In this document: positions 1 to 64,000 of the stretch, piece by piece
Layout of the letters: each line of letters opens with the position of its first letter
Numbering within the stretch: position 1 is the first letter of the stretch
Assembly (NCBI RefSeq): GCF_964213995.1
Contig: NC_135810.1
Coordinates: forward strand, 99,634,001-99,698,000
Direction of reading: 5' to 3'
DNA from: Mustelus asterias
Taxonomy: Eukaryota
Length of the DNA stretch: 64,000 nucleotides
Made by a program: the position numbers and the translations under genes
Notes under the pieces: model-generated
What the model saw: the letters and a program-made list of their open reading frames with translations, nothing else
What the model was told of the DNA's origin: nothing
Databases searched by the model: none

Positions 1-70
1 CCAAGGACAACTAGGAATGGGCAATAAATGCTGGCCAGCCAGCGATGCCCAAGTCCCACGAATGAATAGA
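1..70 (+). mobile_element. 3' tail of LINE-B or its partner SINE (cut by window edge)
   Basis: GGGCAATAAATGCTGGCCAGCCAGCGATGCCCAAGTCCCACGAATGAATA matches the LINE-B end at about 12355-12420. Confidence 0.8.
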
Positions 71-189
71 AGAAAGATAGGTTTGCCGTCCAATTAGAGG
101 CCACAGGGGTGAGAAGAGGTGTGGGCCAGATTTAAACTTACAAGGGCAGCCATTACTGAGGCTGCTATTTGACCAAAGGGGAGGATTTG

Positions 190-850
190 CAGAGAGTTTC
201 AGAGACTTGAAGCAGATGTCAGCAGAGGCCTAGTATCCAGAGCTGTCTCAGAAGGATCTGGTGTCAGAGAGTTTCAACGGCCTGATACTCTGGCAAGGTG
301 AGTGCTACTCGCAACCCCAAGGACAGGCCTCTGGGTATTCCCTCTCCAGCACACACACCACCTGAGGAGCCGGAGAGCACATGCTGCTCCTGGATGTGAG
401 AGAGGTGCGTGAGATGGGCGCTTACTCAGAATGACTCATAGCCCTGGTGCTGCTGAGTACCTCGAAACAGGATATGCGCACCTTCTAATGAAGAGGGACA
501 CAGACAGTGGACACGGAGGACAGCAGGATCTTATCTTGCTCCGTTTTGCCCTTGAAGGAGAAACAGGAACATATTGAGCTATATTTTCCTGTCCCGCCCG
601 CCACGGGAATCATAGCGGGCGGGACATGGACCATGCGAAGGTCTGTTGACCTCGGCAGGATCTTCCGGTTTTGGGGTGAGCGTGGCCGGAAAATCCCACC
701 CATTGTCTGAGAACGGGCCCAGATGGAAGGAGAGGCGTCACTTTCCCACCACAATTTGCCAGTGGTGGAGAGAGAGCCCTGGACATAACCAGGATAGTGG
801 GCAAAGAGGAGGCCAGCCCTGGCGAGCCAGGAAGTCATGATGGAGCTGGT
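190..850 (+). pseudogene. Highly decayed Harbinger-type Myb/SANT ORF relic, interrupted by a MITE
   Basis: With frameshifts reads ...WCQR.FNGLI.SGK followed by a GTGAGT donor at 298; later ERALDIT (771-790); parallels the relic at 43.2 kb. Confidence 0.35.
576..701 (+). mobile_element. MITE family A (about 127 bp), PIF/Harbinger-like
   Basis: Ends GGAAAATCCCACCC; 3-bp TSD ATT (573-575 and 702-704); homologous to 16749-16875. Confidence 0.8.
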
Positions 851-1676
851 GATTTTGGAGGACAATGTGGCCATTAAGGGGTCACGACCTGTCTTGCGTT
901 GAGCTTCCTCAATTCTGCAGGCTCTTCTCGACTACCCCTCATGATCTCTTCCTGTGTTACCCACAGGCAGAGATGTCCAACTGAGCGGGTCACTGGAGTC
1001 TGTTACTGTCTCTGTCCATTGGTTTCCTCTCTTTGTGCCATATAAACAGTGACATTTATTGCTGCCGTGCCAGGAAAAAGAAGGTACATGGTGCTTGGTC
1101 TCGGGACTTGAACCAACAAAATAAAGTAGAAATCCATCCAGATCTAAATCCTACAGGAGGATTTATTGTTGGCTTTGGGGCCTTCTGGCTGCTGTCCAGA
1201 AACAGCTGCCAGAAACCCTTCACAGCTGAACATCTCTTGAGGGTTTGTGTATTAAGTTATCATAAAGAGTTATTAGTAACCATACACAGCCCATGAATTT
1301 CAATTGTGTGTTTATGAACCTAATTATTGCATTCATTGCATATAAGGATTCAGTACCACATTTAAACTGGAGGCACTGCCAATACTTGTAAGCATCATTA
1401 GTGCTCGTACACTTCCAAGCATCTACAAAGTGCTGTCCTTAAAGCTGATGCCTTATAGTATGTGCGGTCTGGCCTTTCTGCTGAATCAGAGTGGAGTATA
1501 TCCAGATGTAATGTTAGACACATCTAATGTAGGATGCTAGTGTCCGTTCCTCTCTATGCTATCCATGCACAACCTCATATCATTCACTAATCTCAATTAT
1601 ATACTTTTCAAGAACTGCATTCTGATTACAAATGTAGAATTATAGGGAGAAATTGTGTTGGGGTATATTCCGAGGT

Positions 1677-2127
1677 GCACTGGATTCTCCAGCCTCGCCC
1701 ACAGCACAGTGACACAATGGTTAGCACTGCTGCCTCACAGCGCCAGAGACCCGGGTTCGATTCCCGGCTTGGGTCACCATCTGTGTGGAGTCTGCACGTC
1801 CTTCCTGTGTCTGCATGGGTTTCCTCCGGGCGCTCCGGTTTCCACCCACGGTCTGAAAAGACGTGCTGGTTAGGGTGCATTGGCCATGCTAAATTCTCCC
1901 TCAGTATACCCATATAGGCACCGGAGTGTGGCGACTAGGGGATTTTCACAGTAACTTCATTGCAGTGTTAACGTAAGCCTACTTGTGATGCTAATAAAAA
2001 AAAAATAAATATTAAGCTAGGCTCCTCCGGTCGGATCCCGCTGCAGTGAATAGAGATTTGGCTGAGCGCCAAATTCTCCCCTCTCGCTGGCATCAGCAGG
2101 GCGTGAATGGCTGGAGTATTCCAGCCT
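1677..2127 (+). mobile_element. MITE family C split by a V-SINE
   Basis: CTGGATTCTCC left end and GGAGTATTCCAGCC right end; core GCTGCAGTGAATAGAGATTTGGCTGAGCGCCAAATTCTCC shared with 21547-21683. Confidence 0.7.
1702..2014 (+). mobile_element. V-SINE, HE1-like head with tail type B
   Basis: tRNA-like A/B boxes (TGGTTAGCAC, GGTTCGATTCC), V-domain-like core, tail GGGGATTTTCACAGTAACTTCATTGCAG...AATAAA. Confidence 0.9.
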
Positions 2128-2324
2128 GAATTATCTTGGCACAGCCAAAATCAAGGAATGGACTAGTGAGAGTTAATAGCAGCAAAAGAACCTACCTGGT
2201 CTTTCCCTTCACCTAATGGAAAGGAAATTTGGGCAAATTTATTTTTAGAAATCCTCTCTAACTTGATTTTTCAACATGTGTCTGGGTAATCCAGGGAAAT
2301 CTCCCAGCTAATCTGCAAGGAAGA

Positions 2325-2660
2325 TATAGCACTTGTCGTGACCTCATTATTCCAAGTACTTTTGAAATGAAGATGCGGTGCAGAGAATGCAGCCACCAAT
2401 ATGTGCACAGCAAGCTCCCACAAGCAGATGTGTTATAATGCCCGGGTAATTTGCTTTTAGGGTTGTTGGTCGAGGGAAAATTATTGGCCAGGTCTTCAGG
2501 AAAATCCCCTTTGCTCTTCTTCAAAAAGCACCGTGGAATCTTTGATATGCACTGGAGAGGCCAGGTGGGATCCTGCTTTAAAATTTGATCCAAAAGATGG
2601 TCTTTCTTACAGCGCAGCACTCCCTCAGTACTGCACTGGAGTATCAGCCTGGATACTGCT
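2325..2660 (-). mobile_element. Deu-domain SINE (SacSINE1/AmnSINE1-like) fragment
   Basis: Reverse complement contains CTCCAGTGCAGTACTGAGGGAGTGCTGC and GAAGAAGAGCAAAGGGG...CCTGGCCAATAATTTTCCCTC; possible tRNA head displaced to about 3680-3730. Confidence 0.7.
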
Positions 2661-2749
2661 CCCAAGGGAAGAATTGTAATCCCAAACATAAATTGATGTG
2701 GTTGGGAGATAGACGTGTTCAAAATCTGATTCCCAACCCCAAACTGCCT

Positions 2750-3115
2750 TTTTAAATTCATTTGTGGGACAGTGACATCACTGGCTCACCAGCATTTATT
2801 GCCCATCCCTAGTTGCCCTTGTCCAGAGGGCAGTTGAGAGTCAACCACATTGCTGTGGCTCTGGTGTCACATGTAGGCTAAACCAAGTAAGGATGGCAGA
2901 TTTCCTTCCCTAAAGGACATTAGTGAACCAGATGGGTTTTTCCAACAATCGACAATGGTTTCATGGTCATCAGTAGATTCTTAATTCCAGTTATCTTTTA
3001 TTGAATTCAAATTCCACCACCTGTCGTGGTGGGATTCGAACCCATGTCCCAGAACATTAGCTGAGTTTCTGGATTACTAGTCTAGCAATAATACAACTCG
3101 GCCATTAACTGCCCT
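2750..3115 (-). mobile_element. tRNA-derived SINE sharing the LINE-B 3' tail
   Basis: Reverse complement has GGTTCGAATCCC B-box, CCCATCTGGTTCACTAATGTCCTTTAGGGAAGG core and GGGATGGGCAATAAATGCTGG tail. Confidence 0.85.
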
Positions 3116-4657
3116 GCTTCCAACACACCCAGTCTGCAGCACCCTCCCGCGCACACATCACCCCCCACCCCTGCACTGCGTCCCTTCCCAATGACCTCCA
3201 AATTACCCTGGCCCTTTACAGCCCCAGTGATTGGATCCTCTCCCTGGGATTGGATCTCCCCTGAAATATCAAATTCCCTGGGACTGGATCCTAAGCTAAC
3301 ACCCACTGCATCCCCCCGGGTCTCTCTCAGGATCTGCTTTCTCTGGAATATTGGACGCCCCAGATTATAATCTGCTTCAACCATCTCCACCACTGCTAGC
3401 TTCAGCATATTCACGTCTCCATCTCCTGATCCCCCCCTCCCCTCCCCCAGCTCCACTCCCCCCATGGTTCATGGTCAGATCCACCTAGTCCTTCTCGAAC
3501 TCCAAATGGAAGCCAAGTCTGTCAATCCGGCTGACTTCCAGCCAGGAAAGCTGTAATCATGCGCATGCTATTGAGTTAAAATCTCAGGGTTACCTGCACA
3601 CTGTCAGGCCCCCTACTCCCAGCGGATCAAAAAATTGAAACCCCCCTCCTACCAACCCTTGCCGCCTCTAGCCTCATGGAGTGGGATTTGAACCCACAAT
3701 CTTCTCACTCAACAATCAGTGTGCTCACTTTAACACTGCTATCATCTATTAGCACTATGAAAAAACTAAAACAACAAAGGTGCAGAACTTGTTGCCTCTG
3801 CCTGCTCTCCTTGTGTTGATGCATTGCCAGAAGATGTATCCCATTCTTAACTCTGTGGCTGCCCTCATACACATCCCAAAACAGCGAGCAGCTGACGCAA
3901 TGGAAAGTCCCAGCCAGCTGCTAAAAGATGTGAAACGCATGCTGCAGCGAGGCATGTTATCTGCAATTTCGGAGCAGCTGAACACAAGCAACGTAGACAC
4001 AACATCGAGCAGGTTCCAGCTACCACCCAGCCCTCATGCTAAAGCTCCGGAATAGATCTGCCTTATTATAAGGAAAGCTGGTCTCCTAATGCCTTCATGT
4101 TATGGGATGCTCACTATAATGTGTGTCTTATTAAAAAAAACTTTAAAATATTTGGTTCCCTATAGTCATGTTAAAATGAGGTGGAGTGGATTACGGTGTA
4201 AAATTAGTAGCTTGAACAGTTGTTCGTTTTCACCTTGTGTGTGTAACAGATACCTTAGTTGACTTTTATGTTGCAATTATTAAATTACCAGTTTGAAGGA
4301 CCGAATTAGCATTTTTTTTTAAATTTAACTTATTACAGAAGAATGTAATGACATGGTAGTTTTTCAACAGATTTCTCTGTGATTACTGGTTGTCTGCCCA
4401 GCTATTATGAGTTAACTAACACTTGCGTTAAGATTTATTTACAGACTCCATTAAAAATGAACGGCTTGTTTCTGGGCCAAATATTTAACTCCTGAAGTAG
4501 GATTATTTGGGATTAAAGGCAATTTTTCGATCAGAAATGTTAATCCTATTTTCTTTTTGGTTTACATGATAAACTTTGTTCTTATTTTAACTTCTTTCCA
4601 GATGAAGGGATTGGGCAGGCAAATGAAACGAAGGTACAGATCGGCCATGGTCTTACT

Positions 4658-4990
4658 GGGGCGGTATGGTGGCACAGTGGTTAGTACTGCTGCCTCACAG
4701 CGCCAGGGATCCGGGTTCGATTCCTGACTTGGGTCACTGTCTGTGCGGAGTCTGCATGTTCTCCCCGTGTCTACGTGGGTTTCCTCCGGGTGCTCCGGTT
4801 TCCTCCCACAGTCTGAAAGATATGCCGGTTAGGTGCATTGACCATGTTAAATTCTCCCTCAGTGTACCCGAACAGGGGCCAGAGTGTGGTAACCAGGGGA
4901 TTTTCACAGTAACTTCATTGCAGTGTTAATGTAAGCCTACTTGTGACACTAATAAATGAATAAACTTAAAAAAGTCACATAATAAATAAA
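4658..4990 (+). mobile_element. V-SINE tail type B, inserted in a decayed CR1 3' end
   Basis: Full head to AATAAA tail; ACTG on both flanks; host CR1 tail spans about 4600-5020. Confidence 0.9.
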
Positions 4991-5035
4991 CACTGAAAGT
5001 TGCAGCGGGCTCAAAGAGCCATATAGAACATAGAA

Positions 5036-5606
5036 CATAAGACCATAAGACATAGGAGCGGAAGTAAGGCCATTCGGCCCATCGAGTCCACTCCACCATT
5101 CAATCATGGTTGATTTCAACTCCATTTACCCGCTCTCTCCCCATAGCCCTTAATTCCTCGAGAAATCAAGAATTTATCAATTTCTGTCTTGAAGACGCTC
5201 AACGTCTCGGCCTCCACAGCCCTCTGTGGCAATGAATTCCACAGACCTACCACTCTCTGGCTGAAGAAATTTCTCCTCATCTCTGTTCTAAAGTGACTCC
5301 CTTTTATTCTAAGGCTGTGCCCCCGCGTTCTAGTCTCCCCTGCTAATGGAAACAACTTCCCTACGTCCATCCTATCTAAGCCATTCATTATCTTGTAAGT
5401 TTCTATTAGATCTCCCCTCAACCTCCTAAACTCCAATGAATATAATCCCACGATCCTCAGACGTTCATCGTATGTCAGGCCTACCATTCCTGGGATCATC
5501 CGTGTGAATCTCCGCTGGACCCACTCCAGTGCCAGTATGTCCTTCCTGAGGTGTGGGGCCCAAAATTGCTCACAGTACTCCAAATGGGGCCTAACCAGTG
5601 CTTTAC
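5036..5606 (-). mobile_element. CR1 LINE 3' fragment (ORF2 C-terminus and tail)
   Basis: ORF 5116-5583 EYCEQFWAPHLRKDILALEWVQRRFTRMIPG...WNSLP; GTCTTATG-type tail. Confidence 0.95.
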
Positions 5607-5890
5607 ATAGAACAGTACAGCACAGAACAGGCCCTTCAGCCCACGATGTTGTGCCGAGCTTTATCTGAAACCAAGATCAAGCTATCCCACTCCCTATCAT
5701 CCTGGTGTGCTCCATGTGCCTATCCAATAACCGCTTAAATGTTCCTAAAGTGTCTGACTCCACTATCACTGCAGACAGTCCATTCCACACCCCAACCACT
5801 CTCTGCGTAAAGAACCTACCTCTGATATCCTTCCTATATCTCCCACCACGTACCCTATAGTTATGCCCCCTTGTAATAGCTCCATCCACA
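5607..5890 (-). mobile_element. CR1 LINE 3' fragment (second subfamily); its tail continues at 5021-5035
   Basis: ORF 5677-5889 TRGHNYRVRGGRY...FFTQRVVGVWNGL; TTCTATG-type tail. Confidence 0.9.
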
Positions 5891-7064
5891 TATAGGAACT
5901 CCTGTTTCTACTTTTTGTATGTACTAATGTTGCATTGGCAGTTTTAAGAATATTAGAGTGTAACACTGATTTCTGTCATAATTATTTGAGCATCATATCG
6001 CTTGCTAAAATAATGAAATCAAATTGGCATTTATCCTTGTTTGAATCCTACTTTCCAAACACTGAATTAAAATTTAAGGATCATTACTGTTCACCAATTG
6101 TGAGGAAATGGAAGCAGGATTACTGCAATCGACTGCGTAACTGGAGAAAGATCTGACCTCACTGGAATTAATCCTATTTGGTCTGTGGCTGATGCAGTTT
6201 GCATGGACACTGATTTGCAATTGATGGGTCAGAACATAATGAAAGCAGCAGCATTTGAAGTACCACAGAATTATTTTAACCATGCTATTTGTCTCAGCTA
6301 CATTGATGAGCAGTTATGGAAGATCAGTAAAGGTATGTGTGTGGAAATTCCTCCTTTGATGGTGTGAATGCTATCCCACATGTACTTGGGTCTAGGAGCA
6401 GATGTGGAAGGAATTCTCAGTCACGAGGCAGATTGTCCAGATAATCCTTGCCAAAGTTATTTGACACCTAGAATTATGTTCAACGCATAGTCTCCAGGCA
6501 TAGTGCAGGACTATCCCTGTAGTAAGGGAACCACTCGCACTGCTTTCATTCCTGCATCACCATGATCTGTTTGAATGGTGGAACAGGCTCGATGGGCCAA
6601 CTGGCCTACACCTGCTCCTATTTCTTATATCCCTATATATTTGCAATTCTTGATAATGTTGCTCCATCCATTTCCCTCTCATGCCCACAATGACAAGCTA
6701 TGCCCCAATGTCAAGCTCTACACCTCTACCCACTCCCCATGGCCCCTTATGGCCCAATGCTAAGTTACGCAGGTCCACCCACTCACATGGCCCATCATAC
6801 CTCCACTGCCAAATTATGGTACGTCCATGTCCATTAACCAACTATGTACCGTATAGAACCAATGGGCCTTATAGTGACAGGCAAATGTGTAAAGTACAAA
6901 GCATTAAAAAAAGTAATTCATTGGGGGGGGGGGCGGGGCATTCAGGTGAGGGGAGCATGAGGTGGCATGGATCAGCAAGGGGGTGTAGGTGGGCCGGTGA
7001 GGTGGTTTGAAGGATGGGAGCTGGAGGGCCCTTTTGTGTTTTTATTTTAACTCTATTGAAGCCC

Positions 7065-7950
7065 CACTGAACTGAATGCCTTTCGAAAGTCCATGTATAC
7101 CAGATCAACACATTACCCTCATCAACCTTTACTGTTACCTCCTCAATAAACCCCAACAAGTTAGTTAAACGCACATCAAAAACCTCTGGCCTGGTCCGCT
7201 GCTGGAATTCTCCTGTACCATTGCCTTGAATGGAGTTTTGGCTGGAACGCCAAATTCTAGCAGTCGGCGGGGCAGCCACGGATGAGATTGGAGAATGTCT
7301 CCCATGATTTTCCCTTTAGAAATCCATGCTGGATCTTCCTGATCAACCCACATTTTTCCATGTGACTACTAATTCTTTTCCGAATAATTGTTTCTGGAAG
7401 CTAGTCCGCCACTGATGTGAAATTGACTGGCCTGTAATTGCTGGGGCTATCATCACAATCTTTACTTGAACAAGGGCCTAACATTTGCAATTCTCCAGTT
7501 GTCTGGTATCTCCCCTGAGTTTAGAGAAGACTGGAAGATCATGGCCAGCGGCGTGGAAATTTCCATTCTCACTTCCTTCAATATCCTTGGATGCATCTCA
7601 GCTGGTCCCAGTGCTTGTCAACTTTCGGTGCCGACAGTCTATTCAACACTTCCTCCTTATCAATTTTGAACCCTTATTGGTGAAGAATTTCTTCATCTGT
7701 TGCCATGTCCTGGATAGCATTTACCTGCTTGGTAAAGCCAGATGCAAATGATTCATTTAATACCTCAGCTATGCCCTCAGCCTCCAAGTGTAAATTCCTT
7801 TTCGGATCGCTAATCGGCCCTACTCCCCCTTTTACAATGTATATGCCTATAGACAACTTTGGGATTTCCCCTTTATGTTGGCTGCCAGTCTTTACTCATA
7901 ATCCCTCTTTGCTTCTCTAATGTGCTTTTTCACGTCCCCTCCTGAACCTT
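7065..7950 (-). mobile_element. Decayed CR1 ORF2 (RT region) containing a family-C MITE at about 7182-7302
   Basis: LTNLLGFIEEVTVKVDEGN and AEVLNESFASGFT translations. Confidence 0.8.
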
Positions 7951-8097
7951 ATGTGGCGGGTTTCCCAGTGGTAAGGGATGCATTCAATGGGAAACCCCAT
8001 TGACAACAATGGGATCACGAGGTCCCACCGCCGGTGAGTAGCGCGCCACCTCCTGTGGCCGCAAAACGCACTGTAGAGAGGGAGGAAAATCCTACCT
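7950..8097 (-). mobile_element. Partial Harbinger-like MITE (family E)
   Basis: Reverse-complement similarity to 37371-37578; ends GGAAAATCCTACC. Confidence 0.6.
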
Positions 8098-9074
8098 GTA
8101 TTCTCTAATGGTGGATTTACAGCTTTGGTATGCAAAGCCCAAAGTGGAAATCTTTCCAAAAGACCTTCATGTTGCACCTCTTGGTTCACAATCACCAACA
8201 ATTCCCAACATATAATACCTGGTTTAACATTGCGGTTGATAACAAATAGATTGTGAGAATACTAATCAGCCATCTCCATTCAATCTGTCAGGTTCAACAT
8301 CTCACTTCTTACAGTATATAGCTAACCCAATTTTACCTTCTCAGCCCTGACAGGAAGCTGCACCTCTACCTGTAGGAAGGTAAGTCGAGTGGTCGATGAT
8401 TCAAGACTTTGACGCTGATTTGTTGGTCTTGTCAATTAAAATTTACATTCAAACCCACAGAGGGGCTGATTCCTGATTCCAACCTCCTTTCACCTTGATG
8501 TTATTACTGTTATCTGATTATGAATGACGTGAGCCTTGTTGCGATGAATCTGTAAGGGTCCAACCAGCAGTACCAGGAGCTGGATCTGGTTACAGTACTG
8601 CATGGGCAATGGGGTTTCTCCACACATGATGATAGCTCTCCCCATTTGTCTTTGACGGGAGTACTTCATCCATTCTCACACAGCATCAGGCACAGACCAC
8701 CCCGTCAGCACCATTTGCAGTAAAGATTAGAATCCATGATAGGGTGACCTCACACAAACTATTGAAAAGCAGGCTTGCAGTCTTGTGCTGATACTGAATC
8801 GACATGCCAGCATTCTCCCTGGTGAAAAACAATATGTCAATTAAATATAACCAAAGCATCAGCTTAAAATTCTAATGCTAAGAGCCTTGACAGCTGGTAA
8901 GCATCAGTTTGGACTGTGGTTAGGTGGAGTGTACGAAGTTTTCCAAAATATTGGAAAATGCATTACGACCCCTTAATCCATGAAAATCCCTTTCCTTGCT
9001 CACCCATTATTATTACTGCAACAGCAACATGTATCTTGCTGTAAGTCTCTTCATATTCAGGAACATAAATTAGA

Positions 9075-9510
9075 ATTAGAATTTGATTTAATTTAGTATT
9101 GTCACATGTATTGGTATGCAGTGATAAGTATTGTTTCTGGCACGCTATACGAAGTATATCATACATAGAGAAGGAAAGGAGAGGGAGGCGGCACGGTGGC
9201 ACAGTGGTTAGCACTGCTGCCTCCCAGCGCCAGAGACCCAGGTTCGATTCCCAGTTTGGGTCACTGTCTGTGTGGAGTTTGCACGTTCTCCCCGTGTCTG
9301 CGTGAGTTTCCTCCGGGTGCTCCGGTTTCCTTCAACAGTCCAAGGGATGTGCTGGTTAGATACATTGACCTGAACAGGTGCCGGAGTGCGGTGACTAGGA
9401 GAATTTCACAGTCACTTCATTGCAGTGTTAATGTAAGCCTTACTTGTGATTAATAAATAAATAAACTTTATGTGTTACAGTCGTAGCTAGGGTGTAGAGA
9501 AAGATCAGTT
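9075..9510 (-). mobile_element. Rex1/Babar LINE 3' tail, split by a V-SINE
   Basis: Reverse complement of 59830-59990 (TACACCCTAGCTA, TACATGTGACAATA). Confidence 0.8.
9187..9468 (+). mobile_element. V-SINE tail type B
   Basis: GGCGGCACGGTGGCACAGTGGTTAGCAC head; CTTCATTGCAGTGTTAATGTAAGCC tail. Confidence 0.9.
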
Positions 9511-9824
9511 TACTTGTGTTGCACAGTATGCAAAAAATAAATCTAGGCCCTAAAGAATAAAGTTACATTCAGCAAGCCAATGAAATTCTGTCAAAGTGAC
9601 ATCTATTTTGTAGCTTCTTTACACAAGTTAACATGCTGCCATATTTGCTGAGTACAATTTGACACGGAACTCCTCAATAATTATTTCTGAATTGAAAATT
9701 TAGCTATTTTAGTACAGTTTTGATGATTTCTCAGCTTAATTTATCTCAAACTTCAAGTAATACTGTATTCATGGCACCCTGTACAATAACAATGAATAAC
9801 TCAAGCAGACTAAAAGGTTATGGT

Positions 9825-10078
9825 CAGTTTAGTATTATGGTACTTGACTAGTATCCAGATGTCCAGATTTGTCCATTCAGAATCCCAGCATAGCAAAATG
9901 CGAAAATGAATTCAATAACAGTAATTTGTGGGCTGACCCCAAAGAAATGACCATGAAAGCCGCTGGATTGCCATAAAAATGCAACTGCATCACTAACGTT
10001 CAACAGAGAAGGGACCAGCACCAGGATCTAGTCTGTTCTACACATGACCCCAGACCTACATTACATGGTTGATTCTTG
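9825..10078 (+). mobile_element. Decayed LINE-B-partner SINE, interrupted by CR1 (remainder about 10430-10500)
   Basis: Similar to 47002-47338. Confidence 0.55.
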
Positions 10079-10082
10079 ATAA

Positions 10083-10428
10083 AAACAAAGAACAAAGAAA
10101 AGTACAGCACAGGAACAGGCCCTTCGGCCCTCCAAGCCTGTGCCGAACATGATGCCCCAACTAAACTTAAAAAAACACCTTCTGCCCTTACTCGGTCCAT
10201 ATCCCTCTATTCCCTCTCCATTCATGTATCCATCCAGATGCCTCTTAAATGTTACTAATGTGCCTGCTTCCACCACCTCCTCTGGCAACGCATTCCACAC
10301 ACCCACCACTCTGCGTGAAAAACTTGCCCCGCACATCTCCCTTAAATTTTCCCCCTCTCACCTTGAACCTGTGCCCCCTAGTAATTGACACTTCCACCCT
10401 AGGAAAAAGCCTCTGACTGTCAACCTCT
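10083..10428 (-). mobile_element. CR1 3' fragment
   Basis: RVVGVWNALPEEVVEAGT; GTTCTTT-type tail. Confidence 0.92.
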
Positions 10429-10569
10429 TAATACCTTAAGGGCAACAATTAATGGGCAGTTAATCATGTTTTTACAGTGTCATCTGCATCCCAAATATGT
10501 TTTCTAAAATTATACTGTTAAAGACGTTGGAAATATTAAGACAAAATCTTGAGGACTACCCCTAGTGGA

Positions 10570-10992
10570 CTCTGGGTCTGTACTCATTGGAGTTTAGAAG
10601 GATGAGGGGGGATCTTATTGAAACTTGCAGGATACTGCGAGGCCTGGATAGAGTGGACATGGAGAGGATGTTTCCACTCGTTGGAAAAACGAGAACCAGA
10701 GGGCACAGCCTCAGGCTAAAGGGACGATCCTTTAACACAGAGATGAGGAAGAATTCCTTGAGCCAGAGAGTGGTGAATCTGTGGAACTGTTTGCTGCAGA
10801 AGGCTGTGGAGGCCAGGACATTGAGTGTCTTTAAGACAGAAATAGATAGGTTCTTGATTGATAAGGGGTCAGGGGTTATGGAGAAAAGGCAGGAGAATGG
10901 GATGAGAAAAAAATCAGCCATGATTGAATGGCAGAGCAGACTTGATGGGCCGAGTGGCCTAATTCTGCTCCTATGTCTTATGGTCTTATGGT
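10570..10992 (+). mobile_element. CR1 3' fragment
   Basis: ORF 10587 EFRRMRGDLIETCRILRGLDRVD...RVVNLWN; tail ATGTCTTATGGTCTTATG. Confidence 0.95.
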
Positions 10993-11654
10993 TATTTCTG
11001 ACAAAACCATTCCCACCAGTGTGAAATTGGTTAGGGCTCCAACCACTGAGGACTCACCTCATTTTTGATGTGCAGTACGTATTCGCCAGCCTTTGAGTCT
11101 GGCTGAAAGTGCTTTTACATTCGATGAGAGAGGCGAGGGGGCAGGAGAGGTGGGAAACAAAATCAGATAGACTCTGTAATGGGCAGCCAATTCACAAGTG
11201 CCAGTTTTCCATCTGTGTCCAAAATGAAAATCCTGCCCCCTCAAAACTCCCCCGAAAATTTCCCCTTCGCCCCGCCGGCCTCTGCAATGTGTGTGTTGTT
11301 ATTCCCACAATCAGTGCTACAGATTTTGTATTTGAATTGCTCTGTGTTGTATTTCCCAAACTTCATGCCAAATATTGTCATGGGCTTACCACTCTCACGT
11401 TAATTTGACATGAGCGACAAGATTTTAACCAGGATGGGGATGTTAAAATGACAGCTGGGTGTTACTCACTGCATTCTCACTTAACCCACCACTTTAATTC
11501 CATAGAGTTTTGAAAGCTTCCAGGACACCCACCACAAACAGGAAGTTCCTCATTAACTCAGGCTTATGATGGTATTGCCCAGATTGGAAATGTCCAGGGA
11601 AAGCTAATGAAAAGCTAACAGATTCAAGAAAGGCCTAATTAAGTTATCATTTTA

Positions 11655-12422
11655 GTAGCAACATTCACACCAAACAAATGCCAGGCAATGACCATCACCA
11701 ATAAGAGGCACTCTAACCACCGCCCTCGACATTCAATGGTGTAACCACCACTGAATCCCCCACTGTCAACATCCTTGGGGTTACCATTGATCAGAAACTC
11801 AACTGGACTTGCCACATAAACACAGTGGCTACAAGAACAAGTCAGAGGCTAGGAATACTGTGGCGAGTAAATCATCTCTGACCCCCCAAAGCCTGTCCAC
11901 TATCTGCAAAGCACAAGTCAGGAGTGTGATGGAATACTCCCCACTTGTCTGGATGGGTGCAGCTCCAACAACACTCAATAAGCTCAACACCATCCAGGAC
12001 AAAGTAGCCCGCTTGATTGACACCACATCCACACACATACACTCCCTCCACCACCGACGCTCAGTAGCAGCGGTTTGTACTACATACAAGATGCACCAAA
12101 GACCCTTAGACAGCAACTTATAAACTCATGACCACTTCCATCTAGAAGGACAATGGCAGCAGATACATGGGAACACCACCACCTGCAAGTTCCCCTCCAA
12201 GCCACTCACCAATCTGACTTGGAAATATATCGCCGCCATTCCTTCACAGTCGCTGGGTCAAAATCCTGGAATTCCCTCCCTAACAGCATTGCGGGTCAGC
12301 CCACAGCACGTGGACTGCAGCGATTCAAGAAGGCAGCTCACCACCACCTTCTCAAGGGCAACTAGGGATGGATAATAAATGCTGGTCAGCCAGCGACGCC
12401 CATGTCCCATGAATGAGAAAAA
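11655..12422 (+). mobile_element. LINE-B (CR1/L2 group) 3' fragment
   Basis: PQSLSTICKAQVRSVMEYSPLVWMGAAPTTLNKLNTIQDK and SKSWNSLPNSI; A-rich end. Confidence 0.9.
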
Positions 12423-12689
12423 AATATATTTTTAAATTTAAAGGTTTCTTTGTGAGTCAGTAAGTAGCCCCACTTGGGCCTCTCAACACTGGCAGTGACT
12501 TATTGGGCCAAATGGCTGTATTTCTGCTGCTTTGGATGGATTTGAAATACCAGAATTCAAACTGAGATTGACAAGTTAAAATGGAAAAGTAGAAAGAGAA
12601 AATGGGAGCCTACAACTCAATGACTTAAAGACTGTATAAATAGCTTAGCAATTTCTCCTTTGTTTGCTGTTTCTCTATTAGTGCATCAG

Positions 12690-12937
12690 GCAGACTTTCA
12701 TCCTTCCCCAAAGCAGTCGCTAACTTGTTGAGGGGCGCCACTGCACATCGAGCATGGCTGACCAAGAGGCTCTCCCACTTTTACCATCTGCGTGTGTTGG
12801 AAGGATTTTGCAGTTTCATATCCAAACTCCCGGCCATATTATGGAAGCACCTTCCTTAGCCATCAAGTCCTGCAGTGGGAATTGAAACCAGAGCTTCCGG
12901 TTCAGAGACCGGAATGCTACCTATTGTGCTACAAGAC
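12690..12937 (-). mobile_element. tRNA-derived SINE (further family)
   Basis: Reverse-complement head GTCTTGTAGCACAATAGGTAGC...GGTTTCAATTCCCACT (degenerate A and B boxes). Confidence 0.55.
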
Positions 12938-13303
12938 GTCCTAACTCCTCCTTTACCAAGTTCAGAAATGTTGATACACATGAGCATTTTTTTTTTGCTG
13001 TTTTAATATGTAAGGGTATGGGGTGTATTCACCAGGTCTGATACTCAGTCAGAGGTTGACACAACTTTTGCTAATGTATTCTGATAGTAAATTTTTGGGG
13101 CAAATATTATATCCATTGAACACCTGCCAGGGTTTAACACAGCAAACAAGCACAAACCACAGCTACAATGTTTTAAACATTCATTTACAATATAAAGTGT
13201 TGAAATAATACAGTGCTTCCAGTTGTGCTGTCGTTAAGCAAACATTTGTTTTGTCATATTCAGTTCATGGATAGTCTAAAAATAAACAGCTGTTGGAAAT
13301 TTA

Positions 13304-13590
13304 GGGAGTAATTCATCCAAAAGTGCTGAATTGGTGGGAAAACCGTTCTAAATCTGACAGTTCAGCTCAATGCCCGGTGAGCAGTGTCAAGGTGCTCCCT
13401 GGGCATGGGCACTTTGCCTCTTGGGCAGTGGCAAGGGGCACCGGCTGGCACTGCCAGGGTGTCCACACTCGGGGGGCACCACCCCTCCACTGCCTGACCC
13501 CCTGGGGGACCCCGATTGCCCTTTCATTCCGGCGGGGTCTCCCGCTAGATCTCCAACATGGGGAGCTAGTATGAACCCTGCCAGAATGAC
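13304..13590 (+). mobile_element. Non-autonomous Harbinger-like family D, internally deleted and interrupted by a solo LTR
   Basis: Colinear with parts of 45251-46324 (CCAAAAGTGCTGAA..., TTCATTCCGGC.GGGTCTCCCGCTAG). Confidence 0.75.
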
Positions 13591-14402
13591 TGTGGTGATA
13601 TAAACAGGGCCTCGTTTTAAGGCTGATAAAATTGGATATCCTAAATTAAAGAATTGGGCATATTGAAATTAAACACAGTCAAACCTCAGGCAGGCCAATT
13701 GTACAATACACAAATGTGTCTGTGCCTGACCCATCAACCACCCATCAAAGGTCATTACACTCTACTTGAGACTTAGCAGGAGATCATGGCACCTCATTGA
13801 AATGCATCGGTCTATTGTTAGAAGCCCAGATCGGGCCAGACTTTCTGTCACCAAGAGTTCCTGTAGATACCTTATCTGATAACAAGTTCAACAACATGGA
13901 GATGGACACCTGGGGGGTGGACCCTGGTGTCCTGTCAGGCAGACATCAAGAAACCCACTGGGTATTGGAACCCCCTCCTGGGACCTCATTGGCCGGAAGC
14001 CAGAGAAGTTTCTGGAAAGGCAAGCAGGCTGGGGATAAAGGGACACACTCAGAGGCACACTGCAGCGAAGACTTGACGAGGGAAGCAGTTGTGACAATTC
14101 GGAAGACTGACCAGAGAAGGAAGAAGCTGCCATCGAGACTCACCTTTGTGACGACAGACCAGAGGGACTCAGAGAATCGGGCCTGCAGTTTAACCAAGCC
14201 ATCTTTACGGGTAGTATACTTGAATCTGGGGTATCCTCTTGTTTTATGTGGGTAATTTAAGAGTTAATAGTGTTATTATTAATAAACTTGTTGAACCTTT
14301 ACTTGTGTTTGTCCTTTGTCCTCCTTGCAAATAAGGGCACTGGGGTAAAACCTTGGAGTAAGCAAACTGGTTGAAAGTATCTGAGAATTAACAGGTACAA
14401 CA
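13591..14402 (+). mobile_element. Solo LTR (812 bp), probably Gypsy-type
   Basis: TGTGGT...ACAACA termini; 4-bp TSD TGAC (13587-13590 and 14403-14406); AATAAA at 14281. Confidence 0.8.
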
Positions 14403-15631
14403 TGACGTTTTGAGAATCTGTCTCAAATCTGTTTCCTTTGTTTTCCTTCCTTCCAGAAAAAAACTGTAGTGCCCTTGAAGGCTAATCTTTCTTCATTTTA
14501 ATTTTCTGTGTCTTTCCAAACCTCTTGACTCGCCGGCCACGCTGTGTTCGCTACTTCGACTGCCCCTCAGGGTTTGGAACTACCACCACAACTCTCTCTG
14601 AGTCTCTTTGCCCTCAAACAGACATTGGGACGTGTGTGCCTCATTTCCAAACTTCAATTGAATTGGATACTCAGAGGTAAGTTGTGTCGTCGAAACTGAT
14701 CCCATCCTCATCGCCAGTGTGTAACAGCGTGGCACCCCCTTAGGCTTTGTTAGGGACAAAGTGTATTTATTGATAAAGAGAAATCAGTTACAGGGGATTG
14801 CGTCCCATGGCTGCCTTAGAGCTTAGCTCCTGTTCCTATATGCTTACTACATGGCTGCTCAAAGATTCTACCCAAGAGAGGATACCCCGCCCTAAGGTGA
14901 TCATTCGCTCTCCGTTTCCATTTGTCCCTCAAGCCAGGTGACCCTCTTTTGCCATCTTGAAGAGACAGGCACCATCATTATTTTGCATGTCTGGAAATGG
15001 CCACAAACACAACATAACAATATGACACAAGCTAGCTTAGCAGCTGCAGAATATGTTTATAATAAACAGCAACACTGGTGCCAACAGTTTCTGTTTTACA
15101 GTAACTACTTGGCAGCTGCTATACTATTAATTCAGTTTGATATTGCTGTTTTAAATGATTTAAGTGCATCTTTTATTAAATTTGAGAATTTGGTATTGTG
15201 TCGAAGTGAATTGCAAAATCGGAATTGCTTTGAGCAACTTTAAGCGTAAGCTCAAAGGAAGCCCATACAACCTGACAGCAATTCACACCTGTCCTGAACC
15301 AGTGTAAATGTGGGAAATTTGCAATAAAGTTCAATTGGACAGGGAGATGCGAACAAGCAATGAAGGGTCTGGGTGCAGGGCTGGGTGAACTGATGGAAAC
15401 GTTTGAGGTCATTCCGATGCAATGGGCCAAATCTTCCTTGGAGTGGAAATCACCTTCAGTTTGCCACTGTGCTCCATTTCCTCAGCTTGGAACTGTGTAT
15501 TCTTCACCTGGACGCCCCACCCGGGACTGCTGGGAAATGTGGAGCTTCGCCGCTCCTCGAGTCCCTCACTGTCGTGCAGCAAATGAAGATCCACCTCCTT
15601 TTTGCAACACTAATTGCCATAGGCCAGTTAG

Positions 15632-16360
15632 ATTCATAGAGGTTTACAGCATGGAAACAGGCCCTTCAGCCCAACTTGTCCATGCCACTCTTTTTTTTAA
15701 CCACTGAGTCAGTCCCAATTGCCTGCATTTGGCCCATATCCCTCTATACCCATCTTACCCATGTAACTGTCTAAATGCTTTTTAAAAGACAAAATTGTAC
15801 CCGCCTCTATTACTATCTCTGGCAGCACATTCCAAACACTCACCACCCTCTGTGTGAAAAAATTCCCCCTCTGTACACTTCTGTATCTCTCCCCTCTCAC
15901 CTTAAAACCAATGCCCTCTAGTTTTAGACTCCTCTACCTTTGGGAAAAGATGTTGACTATCTAGCTGATCTATGCCCCTCATTATTTTATGGACCTCTAT
16001 AAGATCATCCCTAAGTCTCCTACGCTCCAGGGAAACAAGTCCCAGTCTATCCAGTCTCTCCTTATAACTCAAACTATCAAGTCCCGGTAGCATTCTAGTA
16101 AATATTTTCTGCACTCTTTCTAGTTTAATAATATCCTTTCTATAATAGGGTGACCAGAACTGTCAACAAGACGTCCCAACTCCTGTATTCAATGTTTTGA
16201 CCAATGAAACCAAGCATGCCGAATGTCTTCTCTTTGTTCTATACCCAACATCCTACCGTTAACTGAGTAAATCCTGCCCTAGTTTGACCTACCAAAATGC
16301 ATCACTCGCCTTTATCGAAATTAAACTCCATCTGCCATTTATCAGCCCACTGGCCCACTT
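15632..16360 (-). mobile_element. CR1 3' fragment
   Basis: ORFs 15902-16114 and 15709-15900 (FTRMLPGL, FFTQRVVSVWN). Confidence 0.93.
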
Positions 16361-16410
16361 AGTTTAAATAAGTTTAAATTTCCCAAGTTATGTCAATGGG
16401 TAGGATTGTT

Positions 16411-16443
16411 TGGGGGGGGGGGGGGGGGCGGGGAGGGGGGGGG
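16411..16443 (+). repeat. Poly-G tract (G-quadruplex-prone)
   Basis: Near-uninterrupted G runs. Confidence 0.8.
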
Positions 16444-16748
16444 TTGGAGTCTAGAGGGTGATCATTTGGTCAGAGTGGTAGTCGGTTGTTGAGGTGGGTC
16501 AGCAGTTGGAGGGACTAATTGAGTGTATTCGAGGTTTGGAGGTGTGTGTGTGTTAGCAGGCCGGAGCTGTGGTCAAGAGGATAGGGGGATTGGAAGGCTT
16601 GTTGGGTGGTCAGAGGGACATTAAGGGTGGGATAATTGGGTGGTAATGGGGCAAATCCTTGCCTGGAGACTTCCGAGGTGCCCCAACAGATCTTCTGGGG
16701 TATGACCCTCTGGGGAATGGAAATTTCTGGCTCATTGTAACAAATGTA

Positions 16749-16875
16749 GGGGCGAATTTTCCCGTTCCGCCTGCCACGGGAATCGTAGCAAGTGAGAAAC
16801 GGATCATGGAAAGGTCTGTTGACCTCAGGCAGGATTTTCCGGTTTTGGGGCGAGCATCGCCGAAAAATCCCGCCC
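16749..16875 (+). mobile_element. MITE family A
   Basis: GGGGCGAATTTTCC...GAAAAATCCCGCCC; TSD GTA. Confidence 0.85.
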
Positions 16876-17074
16876 GTAATTGGTTTATGTTTGTTCTTAC
16901 ATCAGACCAGAATTTTCTCAATTTATTTCACCAATATTCTTACTTTAATCAAAGAAGAGATAATTGGTCATTGAGCCTGTTGCTGCTTGTGGAAGCTCTC
17001 TGTGCCTGTATTTAGTTGTTGTGTGTGTCAATTTGGTTTCAATATAATCCCAGAGGCACTGTAAATATACCACT

Positions 17075-17393
17075 GGGCAGCATGGTGGCACAGTGGTTAG
17101 CATTGCTGCCTCACAGCGCCAGGGACCCGGATTCGATTCCCAGCTTGGGTTATGTCTGTGCAGAGTCTGCACATTCTCCCTGTGTCTGTGTGGGTTTCCC
17201 CTGGGTGCTCCAGTTCCTCCCACAGTCTGAAAGGCGTACTGTTAGGTGCATTGGCCATGCTAAATTCTCCCTCAGTGTACCTGAACAGGCATCGGAGTGT
17301 GGCAACAAGGGGATTTTCACAGTAACTTCATTGCAGTGTTAATATAAGCCTACTTGTGACACTAATAAATAAATTTAACTTAAACTTAAACTT
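17075..17393 (+). mobile_element. V-SINE tail type B
   Basis: Full-length; TAAACT repeats at the end. Confidence 0.9.
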
Positions 17394-18179
17394 CCCCAAC
17401 CACAGTGAACATCACTTCTTAACCATCAGTCAGTTGACAAAAGCAGGCTTGATCCCTCACTTGATAGCAAGCGTTCCTCATTAACAATCTCCTTTTTATC
17501 CGGTTATAATATTATCAATTACCTCAAAGACTCAATCCAGCGGACTCTGTTGTGAAGGAAAATAAGCAGCCTAGCTCTGTAAATACTTGACAACTGGGAA
17601 GGAAAGTATTAATAGATTGACAGAACACATTCTAGACCCATTCAATTCTGGGCCTGTGGTCACTAGTTGGATGTTTCTGCGGTTTGAATAATTGAATTTA
17701 ACATGCTGCTTCATTCTTCTGGTAACTTTAAATTTACTGATGCAAAATTTCCTATATGTATAAACTGCATATCAGTGTTAAACACAGTGCATTTTGGATT
17801 AAATACGAATAAATGTTGCATATAATACATTCTTTATAATGTAATAGATGGGAATGACTAAAGGAAATGATCTTAGCCAGATGTTCAGATAAACTGTTTA
17901 AACTTTACAGTTGTGGTTTGCCATCATTTGAACCTTGTAATCACGTTAGACTACTCCGTGTTCTGTTATTAAATATATAAACACAACTATTCATTATTGT
18001 TGCCTATTACATTAGCACTCACAGAAAGTATTAAGATTATAAGTGATTAAAGCCTAGGAATTATTACCTGTAACATTAGCACGGAAATCCTTACTGTAAC
18101 ATTTGCAGTCCTCTTGCCTGCCACTTGAAATAAGCAATAGCAAGCTTATTTCTAAGAGGTTCATGCTTCCGTTAAAATA

Positions 18180-18640
18180 GGTCCCTTTTCCTAAGGAAGG
18201 ATATACTTGTCTTAAAGAGGGGATGGAATGAGGACTCACCAGATTGATTCTTGTGATGAGAATGTCGCCTGATTGAGTAGAATGGCCATATATATCCTCT
18301 GGAATTTAGAAGAATGAGAGATGGTCTTAGAGAAACATTTAAAACTCTTGAGGGCAGCTGTTGAGAAATGGCTGAAGCACGTGATGGGGTCATAGTTCGA
18401 GTAAGGGGTGGACCATTTAGCACTGAGATGAGGAGAAAGTTCTTCACGCAGGGGTCTAGGAGTCTTTGGCAATCTCTAGTTTGTTCAGTTGTTGAAGCTC
18501 GATCGTTGAGTATATTCAAGTCTGAGCTCAGTAGATTGGATTCTAGGGGCATCAAGGCATATGGGGACAGGGTGGGAAAATAACATCGAGGTAGAAGATC
18601 AGATTTAACTGACTGACAAAGTGGCCTGAGGATCTGTTTG
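18180..18640 (+). mobile_element. Decayed CR1 3' fragment
   Basis: VRGGPFSTEMRRKFFTQ...VVEARSLSIFK. Confidence 0.8.
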
Positions 18641-18647
18641 ACCCACT

Positions 18648-18988
18648 TTTTTTAAATTCATTGATAGGAAGTGGGTGCCTCTGGTCAGCATTTATTGCCC
18701 ATTCCTCAGGACATTTAAGAGTCAACCACATTGCTGTGGATCTAGAGTCACATATAGGCCGGACCAAGTAAAAATGGCAGATTTTCTTCCCTATAGAACC
18801 TGCTAACACTCAACTTGAGGGCTTTTAACGACAGTTGTTTCATGGTCATCTTTCGACTTCTAATTCCAATTTTTTAATTGAATTCAAATTTCACCCTCTG
18901 ACATAGTGGGACTCAAATGCAAGCCCCCAGAGCATTACCCTGGGTCTTTGAATTATTAGTCCAGCGACAATACCACCACTTTCTCCCC
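18648..18988 (-). mobile_element. LINE-B-partner SINE
   Basis: CAGCATTTATTGCCC, GAGTCAACCACATTGCTGTGG and CCCCAGAGCATTACCCTGGG as in the other copies. Confidence 0.8.
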
Positions 18989-19319
18989 TAGACAAGTCAC
19001 TCAAGGCTGGAATTGGACTTGGGTCCCTGGCACCATGAGGCAGCAGTGCTAACCTCCATGCCTCCGTGCTCATATTTTTAATGTTCGGGCCTCAATGGAC
19101 AAGTGGAGTAAGTGCTTCTCCATTTTTTTTCATGGATTTAAAGTAAGACCAACTGGGGGATAACTGGGGGAAAAGGTGCAAACAACAATTAAATGAGTGC
19201 TGTGCTAATTAGACACACTTGCTTGAAAATTCAGTTTGCACACACTATTTTGGTCCTAATTGCTGATGACCATAATTGGATCTTACCTAGAGGCATTAAA
19301 ACAGACAATAGCACTCAAG

Positions 19320-19700
19320 CAGTCCAGCCCCGATCGTCCTCCTTCCCCCTTGCAGAGTGGCAGCGGAATACCCCCCAAACTGATAATTCCACCACCCCCA
19401 CCGCCCATAGGCCCTGCAGTCCAGTATGCCCCACCCCCCTGGCCCCACTTCCTTGGCACTGCCAGTTTGGCATTGCCCAAAGGGCACCCCCCCTTGCCCC
19501 CGACCTCCCGGGGAGGGGGGGGGGGGTGGTGCTCAATGGCCTCTGTCCCCACCAGCAAAGTGAAGACGCCTGTTTCCTGTTAATGGGGAGCAGTTCTAAA
19601 CCCCATTAGTGGGAACCACTCCCGGCAGGTTGGGAGACGCTAGCGGCCCTTGTGAATACCATCCCGGGCTGCCTTCTAATCATATAGAAATCGGTGCGGA
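19320..19700 (+). mobile_element. Family D Harbinger-like internal fragment
   Basis: GCAGAGTGGCAG...GGCACTGCC motifs shared with 45750-45930. Confidence 0.55.
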
Positions 19701-20145
19701 GCTGATTGCACTAAATAAAAGTACTTGAGGGACTCAAACCTTGCGCAATGCCTCCCGCTGGTGTCCTCCAGTCCACTGTGCTACTCGAGCAGTGCAGCAG
19801 GCCAGGAGAATCCCGGCCATGATGTTTATCTGTCCAACTTCAAAATGTACTTCACACATGAGAGGCTGTCGTCTGCCATTAGGCAGCACGAAGAAAACCT
19901 TTTTCACATCATTTAAAGAAGCAATTCTTGTGAGGTTAATAAAAACTAAAGTCACTGTTGAAATTAATTGTCACAATCTGCGATCTACTTTGTAAATGAT
20001 GCTGCTTCACACTGCTATTGAAAATTTACTCCAAACGTCCTTCAAAAGCAACTTGAATATTAGTGAACCATGTTACCTCACAGGCAGCTGAGCCAATGGT
20101 TTACCCCGATCTGTATCAACAAACAAATTAAATGGATTAAATCAT

Positions 20146-20325
20146 CATAGAATCACTACAGTGCAGAAGGAGACCACTCGGCCCATCGAGTCTGCACTGA
20201 CAACAATCCCACCCCAGGCCCTATCCCCACTTATTTACCCCGCTAATCCCTCTAACCTACACTTCCTGAGAAACTAAGGGGCAATTTAGCATGGCCAATC
20301 AACCTAACCTACACATCTTTGGACA
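20146..20325 (-). mobile_element. HE1 SINE, 5'-truncated (tail type A)
   Basis: CATAGAATC.CTACAGTGCAGAAGGAG...CCCATCGAGTCTGCAC. Confidence 0.88.
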
Positions 20326-20922
20326 TAGTATGGGCATGGCTAGAATGGTGAATTTCCAACACTTTCACCACACTGAACTCCATCATTTGCAGAAAATTGT
20401 TTGAAATAGCCCTAATGCATTCAATTTTTAGGAACATTCAAATTAAAGAACAATTTGAACTGCTGAAATTAAACAGGGGATAAACTAGAACTTCATTCTG
20501 ACCATTTCACAGGTCTGAAATAAGATAAAAAGGTTATGTTGTTCAGGCTCTCTCTGCAGCATAAACGGAGGCCCATAACAGGGCCAGTGAAGGCCACCAA
20601 CATAAAGGGAAGTTCTTTTTTTCTTTTCCACTTACCTCAACGTAGAACCAGTTGGAATAGGAATTTACAGCAGGCTGCCCTCTGCCAATTCCCTCATCGC
20701 TCTTTCCCCTTCCAGGAACTATTTGAGGATTGCTGCTGTTGGTGGTGATGACACAGTTTAATGGAGAAAACACAAGAGCCACCTCAGGAGGTCAAACAGA
20801 TCTCAGGAAGCCACTTTACAGCGGCCACATTCTGAGCATGCTGACCATTTTGGGCCTGAGAACAAGCCTAGCGATATCCTCCCCCACAGTTGCACGCAAT
20901 GTATGCAACTTAACACAAAAAG

Positions 20923-21272
20923 ATAGAATCATAGAATCCCTACAGTGCAGAAGGAGGCCATTCAGCCCATTAAGTCTGCATCCACTCTCCGACAGAGCAT
21001 CCCACCCAACCTTAACCCCGTAACCCTACATATTTACCCTGCTAATCCTCCTAATCTATACATGTTTGGATACTAAGGGGCAATTTACCATGGCCAATCC
21101 ACTTAACCTGCACATCTTTGGACTGTGGAAGGAAACCAGAGCACCTGGAGGAAACCCACACAGCCACAGGGAGAACATGCAAACTCCACACGGAGAGTCA
21201 AGACGGGAATGGAATCAGGGTCTCTGATGCTGTGAGGCAGCAGTGCTAACCACTGTGCCACTGTGCTGTCCC
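20923..21272 (-). mobile_element. HE1 SINE (tail type A)
   Basis: Full head to ATTCTATG-type tail on the minus strand. Confidence 0.92.
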
Positions 21273-21546
21273 CATGAAGGAATGCTTTGAAAGAGAGGAA
21301 ATTTTACTTTAGTTGATTATTTTAACTCCCAAATTTAAATGCATTAACCTGTCTCATAAATGCCTGCAGTGAGAGAAAGTGGGTATAAATCTATGAAATT
21401 TGCAGATTTCATTGACTTGACTGAGGGGTGCAGCTTTGATAATCAGTCTTGCATGGTTTCAGTGAGGGTATTGTCAGAGTGGTGTGAAAGTGATCTATAA
21501 CTAACTTACACCATCATTTCCTCCTGTAAAACAAACCAAAGACTTT

Positions 21547-21683
21547 CGCCGGAAACCTCCGGTCTCCTCCACGACTGGGGTTCTCCGGTGCTGCTGCAGT
21601 GAATGGAGTTTTTGGCTGAGCGCCAAATTCTCCATCCACACTGACAGCGAAGCGGGAACACACGAGATCGGAGAATCCTAACC
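21547..21683 (+). mobile_element. MITE family C
   Basis: GCTGCAGTGAATGGAG...GGCTGAGCGCCAAATTCTCC core; imperfect TIRs. Confidence 0.75.
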
Positions 21684-22410
21684 ATTGATCAACCTTCTCA
21701 AGAGCACAAATGTCCAGGAAATTCTGCTCCAGTATATTTAAATAATTGGTAATGAATCCTGTGAAGAAATCTGACAAAATAAATAAACTGCTATGTTTAA
21801 GGATTTAAGAAAGCCATGATATACCCGTAGCCTGCTAAAAGAACGTTAATGTATGCTGTTGAATATATTTGGGGTTAGCAATAATCCAACATCTGCCAAA
21901 TGGTGATAGGTACCTGCAGAGTTAGGATTTGCCGTTTATGATTTGTTTTACTCCATTTAGTGACATATTTCACAGCCTGTCTACTTTCACGGGCTTACTT
22001 CTTCCATTAGAGGATTGAAGTAATTAAAACCAAGGTGATTTTCTATCCAGCCTCAAAATTCACTTCACACGTCAGAGATTTCATGAGAGGGCGTCATAAT
22101 AATTCAAAGATTCTAATCTCTTTTGATCAGACGCATGCTAAGAGCTGGAAAACACACAGAATATTATCTGAACATCTGGATTCTGCACAGAGCAAAGGGG
22201 TAATCAGACAGCTGGAAGAAATATCACGAGGATAATTCTAACTTCTAAAACCTGATTAAAGAGGAAGAGATAAGTAAGGTGTTAAAGCGCAGGGTTCCAC
22301 TATTCAGAGCAAGAGTAAGAATAAAAATTCAGAAACACTGGGAAGTGAAATTGGAGCACAGTCCAGATTCACCGAAGTCAGCAGCCTTTAAGAGTTAGAA
22401 GATGTATTCA

Positions 22411-22703
22411 GTTAAGTTTATTTATTAGTGTCACAAGTAAGGCTTACATTAACACTACAGTGAAGTTACTGTGAAAATCCCCTAGTCGCCACACTCCGGC
22501 ACCTGTTCGGGTACACCAAGGGAGAATTTAGCATGGCCAATGCACCCTAACCAACACTACTTCGGATTGAGAGAGGAAACCAGAGCACCCGGAGGAAACC
22601 CACGCAGACATGGGGAGAACGTGCAGACTCCGTACAGACAGTGACCCAAGCCAGGAATCAACCCCAGGTCCCTGGTGCTGTGAGGGAGAAATGTTAACCA
22701 CAG
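22411..22703 (-). mobile_element. V-SINE tail type B
   Basis: TTTATTAGTGTCACAAGT...GAAGTTACTGTGAAAATCCCC. Confidence 0.9.
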
Positions 22704-22754
22704 GTTGCATTAGCTTGATTTGTATAGATATTTGAGGGGCTATATAAATAAATG

Positions 22755-23015
22755 CTTAAAATAATAGAAAGGTTCATTGGGGTAGATACGAACAAGCTAT
22801 TTCTCCAGCTGGAGAAATCCAGAACAAGGGGCAGGATCTTAAAATTTGAGCTGAGTCAGTCCTGATTGAAGTACTTTTTAACACACAGAGGAGTGAAAAT
22901 CTAAAATTCTCTCCCCCAAAGTATTAAATTTTAAAGGTTAAGATCAGCAGATGTGTACGAGAGAAGGTGTCAAGGGATATGAATCAAAGGCAAATAAATG
23001 GAGTTGAGGTATGGA
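22755..23015 (+). mobile_element. Decayed CR1 3' fragment
   Basis: GAATCAAAGGC...GGAGTTGAGGTA; weak TRGH/FFTQR homology. Confidence 0.55.
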
Positions 23016-23017
23016 TC

Positions 23018-23640
23018 CATAGAATCCCTACAGTGCAGAAGGAGGCCATTCGGCCCATCAAGGTTGCAATGACTCTCCAAAAGAGCATCTTGTCCAGGTC
23101 CTATCGCCACACAGTGCCATGGACCCAGGTACGATTCCCGGCTTGGGTCACTGTCTGTGCAGAGTCTGCACGTTCTCCCCGTGTCTGCGTGAGTTTCCTC
23201 CGAGTGCTCCAGTATCCTCCCACAGTCCAAAGACGTGCTGGTTGGGGTGCATTGGCCATGCTAAATTCTCCCTGAGCGTACCCGAATAGGTGCCAGAGGG
23301 TGGCGACTTGGGGATTTTCACAGTAACTTCATTGCAGTGTTAATGTAAACCTACTTGTGACTTATATATTAACTTCAAACTTTAAACGTTAAACTTTAAA
23401 CATTTTATCATTGTTAATCCACCGAACCTACACACATCTTTTGGATACTATGGGGCAATTTAGCATGGTCAACCCACCTAACCTGCACATCTTTGGACTG
23501 TAGGAAGAAAGTGGAGCACTCAGAGGAAACCCACGCAGATACACAGAGAACATGCAAACTCCATATAGACAGTTACCCAAGACCAGAATCAAACCCAGAT
23601 CCCTGATGTGAGGCAGCAGTGCTAACCATTGTGCCACCAT
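23018..23640 (-). mobile_element. HE1 SINE (tail type A) split by an opposite-strand type-B SINE
   Basis: Tail at 23018-23105 and head at about 23415-23640. Confidence 0.85.
23108..23400 (+). mobile_element. V-SINE tail type B nested in HE1
   Basis: 5'-truncated head; GGGATTTTCACAGTAACTTCATTGC tail. Confidence 0.88.
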
Positions 23641-24360
23641 GGAGAGGGAGGACAGATCGTTCTCTGGTTGTGGGGGGGGCGGGGGCGTGGGGAGGGAGAA
23701 CAGATCGTTCTCTGGTGGGACCGGAGCAGAGGGAGGCCCGATTGTTGTCTGGCGGGCGGGGGGAGGCAGAGGGAGATCCAATTGTTGTCTGGTGGGGGGG
23801 GAGGCCAGATCGCTCTCTGGTAGGGAGGGGGATGGAGGGGGGGGGGGGAGGAGTGAAGCCTGATCATTCTCTATGGGGGGGGGGGGGGGAGCCCGATCAT
23901 TCTCTGGTGGTGGGGGGAAGTCGGGGGGGGGGGGGTTGCAGGAAGGGACCGCTGCCACTCTGTGGGCAATCGATGGGGGGGAAGGGGGGGCAGGGGGTCA
24001 TGATTGGTCTGGGTAGTGGAGGAGGGTGGGTGAATAAGGGGGACAGTTATGTTGTGGGGGTGGGACAATGTCTGTGGGGGCTATCGCTCCCGCTTTTTGC
24101 TCCCGGGCCGCTTGATCCGCTTTTTGCGGTCCGGGAGCAATGTGACAGCAGCGCGTTTTTCAATTTTTTTTCTCACGGTGCATGCGCAGTTCAGAGCTCT
24201 GATCGTTTCGGGCGCGATAAGCCCCACCCACAGCGCAATTTGGACTCGCGATTTTGTTTTCAAGCTATGTGCGTAAGGGAGCGCCTGAGAACAGATTTCC
24301 AAGTCGGATCTGAATTGCGCCAGATTCAGCATTTAGAATCAAAATGGTAAAATGGGCCCC
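23641..24360. mobile_element. GC-rich non-autonomous DNA transposon arm with an internal G-rich minisatellite
   Basis: Ends GGTAAAATGGGCCCC (TIR-like, resembling the other Harbinger-type ends); about 7 copies of GATCGTTCTCTGGT-like motif at 23652-23910. Confidence 0.6.
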
Positions 24361-25174
24361 AAGTGTTGGGGTGGTATAAAATTTACATGGAACATATGAC
24401 AGAAAAACAGTCCAAACAGTCCATGCTGGTATCCGTGTACTTAAATAGTGCAGCGCTGCAAAAGATAACTGAGAGTCATTGAGGGACGTAAGCATGGCAT
24501 CGTTAAATGTGTTGAGGAAACTTTTATTTCACTTAATAAATCCATAAATATACCCGCGTACACTGAAGCACAAATTTCCTCTAATTTCAGTGTAACAGCA
24601 ACGTACCATCAGTGTAAAGGCTGAAGACAGCAGGATAATTTTACGAAATTGGCACATGGGATGTAGGTAATATATAGACAGCATCCTGCTCTCCGCATTG
24701 AGTTCCTATGCCAGCTGGTATTTTAACTCACACACTTAGGGAACCTTGTGGGGTTAAAATCCAGGGGTAGCATTGGATGGTATAATTCAGACCCAAATGT
24801 TAACACATCCTCATGTATTTGGCCAACAAACACAGGTGGCAGAGGTCAACAAACTCAGATAAAGGCCAGAAAGGGAAATTAATTCCATTAAAAAGATTTT
24901 CTCTCAGCTCATAAAATAACATGAGACCTTCCCTGCCCAGACTTCCCTTCAGCCCACAATTCAGCCTCCAGAGCCCTTTTTCTCCAGGCTTATATGCAGG
25001 GGTGATTTTGAGTATTGGCTTATGCCAGGCTTATTGTGTCCTGTTTCGCCATTCAGTTAGACTATGATCGATAGTCTTGCCTTTGATCCATACCTCTTGA
25101 TACCTTATTTCATATCATTGATGAAGGCTTTGAGTGAAAGTTTGTCTTGCTCTAATTAAGAGATTATCAAGGAA

Positions 25175-26220
25175 CCATAGAATGATTACAGCACAGTAGG
25201 AGACCAGTCAACCTTCTATGTATATGCTAGCCTCTTAATTATTATTTATTTGAATTTCACTATTTCAGAGGGCAGTTGAGAGTCAACAACATTGCTGTGG
25301 CTCTGGAGTTACATGTAGGCCAGACCCCAGGTAAGGACGACAGATTTCCTTCCCTAAAGGACATTAGCGAACCTGCCATTTACAGTGATCTATGCACATA
25401 TACATGGTGGGATTTGAACCCATGTCCCCAGAGCATTATCTTGGGCCTCTGGGTTACCAGTCCAGTGACGTTACCTCTATATCAAAAGAAGCAATTCACT
25501 TTCCTGCCTTTTTCCCTTTAGCCCTGCACATTTTCCTTTTCAGAGAGTGATCCAATTCTCTTTTGAAGGTCTCAGTTGACCCTTCCTCCATCACATTCTC
25601 AAGCAGTGCATTCCAGATCCTTAACACTCACTGTGCACAAAGGTTTCTCCTCATGTTGCCATCGCTTCTTTAGCCAATTACCTTAACTCTGGTTATTGAT
25701 CCTTCCTCCAATGGGAACAGTTTCTCCCTATCTACTCTGTCCAGACCCCTGATGATTTTGAATACCTCTATCAAATCTCCTCTCAACTTCTCTTCTCCAA
25801 GGACAACAGTTCCAACTTCTCAATTTTTTTTTACATAACTGTAATTCCTCATCCCTGGAACCATTCTCGTGACTCTTCTCTGCATCCTCTCCATGCCTTC
25901 TCAACTTTCCTCAAGTGTGGTGTCTGGAACTGGACACAATACTCCAATTGAGGTCAAACCAGTGTTTTGTACAGGTTTAGTATAATTTTCTTCCTTATGT
26001 ACTCTCTGCTCCCAAGCCAAAAATGCTGTTTGCTTTATTAACTGCTCCCTCAACCTGTCCTGCCACCTGCAGTGATCTATGCACATATACATCCAGGCCC
26101 CTCAACTCCTGCACTCCTTTACAATTGTATCCTTTATTTTTTATTGTCTCTCTGTATTCTACCAACCAGAATGAATTACTTCACACTCTGCTGTGTTAAA
26201 TTTCATCTGCCCATTCCACC
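25175..26220 (-). mobile_element. Decayed CR1 3' portion containing a LINE-B-partner SINE fragment (about 25258-25480)
   Basis: GGAACTGGACACAATACTCCA (reverse complement of LEYCVQF) and AAATCTCCTCTCAA. Confidence 0.8.
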
Positions 26221-26226
26221 TATATT

Positions 26227-26402
26227 CATAGAATCATAGAATCCCTACAATGCAGAAGGAGGCCATTTGGCCCATCGAGTCTGCACCGACCACAATCCCA
26301 CCCAGGCCCTATCCCCATAACACCATGCGTTTACCCTAGCCAGTCCCCCTGACACTAAGGGGCAATTCAGCATGGCCAATCCACCTAACCCACACATCTT
26401 TG
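26227..26402 (-). mobile_element. HE1 SINE, 5'-truncated
   Basis: CATAGAATCATAGAATCCCTACA tail. Confidence 0.9.
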
Positions 26403-26490
26403 GAACTTATTTTGAAGTTCTACACTATCCTCCTTATTATTGAGCAGTCAGCCATCCTGGGACCTTCTTTCATTACAAGGCACATTCTAT

Positions 26491-26627
26491 GGGCGGGATC
26501 CTCCAATCTCGTCCGTACCCATCCCACTGCCAATGACAATGGAGAATTTGGCGCTCAGCTAAAACTCGATTCACTGCAGCAGTATCGGAGAACCCCAGCC
26601 ATGGACAGGGTCGGAGGTTCTTGGGGC
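26491..26627 (-). mobile_element. MITE family C
   Basis: GGGCGGGATCCTCC start; GGAGAATTTGGCGCTCAGC core (reverse complement). Confidence 0.75.
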
Positions 26628-27044
26628 ATATGTATTCACAAACTCTGTCTTTAAAAATCATCAATGTTACTACGTCACTTGTTAATTTGCTGCAATCCAG
26701 CAAGAAGTTAACTGATTCTCAGAACCAAATCAATTGAATTTCTTCATTATATTTCACCAGAAGATTTTTTTTACAATGACACAAAATAAATAGTTGAAGA
26801 AGTACAATGGATGCTGAAATTCTGAAATAGTTGAAGAACATTGTTTCGAAGTGCAGTTAATCAAAATTTTTTTTTAAGTGAGGCAGTGAATGTAATACAA
26901 GTTTTCAATCCAGCCAATAATAGAACTAAAGTGGGAATACTTGTTGAAGAACTAGCTTCTCCTGCATCACAGCTATTACTATATTCTTGTCTCTATCCAT
27001 GGATTTACATTAGCTCACAGTTGAGGCACATGAATGTTTAATTA

Positions 27045-27402
27045 GAGATCACAGAATCCCTACAGTGCAGAAGGAGGCCATTCAGCCCATCAAGTCTGCA
27101 CCAACTCTCTGACAGAGCATTTTACCGCTGTCCAACCACCTACCCTATCCCCATAAACCCGTGCATTTACCCCACTAATCCCCTTAATTTACAGATCTTG
27201 GGGCACTAAGGAGCAATTTAGCATGGCCAATCAACCTGACCTGCACATCTTTGGACTGTGGGAGGAAACCGGAGCAACTGAAGGAAACCTACGCAGACAC
27301 GAGGAGAACGCGCAAACTCCTCACAGACAGTGACCCAAGGCCAGAATTGAAGCCGGGTCCCTGGAGCTGTGAGGCAGCAGTGCTAACCACTGTACTACCA
27401 TG
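27045..27402 (-). mobile_element. HE1 SINE
   Basis: Full-length minus-strand copy. Confidence 0.92.
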
Positions 27403-27854
27403 TTGAAGAAGCATTACAGACAACTGCATGCAGAGCGTGCACTTAACGTTTGTAACATATATCATAAGAGAAAAATAAGATACATTTTGTAAATAAGTCA
27501 AATGCACCAATCAATAGAAGAAGGTTATACCATCTATTTAGAATAAGCAGTCTCAGAAAGAAAATTCAGTTAACAATTTCAAATAAAAATTCAATGATTG
27601 GTTGACATGATGTACAGTTTTTTTTAATCTTCCCGCCAATTTTGTTTTTGCCCTCTTGTTCCGAGGGATCCCCATGCCTTTGGCTAACCTTGTTTCTATA
27701 AGGACAGGGCTTTAATTTCACACCCTGGAGGCTTGCACAGTCTAGCCCTGGGACCCTGATGCTCGGAACCGTCTATACCCCTTTACCCCTGCCCGCAGCA
27801 CCCTGGCAGCACTACACTCCAGCACTTGATCACATACACTTCAGACAGGAAAGT

Positions 27855-29150
27855 ACATAGAACATAGAACATTATAGCGCAGTACAGGCCCTTCGGCCCT
27901 CGATGTTGCGCCTACCAGTGAAACCAATCTAAAGCCCATCTAACCTACACTATTCCAATATCATTCATATGTTTATCCAATGACCATTTAAATGCCCTTA
28001 ATGTTGGCAAGTCCACTACTGCTGCAGGCACGGCATTCCACGCCCTTACCACTCTCTGAGTGAAGAACCTACCTCTGACATCTGTCCTATATCTATCACC
28101 CCTCAATTTAAAGCTATGTCCCCTCGGGTGAGCTATCACCATCCGAGGAAAAAGGCTCTCACTATGCACCCTATCTAATCCTCTGATCATTTTGTATGCC
28201 TCTATTAAGTCACCTCTTAACCTTCTTCTCTCTAACAAAAACAACCTCAAGTCCCTCAGCCTTTCCTCATAAGACCTTCCCACCATACCAGGCAACATCC
28301 TAGTAAATCTTCTCTGCACCCTTTCCAATACATCCACATCCTTCCTATAATGCGGTGACCAGAACTGTACGCAATACTCCAAGTGCGGCCGCACCAGAGT
28401 TTTGTACAGCTGCAATATGACCTCCTGGCTCCGAAACTCAATCACTCTACCAATAAAAGCTAACATACTGTACGCCTTCTTAACAACCCTATCAACCTGG
28501 GTGCCAACTTTCAGGGATCTATGCACATGGACACCGAGATCTCTGTTCATCCACACTACCAAGTATCTTACCATTCGCCCAGTACTCTGTAATCCTGTTA
28601 CTCCTTCCAAAGTGAATCACCTCACACTTTTCCGCATTGAACTCCATTTGTCACCTCTCAGCCCAGCACTGCAGCTTATCTCTGTCCCTCTGTAACCTGC
28701 AACAACCTTCCGCACTGTCTACAACTCCACCGACTTTAGTGTCATCCGCAAATTTACTAATCCACCCTTCCACGCCCTCATCCAGGTCATTTATAAAAAT
28801 GACAAACAGCAGTGGCCCCAAAACAGATCCTTGCGGTACACCACTAGTAACTGAACTCCAGGATGAACATTTCCCATCAACCACCACCCTCTGTCTTCTT
28901 ACAGCGAGCCAATTCCTGATCCAAACCGCTAAATCACCCTCAATCCCATGCCTCCATATCTTCTGTAATATCTTACCGTGGGGAACCTTATCAAACGCTT
29001 TACTGAAATCCATATACACCACATCAACTGCTTTACCCTTATCCACCTCTTTGGTCACCTTCTCAAAGAACTCAATAAGGTTTGTGAGGCACGACCTACC
29101 CTTCACAAAACCGTGTTGACTATCCCTAATCAAATTATTCCTTTCTAGAG
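27855..29150 (-). mobile_element. CR1 LINE, RT core to 3' end (frameshifted ORF2)
   Basis: [42 protein letters not shown]; C-terminal ORF 27945-28610. Confidence 0.97.
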
Positions 29151-29896
29151 TAGTCACTGAAGGGTTTCTAACTCATGATTGTAGCAGATCTGAATGTTAA
29201 AGATGTAAAAATTGAGTTTTGCTGCTGCACCATCATTTTCAATTAAGAGAAAAAATGTATAATCTCTGTGTTAAATATTAGAAATACTGAGGGTTGGCTT
29301 AATTTTGTCTGTATTGTGCTGGCTCTTCAGTCAATCAAATAAAACCTGCATCAGTCAATCACCTTGATTTCTATCTAACAAGTCACAAATATATTGTCCT
29401 CATTTCTAGCTATAATATCGTAAAACAGACCAAATACATTACAGGAGATGGCTCTCATTAATTTGTAAAACCATTCAGTAGCGATTCAGGATCCACGGCC
29501 CATTGTTCAGGTTCCACACTTGTGATTTAATTGCTCCAACATTAAGCCAGCGTGCAATGCTTCTTTTCTGAACTATGCTCCAGGTCATACTGTTGGACGC
29601 TTTGGCGCCCGACAACAAATGCTCTGGGTATTGAACCCTTTACAATTACTCTTACACAACCAAACTGTGAGCATTTCCGAGTCTCGATGAAAAGATTGCG
29701 TGGACACACATTCAATTTCCTCTCTTCACAGCCCACCAGTTTGTAACGTTGTAACACAGACAAAATAGGGACATTAAAGTACTGACATTTCACCCAAAAT
29801 GAGATCTGACTTTGAATTTTGATTAATGAGAGCCATCTCCTGTAATGTATTTTGATTCTGTTTATTGAAAATTAAATGTTTGAAGCACATGATTGG

Positions 29897-30210
29897 CAGA
29901 ATCATAGAGTCCCTACAGTGTAGGAGGAGGCCATTCGGCCCATTAAGCGTGCACCGAACACAATCCCACCCAGGCCCTTTCCGTGGAACACAGCATATTT
30001 ACCCTGCTAATCCCTCTGATACTAAGGTACAATTTATCATGGCCAATCAACCTAATCCTCACATCTTTGGACCGTGGGAGGAAACTGGAGCACCCAGAGG
30101 AAACCCACGCAGACAACATGCAAACTCCACAGTGACCCGAGGCTAGAATTGAATCTGGGTCCCTGACGCTGTGAGGCAGCAGTGCTAACCACTGTGCCAC
30201 CATGCCACCC
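29897..30210 (-). mobile_element. HE1 SINE
   Basis: Full-length minus-strand copy. Confidence 0.9.
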
Positions 30211-30357
30211 TAGGATTGTGAGATGGGCAAACCACCTGTATCAAGCAGCAGGCTGCTTACAATGTGCAAACTGAGGTTCTCTGACGTATATGGGACCCTG
30301 ATTGCACTAATGAAGTACGAACAGATGGAGGGGTACCATGCTAGCCGTGTTCACGGG

Positions 30358-30503
30358 GGAAACAGGAGCACCCAGAGGAAACCCACACAGACAACGTGCA
30401 AACTCCACGTAGACAGTCACCAGAGGCCAGAATTGAACCCAGATCTCTGGTGCTGTGAGGCAGCACCAGGGACCCACAGCTAATCACTGTGTCACCATGC
30501 TCC
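30358..30503 (-). mobile_element. V-SINE head fragment
   Basis: GAGCACCCAGAGGAAACCCAC...TGCTGTGAGGCAGCA. Confidence 0.8.
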
Positions 30504-31134
30504 ACACACGTCTCAACTTGGTAAAACTGATTGAAGTTAATCTTATGGATGTAAGATGTTGTATTAAATGGATATATGCTTAACGTTTTTTTTTTGCATG
30601 ATTCTTAACTGCTTCTGCATCCATTCTCAAACTAGTGTGACAAAATATGGGCAACTTGATTGAGTGATTTTGTGGAGGTAAATAATAGAAAGAGTCAAAT
30701 CTCAGCGTTTGCCCTTCCCAATCTCTGTGCTATTATTCCTCCTCCCCCTTTCCCCAGTAAGAAAGACGAATCTTTAATTCATTATGACTGGTGTGCATGT
30801 AACCAGAAACACCAACAGGGCACCTTGGAGTGGTTGGTAAATGAATACAGAAGAGATTCCCAGACAGTCATACTTTATCTATTAGGAGGAAAGCTGATAT
30901 GGATGCTTCTTTGGCCAAGTCTTTGGTTTATTGCTGAATTATTGAGCGATGAGCTTTTCCTCTTATCTGGAAAGCTTCCGTTTACATGGAATCCAGAAGG
31001 TATTTGGAATTCAGCTTAGCTCCAGTGTAGCCTACTAACCTGGCCCACCTTGGGGAGGGTAACTCTTCTCATGCCAATGAATCAATGAATCCTGATTGCA
31101 TCCTGCCAGTGTATTTGTTGCCTGGTTAGGCATC

Positions 31135-32070
31135 GGTATGATGAGGGATCTCAGGTCTACGGAGAAGGCTGGAGGAGCTGGGATTGATCTTCGTATATTA
31201 GAAAAGATTAAGGGGATATTTAATAAAGGTATTCACAGTTATGAAGGGTTCTCATAGAATCCTTACAGTGCAAAAGGAAGCCATTTGGTCCATCGAGCCT
31301 GCACTGACTGCAATCCCACCCAGGTCTTGTCCCCTCAACCCCATGCATTTACCGCTGCTAACCCTCATGACACCAAGAGGCAATTTACCATGACCAATCA
31401 ACCTAACCCGGTTCTGGTCGAGTAAATAAGGAAAACGTGTTTCCATGGGCAGGGTGGTTGGTAACCAGAGGTCATGCTTTTGAGATAATTGATAAAACAA
31501 TCTTGCTGTGAGTTGACCAGAATCTATTTTGTACAGTGAGCTGTTATGATCCAGAATGCACAGGCTGGATGGTTGGAGGGAGCAGTTTTAGTATTATACT
31601 TGAAAAATACTTGAAAAGGAAGAATTTGCAGGACTTCGTATGAAGGTCAAGGAATAATTGAATAGCTCTTTCAAAGAGTTGGCACAGGTAACATAGAATC
31701 ATAGAATCCCTACAGTGCAGAAGGAGGCCATTCGGCCCACCATACCTGCAACGACAGCAATCCCACCCAGGCCCTATCCCCATAACGCCCATATATTTAC
31801 CTGTGACGCCCCCTGACGCTAAGGGGCAATTTAGCATGGCTAATCACCTAACCCACACACCTTTGGAGTGTGGGAGTAAACTGGAGCACCCCCAGGAAAC
31901 CCACGCAGACACGGGGAGATTGTGCGAACTACACGCAGACAGTGACCCAAGGCCGGAATTGAACCCGGGTCTTTGGCACTATGAGGCAGCAGTGCTAATC
32001 GCTGTGCCACCCTGCTGCCCTAAACTTCTAACATGGGCTGAATGGCCTGTGTTATTGCATGACTTCTGAA
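31135..32070 (+). mobile_element. Decayed CR1 3' fragment hosting two minus-strand HE1 copies (31253-31410 and 31692-32021)
   Basis: GGAGAAGGCTGGAGGAGCTGGG and GAAAAGATTAAGGGG; HE1 tails CATAGAATC. Confidence 0.7.
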
Positions 32071-32232
32071 AAGTTGGATGGATGAAAATAAATAGGCTTA
32101 GATGAAGGGTGAAATTAAGGGAACACATTTAAAACAAACAATAAGAAGGGTGAATTGAGATTAGGTCTCAGCATTTGGCAGATATCATTATTCTAAAATC
32201 ATTGCCATGGGACCTAAAGAGGAACAAGGTGA

Positions 32233-34160
32233 TAGAACATAAGAACATAAGAACTAAGAGCAGAAGTCGGCCATCTGGCCCCTCGAGCCTGTCCTGCCAT
32301 TCAATAAGATCATAGCTGATCTTTTCATGGACTCAGACCCACTGACCCACCCGCTCACCATAACCCTTAATTCCTTTACTGTTCAAAAACTTATCTATCC
32401 TTGCCTTAAAAACATTCAATGAGGTAGCCTCAACTGCTTCACTGGGCAGGGAATTCCACAGATTCACAATCCTTTGTGTGAAGAAGTTCCTCCTCAACTC
32501 AGTCCTAAATCTGCTCCTTCTTATTTTGAGGCCATGCCCCCTAGTTCTAGTTTCGCCCACCAGAGGAAACAACCTCTCTGCTTCTATCTTATCTATTCCC
32601 TTAATAATCTTATATGTTTCTATAAGATCTCCCCTCATTCTTCTGAATTCCAATGAGTATAGCCTCAGTCTACTCAGTCTCTCCTCATAAGCCAACCCTC
32701 TCAACTCCAGAATCAACCTAGTGAAGCTCCTCTGCACCCCCTCCAGTGCCAGTATATTGTTTCTCAAGTAAGGAGACCAAAATTGTACACAGTACTCCAG
32801 GTGTGGCCTCACCAGCACTTTATACCGCTGCACCATAACCTCGCTGTTTTTAAACTCCATCCCTTTAGCAATGAAGGACAAAATTCCATTTGCCTTCTTA
32901 ATTGGGCGGCACGGTAGCACAGTGGTTAGCACTGCTGCTTCACAGCTCCAGGGACCTGGGTTCGATTCCCGGCTCGGGTCACTGTCTGTGTGGAGTTTGC
33001 ACATTCTCCTCGTGTCTGCGTGGGTTTCCTCCGGGTGCTCCGGTTTCCTCCCACAGTCCAAAAATGTGTGGGTTAGGTTGATTGGCCATGCTAAAATTGC
33101 CCCTTAGTGTCCTGAGATGTGTAGGTTAGAGGGATTAGTGGGTAAAATATGTAGGGATATGGGGGTAGGGCCTGGGTGGGATTGTGGTCGGTGCAGACTC
33201 GATGGGCCAAATGGCCTCCTTCTGCACTGTAGGGTTTCTATGATTCTATGAATTACCTGCTACACCTGCAAACCAACTTTTTGTGATTCATGCACAAGGA
33301 CACCCAGGTCCCTCTGCACAGCAGCATGCTGCAATTTTTTACCACTTAAATAATTGTCTATTTTGCTGTTATTCGCACCAAAATTAATGACCTCACATTT
33401 ACCAACATTGTACTCCATCTGCCAGATCCTTGCCCACTCATTTAGACTACCTATATCCCTTTGCAGACTTTCAGCGTCCTTTGCACGCTTTGCCCTGCCA
33501 TTCATCTTAGTGTCATCTACAAATTTTGAAACACTACACTTGGTCCCCAACTCCCAATCATCTATATAAATCATAAACAATTGCGGTCCCAACACTGATC
33601 CCTGAGGCACACCACTAGTCACTGATCACCAACCAGAAAAACACCCATTTACCCCCACTCTTTGCTTTCTGTTAGTTAACCAATCCTCTATCCATGATAA
33701 TACATTACCCATAACACCGTGCACCCATATCTTATGCAGCAGCCTTTGGTGCGGCAGCTTGTCAAATGCCTTCTGGAAATCCAGATACTCCACATACACA
33801 GGTTCCCCATTGTCCACTGCGCACGTAATGTTCTCAAAAAATTCCACCAAATTATTCAAATATGAACCCATGCTGCGTCTTCCCAATGGGACAATTTATA
33901 TCCAGATGTCTCGCAATTTCTTCTTTGATGATATAGATTCAAGCATTTTCCCTACTACAGAAGTTAAGCTAACCGGCCTATAGTTACCCGGCTTTTGTCT
34001 ACCTCCTTTTTTAAACAGTGTCATCACATTTGCTGTTTTCCAATCTGCGGGAACCACCCCAGAGTTCAGCGAATTTTGGTAAATTACCACTAGTGCATTT
34101 GCTGTTTCCCCCGCCATCTCTTTTAGTACCCTGGGATGCATTCCATCAGGGCCAGGAGAC
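32233..34160 (-). mobile_element. CR1 LINE, about 1.6 kb of ORF2 (RT to 3' end), interrupted by HE1
   Basis: [60 protein letters not shown]. Confidence 0.97.
32904..33250 (+). mobile_element. HE1 SINE, full-length and young-looking
   Basis: GGGCGGCACGG...TTCTATGATTCTATG; AATT duplicated on both flanks. Confidence 0.95.
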
Positions 34161-34725
34161 TCAAGAGCCAATCCCAAACTAATGGGTTGTAAGCCTTCAA
34201 GACAAAGGAAACAACGCAATTACCTTTTATAGAATCTCTGCTGCCAGAAACTATTTGACATTCTGATGGAATGGGCGGCCAGAAAGATTTATGGCTTAAA
34301 AAAAAATCAGTATTTTTAAAATTGCAGTATCTTCGTGGCCAAATGGAAATCCTGCAAGTAATGCTTATTAAATGAAACCTTACCTACAAAGGAAGTAAAA
34401 TTACAACCTTTCAAAGCATATCATTTGAACAAAGGAAAATAAAGAGTATAATTTTATGGAATAAAAAGGAGCTGGGGAATACAAGTGTAGCTTGTCCTGC
34501 CATGTGGAGGCTGAAGGTATTTGTGAGTGACTCTCTCAAATTCCCGAGCACAAGGAATCAGGTGGAGGTACATTAAACGTGGAGCTTCTAAGTAAAGTTC
34601 AGACAGTAAACTTGATACAAGGCACATGAAAGAGCCACGCATATGGTTGTTTGAGGAAGACCAAAAGGCAAGGAAAGGAACTGATTTTCTCCCTAAAGCA
34701 AGTTTCAGCCAGGTGGAAGTGGGAT

Positions 34726-35043
34726 CATAGGGTCCCTACAGTGCAGAAGGAGGCCATTCGGCCCATTGAGTCTGCACCAACCACAATCCCACCCAGGCCC
34801 TATTCCCATAACCCCCCATATTTACCCTGCTAATCCTCCTGACATGAGGGTCAATTTAGCAAGGCCAATCAACCGAACCCTCACATCTTTGGACTGTGGG
34901 AGGAAACCGGAGCACCCGGAGGAAACCCACGCAGACACAGGGGGAACGTGCAAACTCCACACAATGACCCAAGGTTGGAATTGGACTTAGGTCCCTGGCG
35001 CTGTGATGCAGCAGTGCTAACCACTGTGCCACCGTGCCGCCCC
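34726..35043 (-). mobile_element. HE1 SINE
   Basis: Full-length minus-strand copy. Confidence 0.92.
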
Positions 35044-35919
35044 TAATGTACAGTGTTCACTTGTTCACTTGTTCGGTGTTTGATTATGTTGTCTGGATTT
35101 TCGCTCAACAAGTCCGACGTGTAGAGCCAGGAAATTTTCTGGCCCTCGGTATCCACCTCAGGGAAAAAGTTTTAATAAGCATTCATGATATGCAAATGAA
35201 TGCAAATACTGAGAATTTAATTGCTTATGTTTTCAATTTCCGAACATATTTTCTGTGGTAATCTCTATATGTCCCTCCCCTTCCTTGCCTCAACTTTCTT
35301 TCTCCATTTTTCCACAGATATCTCAAATAGATAAGATTTTCTCACAGATTTGCACAGTGAATTGGATTATGCTTAGTCTGATTCTGCCTGCTTCAAATAG
35401 ACCAGAGGCTACATTTCAGACCCTACCATTCCGGTTATTTTTAAATTCAAGATTAAAAATCATGCCACCCCTAATTCTTTCTACGAAATGCTACCACCGG
35501 AATTTTACCTTGCAGCCCTTGGGCAATGGGTTGGGAAGCAAGAGGACTGGCAAAATGGTGGAGGAATGTAGAAGTCACAGGTGTTCCAAAAATCTGCAAC
35601 GTCAGTGCCTCAGTTGCCCACTAACTGGATGTGCACAGCCAATTAGTCCAAAAAGCTGAGCTATTAATGGCTATTTCACAATGCCACCAGCACTTTACCA
35701 GCATCGGAAGGGCCCCTGCAACCTGGAGAGACAGCCAGTACACCCAAACAGCCTCCCAGCGGCTTCCTGGGGCGGGGCCCTTCTTTTCTTGGCCATTCCA
35801 TAAGCCGCAGAGGGTCCCCGGTGGCATTGGCCATGGCCGCAGCTCTGACACTGCTACTTAACCGCTCACCCCTTCCATTGCTGTAGCCTGCCCGACTGCC
35901 CACCTGACACTCACAGTAG

Positions 35920-36420
35920 ACTCCATCAGGTAACACATTCCCCTTCTGTCCCCCCTCCACCTTCTGAAGCCGGCATTCCCTTTGGTTTATCCTTTTCCAC
36001 TCATCAACCAGATTGATTTGCAACTTTTCCTGTCACTCTAACACTTCTTTTTGCAATCATGGCAGTTGAAAATCTATCCATGTACCCATTCGCATACCAT
36101 TATCCAGGGCATCAAATATTACTTCTTCATGGGACAATTTATGTTTAATTCCTCCAACTTAATATCCTATATTCACTGCTCACAGTGTAGTTTCCTCCAC
36201 AATGGAGAATCCAAACACATATTGGATAGTCAATTTACTGAATATATCCTTTCTCTCCGCAACTGTGATCTCTGCCGAGGTGTGGCTTATCATTATGATG
36301 CTACAAGCTCAAACGTAGCCTTTGGAACATTATGTTACATTCCTCCTGTACTGTGTTCTGCCCATTCACTTCAGTGATTGAAACCTTAGCATTATCCCCT
36401 TTCACTCAGATTCAGAATGT
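35920..36420 (+). mobile_element. Old Penelope-like element relic (GIY-YIG region)
   Basis: IQGIKYYF...NLISYIHCSQCSFLHNGESKHILDSQFTEYILSLR aligns with the PLE at 49640-49760. Confidence 0.7.
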
Positions 36421-37033
36421 AAGGGTGTAAGGGTGAGTTTGTCAGCATCCAGGCAGAAGGTAGTTAATAGGTTAATAATGAGTGGGCAACAAGGTTGCAG
36501 GCGTGGGGAAGTGTGAGGTTATTCACTTGAATAGGAAAGCAGAAACTTTTTAAAAAGGCATGAAACTTTTAAATGTTGCTAATCAGAAGGACAAGGCACA
36601 AAAACATTAGCTTGCAGGTAACAGCCAGCAATCAGGAAGGGAAATGCCACATAGGAACTCTTTCTACGACAGTTTTGAGCTTTTGTGGGACCACACAAGG
36701 TCAAATCCTGGATCTCCCTCCCAAACAATATTGTCTGCTGCCCCACATAGGCTGCAGCAGTTCAAGAAAGCAGCTCACCGTTATCTTTCCCAGGGCAATT
36801 ATAGGGGATGGACAATAAATACTGGCCTTGGCAGTAACACTCACAGCCCATGAACAAATAATGGAATACTGCATGCAGTTTTGGTCTCCATATCAGAAGA
36901 AGGATATCCTTGTGCTGGAGGTGATACAGTGTAGCTTCATTATATTCCGAGGATGAAAGGCTTATTGAGAGGATGAATAAATTTGGCCTTTACTCTCTGG
37001 AGTTTTCAAGAATATGAATTGATCTCACACAAT

Positions 37034-37290
37034 GGCCGGAATTTTCCCACCCCACCTGCCAAGGGAATTGCAATGGGCGAGGGGCTGACAACGAGAAGGT
37101 CCATTGACCCCGGGTGGGAGATTGTGGTTTCAGGTCGAGCGAGGCCGTAAGTTCTCACCCTGTGGGTGGGATTTTCTGGCCATGACCGACCCAAGACCAG
37201 AAAATCCTGCCCGAGATCAACAGACCTTTGCACGGTCAGCCCCTTGCCCGTTCCAATTCCCTTGGCAGGCGGGATGGGAAAATTCCGCCC
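37034..37290. mobile_element. Inverted dimer of MITE family A (37034-37160 and 37164-37290)
   Basis: Two 127-bp units in opposite orientation separated by TGT. Confidence 0.85.
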
Positions 37291-37370
37291 AAGATCCTGA
37301 AAGGGCTTGACAGAGTCGACACTGGGAGGTTGGGGAATCTAGAATATAGGGCCAATCATTTAGAACTGAT

Positions 37371-37578
37371 GGACAAGGTTCTCTGGTCTTCCCTCAGCGT
37401 TTTTCTCAGTGGCTGGAGGTGGTTCATCCTCCGCTGGCGATGGGACTTGAAGATCCCATCACTGTCAATAGGAATTCCCATTGCAGCCACCCCACGCCCC
37501 CAGGAAACCCGCGTAGACAGTGCGCCACCGGCAGCACCAGAGAATCCCGCTGGCGTGAACGGCCAGAGAATTCTGGCC
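37371..37578 (+). mobile_element. MITE family E (Harbinger-like)
   Basis: GGACAAGGTTCTCTGG...CCAGAGAATTCTGGCC; TSD GAT. Confidence 0.8.
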
Positions 37579-37881
37579 GATGAGGAATTTCTTCACTTGT
37601 TGGGCTGTGAACCTTTGGTATTCTCTACCCAAAAGGGCTGTGAATACTCAATCATTGTGTATATTTGAGGCTGAGATTGACAAATGTTTGATCTCTTCAG
37701 GGACTAAGGAATATGGGGAATGGGCGGGAAAGTAGAATTGTGACAAAAGATCAGCCATGGTCAAACTGAATGGTGAAGCAGGTTCAAGGAGGTTTAGCTT
37801 ATGTTTAAATGTTGGCATGGTTGGCATTTTGGGTATGGATTCTTCAGCAGAGCACGACAGTTATTTTTTATCTTTACAGGT

Positions 37882-38188
37882 TGATGCGCGATTAATCCAC
37901 TCGGGAGGCTAGATCGTACCCAGGAATAAAGGCTTTTATTCGCAACAAGAATAGAGCATACTGCTTAACAATACAATCCTAGACTAAAGGGTCACTAGGA
38001 AGTGCAGTGACCTTTATACTCCTATAGGAAGGCGGAGCCAAACGGAGTGTACCACAGAACAATGCTAACAGGTGGAACACCCCAACCCTAACCCCAACAG
38101 TAACAAGAGTAACATATGTACAAGTACCCATAGTGATAACCATCTATGGTTCAGTACCCATAGTGGGAACCATCTATGGTTCACCACA
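37882..38188 (-). mobile_element. Solo LTR (307 bp)
   Basis: TG...CA termini; 5-bp TSD CAGGT (37877-37881 and 38189-38193); TTTATT and TTTATA on the plus strand; internal 30-bp tandem duplication at 38123-38182. Confidence 0.85.
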
Positions 38189-38684
38189 CAGGTGTCACTA
38201 AATGTACTGTGCATCTGGTATACTTCTTTCTATTTCATATTTCTTGTGGCTTTGCCTTTTGTCTTTCTCATATAATTTCTCCACTTTATTTAACTATTTT
38301 GTTGTTTGTGTAACTGCCTGCCTGTGGTGTGTACACATCAACTACCAGTTTTCACTTCCCTCCAAATTTCACAAAACCTGCTTATTAATCATTACAAGTC
38401 ATCAGTCACAGGAATGGCCATTTTGATGCTTGGCTTTTGCCTGTTGGTCTCTCTGCCTCTCATTCTGTTTAGTTCAGCCTGTCAGGAAGCTTTCATCCTT
38501 CAGTATCTAGTTGTGAAAAGGGCTCTGCTTAGACATGAATCAATCTTTACACATTATTGTTGACGCTGTGTATTTCAAACACTTTGGTTGAAGTTGCGCC
38601 TTCAGATGCTGCAAGGCTCATCTGGAACATAAACGCTGGAATGGACCTGTTGTGTTCTGTAAATGATAATTCCATTTACTATAA

Positions 38685-38795
38685 GCCCAATGTTTTCCAG
38701 TCCCATTGGGAGATTTGGCAGCCCAGCCAAAAGTCCACTGACTTTCGTCGGGACTGGATGATCCCGGTGGCAGGCAGGGCTGGAGAACCCCACCC
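38685..38795. mobile_element. Short Harbinger-like MITE
   Basis: Ends GGAGAACCCCACCC; internal resemblance to families A and C. Confidence 0.5.
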
Positions 38796-39135
38796 TATGT
38801 GACTTCTCTGCCTGCTTTAAACAGTCACAGAAAGCTGCATTAAAGGCAATCTCACTTATGTAGTTAAGCTCTATTCAGACAAGTGAATAGACAAAAATCA
38901 TCTAGGCTAACATTTGGCTGCCCTATCTTGTCCGCTGTCAAGAGGAAGCTGCTTGAATCATGTAATTGAAGTTTGGACTGTAACAAAGTATAATAAACAG
39001 CATTTAAAACAGATTGCTGGAGTATGGCTGGCAAGCTTATACGTATAATGTAAAGGAATAAATGATGGGTTGGATTAACTTTTAAAAGTAGGATGGGAAA
39101 AAAAACTGCCATCCAAAACAAAAATGAGGACAGGG

Positions 39136-40365
39136 GTTATGTTCCGAAATTGTTGAACTCGGTGTTGAGTCCAAAAGGTTGTAAAGTATTTCATCAAAAG
39201 ATGAAGTCCAAAGATTTGTGGTTTAGGTTGATTGGCCATGATAAATTGCCCCTTAGTGTCAGGGGGAGTTAGCAGGGTAAATACGTGGAGTTATGGGAAT
39301 AGGGCCTGGGTGGTCTTGTTGTTGGTGCAGACTCGATGGGCTGATTGGCCTCCTTCTGCGCTGTAGGGATTCTATCATTCCATGATTCTAAGTCCTGTTC
39401 CTCGCACTTAGGTTCGGCGTTATTGGAAAAGGATGATTAGCGTGGGTGTGGGAGAACAATTAAAGTGACAGGTGACTGGTGTTATGACCCAGACCAAAGA
39501 CTTTGTGAAGTTAGCCTAGACCCTAAGTTATACATTTGATTTTGGCATGGGTGAGCATAAGGTATTTCACTTCAGATATGATTCAAGTGACCCACTAAGA
39601 AGATTTTAGTTTATTTAAGAACACAGTTAAAATATAACAAAAAGTATTAGCATAACTTATACTGATTACAAAACTGAAACATGACACAGTATAACTCCTG
39701 ACAGGTAGCTATCTCTGTTGTTCCAAGTTAAAACACCATCCCACGGACATACATACTTTTTCAGACTTCGCACAAAAACAAGCATGCTCAAATGATACTG
39801 GATTTTTAGCTTAGTAACACCTGTGGACAGAAATCCAAGCCAGCAATTTTAAAGAAGGATATATCCTCAAAACAGCCAAGCTTCAGAGAAGTAAATTTAA
39901 TCTCTGGTGACTTCCAACACAGCAACACTTAAACAGTAAAAACTCCAACTCCAGAGAGGGGTAAAAACATTGCTGTTTGTCTCAGCTTCAAGCTGCTTCT
40001 GAAAACAAAAACTAAAAATTGGAATGCTCTGTGAAAAATAGCTGTCCTCAGTCACATGACATGACCTGTCAACCCCCCCCCCCCCAATCAAGCTCCACTC
40101 AGTAATCCCAAGGGACCATTAAAACCACAAAACACTACATTAGTTCAGATTAAAATCAACATATCAATTATACTACTTCAGTAACAATAAAGGACACTGG
40201 CTGCAGACAACACAGTGCCGACAAAACATTCTGCAGAGAAACATGATTGAAATACATTTCTTATAAGCTCAGTATTATTCACACTGGAAGCTCCGAGTTA
40301 TCCTTACAGACTGGATGGAGCTGTTCCCCAAAGTGCATGGCCATCCAATCTACATTTGGTCACCA
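39136..40365 (-). mobile_element. Penelope-like GIY-YIG C-terminal relic, interrupted by an HE1 fragment (39206-39390) and a solo LTR
   Basis: Reverse complement reads LQPFGLNTEFNNF and ELPVTCHFN, as at 49760-49935. Confidence 0.75.
39480..40283 (-). mobile_element. Solo LTR (804 bp)
   Basis: TGTTATG...TTCACA; 4-bp TSD CTGG (39476-39479 and 40284-40287); TTTATT at about 39610. Confidence 0.85.
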
Positions 40366-41608
40366 GTCAAACCTCTATGAGAAAACACAATTGGAGTTGC
40401 AAAAGGGGAGATAAAAAAACCTTTTATGCTACTTTGATAAATGTATTAATCAGATTATCTTCTAAAGTTGTTTGAATAAAATGCATAAATTACAGTTGTG
40501 TCTCACCTGCATTTAAAAGTCAGACATGTAACCTAATGGAAGTTAGGTATAAACAAACACAATGATGGATAAGTGTTACTGTTTAAAGAAAACATTGCAA
40601 CATATTTTTAGTCAAGCATTTTAGTAACAAATGAAGCTTAACATTCAAGAATTATTCTATCTATTAAGAGCACTACTCAGGTTCAGCCCCACACACTCAT
40701 GTTTTCCAATGCACAACTTCAATAGTAAGGTAAGTGAGAACTGAGGTGAAAGAACTTTATTCATATGCATAGTGGTACAACTATGTGTGGCTATGCTGCC
40801 TTTCCTGTCATAGGGACTATAATTTTAGAATGAACCTTCTATACCGTAATCAATTACTGTTCCCTTAATCACAACATCAGGGTAACTAGCTATCATTTGC
40901 AGTTTAAGTGACTCAAGTAAATGCAGGCTGTGTTGAGGATTAACCTAAATAATGCATGGTGAGTACCCAAATCTTTCAAGCTTTTAATTACTTGTGCACA
41001 AGTGAGAACACAATACAGCGCAAAGCATTGCAAGGTGTTCTGTTGATTCATACAGTAGTTATAGTTCATCGTATCTTGCTTTTTTGGAATTTTGTTATTG
41101 GAAAGGGTCTTATTTTCATCATGTACACCAAGCTGGAAACAGTATTTATGGAACTTATGCAGAGCTAGTCACTTATCCTGAGTACGTAAGCAGTGTCCTT
41201 GTTGAAGGCCTTACTGAAGACTTGTTTGGCTAATAATCATTTTCCATTACTTAACAGAGTTGTTTGTCATAACTTAATTTCCTCAATTGTTGTAACTTAA
41301 TTTTTCCATTCCAGCTTCTGCATTTAACTATAGTTTCACTATATTTGTTGCTTTATTTGAAGTGAGCATCTTTAATCTTGCAGAACAAAGTGAATTCAAT
41401 ATTTGGCCGTAGCTGGAATTTCAACTTAATTTCCACAGCTGTACTGACTTATGTTCAAAAGGCATAAATTAGTTTTGTTGATCATTAAGAACATTCTGCA
41501 ACATTGCCCCCAGGATATGTTTGTAACAGTAAAGTAACATCCTCCCATTCTGCTTCACAGCCTAGTATTGAGGACCCAAGCTGCCTGAGTTTGGCCTGGT
41601 GGTTAAAA

Positions 41609-42052
41609 ACATAGAAACATAGAAACTAGAAGCAGGAGTAGGCCATTTGGCCCTTCGAGCCTGCTCCGCCATTCATTCTGATCATGGCTGTTCATCAAAT
41701 TAAATATCCTGAACCTCCCCTTCCCCCCTTATCCCTTAATCCCCAAGAGCTATATCTAATTTTTTTCTTGAAATCAGACAACATTTTGGCCTCAACTACA
41801 TTCTGTGGGAGTGAATTCCACACATTCACCACCCTCTGGGTGAAGAAATTTCTCCTCACCTCAGTTCTAGAAGGTTTACCCCTTGTCTTCAAACTATGTT
41901 CTCTGGTTCTGGACTCCCCCACCATCAGGAACGTTCTTTCTGAATCTACCATGTCTAATCCTATTAGAATTTTATAAGTTTCTATGAGATCCCTTCTCAC
42001 TCTTCTAAACTCCAATGAACATAATTCTAACCAACTTAGTCTCACCTCATAT
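41609..42052 (-). mobile_element. CR1 3' fragment
   Basis: ORF 41695-42045; TTTCTATG-type tail. Confidence 0.95.
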
Positions 42053-42261
42053 GGCAGTTTTCAATTACAGTTTGATCTCTCACAGTGATGGGAAAGAGGC
42101 ATCATAATAACAGCAGGAGCACCAAGGAAGATAAAGGTGGAGCATATACTCTGATTCAATTTAATTAAAAGGTAACGAAGCCTTTGAATCTTGTCTCATT
42201 TCATTTGCAGATCAAACAACCTCTGTTGGTCTCAAAGATGAGTCATCTCCGGATCGCAACG

Positions 42262-42465
42262 ACAGCGACTTTCATTTTTATAGCGACTTTAGTGTAGGCG
42301 GTTCACAGGAGGGTTATCAGACAAAGTTTGACACCAAGCTGTACAAGGAGGTATTAGGACAAATGACTAAAAACTTAGTCAGACAGGTAAGGAAAGCCTT
42401 AAAGGGAGGAGAAAGTGGTAGAGAGGTGGATATAGTTCAAGAGAGTTAATTCCTCCAACTTGCTA
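42262..42465 (-). mobile_element. L2-type LINE 3' end relic
   Basis: TTTTATAGCGAC, TTTGACACCAAGC and AAAGGGAGGAGA pattern typical of reversed L2 tails. Confidence 0.55.
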
Positions 42466-42659
42466 TTAGGCAAAAGAAAGTTAGCTTCCATTTTTAACTG
42501 TAGATATTTCAAAACTACTTAACGTAGTAAGAGAGGACTGTTCCCTATTTCAAGCAAGTTGAAATCTCTGCTTTCACAAACTAAAGGAGACTATTGATGT
42601 TATATATTTAAGTGGCTACACGATTGCTTTAAGAGCCGATCACATGATCTGATAGTGAT

Positions 42660-42869
42660 GTCATTGGGTGTTTTGCAACTTGCTGCCAGCCTTTCCAGCA
42701 GGAATATGTTCCTGCCCACTGATTTTTTCCGTGATTTACGATACTGCACTCTGCAGTGCACAGAGTGTGGGAAATTCTTTTCTGAACTCCCACTGAAAAA
42801 AAATAGCGTGAATTACTCCAGTTTTCACGCGAATTCAACACTTAGAAATTTTGGGGGAGAATCGGCCCC
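42660..42869. mobile_element. Harbinger-like non-autonomous element, one end
   Basis: Ends GGGAGAATCGGCCCC, resembling the family D TIR; related to 63857-64000. Confidence 0.6.
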
Positions 42870-43203
42870 TGTGTCTTTTTCTTTTTGTTTAAAACCCACA
42901 ACCAATAATATAGTCAGGTCATTAGAATCGATAAGCTCAGAGTGAACTTCAGTTCTCTGAACATTGCAGCCAAATACATTGTGGAAAGGATGGCAACAGG
43001 TGCTGAGTGGATGTCATGTTGACACAAAGTGCCTGTTCTCAGGTCTGGATTAAGCCTACAGTCTTGGGGTTATTTGCTGATTATCAGAGGTGCATTAAAA
43101 CAGCGATCTGCAGGTTCAGAACTGAAGGACCGATTAGTAGCAATTTTCCTAAAGCAGTATTTATGGCAACCAAGCATACACTTCCAGTAAAGATCTACAG
43201 CGC

Positions 43204-44760
43204 ATGGAAGGAGCAGGAGAACAGCACTTGAAAGAGTAGTTTAGTAAAAGTGTTGTCAGAGATCCTGGTGGTGGAGGTACAGAATGGTTGTCCTGTACCC
43301 AACAGGATGGAAGAGGGTCATAGAGGCACCAAATATGGCGTATGTGAGAGGAGATCACCAAGGAAGTCACAACCAGGAGCACTGGCCTCTCAGACATGTT
43401 TGTAGTGCTGTCAAAAAATAAATGATTTTACGCATGGTCAAGGTAAGATTCTATCTCACAGACACAATATCTCAATACCTGCACCACCACTATCACAATC
43501 TCAAAACACTGCATCCATCATCTAATTACACACTGACATTACCCCAATCCACATGATTCCATCCCGCACAGGCACCGCTCACACATTAGACACAACTCCC
43601 AGCTCATCAATCATATGAGGCATCATAAACACACCTGGCAGTTCACTGATTCACAACCAACACACGTTCTTTTCTTGAACATGACAGGAACTGCCCAGAG
43701 GAATCGAAGCAGGGCTACATGACATCATTCCCGTACAGGAGTCAGCGATTGGGAGTGGTGGATGCCGTGGCCACAAACAGGGCAGGCCACGTATTGACTC
43801 GGGATGTGTGATCATTCCAGCTTCCTTACATGTTATTCCTGATCACCAACCTCTGAACTTATCCCAATTCCCAAGCTTTTAATATTCTCATCGCACACCC
43901 TCCCCGAGTGGCCACCGACACTGTGCCGGAACCCTTCCCAAATCCTTTCATTTAGGATTCCTGACAGCAAGATTCATTTTGCTTCATTGAGTTCTCCTGC
44001 AACATCTTTGACAAGTGTCAGACCCCACTCGGAGTACTGTGCTCAGTTCTGGTCACCTCACTATAGGAAGGATGTGGAAAAGATTGAAAGGATGCAGAGG
44101 AGATTTACAAGGATGTTGCCTGGATTGAGTGGCACGCCTTATGAGGATAGGCTGAGGGAGCTTGGTCTTTTCTCCTTGGAGAGACGAAGGATGAGAGGAG
44201 ACCTAATAGAGGTGTATAAGATGTTGGGAGGCATAGATCAGGTGGACTCTCAGAGACTTTTTCCCAGGGTGGAAATGTCTGCTATGAGAGGACACAGGTT
44301 TAAGGTGCTGGGGAGTAGGTACAGGGGAGATGTTAGGGGTAAGTTTTTCACACAGAGGGTGGTGGGCGAGTGGAATTGGCTGCCGTCAGTGGTGGTGGAG
44401 GCGAACTCAATAGAGTCTTTTAAGAGATTCCTGGATGAGTACATGGAGCTTAATAGGATGGAGGGTTACAGGTAGGTCTAGAAGGTAGGGACGTGTTCGG
44501 CACTACTTGTGGGCCGAAGGGCCTGTTTGTGCTGTAGTTTTTCTATGTTTTCTATGTTCTATCTCACCTCCACACTCACAGGATAACTGGAAGAGAAACA
44601 AAGAACTTTGATTCCCTGGAGGAAGAGGGAGGAGGACACAAGTGAAGAAGAAGGCATTGTGTCAATCACTACCACTGTCGTGGGCAGTAGCATGGAGGTT
44701 GGTGCTGCCCCCCCCCGCCCCCGCCAGAATTTATCAGCTAGAGTAGAACGGGGAACATCA
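43204..44760 (+). pseudogene. Decayed multi-exon Harbinger Myb/SANT-like ORF, interrupted by CR1
   Basis: EILVVEVQ / VLYP / *EEITKEVTTRS / *CCQKINDFT..VK followed by a GTAAG donor at 43443; acidic EDTSEEEG segment at about 44630; several stops and frameshifts. Confidence 0.55.
44017..44562 (+). mobile_element. CR1 3' fragment
   Basis: VRPHSEYCAQFWSPHYRKDVEKIERMQRRFTRMLPG; TTTCTATG tail. Confidence 0.95.
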
Positions 44761-45250
44761 CAGTGAACTGGGAACTAATGGTCAGCAGTCACGCTGGAGG
44801 GAAAGGTCACCACAATGTCACCTTGCTGTGAGACAAGGCACTGCTCAGCCTTCCCTCCAACACTGTTCACCACCACCCCTCCCCCGTAGCCCCCCAGTAC
44901 TACTCAACACCCCCACTACACAGTTCACCACCACCTCAACCCATCAACAACACAGACTCCTCCAACATCAGCTAGAGCCAAGGATTCTGGAAAGTGAGCC
45001 AGGGGTTGGCAGGATGCAGGTTGGCACAGTGAACATTGTGGAAGTGCAAGTGAGGGTGCGTGGGGGGGGTGCGGTGGGGGGGTGTGGATCTTGTTGGGAA
45101 TGTAGGAAGGAAGAATGAACCAAAGCAAGTATGAGCTGAAGGAACACTCTGGGCAAGGCCTGTTGAATTACGACCCATCGGGGCATTAACAAGCCATTCA
45201 GAGGCCATGAGCGGTTTTGCTCAGGGAGGTGGTGGCTTGTGGGAAAAAAG

Positions 45251-46324
45251 GGCCGCAATTCTCCCAAAAGTGCTGAAATGGCGGGAAAACTGTTCCAAAT
45301 CCCAACTGTTCTGTCAGTTCAGTTTCTCACCTGAATCTCCGCATTCTGCGCACAGCAGAAGTCCCAGTCGGGAATCGCATTAAAAACCCAGGGGGGGGGG
45401 CTATTCACACCGGGGTCTGACGGTTCTGGGATTCTGCGCAATGCTCGATCACTGGCCAGCCTGGGACCCCCCGCAGTGCTGCCCCTCCAGCCCCCCTCCA
45501 CAGCCCGATCGCGGCTCACACAACAATTCCTGGGCCAGCCCTGATCCCCCCATCATCCCGGAGCACCCCAATGTCCAGGCCCCATCCCCCAGCAATGTCA
45601 ATTCCCCCACTCCCCTCACCCCAGCAAACCCCCCACCGCTGACCCCCCACTGGGGTCAGACCCCCGCCGGAGGCAGGCCCCCCCCCCCGACAGACCACCC
45701 CCCCCACCCCAGCCCGCCCCAATCGCTGCCCTCCCTCCATCACAGACTGATCCTGTCTGCAGAGTGGCAGTGGAACCCCCCACCCCACTGATCTCCGCTC
45801 GGTCCCACCCACAGTAGGCCCCACCCCCTTGGCACTGCCTGATGCCCTATAGGCAGTGCCAAGATGCCCTCTGGGCATGGGCACTTGGCCCCTTGGGCAG
45901 TGCCAGGGGGCACAGGTTGGCACTGTCAGGATGTCCATGCCCAGGGGGCATCACCCCCCTCCTTTGGGTCCCCCTTTGGGGACCCAATTGCCACCCCTTC
46001 ATTCCGGCAGGGTCTCCCGCTAGTTCCCCAAATGTGGGGAGCTAGTCTCAACCCTGCCGGAATGAAGTACTCCTGGCGGGGTGGGAGATTCAATCGGGAC
46101 CTGAAACCCGATAATTAACTAATATACATATTTAAAACAGATTAAGAACAAATTTAAATGATTTACCTGCCCTCCCGCCGGTTTCCAGCGTGGTCTGACC
46201 GGCGACTGTTCTCTGGCTCTGGGAGATGTGCATGCGTTTCCGGCATATGCGCAAATCCCTGTTCAAGGCTGGAGACGCGTGATCCGACAGAAAAGTTGCG
46301 AGTCGCAATGGGAGAATCGCGGCC
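45251..46324 (+). mobile_element. Complete non-autonomous Harbinger-like element, family D (1074 bp)
   Basis: TIRs GGCCGCAATTCTCCCA and TGGGAGAATCGCGGCC; TSD AAG on both sides; C-rich interior. Confidence 0.9.
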
Positions 46325-46329
46325 AAGAT

Positions 46330-46696
46330 GTGAGCGTTGGGCCAATAGAAAGTGAGTCTAGGAAGCTAATAATGGAAAATAAGGAGATGACAGATGAATT
46401 GAATGGGTATTTTGCATTGTTCATCACTACACAGGATACTAGTAACATCCCAGAAATAGATGCTAATCAGGAATTGGAAGGGAGGATAGCTGAAGAAAAT
46501 TACAGTCACCCAGAAGAGGAACTCTGCAAATTGTTTGAACGATAAGTTGACAATTCCCCGGGGCCTGTTGGATTTCATCCTAGGGTTTTAGAAGAAGTGG
46601 CTCTGGAGATAGTTGATGCATTGGTTGAAATTTTCCAAAATTCACTAGATTCGGGAAAGGCTCCATTAGATTGGAAAATAGCTAATGTAACTCCTT
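46330..46696 (+). mobile_element. CR1 ORF2 internal fragment
   Basis: IMENKEMTDELNGYFA and ALEIVDALVEIFQNSLDSGKAPLDWKIANVTP. Confidence 0.9.
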
Positions 46697-46790
46697 GGGG
46701 CGAATATTCCCGTTCCGCCCACCATGGGAATCATAGGGGCAAGCAGAGGACCATGGAAAGGTCTGTTGAAGTCTCTGGGTGGATAGAATC
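46697..46790 (+). mobile_element. MITE family A, truncated
   Basis: GGGGCGAATATTCCCGTTCCGCC...GGAAAGGTCTGTTGA. Confidence 0.75.
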
Positions 46791-47001
46791 TTCTCACAAG
46801 ACCCTTTCCACCTTCCTTTCGTTCCACTCCCTCCCTCCTCCAGTGACTGCTGTGCTTTGACTGGCCTCATCTCAGTCCTCCAAAACTATCAAGCTCTCCG
46901 GAGCCAAACACTTCCTGGTGACTCCTATAAGGTCTCCAATGTGGCACACACTCACTCTTTTTAGGTGACATCCTCAGAGAAATTCTGCAAAAAATATTTA
47001 A

Positions 47002-47338
47002 GGGGAGGTGATGGCATAGTGATATTGTGGCTGGAATATTAATCCAGAGACCCAGAGTAATGCTCTAGGGACCCGGGTTTGAATCCCACCATGGCAGATG
47101 GTGAAATTTGAATTCAATAAAAATCTGGAACTGGAGGTATAATGATGACCATGAATGCATTGTCGATTGTTGTAAAAACCCATCTGGTTCAGTAATGTCC
47201 TTTAGGGAAGGAAGTCTGTTGTCCTTATCCGGTTTGGTCCACATGTGACTGCAATGTGGTTGACTCTTAAATGCCCTCAGGGATGGGCAATAGATGCTGG
47301 CCTAATGATGTCCCGATCTCATGAACGAATATTAAAAA
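47002..47338 (+). mobile_element. LINE-B-partner SINE, full-length
   Basis: TGGCATAGTG A-box, GGTTTGAATCCC B-box, core, and GGGATGGGCAATAGATGCTGG tail. Confidence 0.88.
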
Positions 47339-48084
47339 GATATTGTTGGAGATTAGGTGAAGTCTTGAGAAAGTATCCAGGGAAATCTTCTAATGTGCAT
47401 CTAAAACCTTCTTCGAACACAACATGATCAGTCAATCTAAATCAGCAGGTGAACATCCAGAAGCACTCGGAATTCCCAGCAACAATTTACTTGCCCATAT
47501 TCAGCAGGGCTCTGTCAGGAGAGGCCATTATTTGCATTACCGGCCTGCAAAATGTTGTGCACTCTTTAAGGAATCAATTTAATGGGTAAAGAGGCTTAAT
47601 CATGCTTGGGGCAGTCGGTCTTAGCACACCTTTAAACTCCTTCACTAAGATGGCGTCTTGTTCTAAAGGTGAATTAACCCGGTGCTCGAGCTCAAAGCTC
47701 CATCTTGGCTATCTTAAAACACCAAATCTATGGGTGCTACATGACAGCCTTTATGGTGGAGGTAGATGTATATTATTCATGGTGTGTGACCTGCTGTACT
47801 ACAAGGTTGTCAGCAGTGGAGCAGCAACAGCAATGGAAGGACAAAGCTTTAGTTGCCCAACACTTTGGTCAGGACAGGCGGCACCAATAATTGCGCAAGG
47901 CTGCCTCCTGCAGAAGAACAGCCTCCAGCGGCAATGCCAAATATCTGCCACATTATCCTGAGTATTGAGCACAACCAACTGAGAGAATGGAACATTCCTC
48001 CATCAGCATGCTCCAATCAGTCAGCACGACTTCTGGTAAGAAATAACAATTAAATAGAATTGCAAATGAAACATTGTAAAGTGG

Positions 48085-48392
48085 TATAGAATCTCTACAA
48101 TACAGGCCATTCAGCCCATCAAGTCTGGACCAACCACTATCCCACCCAGGACCCATTTCTGCAACGCCACACATTTACGCTGCTAATCCCCCTGACACTA
48201 GGGTCAATTTAGCATGGCCAATCAACCTAACCAGCACATCTTTGGAGTGTAGGAGGAAACCAGAGCACCCGGAGGAAACCTATGCAGACACGGGGAGAAT
48301 GTGCAAACTCCGCACAGACAGTGACCCAAGCTGGGAATCAAACCCAGGTCCCTGGCGCTGTGAAGCAGCAGTGCTAACCACTGTTCCACCAG
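48085..48392 (-). mobile_element. HE1 SINE
   Basis: Minus-strand head, V-domain-like core and tail. Confidence 0.9.
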
Positions 48393-50369
48393 ACCACACC
48401 CAAAAACTCATAAAGCAAATAAGCTTTTCTTACTAGCATGTTATAATATTCAAAAATCTGTTCAAATGGTGAACTCTAAAAATCACATTTAAAGTTTCTT
48501 TTGTAGACATGCAATATTTAGTGAATTCTGGTTTATGATTATTTTACCTAATATTCTAACCTGGGAGGATTCTGATGGGTTCCGTTTCATATGGAAGGTA
48601 TTACCTTAATCTGTCATCGAAGAGTCAGTTTCCTTATCAGCAAACTCAGTTTCAATATTTTGTTCCCCAGCCCTTCCATCATCTGATACTGATTCAAAAA
48701 TAATCCACCAATGATCCTGATGTATCTCTTAAATGCAGCAAAATGCCCCAAGACAATTCTTAAAGCAAAGAATAAAAGGAATCTTTTCTTACATAATAAT
48801 AAAAGAAACTTTTCTTCCTCCAAGTAAAAGGTGCGGCTCTGAGCACCTGCATGGGTCCCAGTTATGCCAGTTTTTTTATGGGTTATGTGGAGCATTCTCT
48901 GTTTCCAGTCCTACTCCGGCCCCCTCCCTCAACTCCTTTATATCGACGACTATTTCGGTGCCACTTCATGCTCTCGTCTAGACTAGAAAAAATGATCTAT
49001 TCTGCTTTTAATTTACACCCCTCTATCACCTTCATATGGTCCATCTCTGACACTTCTCTTCCCTTCCTTGACCGTCTCCATTTCTGATGATAAACTGCCC
49101 ATTAGTATCATTACAAGTCCACCGTCTCCCACAACTATCTTGACTACAGCTCTTCACACCCCACATCCTGTAAGGACTCCATCCCATTCTCCCAGTTCCT
49201 TCGCCTCCACCACACCCATTCAGATGATGCCACTTCCCAACATAGCGCTGCCGATAGGTCTTCTTTTTTCCTCAGCCGTAGTTTTCCACCCACTGACAGG
49301 GCTCTCAACTGTGTCCAACCCATCTCCCGGACCTCTGCTCTCACCTCCTCCCTTCCCTCACCGAACCAGGATAGGGTCCCCTTTGTCCTCACTTTTCACC
49401 TCACCAGCCTCTACATTCAAAGGATCATCCTCCGCCTTTTCGCCAACTCCAGCATGATGCCACTACTCAACACATCTTCCCCTCACCTCCCCCCCCCTCT
49501 CAGCATTCCACAGGGACCGTTCTCACCAGGACACCCTGGTCCACTCCTCCATCACACCCAACACCTCACCCCCTGCTCCCGGCATCTTCCCATGCAATCA
49601 TAGAGGATGCGACATCTCTCCTTTTACCTCCTCCCTGCTCACCATCTCAGGTCCTAAACACTCCTTTCAGCGTAGTCTACTCTACATCGGAAAGACCGAA
49701 CGCAGACTGGGTGACCACTTTGCTGAACACCGTCAGTCTGTCCACAAGCAGGACCCAGACCTTCCAGTCGCTTGCCACTTCAACACAGCACCCTGCTCTC
49801 CTGACCACATGTCCGCATCCTTGGCATTTTGCAATGTTCTAGCGAACCCCAACGCAAACTGGAGAATAGCACCTCATCTTACAATTGGGCACTTTACAGC
49901 CTTCTGAACTGAACATTGAGTTCTACAACTTCAGAGCATGAACTCTCCCCTCCACCTTCACCCCATTCCCATTTATTTCATTTCATCTCTTTCATCCATT
50001 TTATCATCCTTCTTTTTCACTTCTATTTTTCCACTTCTCCATTCCAGCTCTCCTTCTTTCCACACCCCCACCCCCACTTCCCCCACCATCTCCCCACCGC
50101 CTCCCCCCTCCCCCCCAGCCCCCCCTCCCTCCCCCCCCCCCCTCCCCCCCCCAACCCCTCCCCTTCAGGGCAACTGCCACATTCCTCAGGCAGTCCTTTA
50201 ACAATCTGTACCTCTGTTCTGCCATTCTCACATTCTGGTCACTTTATTAATGGACACTCTTAGCACCTTCTCAGCCTTCTGTATCCTCATTTCCATTCCC
50301 TTTGTCCCATTCCACACCCCTCTCCCCCAACCCCAATAGTATAAATCTCTGCTGATTCTCTTTGCTCTT

Positions 50370-50408
50370 AGCTCTGATGAAGGGTCATCTAGGCTCGAAA
50401 CGTTGGCT
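50370..50408 (+). ncRNA. Minimal type I hammerhead ribozyme motif of the PLE pseudo-LTR
   Basis: AGCT-CTGATGA-A-GGGTC-ATCTA-GGCTC-GAAA-CGTT-GGCT: conserved core, pairable stems I and II, palindromic AACGTT stem III. Confidence 0.8.
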
Positions 50409-50419
50409 CTATTCTCTCC

Positions 50420-50583
50420 GGTAGTCATGATGTGGAGATGCCGGCGTTGGACTGGGGTAAACACAGTAAGAAGTTTAACAACACCAGGTTAAAGTCCAAC
50501 AGGTTTATTTGGTAGCAAAAGCCACACTTTTGCTACCAAATAAACCTGTTGGACTTTAACCTGGTGTTGTTAAACTTCTTACT
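50420..50583. mobile_element. Fold-back mini-element 1 (inverted PLE pLTR)
   Basis: Perfect 57-bp arms at 50465-50521 and 50527-50583; TSD CTCTATTCTCTCC. Confidence 0.85.
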
Positions 50584-50924
50584 CTATTCTCTCCCCACAG
50601 GTGCTGTCAGACCTGCTGAGATTTTCCAGCATTTTCTGTTTTTGTTTCAGATTCCAGCATCCGCAGTATTTTGTTTTTATAATGAAAGAAACCTATCAAG
50701 AGTGCAAAGAGTTGGCGCTATAACAAAAGGTGTAGCGATTCATCTGAGCCTGTGTTTGTAGTGAGAGATCGCTGTTTTAAGGCTGAGAGATTTAAGACCG
50801 CTTGTTCCATTATGTTTCTCTATTTTTCGCTATAGGTAACAAAATGGCACATTGTTGGTTTTATGACAATTTCTGTTTACACATTTTTACCCACAATATC
50901 TGTGTCTCCATAGTACTAAAATAT

Positions 50925-51376
50925 ACAAACAAAGAACAAAGAAAAGTACAGCACAGGGACAGGCCCTTCAGCCCTCCAACCCTGCGTCAATCAAGATGCC
51001 TGCCTAAACTAAAACCATATGCACTTACGGAGTCCATGAGTCCATATCCTTCCATTCCTATCCTATTCATGTATTTGTCTAGTTGCCCCTTAAAGATGCT
51101 ATGGTACCTGTTCCCACCACCTCCCCACGCAGCGTGTTCCAGACATTCACCACTCTCTGTGTGAAAAACTTGCCTCGCACATCTCCTCTAAACTTTTCCC
51201 CACGCATCTTAAACCTTTGTCCCCTAGTACTTGACTTTTCTACCTGAGGAAAGAGCATTTGACTATCCACTCTGTCCATGCCACTCATGATCTTGTAAAG
51301 CTCTATCAGGTCACCCCTCAACCTCCATCATTCCAGTGAGAACAAACTGAGTTTATCCAACCTCTCCTCATAGCTA
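50925..51376 (-). mobile_element. CR1 3' fragment
   Basis: ORF 51079-51321 RGDLIELYKIMSG...FFTQRVVNVWN. Confidence 0.95.
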
Positions 51377-53147
51377 ATATAATATAATTGGACAACACTG
51401 TCAGTGTTATTTTGGTAATCCCATGCAGATATGAAACATATTTGTGTGATTACTGCAAACAAAAGCTGGCAAAAAAAACAACAGATAACATGCCAAAAAG
51501 TTACAAAGGCTTGTTAAAAAATTTACAGCCACAGTAAAATAACATTTTATTTATCTGTAAATTACAAATTTTTCTACATTTCATTTGATAATACTGTCTA
51601 GCCTAATAGATCGAACTTCGAAAATGAAGAATTGTGCTGCTTTGAAACCACTGTCTTCATGAATGCACTTATTAAGGTCGGATTCAGAGTGTACAAAGTC
51701 CGGGAGAATATTCCAGATGTTAGGAGACATGCAGCTTAAAAGGATATGAGATAGCACACAGCACAGTTCCAATAGGGATGTGATCAATGGAATGGAAGAT
51801 GAGAGAGAAAGACTGTTGAGAAAGAAATAAAAGACAAGCAGATGTAAATGTAAAGAACTGGACTTTCCATTAAGGGGCAGAGTATTAGCAGATCAAAATT
51901 TGCACCCACCTCCCCAGTTCCACCCCAGCCTTGACCTATTTCTCCAACTCAGCGTTCATTGTCAATGCACGGAGGATTCCTAACTGTCAATAGCCCCGAG
52001 GGAAATGCCAGCAAGAAAGCCTTGACGGAAAATAGGGCCTTCTGTGTACTTGCAGTGGAAGCAAAGGCGGCAAAGCCTTCTCCAACTGAATGGGGGGCCC
52101 CAAAGGCAATTGCCACTACTTTCAAGGGATTTTAGTCTCCGTTTTCTACATCATATCACCCCAGTAATTGAAGTGAATGCCAAAGATCCGCTAGAAATTC
52201 ATCTTCTGCCCCCTCATCACCTTTTGCATGAATCGAACAGGAAAGAAGTGGCCAGTCCCGGTGGAGTAGAAAGAAAACATGGCAATAGCCATCGTCATTG
52301 CCCAAATCTTTCATCGATATCTACCATTATTCAGTCCAATTTCAGATAGGTCCATAACGTAAAATTTAACCCAAACCGTTTATTCAATTGGAATCAAATC
52401 AAGATCAAAGTTAACTAAATGGATCTTATGTTTTTTATTCCATATATATAAATGCATCAGCATCAGACCACACATCCACAAGGTATCCTGATGGAGCAGC
52501 CTGGAAAGACTCCTGCTTCTAGTTTCTATGTTCCTATCTGCTGCAAGTTTAAAGTTCCAACAAATTGTGAGCCCAGTATCAGAGAAGATGCTATGCCCAC
52601 CCCAGTGACACTTGGCAATAGATTGCCGATCTTCTGTCAGGTTCCTGGGCTATCCTGGAATCCCTGATATTTCCAGCAGTCCTTTAATTTGCCAAGAATG
52701 GGTACAGGATCTCTTCTGTGTTTCTTCCACAATTATTGTGCTTTATTTTTTTCCTGGGAAACTGTCTGTGATTTGTGTAAATAAACTGATGTAACCGAGA
52801 CAAGAACTTACGCTATATTTTTATGAAATCTATATTTACAGCTTCCAAAAAAAATTAAAAACTGGACAAAAACTTTAAAAAGGCTGAAGCTACGTCTGCC
52901 TGTAATCCTGAACAGAGATAACGTAGTTATCTCTGAAGGGATGCTAATGATCCTGTGGGCTGCAGAGACCAAATTCAAAGGGAATGACACAAAAGCCATC
53001 TACATTTCATAAGCCAGGTCTGGTCACTGGAGTCCCCTTGTCTGCTAGGACAAAAGATCCTGCAGCATCCCTTCAAATTCTTAATGGTTGGAACATTAAC
53101 AACCTCAGGAACCCACCCTTTATAAAAGCCAATGTGGAGAGATGGGT

Positions 53148-53193
53148 ATGTTGATTTGATTTGATTTATTATTGACACATGTATTAATATACA
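53148..53193 (-). mobile_element. Rex1/Babar extreme 3' tail
   Basis: (TTTGA)n TTTATTATTGACACATGTATT matches the reverse complement of 59950-59990. Confidence 0.7.
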
Positions 53194-53319
53194 TCAAAAT
53201 ATAAAGTTTAAGTTTATTTGAAAACAACTCAACACGACCAGGACCAAGCCAACTTAAAGTTGCAGAGACCATTCACGTACAAGCTGGCATGAATTCAACA
53301 GCCTGCTGCCAATATTGAA

Positions 53320-53496
53320 GATGTGGAGATGCCGGCGTTGGACTGGGGTAAACACAGTAAGAAGTTTAACAACACCAGGTTAAAGTCCAACAGGTTTATT
53401 TGGTAGCAAAAGCCACACAAGCCCTTAAAGCTTGTGTGGCTTTTGCTACCAAATAAACCTGTTGGACTTTAACCTGGTGTTGTTAAACTTCTTACT
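53320..53496. mobile_element. Fold-back mini-element 2
   Basis: Perfect 67-bp arms at 53356-53422 and 53430-53496; TSD CTGCCAATATTGAA. Confidence 0.88.
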
Positions 53497-53926
53497 GCCA
53501 ATATTGAACACAGCTCTCGCAGGAAGCTATTTATTTTTAACAACCTCTGGTTGGGGTTGAAAATAGGCTTGTTTACGGTATTGAGTGGAATACTGTAAGC
53601 CAGTGTTAGAGATCCGGGAATTTTAAATTTAAAGTCATTTGCTCCCAGGAGACATATTCATATTTTTGGTGAACTTTTATACAGGCTAAAGATTTAATTC
53701 ACTCAAATTAGGTTCCACCCACAAAAACTGACCATGTTCCGATTGAAACATAGAAACATCGAAACTAGAAGCAGGAGTAGGCCATTCAGCCCTTCGAGCG
53801 TACTCTACCATTCATTTTGACCATGCCTGATCATTGAATTCAATATCCTGATCCCCCCTTCCCCCCATGTCCCTTGATCTCTTTAGCCCTTAGAGCTATA
53901 TCTAATTTCTTCTTGAAATCAGACAA

Positions 53927-55212
53927 CGAAGAGAGGTTCCGGAGGATTGGAGGAGTGAGGATGTGGTTCCTATATTCAAGAAAGGGAATAGGGATAGCCC
54001 AGGAAATTACCGACCGGTGAGTCTAACCTCAGTGGTTGGTAAGTTGATGGAGAAGATCCTGAGGGACAGGATTTATGAACATTTAGAGAAGTTTAGTATG
54101 CTCAAACGTAGTCAGCACGGCTTTGTCAAAGGCAAATCGTGCCTTACGAGCCTGGTGGAGTTCTTTGAAAATGTGACTAAACACGTTGACGAAGGAAAAG
54201 CGGTAGATGTGGTTTACATAGACTTCAGCAAGGCGTTCGATAAGGTCCCCCATGCAAGACTTCTCGAGAAAGTGAGAGGGCATGGGATCCAAGGGCTGTT
54301 GCCTTGTGGATCCAGAACTGGCTTGCCTGCAGAGGGCAGAGAGTGGTTGTAGATGGGTCTTTTTCTGAATGGAGGTCGGTCACCAGTGGAGTGCCCCAGG
54401 GATCTGTTCTGTGACCCTTGCTGTTTGTCATTTTCATAAATGACCTGGATGAGGAAGTGGAAGGATGGGTTGGTAAGTTTGCCGACGACACGAAGGTTGG
54501 TGGTGTTGTGGATAGTTTGGAGGGATGTCAGAAGCTGCAGCGTGACATAGATAGGATGCAAGACTGGGTGGAGAAGTGGCAGATGGGCTTCAACCCAGAT
54601 AAATGTGTAGTGGTCCATTTTGGCAGGTCAAATGGGATGAAGGAGTATAATATCAAGGGTAAGACTCTTAGCAGTGTAGAGGATCAGAAGGACCTTGGGG
54701 TCTGGGTCCAAAGGACTCTTAAATCAGCCTCGCAGGTAGAGGAGGTGGTTAAGAAGGCGTATGATGTGCTGGTCTTCATCAATCGAGGGATTGAGTTTCG
54801 GAGTCGGGAGATAATAATGCAGCTTTATAAGACTCTCGTCAGACCCCACTTAGAGTACTGTGCTCAGTTCTGGTCGCCTCATTACAGGAAGGGTGTAGAA
54901 ATTACACCCTTTTCCCTTTTCCCCCTCTCTCTCTCTTTCCCCTCTCTCTCTCTTCCCCCGCCCTCTCTCTCTTTTCTTTCTCCCCTCTCTCTCTACCCTT
55001 TCCCCCCTCTCTCTCTCTCTCTTCCTGGAATGCACTGCCAAGCAAGGTGATTGAGGCGGACACGCTGGGATCATTTAAGACTTATCTAGATAACCACATG
55101 AACAGACTGGGAATAGAGGGATACAAAAGAATGGTCTAGTGGGCACATGAGCGGCGCAGGCTTGGAAGGCCGAAGGGCCTGTTCCTGTGCTGTATTGTTC
55201 TTTGTTCTTTGA
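53927..55212 (+). mobile_element. CR1 LINE, RT to 3' end, nested
   Basis: [39 protein letters not shown]; GTTCTTT tail. Confidence 0.97.
54905..55023 (+). repeat. CT-rich (polypyrimidine) low-complexity tract
   Basis: About 120 nt almost entirely C/T with (CT)n runs. Confidence 0.9.
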
Positions 55213-55779
55213 TTTGGCCTCAACTACATTCTGTGGTAGTGAATTCCACACATTCACCACCCTCAGGCTGAAGAAATTTCTCCTCACCTCAGTTCTGAAA
55301 GGTTTACCCCTTATCCTCAAATTATGACCCCTAGTTCTGGACATCTCATTGTTGAACTCAATTCTACTGGAAAAGCTAATTATCCAGCATCAGTTCAGCC
55401 TGCCAATCTGTGAGAAGGAATTCCCCACTGGGACTTTCGATTCTGGACTCTGGACTCAAGTGAAACAATCATTCTTTGCTTTGTGGTCTTTGCCCTGTAA
55501 ATTTTTCCTTCTCTATCCCTCCATCATTGTACGAATGCACCGGCGGCTATGCGGTGACACCTCACCCCCTTCATTTTGAGTGTGCGCCAATGAACTAACC
55601 CTCTTAGTTTACCCTATCTCGGGTTTGCTGTGGGGTTATTAATACAATTGGATTGCACCAAAACTAATGAGTTGAAAAATATACCACTTCTTATAAAGGA
55701 GGAAACCAAAATCAAATCACCTCTCTGCTTAGGGCCGGGTGACAAATAATTCCCCTCCTGTTTGTAACAGCGTCGACGG

Positions 55780-56422
55780 TCAGTAAGGTAGTGAAGAAAG
55801 CATGTGGCATGCTTGCCTTCATCAGATGGAGCATTGAGTATAAAAGTTGGCAAATTATGTTCCTGTTATATAAATGTTGGTTAGGACACATTTGGAATAC
55901 TGTGTCCAATTCTGGTCACCACACTACCAGAAGAACATGGATGCTTTGGAGAGAGTACAGAAAAGGTTTACCAGGACGTTGCCTGGTATGGAGGGTATTA
56001 GCTATGAGGAGAGATTGAATAAACTGGGATTCTTTTTCCAAGGAAAGACCAAGCCTGAGGGGTGACCTGAAAGAAGTTTATAAAATTGTGAGGGGTATGG
56101 ATAGGGTGAACAGTAGGAAGCTTTTTCCCAGGGCAGAAATGACAATTACAAGGGGGCACAAGTTCAAGGTAAGAGGTGAAAGGTTCAGTGGAGATGTGCG
56201 GGGGAAGTTTTTTTTACACAGAGAGCGGTGGGGGCCTGGAATGCACTGCCAAGTGAGGTGGTTGAGGTAGATATGTAAGCGACATTTAAGACTTATTTGG
56301 ATAGACACATGAACAGATGGGGAATAGAGGGATAAAAACAGTTTGTCTAGATAGGACAATGTGATCGGCGCAGGCTCGGAGGGCCGATGGGCTTGTTCCT
56401 GTGCTGTAGTGATCTTTGTTCT
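55780..56422 (+). mobile_element. CR1 3' fragment
   Basis: LVRTHLEYCVQFWSPHYQKNMDALERVQKRFT. Confidence 0.95.
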
Positions 56423-57304
56423 AATATCACTCAGTGCAATTTGTATCTTGGCTCTTCACAATTTTTCACTTTGCTCTTTGGCTGTTGAAATTTTAACTGG
56501 CATACAAAAAGCTAATCACCGTATTTATTGCTTAATCATGGCCTCTTCTTCTATATTTACTGTGGTTAAGGGTAAAATTACTGTCCTCCTGATAAACATG
56601 CCAGTAAATGACAAAAACGTTGTCTCAAACAACTGCAGTAGTGTACAGCTGTGATTACCAAATGCCGACTGGAAAACCTATTTTGCCTCAAGAAATAATA
56701 AACGGACAGCAAAGTCTTTGAAGTGCAGATTTTCTTTGATCAAATCAAAGACTCAGTAGGGGAAGCAGCATACTGCTCACTAGACAGTTGGGCCACAATG
56801 TTCCACTGCTGGGAAACCAGTGCCTCAGCATAGTGGCTTACTTAGATTCCTTGCAGGTCCAAACACGGGATTATTTCTCCCCCGACATTTCCATGAACTT
56901 TCCTCCCAGGCACTAGATTCAAAGGGCCTGCAGCCTTTGACCTTTAAACTGCTCTACCCCATGGAGATACGACGTGTGAATCCTTTCAGTAAGATTTCAG
57001 GCTGTAACAAGAAGTTATCTTTCGATGCAATGGATAATCATTCTTGAACTTTTTGGCGACTGGAGCTGTCTAAAAACAAAAAAGTTGCCCATATTTATTA
57101 TACTGCTCCATGCGGCGCAAAAACATTTTCAAATAAACCTCCATGAAGATGATAGATGTCCATATCACTGCAATAATTTATAATGAAAATGCCAGGCTGT
57201 TTCTTATATGGTATCAATATCTTATGTCCCAATAAACTGTTAGATTATTAGTTGAAATATTCGGATTACCATTTATTTGTGCTGCTAACTTTATCCAATT
57301 TATG

Positions 57305-57426
57305 TGCTGGACTTTTACCGCCTCTCCCGCCCGAGGCTCATAAGATCCTGTCTAAGGCCAACGGTGAATGCCGTTCTGCAAGCCTCGCCCGCCCCGATTC
57401 CGGGACATGCCGGTAAAATTCCAGCC
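57305..57426 (-). mobile_element. MITE related to family A
   Basis: GCTGGACTTTTACC...GGTAAAATTCCAGCC; TSD ATG. Confidence 0.75.
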
Positions 57427-57930
57427 ATGGTGTCATTTCCCTACGTCAAATAAATGTACTTACCAATGGGTTCTGGGAACTAAGTTTCATTAAATAATAC
57501 TTAATTAATGTTACTTGATTAGTCACAAAGTAAGATAGTTATGGTTGTCAATCATCTCAGTCCAGGGACATCACTGCAGGGGTTTCTCAGGGTAATGTCC
57601 AAGGCTCACCAGTGTCCTGCCCATCAGACAGTCAGAAGTGGAGATGTTCACTGATGATTGCACAATGTTCATGGCTCCTCCGACACTGAAGCAATCCATG
57701 TCTATATGCAGCAAGACCCAGACAATATCCAAGCTTGGGCTGACAACTGGCAAGTATCATTCACAACACACAGGTGCCAGGCAATGACCATCTCCAACAA
57801 GAGAGAATCTAACCATCTCCCCCTGACATTAAATCACATTACCATTGCTGAATTCCCCACATCCTTAAGATTACCAATGACCAGAAAATGAACTGGACAA
57901 GCCATCTAAATACTGTGGCTACAACAGCAG

Positions 57931-58016
57931 AGTAAGAGTTTTAACAACACCGGGTTAAAGTGTTGTTAAAACTCTTACTGTGTTTACCCCAGTCCAATGC
58001 CGGCATCTCCACATCA
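57931..58016. mobile_element. Fold-back mini-element 3 (opposite orientation)
   Basis: 20-bp arms at 57931-57950 and 57960-57979; TSD TGGCTACAACAGCAG. Confidence 0.85.
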
Positions 58017-58282
58017 TGGCTACAACAGCAGGTCAGAGACTGAGAATTCTGTGGATAGTAACTCAACTCCTGACTCCCCAAAGCCTGTTCACCATCTATA
58101 AGGCAGAAGTCTGGAGAGTAATTGAATACTCTCCACTTGCCTGGATGAGTGCAACTCCAACAACACTCAAGAAGCTCAACACCATCCAAGACAAAGCAAC
58201 TCACTTCATTGGCACCCCATCCATCAACTTAAGCATTCACCCCCTGTACCACCAATGCACAGTGGCAACAGTGTGCACCATA

Positions 58283-58608
58283 GGGCAGCACGGTGGCACA
58301 GTGGCTAGCACTGCTGCCTCACAGTGCCAGCGACCTGGGTTCGATTCCCAGCTTGGGTCACTGTCTGTGTGGAATTTGCATTCTCCCAGTGTCTGCATGG
58401 GTTTCATCCAGATGCTCCGGTTTCCTCCTGCAGTCCAAAGATGTGCGGGTTAGGCGGATTGGCCATTCTAAATCGCCCCTTAGTGTCAGGGGGATGAGCC
58501 AGGGTAAATGCATAGGGTTATGGGTGTAGGTGGGATTGCGGTCAATGCAGACTCGATGGGCTGAATGGCCGCCTTCTGCACTGTATGATTCTATGATACT
58601 CTATGATT
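58283..58608 (+). mobile_element. HE1 SINE
   Basis: Full-length; ATTCTATGA tail. Confidence 0.92.
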
Positions 58609-58815
58609 TACAAGATGCACTGTAGCAACTCAACAAGGCTCCTTTGACAGCACCTTCCAAACCCGTGACCTCTACCACTTAGAAGGACAAGGGCAGCAGA
58701 TACCTGGGGACAACAGCATCTGGAAGTTCCACTCCAAGCCACATATCATTCTGACTTGGAACTATATTGCCATTCGTCCGCTGTCACTGGGCCAAGATCC
58801 TGGAACTCCCTTCCT

Positions 58816-59997
58816 GTCAGAACTCCCGGACTACCTGGATCCATTACAGTTTGCCTACTGCTGCAACAGGTCCACAGCAGACGCCATTTCCCTGGCCCTG
58901 CACTCAACCCTGGAACACCTAGATAACAAGGACACCTATGTCAGACTCCTATTTATTGACTACAGCTCAGCCTTCAACACTATTATTCCCACGAAATTCA
59001 TCTCCAAACTCTGTGACCTGAGCCTCGGCACCTCCCTATGTGACTGGATCCTGAACTTCCTAACTCACAGACCACAATCAGTAAGGTCACAACACCTCCT
59101 CCACAATCATCCTCAACGCTGGTGCCCCACAAGTCTGTGTTCTCAGCCCCCTGCTGTATTCCTTATACACCTATGACTGTGTGGCCAAATTCCCCTCCAA
59201 TTCGATTTTCAAGTTTGCTGACGACATCACCGTAGTGGGTCAGATCTCAAACAATGACGAGACAAAGTACAGGAATGAGATAGAGAACCTGGTGAACTGG
59301 TGCGGCAACAATAATCTCTCCCTCAATGGGAAGAAGTAGAAAGGGTCGAGAGCTTCAAGTTCTTAGGTGTCCAGATCACCAACAACCTGTCCTGGTGCCC
59401 CCATGCCAACACTATAGTTAAGAAAGCCCACCAACGCCTCTACTTTCTCAGAAGACTAAGGAAATTTGGCATGTCAGCTACGACTCTCACCAACTTTTAC
59501 AGATGCACCATAGAAAGCATTCTTTCTGGTTGTATCACAGCTTGGTATGTCTCCTGCTCTGCCCAAGACCGCAAGGAACTACAACAAGTCGTGAATGTAG
59601 CCTAATCCATCACGCAAACCAGCCTCCCATCCACTGACTCTGTCGATAGCTCCCGCTGCTTCGCAAAGCAGCCAGCATAATTAAGGACCCCATGCACCCC
59701 AGACATTCTCTCTTCCACTTTCTTCCTTCGGGGAAAAGATACAAAAGTCTGAGGCCATGTACCAACCGACTCAAGAACAGCTTCTTCCCTGCTGCTGTCA
59801 GACTTTAAATGGACCTACCTTGCATTAAGTTGATTATTCTCTACACCCTAGCTATGACTTTAACACTACATTCTGCACTCTCTCATTTCCTTCTCTATGA
59901 TTGGTATGCTTTGTCTGTATAGCGCTCAAGAAACAATACTTTTCAGTGTATACTAATACATGTCACAATAATAAATCAAATCAAAAATCAAAAAATC
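58816..59997 (+). mobile_element. Rex1/Babar-clade LINE, 5'-truncated
   Basis: [21 protein letters not shown]...[51 protein letters not shown]; (AATCA)n tail. Confidence 0.92.
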
Positions 59998-61479
59998 ACT
60001 GAGGGTGTCTCTACATCACATGGACTGCAGGGAGGGGATCACCACAACTTTCTCAAGGGCAATAAATGCTGGTCTGGCCAGCAATGCCTGCATCTCATGA
60101 ACAAATAAATAAAAAAACTTAATAGCTTGATTGAAATTCTGTCAGTGAGGCTAGCCACAATTATTTCACTCTGTAATAACACACATGTTCAAGTTCACGA
60201 GTCACTGTGAGCATTTATTCTTCGGCTGTAGAAAATATCAAGGATTGCAGGAAGGAGGTAAGACAGACAATTCATGATGCTCATGATCATCTCTTGGCTG
60301 ATTCACGGATGGTGTACAGAAGCTACGAATAAATTGCCAATCTGTCCTATTGGTCGGAGGCACAGGTGATGGGATAATGTTGTGGGGTGGGGGGGGGAAT
60401 TGTTTAACAACAGTGAATTGAGGATGTATTACAATAATGTCATTTTGAGACACTTTTGTTTGTTATCAATGGAAAGAGGTGGTTATCACACAAGAGGTAT
60501 GGGCAGGATGTTGCAGTCACACAAGTGGCTGATGGAAAATGTGGAACAATGTAGCGCTTTGTCACTGTAAGCCCTGAAATGCGACTAATATGACAATGAA
60601 TCTGCCATAAGTCTTTTTAATGATAGGCTTGCCTGCAGCATAACAGTTTAGAACAGTCACAGGCCTCAACTATGAACTCCACTCTACTTCTGAGGTATGT
60701 AAAATATAGGTTACATCCAGTGAGCCGCAGCATATGCGGAAAAGTGGAAGAATGCGCTCACCAATATGCAGTCAAACAAAAACAGACTATTTATCTATAT
60801 GAAGGCTTGTGTCAAAACTTAACTGAAGTGAATATCCAGCTTAGATTACTTTTTTAGAATTTCAAGGCAGATTTGAAATTCAACACTCGGTACCAGTCAA
60901 ACCGCAACTGAATGAATGAATGCCTTGTTTGTAATAACCAACGAACTCTCCACTATTACTGTAAGCCATAAGTCAGATTATGATAAAGTGGAAAAAGGAC
61001 AATAAGGAATTGTCTTGGTTTGCGATCAGACTCAAAACTATATGTTATGCATGCATTAAGGGATAATTAGTTGGGATTTAACAATAAAACGACAGTAACT
61101 GCGATAATGTTCTAACCTAACCTAAATCAGATACTGAAACAGAAAATGTATCTGGCTGCACGGTTTGGGAATGTCAATTATAATTGAATCATTATAAAAT
61201 GTTTATTCAGATTGCAACCAGTTTCTTGGCAAAGAATGAAGGGAAATAGGTCCAGAGTGAAAATTACTACTTCTATAAGCCCAGATTTTTCTCTTTAAAT
61301 ATAATAGTGAGGCTAACAGTGTTCATCCTTCCTATGGAGTGAATTAGACAGAGACAACCAGCAATCACAAATACCAGAAATTTACTGTCAAATAAAAGGG
61401 CAAATTTCACTTTACATTGTCCATACAACATATATACATCTTACACAACCACAAGCACCCACCTCACTCCCCATAGGCA

Positions 61480-62925
61480 ACATGTGGCAATGAAGTGGGC
61501 TGCTTTGTTCTGGATGGTGTTGACTGTTTTTTAGATCCACAATCATCGAGGCAAGTGAAGAGTATTCAATCACACTCCTGACTTGCACCCTGTAGTTTGT
61601 GGACAGGCTTTGGGGAGTCAAGTGATGAGTTACTCGCTGCAGCATTTGCAGCCTCTGACCTGTTCATACAGCCATAGCATTTATATGGCAAGTTCAAATG
61701 CAAGTATCAATGCGAAGTGATGCATTTTGGTAGAACTAACGTAGGGGGGAGCTATACGATAAATGGCAGAACCATAAAGGGTGTAGATACGCAGAGGGAC
61801 CTGAGTGTGCAAGTCCACAGATCCTTGAAGGTGACGTCACAGGTGGAGAAGGTAGTGAATAAGGCATATGACATGCTTGCCTTTATAGGACGGGGCATAG
61901 AGTATAAAAGTTGGGGTCTGATGTTGCAGATGTATAGAACGTTGGTTCGGCCACATTTGGAGTACTGCGTCCAGTTCTGATCGCCACACTACCAGAAGGA
62001 CGTGGAGGCTTTAGAGAGAGTGCAGAGGAGGTTTACCAGGATGTTGCCTGGTATGGAAGGGCTTAGTTATGAGGAGAGATTGGGTAAACTGGGGTTGTTC
62101 TCACTGGAAAGACGGAGGATGAGGGGTGACCTAATAGAGGTGTACAAAATTATGAAAGGTATAGATAGGGTGAACGGTGGGAAGCTTTTTCCCAGGTCGG
62201 TGGTGATGTTCACGAGGGGTCATAGATTCAAGGTGATGGGGGGGGGAGGTTTAACACGGATATCAAAAGGACGTATTTTACACAGAGGGTGGTGGGGGCC
62301 TGGAATGCGCTGCCGGGCAAGGTAGTGGAGGCAGACACACTGGGAATGTTTAAGACTTACCTAGAAAGCCACATGAATGGAGTGGGAATGGAGGGATGTA
62401 AAAGAATGGTCTAGTTTGGACCAGGGAGCGGCGCGGGCTTGGAGGGCCGAAGGGCCTGTTCCTGGGCTGTATTGTTCTTTGTTCTTTGTTCAGTTTTGTT
62501 GCTGGTAATTGGTAACCCCCAGGATTTTAATGGCAGGGGAATCAGCAATTACATTGACATTGAATTTCAATGAGAGATGGCTTGATTCTCTCTTGTTGGA
62601 GGTGTTCATTGTCTGGCACTTGAGTGGTGTGGATGTTATGTGTCACTTATCAACCCAAGCCTGAATTTTATCAAGACCATGCTGCATTTTGGAATGGACT
62701 GTTTGATGATCTGAAGAGTTACATATGGAACTGAACACTGTGCAATCATCAGTGAACATTCCCATTTCTGACCTTATGATGGAGGGCAGGTTATTAATAA
62801 AGCAGCCAAAGATAGTTGGGTGCAGTACACGACCATAAGGAATGCCTGCAATGATGTTTTGGGACTGAGGTGATTGCTCTCTAACAATCACAGCCATCTT
62901 CCTTTCCTGGTATATATGTCTCCAG
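61480..62925 (-). mobile_element. LINE-B fragment split by CR1
   Basis: PQSLSTNYRVQVRSVIEYS (61412-61645 ORF) and FINNLPSIIRSEMGMFTDD (62643-63179 ORF). Confidence 0.85.
61708..62492 (+). mobile_element. CR1 3' fragment, nested
   Basis: ORFs 61717 and 62002 (LEYCVQF, ERVQRRFTRMLPG); GTTCTTT tail. Confidence 0.95.
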
Positions 62926-63856
62926 TCAGTGGAAAGTTTTTCTCTAATTCTTATTGACTTGCAGGCAATGGACCAAAGTTTGTTTTCAATCAGTCCACAG
63001 AATTGCTGGCAAGTTGCAGAAGTGACCAATATCAGACACCACGACACAACCCACCATCGAGCAATGTCGAACAATGTAACAGGGTGATAATGGACAGTCT
63101 GAGAGCTATATGTCAGAGTGGGAAATGATTGAACAATCCATTCATTTTCCAACTTCACACATCTTAATCCATCCCACACTCTGAAAGAGGAAGTTGCGGA
63201 TGCTTCCGCATGCTGAGCTTTGATGGGGAACAGTATAGTTTGCCATTGCCTTTACAATGTACCTGGTAGCTTGGAAGCAACCTTGTGTCTCTGCTTACAC
63301 TACGTGTGCTTGTCTTCTATAACAAAGAGAGGAACATGCTTCAATCCTAGCCAGAGAATGATAGAGGAGGCGTCCAACAAAACATCTCAACATTACCCAG
63401 CAACACAATATTGTCTAACATGTATGTGGACATGTGAAACCAGGTTTGTCTTTTATTATTATCAAAATGATCAATACACTTCTGAGAGATGAATACCTGA
63501 TTGAGTTTAATGTGCCACACTCTGTCGGGCAAAAAAGTACTTCCTAAAACCAATTGTGGCATGTCTAATAGTGATTCTTGTTGCGGTTTTATTTGTAAGC
63601 ATTTTTTAAAGCAAATAATAATTTGATAGAAGCCTTTTTTCAGGAAACTGATGAGGATTCCTGTCAATTCATTTTACCATGGGTACCCCAGCTAAGCAAC
63701 AATAAAAGGCAAATGTAAAGCCCCAGTAGCTGTAGCTATATATCAGTTTTCTTTTTCTTTTTTCCTTTTCCCCATGTTTCCAATTCCAATTCTCTTCCCA
63801 CACCTAGCGATGCACTAAGTGATCAGAATGGGTGAAATTTTATGAGATTGATTCTA

Positions 63857-64000
63857 AGGGTGGAATTTTACGAGATTTTTTTCCAAGTATCAGGTGGGCG
63901 AGAAACTGGGAGAGCTTTTTGGGTGTGTTTTCAGGCCTAATCTTATGCACTCTGTCCCTGAAATTTTGGACTAGTCTGTTTCTGGCCAGAGAAACTGTGG
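63857..64000. mobile_element. Start of a Harbinger-like element (cut by window edge)
   Basis: GGGTGGAATTTTAC TIR-like start; resembles the reverse complement of 42740-42869. Confidence 0.5.

Follow-up and report, generated by a model that had tools for sequence, protein, structure and literature searches.

Fold-back insertions in the window

Three insertions of a single design lie in the window, by which we mean the whole 64-kb stretch of DNA that was analysed. Each consists of a perfect inverted repeat around a short loop, a single-copy tail on one arm only, and flanking direct repeats; recomputed coordinates bear out the initial annotation, which had described the arms, loops, tails and repeats from the letters. 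Copy 1 is a 164-bp insert (50420-50583) whose hairpin (50465-50583) has perfect 57-bp arms at 50465-50521 and 50527-50583 and a loop of 5 nt. Its tail of 45 nt (50420-50464, minus strand) extends 9 nt beyond the tail end of copy 2 and takes in an ATG, and its direct repeats are 13 bp long (50407-50419 and 50582-50594, plus strand), or 11 bp if 2 nt are microhomology. Copy 2, the largest, is a 177-bp insert at 53320-53496 with arms at 53355-53422 and 53430-53497 and a loop of 7 nt. The arms are 68 bp long, or 67 bp without the outermost pair, which falls inside the direct repeat; counted in this second way, the tail-bearing arm is 53356-53422 (minus strand) and the tail-less arm 53430-53496 (plus strand), the latter terminating at CTTACT. 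The 36-nt tail (53320-53355, minus strand) forms the 3' end in the sense of the element RNA, and the 14-bp direct repeats at 53306-53319 and 53495-53508 (plus strand) would be 11-12 bp if the 2-3 bases in common with the element end are element-derived. Copy 3 (57931-58016, 86 bp) is oriented opposite to copies 1 and 2. Its hairpin (57931-57979) comprises 20-bp arms at 57931-57950 and 57960-57979 and a 9-nt loop, and is followed by a tail of 37 nt (57980-58016, plus strand), or up to 44 nt counting the bases common to the repeat. The direct repeats of copy 3 are 15 bp (57916-57930 and 58017-58031, plus strand; 8 bp if the first 7 nt are microhomology between element and target), and the left one is within a LINE reading frame.

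Copies 1 and 2 are identical over 99/99 nt, and copy 3 has 94.6% identity over 56 nt (blastn). No further family copies were found by blastn in the 64-kb window, so that the design is present in 3/3 copies. When the six arms are aligned, the outer ends are common and the inner ends vary, the tail-less end being defined by these three copies; it is compatible with CTTACT in each of them, give or take 2-3 nt of microhomology for copies 1 and 2. Subfamily bases are shared by both arms within each copy, two of them in copy 3. Copies 1 and 3 have an ATG after the tail. The hexamer AATAAA occurs on both strands of copies 1 and 2, as first annotated, and is absent from copy 3; its double occurrence is that of a single hexamer of the pseudo-LTR (pLTR), mirrored by the inverted repeat.

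Perfect hairpins of at least 14 bp with a loop of at most 20 nt number three in the window, all of this family, compared with 1, 0, 0, 0 and 0 in five Markov simulations, and an 11-nt direct repeat arose at random boundaries (±3) in 7 of 200,000 trials. The three hairpins have folding z-scores of -23.7, -26.0 and -6.1, and the tail with one arm alone has no stable fold (z -0.53). A comparison of the window with Rfam gave nothing at gathering level; the miRNA matches on copy 1 are sub-threshold hairpin matches, far below the gathering scores (36 versus 100 bits at best). Two other inverted repeats were noted in the window. One, at 37033-37291, is an imperfect 128-nt repeat with a 3-nt spacer and 75% complementarity, unrelated to the hairpin family by blastn; the other, at 29432-29852, consists of 31-nt perfect inverted repeats 359 nt apart and is a possible MITE.

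Copy 1 is located inside a decayed Penelope-like element (PLE) of another family (48815-50400, plus strand). This host retains RT and GIY-YIG pieces at 48815-49923, among them the RT thumb, followed by a long pyrimidine-rich 3' region and a pLTR with its own minimal hammerhead core at 50374-50400; copy 1 begins 7 nt after that core, an apparent PLE-in-PLE insertion into the host pLTR. The host frames at 48815-49923 match long RT proteins, 34/120 of which carry PF01541 (GIY-YIG), and the two nearest proteins are from rays, which would agree with a cartilaginous-fish genome. Pfam labelled 0/3 of the host frames and gave the two nearest proteins a weak RVT_1 only; the identity of the host is taken from the protein matches above. 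Comparisons of the host frames support the view that the hairpins represent a second family of PLEs, separate from the RT/GIY-YIG element that hosts copy 1. An older, isolated GIY-YIG-like PLE fragment is present at 36054-36344 (plus strand; best E 1e-6 against PLE proteins), with no adjoining pLTR of either family detected. The window also contains a SINE-like repeat in more than 15 copies and LINE reverse-transcriptase fragments at 5116-5676, 10566-11024, 27945-29172, 32333-33983, 41695-44475, 53906-55050, 57700-59176 and 62480-63251, for two of which RVT_1 was confirmed by Pfam.

Empty sites and target-site duplication

Public contigs from 4/23 listed sequencing runs (X1, X3, X4 and X13, from three organisms designated A, B and C) were aligned to 53180-53640. 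In X13 (organism C), a contig of 266 nt joins 53180-53305 directly to 53495-53608; the site of copy 2 is empty there and the 14-bp repeat is present once. Because the empty site of a relative has the repeat once, the direct repeat of copy 2 is a true target-site duplication (TSD). In X1 (organism A), the run that matches the window best (0.71 of words), a contig of 387 nt carries 53206-53305 at record positions 55-157, and a depth of 15.4 resumes over 53516-53548; contig coverage and depth tables together indicate that the copy 2 site is probably empty in this run as well. Between the left flank of the X1 contig and the window there are 10 letter differences and 3 gaps, and the contig therefore comes from another haplotype or species. 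The empty-site reading draws on X13 and X1, the flank contig of X4 stopping before the site and X3 being without flank coverage. Copy 3 interrupts a LINE, and a paralogous LINE near 11,826 has the duplicated stretch once. Retro-insertion with a true TSD, as originally proposed, is thus supported by the empty orthologous site for copy 2 and by the single repeat in the paralogous LINE for copy 3.

The element ends share short microhomology with their targets: 2 nt in copy 1 and 3 nt in copy 2, both at the tail-less end, and 6/7 nt at the tail end of copy 3, so that the true staggers may be 8-12 bp once this is discounted. The AT content of the three target sites is 47-64%, and no ATT consensus is apparent. 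Beside the tail-less arm each target ends in AG (50582-50583, 53495-53497 and 57929-57930), matching or repeating the first two bases of the cDNA; this suggests possible primer-template pairing of 2-3 nt at the tail-less start site. In the left flank of copy 2 (53229-53258), five to six window-specific changes are clustered 50-90 nt from the insertion, at positions where the runs of the three organisms agree mutually.

The family across sequencing runs

The numbers of contigs on 53180-53640 in the four runs from three organisms were 52,495, 17,330, 34,418 and 58,786, nearly all on the element; these are not copy numbers, and the family is very abundant in the three organisms. Loose ends at 53320, the tail end, occur in 4/4 runs. 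There, 499, 130, 259 and 1552 contigs continue into long flanks with an agreement of 0.37-0.39, and the flank consensus has only about 7 common letters beside the tail. Since the long flanks are unrelated to one another, the tail end is an insertion boundary. Arm-to-arm joints were likewise present in 4/4 runs, with 577 direct joints from left arm to right arm and another 595 that include filler letters, spread over many positions. Across the genome, fold-back copies differ in arm length, and the arms (57, 67-68 and 20 bp in the window, with hundreds of differing joints) are variable as first annotated, not fixed TIRs.

Depth over the loop-proximal bin of copy 2 was 408,343 and 148,228 in organism A versus 229 and 251 in B and C, and this contrast points to a lineage-restricted and young subfamily. 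The bases of copy 3 at the equivalents of 53363 and 53364 make up about 13-15% of X1 depth; they are common variants, not decay. Recent activity of the family, another part of the original description, is supported. A further set of loose ends, at 53353 (177 and 44 contigs), was weighed as a possible tail-less boundary and set aside, because it looks in part like a tail variant. Searches for longer copies by exact pattern gave 0 and then 2 loci in metagenome contigs, 2 in prokaryote genomes and 0 in viral contigs; the four loci match over 19-25 nt only and are taken as chance.

Hammerhead sequence beyond the arm

The loose ends that pass the inner end of the arm spell a minimal type I hammerhead in 4/4 runs, as read by eye from the consensus letters. 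Its parts are a CTGA(T/C)GA core, a 5-bp stem II, GAAA, a 2-bp palindromic stem III and a 3-bp stem I. An extension of the form CTGA-N-GA...GAAA had been predicted, and its presence directly beyond the arm in all four runs supports PLE affinity, minimal hammerheads being typical of PLE pLTRs (PMC6155905). The tail-bearing arm would then be the pLTR segment directly downstream of the hammerhead. Copy 2 retains a putative remnant at 53427-53436 (plus strand) with the GAAA end, stem III and the 3' strand of stem I, and from the known hammerhead core the ribozyme cut is predicted between 53433 and 53434, which lies 63 nt inside CTTACT in this subfamily. No hammerhead was picked up by Rfam in the window, because the window copies hold only the last 10 nt of the motif.

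In copy 1 the long arm ends at the counterpart of 53434, the base that immediately follows the predicted cut; this may be a single coincidence and is a lead only. The arms of copy 2 run 4 and 7 nt past the predicted cut, and copy 3 stops far short of it. The loop of copy 2 (53423-53429) consists of a 4-nt filler and the AAA of the hammerhead GAAA, which continues the tail-less arm; X1 has a loose end at 53427. The filler (53423-53426) is similar to the far side of the stem II read in that loose end, though one base short, as if reverse transcription had skipped the stem between two short repeats.

Probable affinity to Penelope-like elements

The hairpins are very probably end fragments of PLEs. 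Membership in the EN+ PLEs would follow from five DNA-level features that are present: fixed 3' ends with variable 5' truncation, a head-to-head inverted truncated copy (3/3), a one-sided tail (36, 37-44 and 45 nt), a TSD and the hammerhead motif. The architecture itself is already known. In PMC3846280 the typical Penelope structure is given as an inverted pLTR lying adjacent, a tail of 31 bp on one side and a TSD of 9-10 bp, and in PMC8557442 an inverted 5'-truncated copy with a tail of 30-40 bp is given as common to PLEs; the hairpins are the smallest form of this published pattern of inverted truncated pLTR, tail and TSD. The design seen by the initial annotation is real, and its novelty was overstated. 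Much the same applies to an siRNA-type role for the hairpins, which is not new as an idea: Penelope inverted repeats are reported to yield siRNAs in Drosophila (PMC3681739). No description of this hairpin family or of a two-ended joining model was found in the literature outside Repbase, Dfam and some older PLE papers.

Canonical EN+ PLEs, such as Drosophila Penelope and Pen2a_Av of Adineta (PMC3846280; PMC8557442), have in common with the hairpins the head-to-head inverted truncated copy, the one-sided extension of 30-40 nt, the short TSD and a minimal type I hammerhead adjoining the retained segment. The hairpins differ in consisting of the two truncated ends alone (86-177 bp), with no ORF body between them, and in an abundance far above that of the canonical elements; an autonomous partner was not seen. 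Their TSDs (11-15 bp) are also longer than the 8-10 bp given for rotifer PLEs.

The closest biochemical comparison is with PAc, the Poseidon element of Anolis carolinensis (PMC11167929). In vitro this element nicks and extends both strands, and two internal RNA start sites bound the tail; the protein is predicted to be dimeric and works mostly with uncut RNA. As in the hairpins, its two end points are about one tail apart and lie roughly 60-110 nt downstream of the hammerhead cut, both target strands can be primed, and the extension of copy 2 past the predicted cut is as expected of an uncut template RNA. However, the PAc ORF starts inside the hammerhead and includes the tail, whereas the hairpin frames from the remnant meet stops before the tail, and PAc prefers ATT targets. 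The Chlamys PLEs of Chlamydomonas (PMC9977147) resemble the hairpins in extreme 5' truncation, their de novo insertions being very short (median 128 bp), but they use microsatellite targets and belong to an N-terminal EN clade without canonical hammerheads; fold-back pairs are not described in the parts of that paper drawn on here.

Searches at the protein level gave no link between the hairpin family and an RT/GIY-YIG gene. The peptide read from the frame of the tail and ATG returned 0/4 candidates, and a protein search with it returned 0 matches at E<=0.001, the frame of only 23 residues being a weak query. Among 120 full-length PLE proteins screened for the same peptide, 3/120 had a motif of 3-4 residues, none in context. 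With so short a frame these negative results are weak evidence.

Formation of the hairpins

All three hairpins were inserted with target-site duplication and belong to a single high-copy repeat family. We consider it fairly probable that they are extremely 5'-truncated products of an endonuclease-bearing PLE, made by two-ended priming and head-to-head joining of cDNAs. Insertion was into an empty site, with 11-15 bp duplicated, and the inserted DNA is the stretch bounded on one side by the minimal hammerhead core and on the other by two fixed end points separated by 36-45 nt; both steps can be read directly from the sequence. By analogy with the anole PLE in vitro, a dimeric RT/GIY-YIG protein would nick both strands with a stagger, and reverse transcription would start at two internal RNA sites to give one arm with a tail and one without. 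Both cDNAs would then end, with 20-70 nt in common, at a near-equal RNA position, probably because a single template RNA was copied. Lastly, judging from the junctions, the cDNA 3' ends would be joined through 0-2 nt of microhomology or a short filler, and gap filling would produce the perfect hairpin. A related outcome is known from LINE-1 twin priming, in which both target strands prime cDNA and the two products are joined by microhomology within the TSD. There, however, the two cDNAs represent separate, non-overlapping stretches of the RNA and terminate in poly(A), whereas in the hairpins both would copy the same part, giving a perfect hairpin, and poly(A) is absent.

The main alternative involves the same PLE family and a single tail-primed cDNA that snaps back and copies itself, after which EN resolves the second arm at CTTACT and leaves a one-sided tail. 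This scenario accounts for the short loops, the coupled arm lengths and the identical variants in both arms without added assumptions, and both of its components have been put forward before, self-priming in the Discussion of PMC3846280 and EN resolution as the source of the tail in PMC8557442. The arm ends of copies 1-3 differ by 6, 3 and 11 nt, and the 22 distinct joints taken from the best-supported of more than 1,100 have a median arm difference of 4.5 nt and a Spearman correlation of 0.57 (p 0.006). The mean difference among these joints is 6.4 nt, versus 16.0 for independent uniform arms and 9.6 in a pooled permutation (p 0.009). The sample comprised the best-supported 15 of 577 and 12 of 595 rows, with arms of about 20-67 nt, and was reduced from 27 to 22 by dropping three duplicates, a single backward jump and a joint whose filler measures 38 nt and whose arms measure 7 versus 32 nt. 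This last joint goes against coupling; given the whole selection, the p-value is optimistic. Coupling of arm lengths is thus suggestive, and together with the subfamily bases in both arms it suits a snap-back, or equally two polymerases on one RNA.

The two scenarios differ in the origin of the loop. A cDNA that begins with the tail must draw its loop from the tail-bearing arm; with two-ended priming, the loop can be an extension of either one. Copy 1 fits a snap-back, since its loop continues the tail-bearing arm (with a 1-nt overlap, one base being common to both arms), but the 9-nt loop of copy 3 continues the tail-less arm, with microhomology of 2 nt where the arms meet. In copy 2 a filler of 4 nt lies at the joint, and the tail-less arm exceeds the other by 3 nt. 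Loops drawn from different arms in copies 1 and 3 are therefore not obtainable from one snap-back cDNA, and the loop of copy 3 and the longer tail-less arm of copy 2 favour two-ended priming. Later in vitro work also ties the tail to two RT start sites (PMC11167929). On balance we regard the snap-back as rather unlikely, and two-ended priming with joining of two cDNAs as just the better supposition from the junction letters; two-ended priming on a shared template is the version towards which we lean modestly. The original suggestion of two-ended priming and joining of two cDNAs is plausible and fits copy 3 better than a snap-back, with nicking and extension of both strands and two start sites in vitro in its favour (PMC11167929); that study describes the later steps after priming as unvalidated for PLEs. 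The same work found no difference in start site between the two strands. Equal start sites would by themselves leave unexplained a tail that is one-sided in 3/3 copies, an outcome with a chance of about 1 in 8.

A different source RNA was also considered, namely a non-autonomous hammerhead-bearing derivative, retrozyme-like or SINE-like, that is mobilised in trans by a PLE protein, in which case an ORF-bearing member may not exist. The very high abundance of the family and the missing ORF link in the peptide searches and the 120-protein screen would suit such a derivative, and animal non-LTR retrozymes, which are short, non-coding relatives of PLE pLTRs with a type I hammerhead, are described as non-autonomous pLTR derivatives that occur also in a chondrichthyan (bioRxiv 10.64898/2026.07.22.740005). 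Those retrozymes, however, are tandem units with a whole ribozyme, whereas the hairpins are paired in inverted orientation and reach only to the ribozyme or slightly into it, and 0/3 copies in the 64-kb window are tandem or contain a whole ribozyme. Each copy has instead its own junction and arm length, as for one-off truncation products, and an ATG follows the tail in two of them. We judge this source improbable, and it would alter the source RNA while leaving the mechanism of insertion unchanged. Finally, a MITE or fold-back DNA transposon with variable internal deletions would match the short perfect inverted repeats between direct repeats, but is very improbable given asymmetric ends (beyond the inverted repeat a tail of 36-45 nt extends on one side only), no symmetric terminal inverted repeats, direct repeats of no fixed length (13, 14 and 15 bp), arms whose inner ends vary across hundreds of joints, and a sequence that runs into a hammerhead.

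Implications

The copies have no coding capacity and, by prediction, can no longer transpose. A bolder and doubtful extension of two-ended priming is that mini-hairpins may be the dominant in vivo footprint of PLE integration, with a dimeric RT-endonuclease priming both target ends on one RNA, at sites separated by one tail length, the polymerases stopping together and ribozyme self-cleavage capping cDNA length, as the end of copy 1 at the predicted cut might suggest. If this is true, tens of thousands of junctions per genome would be a countable read-out of the unsolved second-strand step of PLEs, and the genome would hold a very large pool of perfect dsRNA hairpins. Minimal inverted copies of this kind would readily be mistaken in annotation for MITEs or miRNA precursors; they can serve as presence/absence markers. 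The origin of the inverted pLTR and its tail has been debated in terms of self-priming, EN resolution and two start sites. A young family with many minimal insertions, in each of which the TSD, the end points and the junction are readable, would allow these models to be tested by counting.
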